From a virus (Duplodnaviria > Heunggongvirae > Uroviricota > Caudoviricetes): a stretch of 5,573 bases of DNA. The stretch lies in the IMG/VR virus record IMGVR_UViG_3300014970_000026. One strand, 5' to 3'. A program made the translations under genes and the position numbers. The notes beneath the pieces are model-generated. The model was given only the letters and a program-made list of their open reading frames with translations. It was not told the origin of the DNA and did not search any database. Numbering within the stretch: position 1 is the first letter of the stretch; the number at the start of each line of letters is the position of its first letter. Below, piece after piece: positions 1 through 5,573 of the stretch.

Positions 1-1074
1 CTGGACAAACTGACCGCTGCGTTTAAAGCCTCAGACGGGAAGACCGCCGAGCTGGTAAATATCATGCAGGACAACCTAGGCGGTGACTTTAAAGAGTTTC
101 AGTCCGCTTATGAGGCGGTGGGGACTGACCTGTTTGACCAGCAGGAAGGCGCGCTGCGTAAGCTCACGCAGACGGCCACAAAGTATGTGTTAAAACTCGA
201 TGGCTGGATCCAGAAAAACAAATCACTGGCGTCAACCATCGGCATCATTGCCGGTGGCGCGCTGGCGCTGACTGGCATCATCGGTGCAATTGGTCTTGTA
301 ACCTGGCCGGTTATCACCGGCATCAATGCCATCATCGCGGCAGCAGGCGCAATGGGGGCAGTCTTCACGACGGTTGGCAGTGCTGTTATGACCGCCATCG
401 GGGCTATTAGCTGGCCGGTTGTGGCCGTGGTGGCCGCCATTGTCGCCGGGGCGTTGCTTATCCGTAAATACTGGGAGCCTGTCAGCGCATTCTTTGGCGG
501 TGTGGTGAAAGGGCTGAAAGCGGCATTTGCGCCGGTGGGGGAGCTGTTCATGCCACTGAAACCGGTGTTTGACTGGCTGGGCGAAAAGTTACAGGCCGCG
601 TGGCAGTGGTTTAAAAACCTGATTGCCCCCGTCAAAGCCACCCAGGACACCCTGAACCGTTGTCGTGACACGGGTGTCATGTTCGGGCAGGCACTGGCTG
701 ACGCGTTGATGCTGCCGCTTAATGCGTTCAACAAACTGCGCAGCGGTATTGACTGGGTACTGGAAAAGCTCGGGGTCATCAACAAAGAGTCAGACACACT
801 TGACCAGACCGCCGCCAGAACTCATGCCGCCACGTATGGCACCGGTGGTTATATTCCGGCGACCAGCTCTTATGCAGGCTATCAGGCTTATCAGCCGGTC
901 ACGGCACCGGCTGGCCGCTCTTATGTGGACCAGAGTAAAAACGAATATCACATCAGCCTGACGGGTGGTACTGCGCCGGGGACACAGCTTGACCGCCAGT
1001 TACAGGATGCGCTCGAAAAATACGAGCGGGATAAACGTGCGCGCGCTCGTGCCAGCATGATGCATGACGGTTAA
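1..1074 (+). CDS. T: Phage tail tape measure protein (P2 gpT-like), C-terminal portion; 5' end lies outside the window
   Basis: Frame 1 is open from base 1 to the TAA at 1072-1074 (the ORF track only begins at the first Met, 64). It has a long Gly/Ala/Ile-rich hydrophobic segment typical of tape measure C-terminal regions, and sits immediately upstream of gpU and gpD as in P2. Confidence 0.85.
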   Translation: MDKLTAAFKASDGKTAELVNIMQDNLGGDFKEFQSAYEAVGTDLFDQQEGALRKLTQTATKYVLKLDGWIQKNKSLASTIGIIAGGALALTGIIGAIGLVTWPVITGINAIIAAAGAMGAVFTTVGSAVMTAIGAISWPVVAVVAAIVAGALLIRKYWEPVSAFFGGVVKGLKAAFAPVGELFMPLKPVFDWLGEKLQAAWQWFKNLIAPVKATQDTLNRCRDTGVMFGQALADALMLPLNAFNKLRSGIDWVLEKLGVINKESDTLDQTAARTHAATYGTGGYIPATSSYAGYQAYQPVTAPAGRSYVDQSKNEYHISLTGGTAPGTQLDRQLQDALEKYERDKRARARASMMHDG

Positions 1075-1088
1075 GGAGGTGACGAAAA

Positions 1089-1568
1089 ATGATGCTCGCG
1101 TTAGGTATGTTTGTTTTTATGCGCCAGACGCTGCCACACCAGACCATGCAGCGTGAATCAGATTATCGCTGGCCGTCAAATTCCCGTATCGGTAAACGGG
1201 AGGCCTACCAGTTTCTCGGTGTGGGTGAGGAAAACTTGACGCTGGCCGGTGTGCTTTATCCCGAACTGACCGGCGGAAAGCTGACGATGACCACGCTCAG
1301 GCTGATGGCAGAGGAAGGCCGGGCGTGGCCGTTGCTGGATGGCACAGGCATGATTTACGGCATGTATGTCATCAGCAGGGTGAGTGAAACAGGGAGTATT
1401 TTCTTTGCAGACGGCACACCCCGGAAAATTGATTTTACGCTGTCACTCACCCGCGTGGATGAATCACTGGCCGCGCTTTATGGCGATATCGGTAAACAGG
1501 CGGAGTCGCTCATCGGTAAGGCCGGTAGTCTGGCGACCAGATTCACAGGTATGATGGGGGCGGAATAA
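1089..1568 (+). CDS. U: Phage tail protein gpU (P2 tail completion/terminator protein U)
   Basis: 159-aa ORF. A strong SD (AGGAGGTGA) lies about 7 nt upstream of the ATG. Size and sequence match my recollection of P2 gpU. Its stop overlaps the gpD start (TAATG). Confidence 0.88.
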   Translation: MMLALGMFVFMRQTLPHQTMQRESDYRWPSNSRIGKREAYQFLGVGEENLTLAGVLYPELTGGKLTMTTLRLMAEEGRAWPLLDGTGMIYGMYVISRVSETGSIFFADGTPRKIDFTLSLTRVDESLAALYGDIGKQAESLIGKAGSLATRFTGMMGAE

Positions 1569-2731
1569 TGCTGGATGCGCTGACATTTGATGCAGGCAGT
1601 ACGCTGACGCCGGATTACATGCTGATGCTCGACAGCAGGGATATTACCGGCAATATCAGCGACCGTCTGATGAGCATGACCCTGACGGATAACCGGGGCT
1701 TTGAGGCTGATCAGCTTGATATTGAACTGAACGATGCCGACGGGCAGGTCGAACTGCCGGTTCGTGGCGCTGTTCTGACGGTGTATATCGGCTGGAAAGG
1801 TTTTGCCCTGGTATGCAAAGGGAAATTCACCGTTGATGAGGTAGAACACCGGGGCACGCCGGATGTGGTCGCCATCCGGGCCCGGAGTGCAGATTTTCGT
1901 GGCACGCTCAATTCCCGCCGTGAAGGCTCCTGGCATGACACCACGCTCGGTGCGATTGTTGAGGCGATAGCCTCCCGTAACAGGCTGGAAGCCAGTGTCG
2001 CTCCGTCACTGGCCGGAATTAAAATCCCGCACATCGACCAGTCGCAGGAGTCTGATGCAAAATTCCTGACCCGCCTTGCTGAACGCAACGGCGGTGAGGT
2101 GTCGGTAAAAATGGGAAAACTGTTGTTTCTCAAAGCGGGGCAGGGGGTGACGGCCAGCGGTAAAAAAATCCCGCAGATTACCATCACCCGCAGCGACGGC
2201 GACCGTCATCATTTTGCGATTGCTGACCGTGGAGCCTATACCGGCGTAACGGCAAAGTGGCTTCACACCAAAGACCCGAAGCCGCAAAAGCAGAAGGTAA
2301 AACTGAAACGCAAAAAGAAAGAAAAACACCTGCGCGCACTGGAGCACCCGAAAGCGAAACCAGTCACGCAGAAGAAAGCGCCAAAAGTACCGGAAGCGCG
2401 CGAAGGTGAATACATGGCCGGTGAGGCTGACAACGTTTTTGCCCTGACCACGGTATATGCCACGAAAGCACAGGCCATGCGTGCTGCTCAGGCGAAGTGG
2501 GATAAACTGCAACGGGGCGTTGCGGAGTTCTCCATCATCCTGGCTACCGGTCGTGCAGATATTTACACGGAAACACCGGTCAGAGTGTCAGGCTTTAAGC
2601 GCGTCATAGACGAGCAGGACTGGACAATCACTAAGGTGACACATTTTCTGAATAATAGCGGCTTCACGACGTCCTTAGAGCTTGAGGTCAGGCTTTCTGA
2701 TGTGGAGTACGAAACAGAAGATTATGAGTGA
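1568..2731 (+). CDS. D: Phage tail protein gpD (P2 gene D, late control/tail protein D)
   Basis: 387-aa ORF, the same length as P2 gpD. It contains the characteristic internal Lys/Pro-rich segment (KDPKPQKQKVKLKRKKKEKH...). Position between U and ogr is as in P2. Confidence 0.9.
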   Translation: MLDALTFDAGSTLTPDYMLMLDSRDITGNISDRLMSMTLTDNRGFEADQLDIELNDADGQVELPVRGAVLTVYIGWKGFALVCKGKFTVDEVEHRGTPDVVAIRARSADFRGTLNSRREGSWHDTTLGAIVEAIASRNRLEASVAPSLAGIKIPHIDQSQESDAKFLTRLAERNGGEVSVKMGKLLFLKAGQGVTASGKKIPQITITRSDGDRHHFAIADRGAYTGVTAKWLHTKDPKPQKQKVKLKRKKKEKHLRALEHPKAKPVTQKKAPKVPEAREGEYMAGEADNVFALTTVYATKAQAMRAAQAKWDKLQRGVAEFSIILATGRADIYTETPVRVSGFKRVIDEQDWTITKVTHFLNNSGFTTSLELEVRLSDVEYETEDYE

Positions 2732-2737
2732 TGTCTT

Positions 2738-2767
2738 TTGTTTATCTGTTTGTTTTATAAGGATAAT
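2738..2767 (+). promoter_or_regulatory. Candidate sigma70 promoter for ogr (-35 TTGTTT 2738-2743, -10 GATAAT 2762-2767)
   Basis: Hexamers read directly from the sequence with an 18-bp spacer in the 81-bp D-ogr intergenic region. P2 ogr is known to have its own promoter here. The exact hexamer assignment is inference. Confidence 0.35.
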
Positions 2768-2812
2768 TTAACTAAAATGGCACTATCAACAAAACCGGAA
2801 GAGGTGCTCGCG

Positions 2813-3031
2813 ATGTTTCATTGTCCTTTATGCCAGCATGCCGCACATGCGCGTACAAGCCGCTATATCACTGACACGACAAAAGAGCGTTATCATCAGT
2901 GCCAGAACGTGAATTGTAGTGCCACGTTCATCACTTATGAGTCGGTACAGCGATACATCGTGAAGCCGGGAGAAGTCCACGCCGTAAGGCCGCACCCGTT
3001 GCCGTCAGGGCAGCAAATTATGTGGATGTAA
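2813..3031 (+). CDS. ogr: Ogr, the P2 late-gene transcriptional activator (Cys4 zinc-finger protein, 72 aa)
   Basis: The translation from the ATG at 2813 (MFHCPLCQHAAHARTSRYITDTTKERYHQCQNVNCSATF...IMWM) shows the C-x2-C...C-x4-C zinc-binding motif and matches my memory of P2 Ogr. An SD (GGAAGAGGTG) precedes this ATG. The ORF-track start at 2738 is an in-frame upstream extension lacking an RBS. Confidence 0.93.
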   Translation: MFHCPLCQHAAHARTSRYITDTTKERYHQCQNVNCSATFITYESVQRYIVKPGEVHAVRPHPLPSGQQIMWM

Positions 3032-3042
3032 TTACAAACAGG

Positions 3043-3068
3043 AAGCCCCTCAGTCGAGGGGCTTTTTT
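3043..3068 (+). terminator. Rho-independent terminator downstream of ogr
   Basis: A 9-bp GC-rich stem (AAGCCCCTC / GAGGGGCTT) with a 4-nt loop is followed by T6 (3063-3068), 12 nt after the ogr stop. Confidence 0.8.
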
Positions 3069-3073
3069 GTCGA

Positions 3074-3092
3074 TGTGGTCAATGTGTGGACG
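3074..3092 (+). repeat. Direct repeats TGTGGTCA (3074-3081) and TGTGGACG (3085-3092), candidate P2 Int arm-type binding sites in the phage arm of attR
   Basis: Two 8-mers sharing TGTGG-CA/G, 11 bp apart (one helical turn), lying between ogr and the att core. My recollection of the P2 arm-site consensus is approximate. Confidence 0.4.
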
Positions 3093-3132
3093 TGACCAGA
3101 AATAAATCCTTTTATTTCATTGTATTACGCGT

Positions 3133-3159
3133 AAAAAATAAGCCCGTGTAAGGGAGATT
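3133..3159. repeat. P2-type attachment core (attR copy), AAAAAATAAGCCCGTGTAAGGGAGATT, coinciding with the 3' terminator of cyaR
   Basis: The 27-bp sequence matches the P2 att core as I remember it. It lies exactly at the transition from phage genes (ogr) to host genes (cyaR/yegQ). Confidence 0.6.
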
Positions 3160-3219
3160 ACACAGGCTAAGGAGGTGGTTCCTGGTACAGCTAGCATTTT
3201 ATGGGTTATGTTTTTCAGC
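3133..3219 (-). ncRNA. cyaR: CyaR (RyeE) Hfq-dependent small RNA
   Basis: The reverse complement of 3133-3219 reads GCUGAAAAACAUAACCCAUAAAAUGCUAGCUGUACCAGGAACCACCUCCUUAGCCUGUGUAAUCUCCCUUACACGGGCUUAUUUUUU, which matches the E. coli CyaR sequence as I recall it, including the terminator hairpin and U-tail. It lies between yegQ and ogr, as at the K-12 yegQ-cyaR-ogrK locus. Confidence 0.9.
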
Positions 3220-3226
3220 GAAACGG

Positions 3227-3272
3227 ATGATAACCTTAATAAATGCAGCTGTATGTGATCGGTTTCTAAGAA
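3227..3272 (-). promoter_or_regulatory. cyaR promoter: -10 TATCAT (3227-3232, minus strand) and a CRP-like site (plus-strand TGTGA-N6-TCTAA within 3251-3272) centred near -42
   Basis: Taking the CyaR 5' end at 3219, a TATCAT hexamer sits at about -13 to -8. One perfect CRP half-site (TGTGA, 3254-3258) pairs with a weaker half (TCTAA) at class-II spacing. cyaR is known to be CRP-cAMP activated. Confidence 0.5.
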
Positions 3273-3303
3273 TTTTCCATCCGGGAAAAATAATCGAAAT
3301 TAA

Positions 3304-4665
3304 TCACTTACCGTGGGGATTACGCGTGGTTTCCCCGGAGAAATTACGCATCAGCAGAGCGTAATTTAGCTCAAGATCCTGCGGGACCGGGAGCCACACA
3401 GTATAACCATCGCCTGGTGCGACCGGCATCGCTTCACCTTTGGCGTTTTCCATGTGCTCAAGGGTAAAGTTAATGTTGCCTTGCGGCGTCATCAGCTCAA
3501 GGCTGTCGCCAACGGAGAATTTATTTTTCACCGCTACCGCCGCGAGGTCCCCCTTGCGCTCACCGGTAAACTCACCAACAAACTGCTGGCGGTCAGAAAC
3601 TGAATAACCGTATTCGTAGTTCTGATAATCGTCGTGAGTATGACGACGCAGGAAACCTTCGGTATAGCCACGATGCGCCAGACCTTCCAGAGTTTCCAGC
3701 AGGCTGGTATCGAACGGTTTTCCCGCAGCGGCGTCATCGATAGCTTTGCGGTAAACCTGTGCGGTGCGTGCACAATAGTAGAAAGATTTGGTACGACCTT
3801 CGATTTTCAGCGAATGCACGCCCATTTTGGTCAGGCGTTCTACATGGGCGATGGCGCGCAGATCTTTCGAGTTCATGATGTAAGTGCCGTGCTCATCTTC
3901 AAACGCGGTCATATACTCGCCCGGACGCTGGGCCTCTTCGATCATAAACACTTTGTCGGTTGGTGCGCCGATACCCAGCGTCGGCTCAACATTTTGCACC
4001 GGAATCGGCTCGTACTTGTGTACGATGTTGCCAACATCATCTTCTTTCCCTTCCTGGACGTTGTACTCCCAGCGGCAGGCGTTGGTGCAGGTGCCCTGGT
4101 TCGGGTCGCGCTTGTTGATATAGCCAGAGAGCAGGCAGCGACCGGAGTAGGCCATGCACAGCGCGCCGTGAACGAAGATCTCGATCTCCATATCCGGCAC
4201 CTGATTGCGGATCTCTTCAATCTCTTCCAGCGACAGCTCGCGAGAGAGGATCACGCGGGTCAGGCCCATTTGCTGCCAGAATTTCACCGTCGCCCAGTTT
4301 ACGGCGTTAGCCTGCACCGAGAGGTGGATCGGCATTTCAGGGAAGTGCTCGCGCACCAGCATAATCAGCCCCGGATCGGACATAATCAGCGCATCCGGCC
4401 CCATTTCCACCACCGGTTTCAGGTCACGGATAAAGGTTTTCAGCTTGGCGTTGTGCGGTGCAATGTTGACCACGACATAAAACTTTTTCCCCAGCGCGTG
4501 GGCTTCATTGATGCCGAGCTGAAGATTTTCGTGGTTGAATTCGTTGTTGCGCACACGCAGGGAATAACGCGGCTGGCCCGCATAAACAGCATCTGCGCCA
4601 TAAGCGAAAGCGTAACGCATATTTTTCAGCGTTCCCGCCGGGGAAAGGAGTTCCGGTTTAAACAT
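3304..4665 (-). CDS. yegQ: YegQ/RlhA, U32-family peptidase-like protein (23S rRNA C2501 hydroxylation factor)
   Basis: 453-aa ORF whose translation (MFKPELLSPAGTLKNMRYAFAYGADAVYAGQPRYSLRVRNNEF...) matches my recollection of E. coli YegQ in sequence and length. It is adjacent to cyaR as in E. coli. Confidence 0.93.
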   Translation of the reverse strand: MFKPELLSPAGTLKNMRYAFAYGADAVYAGQPRYSLRVRNNEFNHENLQLGINEAHALGKKFYVVVNIAPHNAKLKTFIRDLKPVVEMGPDALIMSDPGLIMLVREHFPEMPIHLSVQANAVNWATVKFWQQMGLTRVILSRELSLEEIEEIRNQVPDMEIEIFVHGALCMAYSGRCLLSGYINKRDPNQGTCTNACRWEYNVQEGKEDDVGNIVHKYEPIPVQNVEPTLGIGAPTDKVFMIEEAQRPGEYMTAFEDEHGTYIMNSKDLRAIAHVERLTKMGVHSLKIEGRTKSFYYCARTAQVYRKAIDDAAAGKPFDTSLLETLEGLAHRGYTEGFLRRHTHDDYQNYEYGYSVSDRQQFVGEFTGERKGDLAAVAVKNKFSVGDSLELMTPQGNINFTLEHMENAKGEAMPVAPGDGYTVWLPVPQDLELNYALLMRNFSGETTRNPHGK

Positions 4666-4767
4666 AATTCTCTCGTTCTGATGACAGGTCAGATCCGCTT
4701 CACCTGATGAAGCGGTTAGGGGAGTGCCCCCACTTTAAGGGCGGGCATTGTAGCGCAATCGGCGGGT

Positions 4768-5064
4768 TTAGCTCCAGTGTAAATGTCTGGTGGCGTCCTG
4801 GTTTTGGTTAAGGATACGAATGACGATAATTTCCCCTGGTGATTGCAGGAAATAAATTACGTGGCGTTCAAAAGGAAGAACAAAAATACCTTCGCCTAAT
4901 TCAGGTCTGGGCGTACCTATATTATTGTTACTCAGAATCTGGAGAACGTCTGAAAGATGTTCCACATATCTGTCGGCTTGTGGTTCGCCGAAATGGTGAT
5001 AACTGTAATACCAGATGCCTTCTAAATCTTCATTGGCTTTTGGCATGAGTTTAATAATACGCAC
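4768..5064 (-). CDS. parE: ParE/RelE-family type II toxin
   Basis: 98-aa ORF from a GTG at 5064 (an in-frame ATG at 5046 would give 92 aa). The N-terminus aligns with ParE toxins (IKL...A.EDLEGIWYY) and the C-terminus carries the ParE-type VIRILNQNQD motif. It lies 1 nt downstream of the antitoxin stop. Confidence 0.78.
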   Translation of the reverse strand: MRIIKLMPKANEDLEGIWYYSYHHFGEPQADRYVEHLSDVLQILSNNNIGTPRPELGEGIFVLPFERHVIYFLQSPGEIIVIRILNQNQDATRHLHWS

Positions 5065-5065
5065 A

Positions 5066-5317
5066 TTATTTCCTTATCCCTGCTTTCACCTTCCGCAAAA
5101 ACGCGTCCTTTTCCCACGGCTGAGCTTCACCACTACTCAACCCTTCTGCAAGCATGTCACGTAATGCTTGCAGGCGAGACTCTGCTTGCTTTTCTCGAAG
5201 TAAGCGCAGTGACTCACGGATCACTTCGCTTTGGGTGCGATAGTCGCCGGATTCAATTAAGGACTCGATAAATTCACGCAACTCATCGCCGAGATCAACC
5301 GTCATCGTTCTGGCCAT
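5066..5317 (-). CDS. parD: ParD-family (COG3609, ribbon-helix-helix) type II antitoxin
   Basis: 83-aa ORF with an SD (AGGAGAG) 7 nt upstream of the ATG. The translation (…GDYRTQSEVIRESLRLLREKQAESRLQALRDMLAEGLSSGEAQPWEKDAFLRK…) closely follows the ParD antitoxin pattern. It sits upstream of and abuts the ParE-like gene. Confidence 0.78.
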   Translation of the reverse strand: MARTMTVDLGDELREFIESLIESGDYRTQSEVIRESLRLLREKQAESRLQALRDMLAEGLSSGEAQPWEKDAFLRKVKAGIRK

Positions 5318-5330
5318 GTTTATGCTCTCC

Positions 5331-5349
5331 TGTAAGTAAAAATCTTACA
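5331..5349. promoter_or_regulatory. Perfect inverted repeat TGTAAG-N7-CTTACA, candidate ParD operator overlapping the parDE promoter
   Basis: 6-bp perfect inverted repeat with a 7-bp A-rich spacer, 14-32 bp upstream of the parD start codon. Candidate hexamers on the minus strand are -35 GTGACG and -10 TACACT with a 17-bp spacer, just upstream of it. Confidence 0.4.
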
Positions 5350-5573
5350 TCAGTGTATGTCATAAACCGGATAGCGTCACGAAAAGTATTAGAAGATATT
5401 TTGGCAGATGAACATGTTCAGGAGGATAAGCATGGAGATGTTAAACAAAGAAAGCACAATGAGTATTCATCAGTGTCCACTATTTTAATGGCGCAGGTGG
5501 TAATGACTCCAACTTATTGATAGTGTTTTATGTTCAGATAATGCCCGATGACTTTGTCATGCAGCTCCACCGA

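What the first reader, a model, noticed from the sequence alone, without database searches (positions are those of the whole stretch)
4768..5317. AT-rich parDE-like toxin-antitoxin islet inserted beside yegQ and the P2 attachment locus
Two tightly coupled small genes (antitoxin first, 1-nt gap) encode a ParD-family RHH antitoxin and a ParE/RelE-family toxin. The segment is visibly more AT-rich than yegQ and the phage genes. As far as I recall, the E. coli K-12 baeR-yegP-yegQ-cyaR arrangement has no TA pair upstream of yegQ, so this looks like a strain-specific accessory insertion. Chromosomal TA modules near prophage integration hotspots can act in abortive infection or stabilise the region. 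The family is well known, so the novelty would lie in location and function, not in the proteins.
Basis: partly seen in the sequence, partly recalled or inferred. Interest (0 to 1): 0.55.

Follow-up and report, generated by a model that had tools for sequence, protein, structure and literature searches.

The report
Old chromosomal ParDE toxin-antitoxin pair
This is an ordinary, already annotated ParD/ParE toxin-antitoxin gene pair found at the same chromosomal spot in about a third of E. coli genomes; it is an old resident that many lineages (including K-12) have lost or overwritten, not a strain-specific insertion.

Summary
parD (5317..5066, 83 aa) and parE (5064..4768, 98 aa, GTG start) lie on the minus strand 1 nt apart. 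Both clear curated HMM cut-offs, and the toxin model has a ParE-type rather than RelE-type fold. The ~0.74-kb segment has 43.5% GC against 54% in yegQ. K-12 lacks it.

The "strain-specific insertion" reading does not hold. The pair is in 1844 of 5426 complete E. coli genomes, always single-copy, chromosomal and at the same yegQ junction. It is also syntenic in E. whittamii, E. ruysiae (pseudogenised) and Pseudocitrobacter. A 5.2-kb alternative island at the same site (305 genomes, including Nissle 1917) still carries both ends of the parDE islet, including the last 19 nt of parE, so parDE was there first.

The coding sequences are under purifying selection (8 synonymous, 0 non-synonymous differences between the two E. 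coli alleles).

The RefSeq label "frameshifted" for this parD allele is an annotation artefact. The 83-aa ORF with its AGGAG site is the ancestral form.

The window ends in an IS1 (from 5499) that deleted the 3' end of yegP.

There is no evidence for phage defence. Gyrase poisoning is inferred from more distant relatives. Known family, low interest.

The parts
5066..5317 (-). parD, 83-aa ribbon-helix-helix antitoxin (ATG 5317, stop 5068-5066)
   Evidence: PF03693 E 4.3e-19; TIGR02606 88.4 bits. About 61% identical (my count from the HMMER midline) to PrpA of 7YCS over 77 residues, E 1.9e-27. The same 83-aa ORF is called in Pseudocitrobacter.
4768..5064 (-). parE, 98-aa ParE-type toxin (GTG 5064, stop 4770-4768)
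   Evidence: PF05016 E 1.8e-13. PDB sequence hits are only ParE toxins: 7YCS, 8C24, 3KXE, 7R5A, 6X0A. AF2 model pLDDT 90.3; top 23 Foldseek hits are ParE-type toxins, TMq 0.65-0.86.
5327..5331 (-). AGGAG ribosome-binding site, 9 nt before the parD ATG
   Evidence: Read directly from the sequence. The leader is shared with E. whittamii and E. ruysiae and is replaced in the common E. coli allele (alignment A1).
5332..5348 (-). Inverted repeat GTAAG-N7-CTTAC, candidate ParD operator
   Evidence: (I3). Nearly invariant from E. coli to Pseudocitrobacter while the sequence further upstream is not alignable. Binding by ParD is inferred, not shown.
5352..5380 (-). Candidate promoter GTGACG(-35)-17 nt-TACACT(-10)
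   Evidence: 8 of 12 consensus matches, below the scanner's threshold, but both hexamers are conserved in all six taxa in A1. Inferred.
5409..5420 (.). Perfect 12-bp palindrome TGAACATGTTCA upstream of the candidate promoter
   Evidence: Conserved within Escherichia, absent from the Pseudocitrobacter alignment. Function unknown.
4757..5498 (.). The part of the parDE islet held in the window (DNA absent from K-12); the full islet is about 780 bp in intact carriers
   Evidence: Three-way alignment of K-12, an intact carrier and the window. The junction at 4756/4757 is present in all 1844 carriers.
4757..4786 (.). Islet end (11 nt after parE plus its last 19 nt including the stop) that survives as a relic in the alternative 5.2-kb island allele
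   Evidence: Boundary comparison with ATCC 25922.
5499..5573 (.). Terminal 75 bp of an IS1 (IS1A family); transposase genes read toward parDE
   Evidence: Annotated in the 100%-identical E308 locus. 768-bp element, no target duplication, 203-bp adjacent deletion of spacer plus yegP 3' end. The same junction is in 9 genomes.
3304..4665 (-). yegQ/trhP, the core gene 102 nt downstream of parE (context)
   Evidence: NCBIfam NF011996, 876 bits.
3133..3221 (-). cyaR sRNA (3136-3221) overlapping the P2 att core (3133-3159): attR of the adjacent P2-like prophage (context)
   Evidence: Rfam RF00112, 100.7 bits; att core 27/27.

Best explanation
This is a canonical chromosomal type II ParD/ParE toxin-antitoxin operon of the ParE/PF03693 subfamily. 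It lies in an old, about 0.78-kb islet between yegP and yegQ (trhP). Proposed mechanism: parD and parE are transcribed together from a weak promoter at about 5352-5380 and are translationally coupled (stop, 1 nt, GTG). ParD dimerises through its N-terminal ribbon-helix-helix domain, wraps its C-terminal region around ParE to form a ParE:ParD2:ParE complex, and represses its own promoter at the GTAAG-N7-CTTAC repeat. If ParD falls (proteolysis, loss of expression), free ParE most likely poisons DNA gyrase, causing DNA damage, SOS induction and growth arrest. In evolutionary terms the pair is ancestral at this locus for E. coli and its sister Escherichia lineages. It has since been deleted (K-12 type, 59% of genomes), overwritten by other cargo (6%) or pseudogenised (E. 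ruysiae). In this strain an IS1 landed 181 bp upstream of the parD ATG and left the operon and its conserved control region intact.

Shown: gene anatomy, family and fold, distribution, synteny, relics, purifying selection, conserved leader.

Inferred: toxicity, gyrase as target, autoregulation, protease control.
For: Family and fold. All 23 best structural matches are ParE-type toxins; RelE, YoeB and YafQ follow with TMq of about 0.5-0.66.

Operon anatomy and coupling: conserved in E. whittamii and Pseudocitrobacter.

Purifying selection: 8 synonymous and 0 non-synonymous differences between the two E. coli alleles. E. coli vs E. whittamii dN/dS is 0.02 for parD and 0.10 for parE.

Conserved control block upstream of the ATG.

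Distribution: 1844 of 5426 genomes, single copy, all chromosomal, same junction.

Antiquity: same site in E. whittamii and E. ruysiae. baeR-parD-parE-yegQ synteny with an 80%-identical ParE in Pseudocitrobacter.

parDE came first: the 5.2-kb alternative island keeps about 65 nt of the islet's yegP-side end and the last 19 nt of parE.

Mechanism of relatives: PrpT:PrpA2:PrpT heterotetramer and promoter binding (PMC9731233, PMC7848731). Gyrase as the target of VcParE2 (bioRxiv 10.1101/2025.07.24.666505). ParE as a gyrase inhibitor in general (review statements in PMC6614396).
Against: Nothing functional is shown for this pair. No paper on it was found.

The target of the closest characterised relative, PrpT, is not reported: 'gyrase' occurs zero times in both PrpT papers.

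Two residues that matter for VcParE2 toxicity differ here: Trp25 is F25, and His88 is N86. That His is conserved in all five solved ParEs that matched by sequence. N or S at that position is shared by the whole enterobacterial clade, including plasmid copies.

The candidate promoter scores only 8 of 12 and was not called by the scanner.

Synonymous divergence of parDE between E. coli and E. whittamii (about 0.2) is lower than that of yegQ (0.39) and baeR (0.52). Some later exchange between lineages, rather than purely vertical descent, is therefore possible.

The outgroups E. albertii, E. fergusonii and E. marmotae gave no hit among the species representatives, so the point of first acquisition is not fixed.
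Confidence: 0.8

Rival explanations
1. One reading: a recently acquired, strain-specific accessory insertion beside the P2 attachment site that acts in abortive infection or stabilises the region.
For: Lower GC than the flanks. Absent from K-12. The site is a variable spot with at least three alleles. TA modules in general can act in phage defence (general knowledge).
Against: Present in 34% of genomes at one identical junction. Syntenic in other Escherichia species and in Pseudocitrobacter. Relics of it lie inside the alternative island. No mobility gene and no flanking direct repeats. No PADLOC model hit. Almost no phage-borne relatives: 2 weak hits in 50,697 phage records. A P2-like prophage is integrated 1.6 kb away in this window, so the pair did not prevent P2 lysogeny. 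Repeated loss, replacement and pseudogenisation argue against strong stabilisation.
Confidence: 0.08
2. An attenuated or non-toxic pair kept mainly for the DNA-binding antitoxin. ParE would be weakly toxic or harmless, as reported for P. aeruginosa ParE1, and ParD would serve as a transcription factor for its own or other promoters, as PrpA does at plasmid iterons.
For: F25 and N86 replace residues that matter in VcParE2. ParD is much better conserved than ParE: 61% vs about 33% identity to PrpA and PrpT, and dN/dS 0.02 vs 0.10. The pair is lost easily. PrpA has a second regulatory role (PMC7848731). A non-toxic PaParE1 is mentioned in bioRxiv 10.1101/2025.07.24.666505.
Against: parE itself shows no non-synonymous change between E. 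coli alleles and a dN/dS of 0.10 to E. whittamii, which is unexpected for a useless gene. N or S at position 86 is also found in the plasmid copies, which presumably work as addiction modules. PrpT natively has Phe at the Trp25 position.
Confidence: 0.12
3. The toxin is a RelE-like ribosome-dependent mRNA endonuclease rather than a ParE-type gyrase poison (PF05016 covers both).
For: PF05016 is a superfamily model. RefSeq names the protein 'RelE/ParE family toxin'.
Against: All sequence hits in the PDB are ParE proteins. Structural matches to ParE have TMq 0.65-0.86, against about 0.5-0.66 for RelE, YoeB and YafQ. The model has the long N-terminal alpha-hairpin (H7-24, H26-45) typical of ParE. 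The partner is a ParD, not a RelB-type antitoxin.
Confidence: 0.03

Closest known systems
PrpT/PrpA of Pseudoalteromonas rubra plasmid pMBL6842 (PDB 7YCS/7YCU/7YCV; PMC7848731, PMC9731233)
   Same: Best match for both proteins. ParD vs PrpA: E 1.9e-27, about 61% identity. ParE vs PrpT: E 2.3e-12, TMq 0.86, rmsd 1.0. Same ParE/PF03693 pairing, antitoxin first, RHH antitoxin that represses its own promoter.
   Different: PrpTA is plasmid-borne, and PrpA also binds ori iterons to control copy number. Here there is no replicon. The PrpA motif TTTG(T/A)AAT was not seen by eye in the leader. The toxin is only about a third identical.
Enterobacterial plasmid ParD/ParE pairs (Salmonella, Klebsiella and E. 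coli plasmids, the E. coli example IncF)
   Same: Closest mobile relatives: ParE 64-66% identical, same gene order, same N/S at position 86. 541 plasmid places in E. coli genomes at 60-80% DNA identity.
   Different: They are on plasmids, mostly predicted conjugative, and in the one E. coli plasmid inspected lie about 1.4 kb from a RepB gene. They are too diverged to be a recent source of the chromosomal copy.
Vibrio cholerae ParD2/ParE2, Caulobacter ParD1/ParE1, M. tuberculosis ParD1/ParE1 (7R5A, 3KXE, 8C24)
   Same: Same fold and complex type, TMq 0.83-0.86. They are the basis for the gyrase-poison inference. Y33 and H68 here match VcParE2 Tyr33 and His69.
   Different: 26-31% identity. VcParE2 Trp25 and His88 are F25 and N86 here.
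RK2/RP4 ParDE
   Same: The founding ParE gyrase poison with an RHH antitoxin, used for plasmid stabilisation.
   Different: According to PMC7848731, RK2 ParD belongs to a different antitoxin family (PF09386, not PF03693). Not compared directly here.
ParDE-I (YacA/YacB type) of IncI/IncF plasmids (PMC6614396) and PaaA2-ParE2 of E. coli O157
   Same: Other ParE-superfamily systems found in E. coli.
   Different: The ParDE-I antitoxin is COG3905, only 11-21% identical to ParD proteins. PaaA2-ParE2 matches at 16-17% identity, TMq 0.74-0.76, and has a different antitoxin.

Membership tests
ParD antitoxin (Pfam PF03693 / TIGR02606) | Profile match above the curated cut-off over the whole domain | tested here: met
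   PF03693 69.2 bits (cut-off 21), residues 1-78. TIGR02606 88.4 bits (cut-off 46.2).
ParD antitoxin (Pfam PF03693 / TIGR02606) | N-terminal ribbon-helix-helix DNA-binding domain | tested here: met
   Residues 2-53 align to the solved RHH domain of PrpA (7YCV), E 8e-18. The generic RHH_1 model scores 18.6 bits, just below its cut-off of 20.5.
ParD antitoxin (Pfam PF03693 / TIGR02606) | Encoded directly upstream of, and co-oriented with, a ParE toxin | tested here: met
   1-nt gap, same strand.
ParD antitoxin (Pfam PF03693 / TIGR02606) | Neutralises its toxin and represses its own promoter | not testable with these tools
   Only a conserved inverted repeat at 5332-5348 was found.
ParE toxin (ParE branch of the RelE/ParE superfamily, PF05016) | Profile match above the curated cut-off | tested here: met
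   51.3 bits (cut-off 23), residues 4-90 of 98.
ParE toxin (ParE branch of the RelE/ParE superfamily, PF05016) | ParE-type fold: N-terminal alpha-hairpin packed on a beta-sheet, closer to ParE than to RelE/YoeB/YafQ | tested here: met
   AF2 pLDDT 90.3, H7-24 and H26-45 plus three long strands. The top 23 PDB matches are ParE-type toxins; the RelE type starts at rank 24 with TMq 0.61 or lower among significant hits.
ParE toxin (ParE branch of the RelE/ParE superfamily, PF05016) | Residues implicated in gyrase-directed toxicity of VcParE2 (Phe20, Trp25, Tyr33, His69, His88) | tested here: inconclusive
   The counterparts here are Y20, F25, Y33, H68 and N86. The source paper itself says Trp25 is poorly conserved in the family. 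N or S at 86 is clade-wide.
ParE toxin (ParE branch of the RelE/ParE superfamily, PF05016) | Inhibits or poisons DNA gyrase; toxic when expressed alone | not testable with these tools
Known anti-phage defence system (PADLOC catalogue) | Match to a defence-system protein model | tested here: not met
   No PADLOC hit for ParD or ParE at E 0.01 or better, and none for the four proteins of the alternative island.
Recently inserted mobile islet | Narrow, strain-level distribution | tested here: not met
   1844 of 5426 genomes plus three other taxa at the same site.
Recently inserted mobile islet | Mobility genes or flanking direct repeats | tested here: not met
   No integrase or transposase belongs to the islet, and no direct repeats were found. 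The IS1 at 5499 is a later event shared by only 9 genomes.
PrpTA-type plasmid copy-number controller | Located on a plasmid (PrpA binds the iterons of the plasmid ori) | tested here: not met
   All 1844 copies are chromosomal, flanked by yegP and yegQ.

The most novel reading that the evidence does not exclude
Because parDE sits 102 nt upstream of trhP (yegQ) on the same strand, with no intrinsic terminator detected between them, the autoregulated parDE promoter, or ParD itself acting on a second target as PrpA does, could modulate expression of the tRNA U34 hydroxylase TrhP. That would link the toxin-antitoxin state to tRNA wobble modification in the third of E. coli strains that carry the islet. 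Separately, the conserved islet ends could serve as homology arms for cargo swapping at this site.
Probability: 0.06. Interest if true: 0.5.

Novelty: already known. Interest (0 to 1): 0.15.

Why it matters
It matters little beyond bookkeeping. The family is textbook, and RefSeq already names both proteins in 1844 complete genomes. Three modest points are useful.

1. The direction of evolution is the reverse of what the K-12-centred view suggests. K-12 is the deleted state of an old locus.

2. The yegP-yegQ spacer is a compact three-allele variable site. The relics there let one order the events: parDE first, the 4-gene island later.

3. RefSeq marks the ancestral parD allele as a frameshifted pseudogene because its reference protein starts at an upstream ATG that is in frame only in the derived allele. 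TA surveys that drop pseudogenes would wrongly score such strains as carrying an orphan toxin.

Since ParE toxins target gyrase, the pair could be relevant to quinolone tolerance. PMC10575684 reports that gains of ParDE-family TAs precede gyrA mutations, but nothing ties that result to this particular locus.

Tried and rejected
(1) P2 co-occurrence. I tried to compare P2-prophage occupancy between carriers and non-carriers using coverage counts: 707 genomes cover at least 80% of the window, and 1585 have the gpD-ogr-attR-cyaR junction. I reject that comparison. A non-carrier with the prophage already covers 85% of the window, so the 707 are not all carriers. No query design with an 80% threshold separates full prophage, K-12-type remnant and islet. 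All that can be said is that both coexist in this window and in the 15 best-matching genomes listed.

(2) A divergent chromosomal allele in the roughly 366 genomes with a split spacer but no parDE. Rejected: the sensitive blastn added only plasmid copies. The explanation is the 4-gene island.

(3) ParDE-I of IncI/IncF plasmids as the closest characterised relative. Rejected: its antitoxin is COG3905, 11-21% identical to ParD proteins.

(4) N86 as a sign of attenuation of the chromosomal copy. Rejected as specific to it: plasmid relatives share N or S at that position.

(5) The parD 'frameshift' of RefSeq. Rejected as a real defect.

(6) The K-12 15-nt spacer remnant (CCAGAGCCCCCCACA) as a relic of the parE end. 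It is similar, but too short to be conclusive.

(7) The strict promoter scan found nothing on the coding strand. The promoter proposed here rests on conservation only.

(8) Literature searches by locus, accession and gene names found no study of this pair.

(9) The Shigella flexneri SFBU0723 and E. coli ECMA0423 loci are full of indels in every gene. I took them for error-prone assemblies and did not use them for inference.

Full report
**1. The observation**

- parD is 5317..5066: 83 aa, ATG start, TAA stop at 5068-5066.
- parE is 5064..4768: 98 aa, GTG start.
- A single base (5065) lies between them.

ParD matches Pfam ParD_antitoxin PF03693 (E 4.3e-19, 69.2 bits, cut-off 21) and NCBIfam TIGR02606 (88.4 bits, cut-off 46.2). 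ParE matches PF05016 (E 1.8e-13, 51.3 bits, cut-off 23).

The segment is AT-rich. It has 43.5% GC over 4757-5498 (parE 41.4%, leader 37.0%), against 54.3% for yegQ and 55.4% for the phage genes.

- the right end of a P2-like prophage: tape-measure C-terminus, gpU, gpD, ogr;
- a perfect 27-nt P2 att core at 3133-3159, overlapping the 3' end of cyaR (Rfam 100.7 bits);
- then yegQ/trhP (NF011996, 876 bits).

**2. What the proteins are**

In the PDB, ParE matches only ParE toxins by sequence: PrpT 7YCS (E 2.3e-12), M. tuberculosis ParE1 8C24, Caulobacter ParE1 3KXE, V. cholerae ParE2 7R5A and Mesorhizobium 6X0A.

An AlphaFold model built on 12 homologues is confident (pLDDT 90.3, pTM 0.81). It shows the long N-terminal alpha-hairpin (H7-24, H26-45) on a three-stranded sheet.

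Foldseek places 23 ParE-type chains first (TMq 0.65-0.86). RelE, YoeB and YafQ come after, at about 0.5-0.66. The toxin therefore belongs to the ParE branch, not the RelE branch, of the superfamily.

ParD is about 61% identical (my count from the alignment midline) over 77 residues to PrpA of Pseudoalteromonas rubra (E 1.9e-27). The identity of 7YCS was confirmed from PMC13048266.

PrpTA forms a PrpT:PrpA2:PrpT heterotetramer and represses its own promoter (PMC9731233). PrpA also binds plasmid iterons (PMC7848731).

Neither PrpT paper mentions gyrase. The gyrase-poison mechanism is therefore an inference from more distant relatives: VcParE2 in bioRxiv 10.1101/2025.07.24.666505, and the general statement in PMC6614396.

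Five residues were reported to contribute to VcParE2 toxicity. Their counterparts here are Y20 (Phe20), F25 (Trp25), Y33 (Tyr33), H68 (His69) and N86 (His88).
- The His is present in all five solved ParEs that matched.
- N or S at that position is shared by the whole enterobacterial clade, including plasmid copies.
- So it is a subfamily trait and not evidence of decay.

**3. Distribution and the 'insertion' claim**

However, the pair is far from strain-specific.
- It is in 1844 of 5426 complete E. coli genomes, one copy each, never on a plasmid, at 95-100% identity. RefSeq already annotates it as a RelE/ParE toxin plus ParD antitoxin.
- A probe spanning the yegQ-side junction is fully covered in exactly those 1844 genomes. 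The location is therefore invariant.
- Carriers include ATCC 8739, O111:H8, O103:H2 and O55:H7 strains.
- The K-12-type empty spacer is in 3182 genomes, including O157:H7, a BL21 derivative and E2348/69.

A three-way alignment shows about 780 bp in carriers replacing about 20 bp in K-12. The extra DNA lies between the yegP terminator hairpin and the yegQ leader, and its left edge is at window position 4756/4757.

**4. A third allele, and the order of events**

About 366 genomes have a split spacer but no parDE. A sensitive blastn found no divergent chromosomal allele, only plasmid copies at 60-80% identity.

Instead, ATCC 25922, Nissle 1917 and others (305 genomes) carry a 5.2-kb, four-gene island between yegP and yegQ: a hypothetical protein plus DUF4034, DUF1266 and PcfJ-domain proteins. 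None of the four has a PADLOC hit.

That island retains both ends of the parDE islet:
- about 65 nt next to the yegP terminator;
- on the yegQ side, the sequence ACATTTACACTGGAGCTAA plus 11 more nt. This is the last 19 nt of parE with its stop codon, followed by the islet end.

The four-gene cargo therefore replaced the interior of a pre-existing parDE islet. parDE is the older state in that lineage.

**5. Beyond E. coli**

Results from species-representative genomes and metagenome contigs:
- E. whittamii and E. ruysiae carry the pair at the same yegP-yegQ position.
- In the E. ruysiae representative, parD has one in-frame stop and parE has two.
- Escherichia sp. E1V33 has lost parD and the 5' half of parE.
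- A ParE 80% identical to this one lies in baeR-parD(83 aa)-parE-yegQ-yegS synteny on contigs whose YegQ and BaeR proteins are exact matches to Pseudocitrobacter.

The association of this pair with yegQ therefore predates E. coli.

One caveat concerns synonymous divergence between E. coli and E. whittamii. It is lower for parDE (about 0.2) than for yegQ (0.39) or baeR (0.52). Later exchange by homologous recombination cannot be excluded.

No hit was obtained in the representatives of E. albertii, E. fergusonii or E. marmotae.

**6. Selection and the start codon**

The window allele (100 genomes at 99% identity or more) and the common allele (1744 genomes) differ by 8 synonymous and 0 non-synonymous substitutions across parDE. 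dN/dS against E. whittamii is 0.02 for parD and 0.10 for parE. Both genes are maintained by selection in E. coli.

In strain E308, which is 100% identical over the pair, RefSeq marks parD as 'frameshifted'. The upstream alignment (A1) explains this.
- The window's leader ACAGGAGAGCATAAAC-ATG, with its AGGAG site, is shared with E. whittamii and E. ruysiae (ACAAGAGAGCATAAAC-ATG) and is recognisable in Pseudocitrobacter.
- The common E. coli and Shigella allele has a 1-nt deletion plus substitutions (ACAGGCGGGCGTAAA-ATG).
- Those changes destroy the AGGAG and happen to put an upstream ATG in frame. That gives the 98-aa reference protein.

The 83-aa ORF covers the whole ParD model, and it is the ORF called in Pseudocitrobacter. 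The 'frameshift' is an annotation artefact, and the window's allele is the ancestral one.

**7. Control region**

The strict consensus scan finds no promoter on the coding strand. However, the 66 nt before the ATG are almost invariant from E. coli to Pseudocitrobacter, whereas sequence further upstream cannot be aligned.

This block contains:
- GTGACG-17 nt-TACACT (5380-5352), a weak sigma-70-like pair;
- the inverted repeat GTAAG-N7-CTTAC (5348-5332), directly before the ribosome-binding site.

I propose these as the promoter and the ParD operator. This is an inference.

A perfect palindrome, TGAACATGTTCA (5420-5409), is conserved within Escherichia only. No intrinsic terminator was found between parE and yegQ.

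**8. The IS1**

Window 5499-5573 is the end of an IS1. In E308 the element is 768 bp and has no target duplication. It is accompanied by a 203-bp deletion that removes 80 nt of spacer and the last 123 nt of yegP.

Its transposase genes read toward parDE. It lies 181 bp upstream of the parD ATG, outside the conserved block. Only 9 complete genomes share this junction.

**9. Function**

No model in PADLOC matches either protein. Phage genomes hold essentially no relatives.

The nearest mobile relatives are plasmid ParDE pairs with 64-66% identical toxins, in Salmonella, Klebsiella and E. coli plasmids, most of them predicted conjugative.

A P2-like prophage is integrated 1.6 kb away in this window, so the pair does not prevent P2 lysogeny here. 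My attempt to quantify co-occurrence failed for technical reasons (see Tried and rejected).

Repeated deletion, replacement and pseudogenisation argue against a strong region-stabilising effect. No publication on this pair was found.

A comparative study reports that gains of ParDE-family modules tend to precede quinolone-resistance mutations in E. coli (PMC10575684). Nothing links that result to this locus.

**10. Verdict**

This is a real, intact and selectively maintained ParD/ParE type II toxin-antitoxin operon of a well-known family, already named in public annotation.

The 'strain-specific insertion' reading is wrong in direction and scale. The defence role is unsupported.

Interest is low. 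The modest added value lies in three things: the ordering of events at a three-allele variable site, the correction of the pseudogene label, and the candidate operator.

Noticed in passing
In E308 it is 768 bp, has no target-site duplication, and is accompanied by a 203-bp deletion that removes the last 123 nt of yegP. Only 9 complete genomes share this junction, all of them IS1-rich (27 to 40 or more matching places per record, most of them IS1 ends).
   Followed up: yes
L018 16084-21410 (E. coli ATCC 25922); also L016, L017: An alternative 5.2-kb island with four genes (a 201-aa hypothetical protein plus DUF4034, DUF1266 and PcfJ-domain proteins) occupies the same yegP-yegQ site in 305 genomes, including Nissle 1917. 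It keeps both ends of the parDE islet. None of its proteins hits PADLOC, and its function is unknown.
   Followed up: partly
window 5318-5366; alignment A1: Most E. coli and Shigella carriers (about 1744 genomes) have a derived parD leader. A 1-nt deletion plus substitutions remove the AGGAG site and put an upstream ATG in frame, which is the source of the 98-aa RefSeq protein WP_001307279.1. RefSeq therefore labels the ancestral allele 'frameshifted'. Which start the derived allele uses, and whether the antitoxin level differs, is unknown.
   Followed up: partly
L008 3748-4297 (E. ruysiae); L013 about 3985-4128 (Escherichia sp. E1V33): There is decay of the pair in sister species. The E. ruysiae representative has one in-frame stop in parD and two in parE. 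E1V33 has lost parD and the 5' half of parE.
   Followed up: partly
parDE against yegQ and baeR, E. coli vs E. whittamii (L002, L007): Synonymous divergence of parDE (about 0.2) is about half that of the flanking yegQ (0.39) and baeR (0.52). This is unexpected for strictly vertical descent. It could reflect later recombinational exchange of the islet or small-sample noise (20 synonymous differences).
   Followed up: no
hits H88/H89 (O55:H7 CB9615, RM12579) against H171 (O157:H7 F7508): O55:H7 strains carry the parDE islet with the window-type leader, whereas an O157:H7 strain has the K-12-type empty spacer. From memory, this locus is a few tens of kb from the O-antigen cluster, which was replaced by recombination in the O55-to-O157 transition. 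That could explain the switch, but it was not checked.
   Followed up: no
window 1-3159: This is the right end of a P2-like prophage: tape-measure C-terminus 64-1074, gpU 1089-1568, gpD 1568-2731 (full length, unlike the K-12 yegZ fragment) and ogr (NCBIfam match starts at residue 26 of the listed ORF, so the start is probably the ATG at 2813). The attR core is at 3133-3159. A gpD-ogr-att-cyaR junction of this kind is present in 1585 of 5426 genomes.
   Followed up: partly
window 2101-2550: There is a strong AT skew (0.43-0.46) inside gpD, coinciding with a lysine-rich stretch (KPQKQKVKLKRKKKEKH...). It is probably just a low-complexity linker.
   Followed up: no
L004 3001-3289 (E. coli IncF plasmid p89_MLI108-3) and similar hits H105-H110: In several E. 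coli IncF plasmids the related parE matches in 2-3 pieces and has no annotated gene. In p89_MLI108-3, the one inspected, it lies next to an IS1 and about 1.4 kb from a RepB replication gene. These plasmid copies look disrupted.
   Followed up: no
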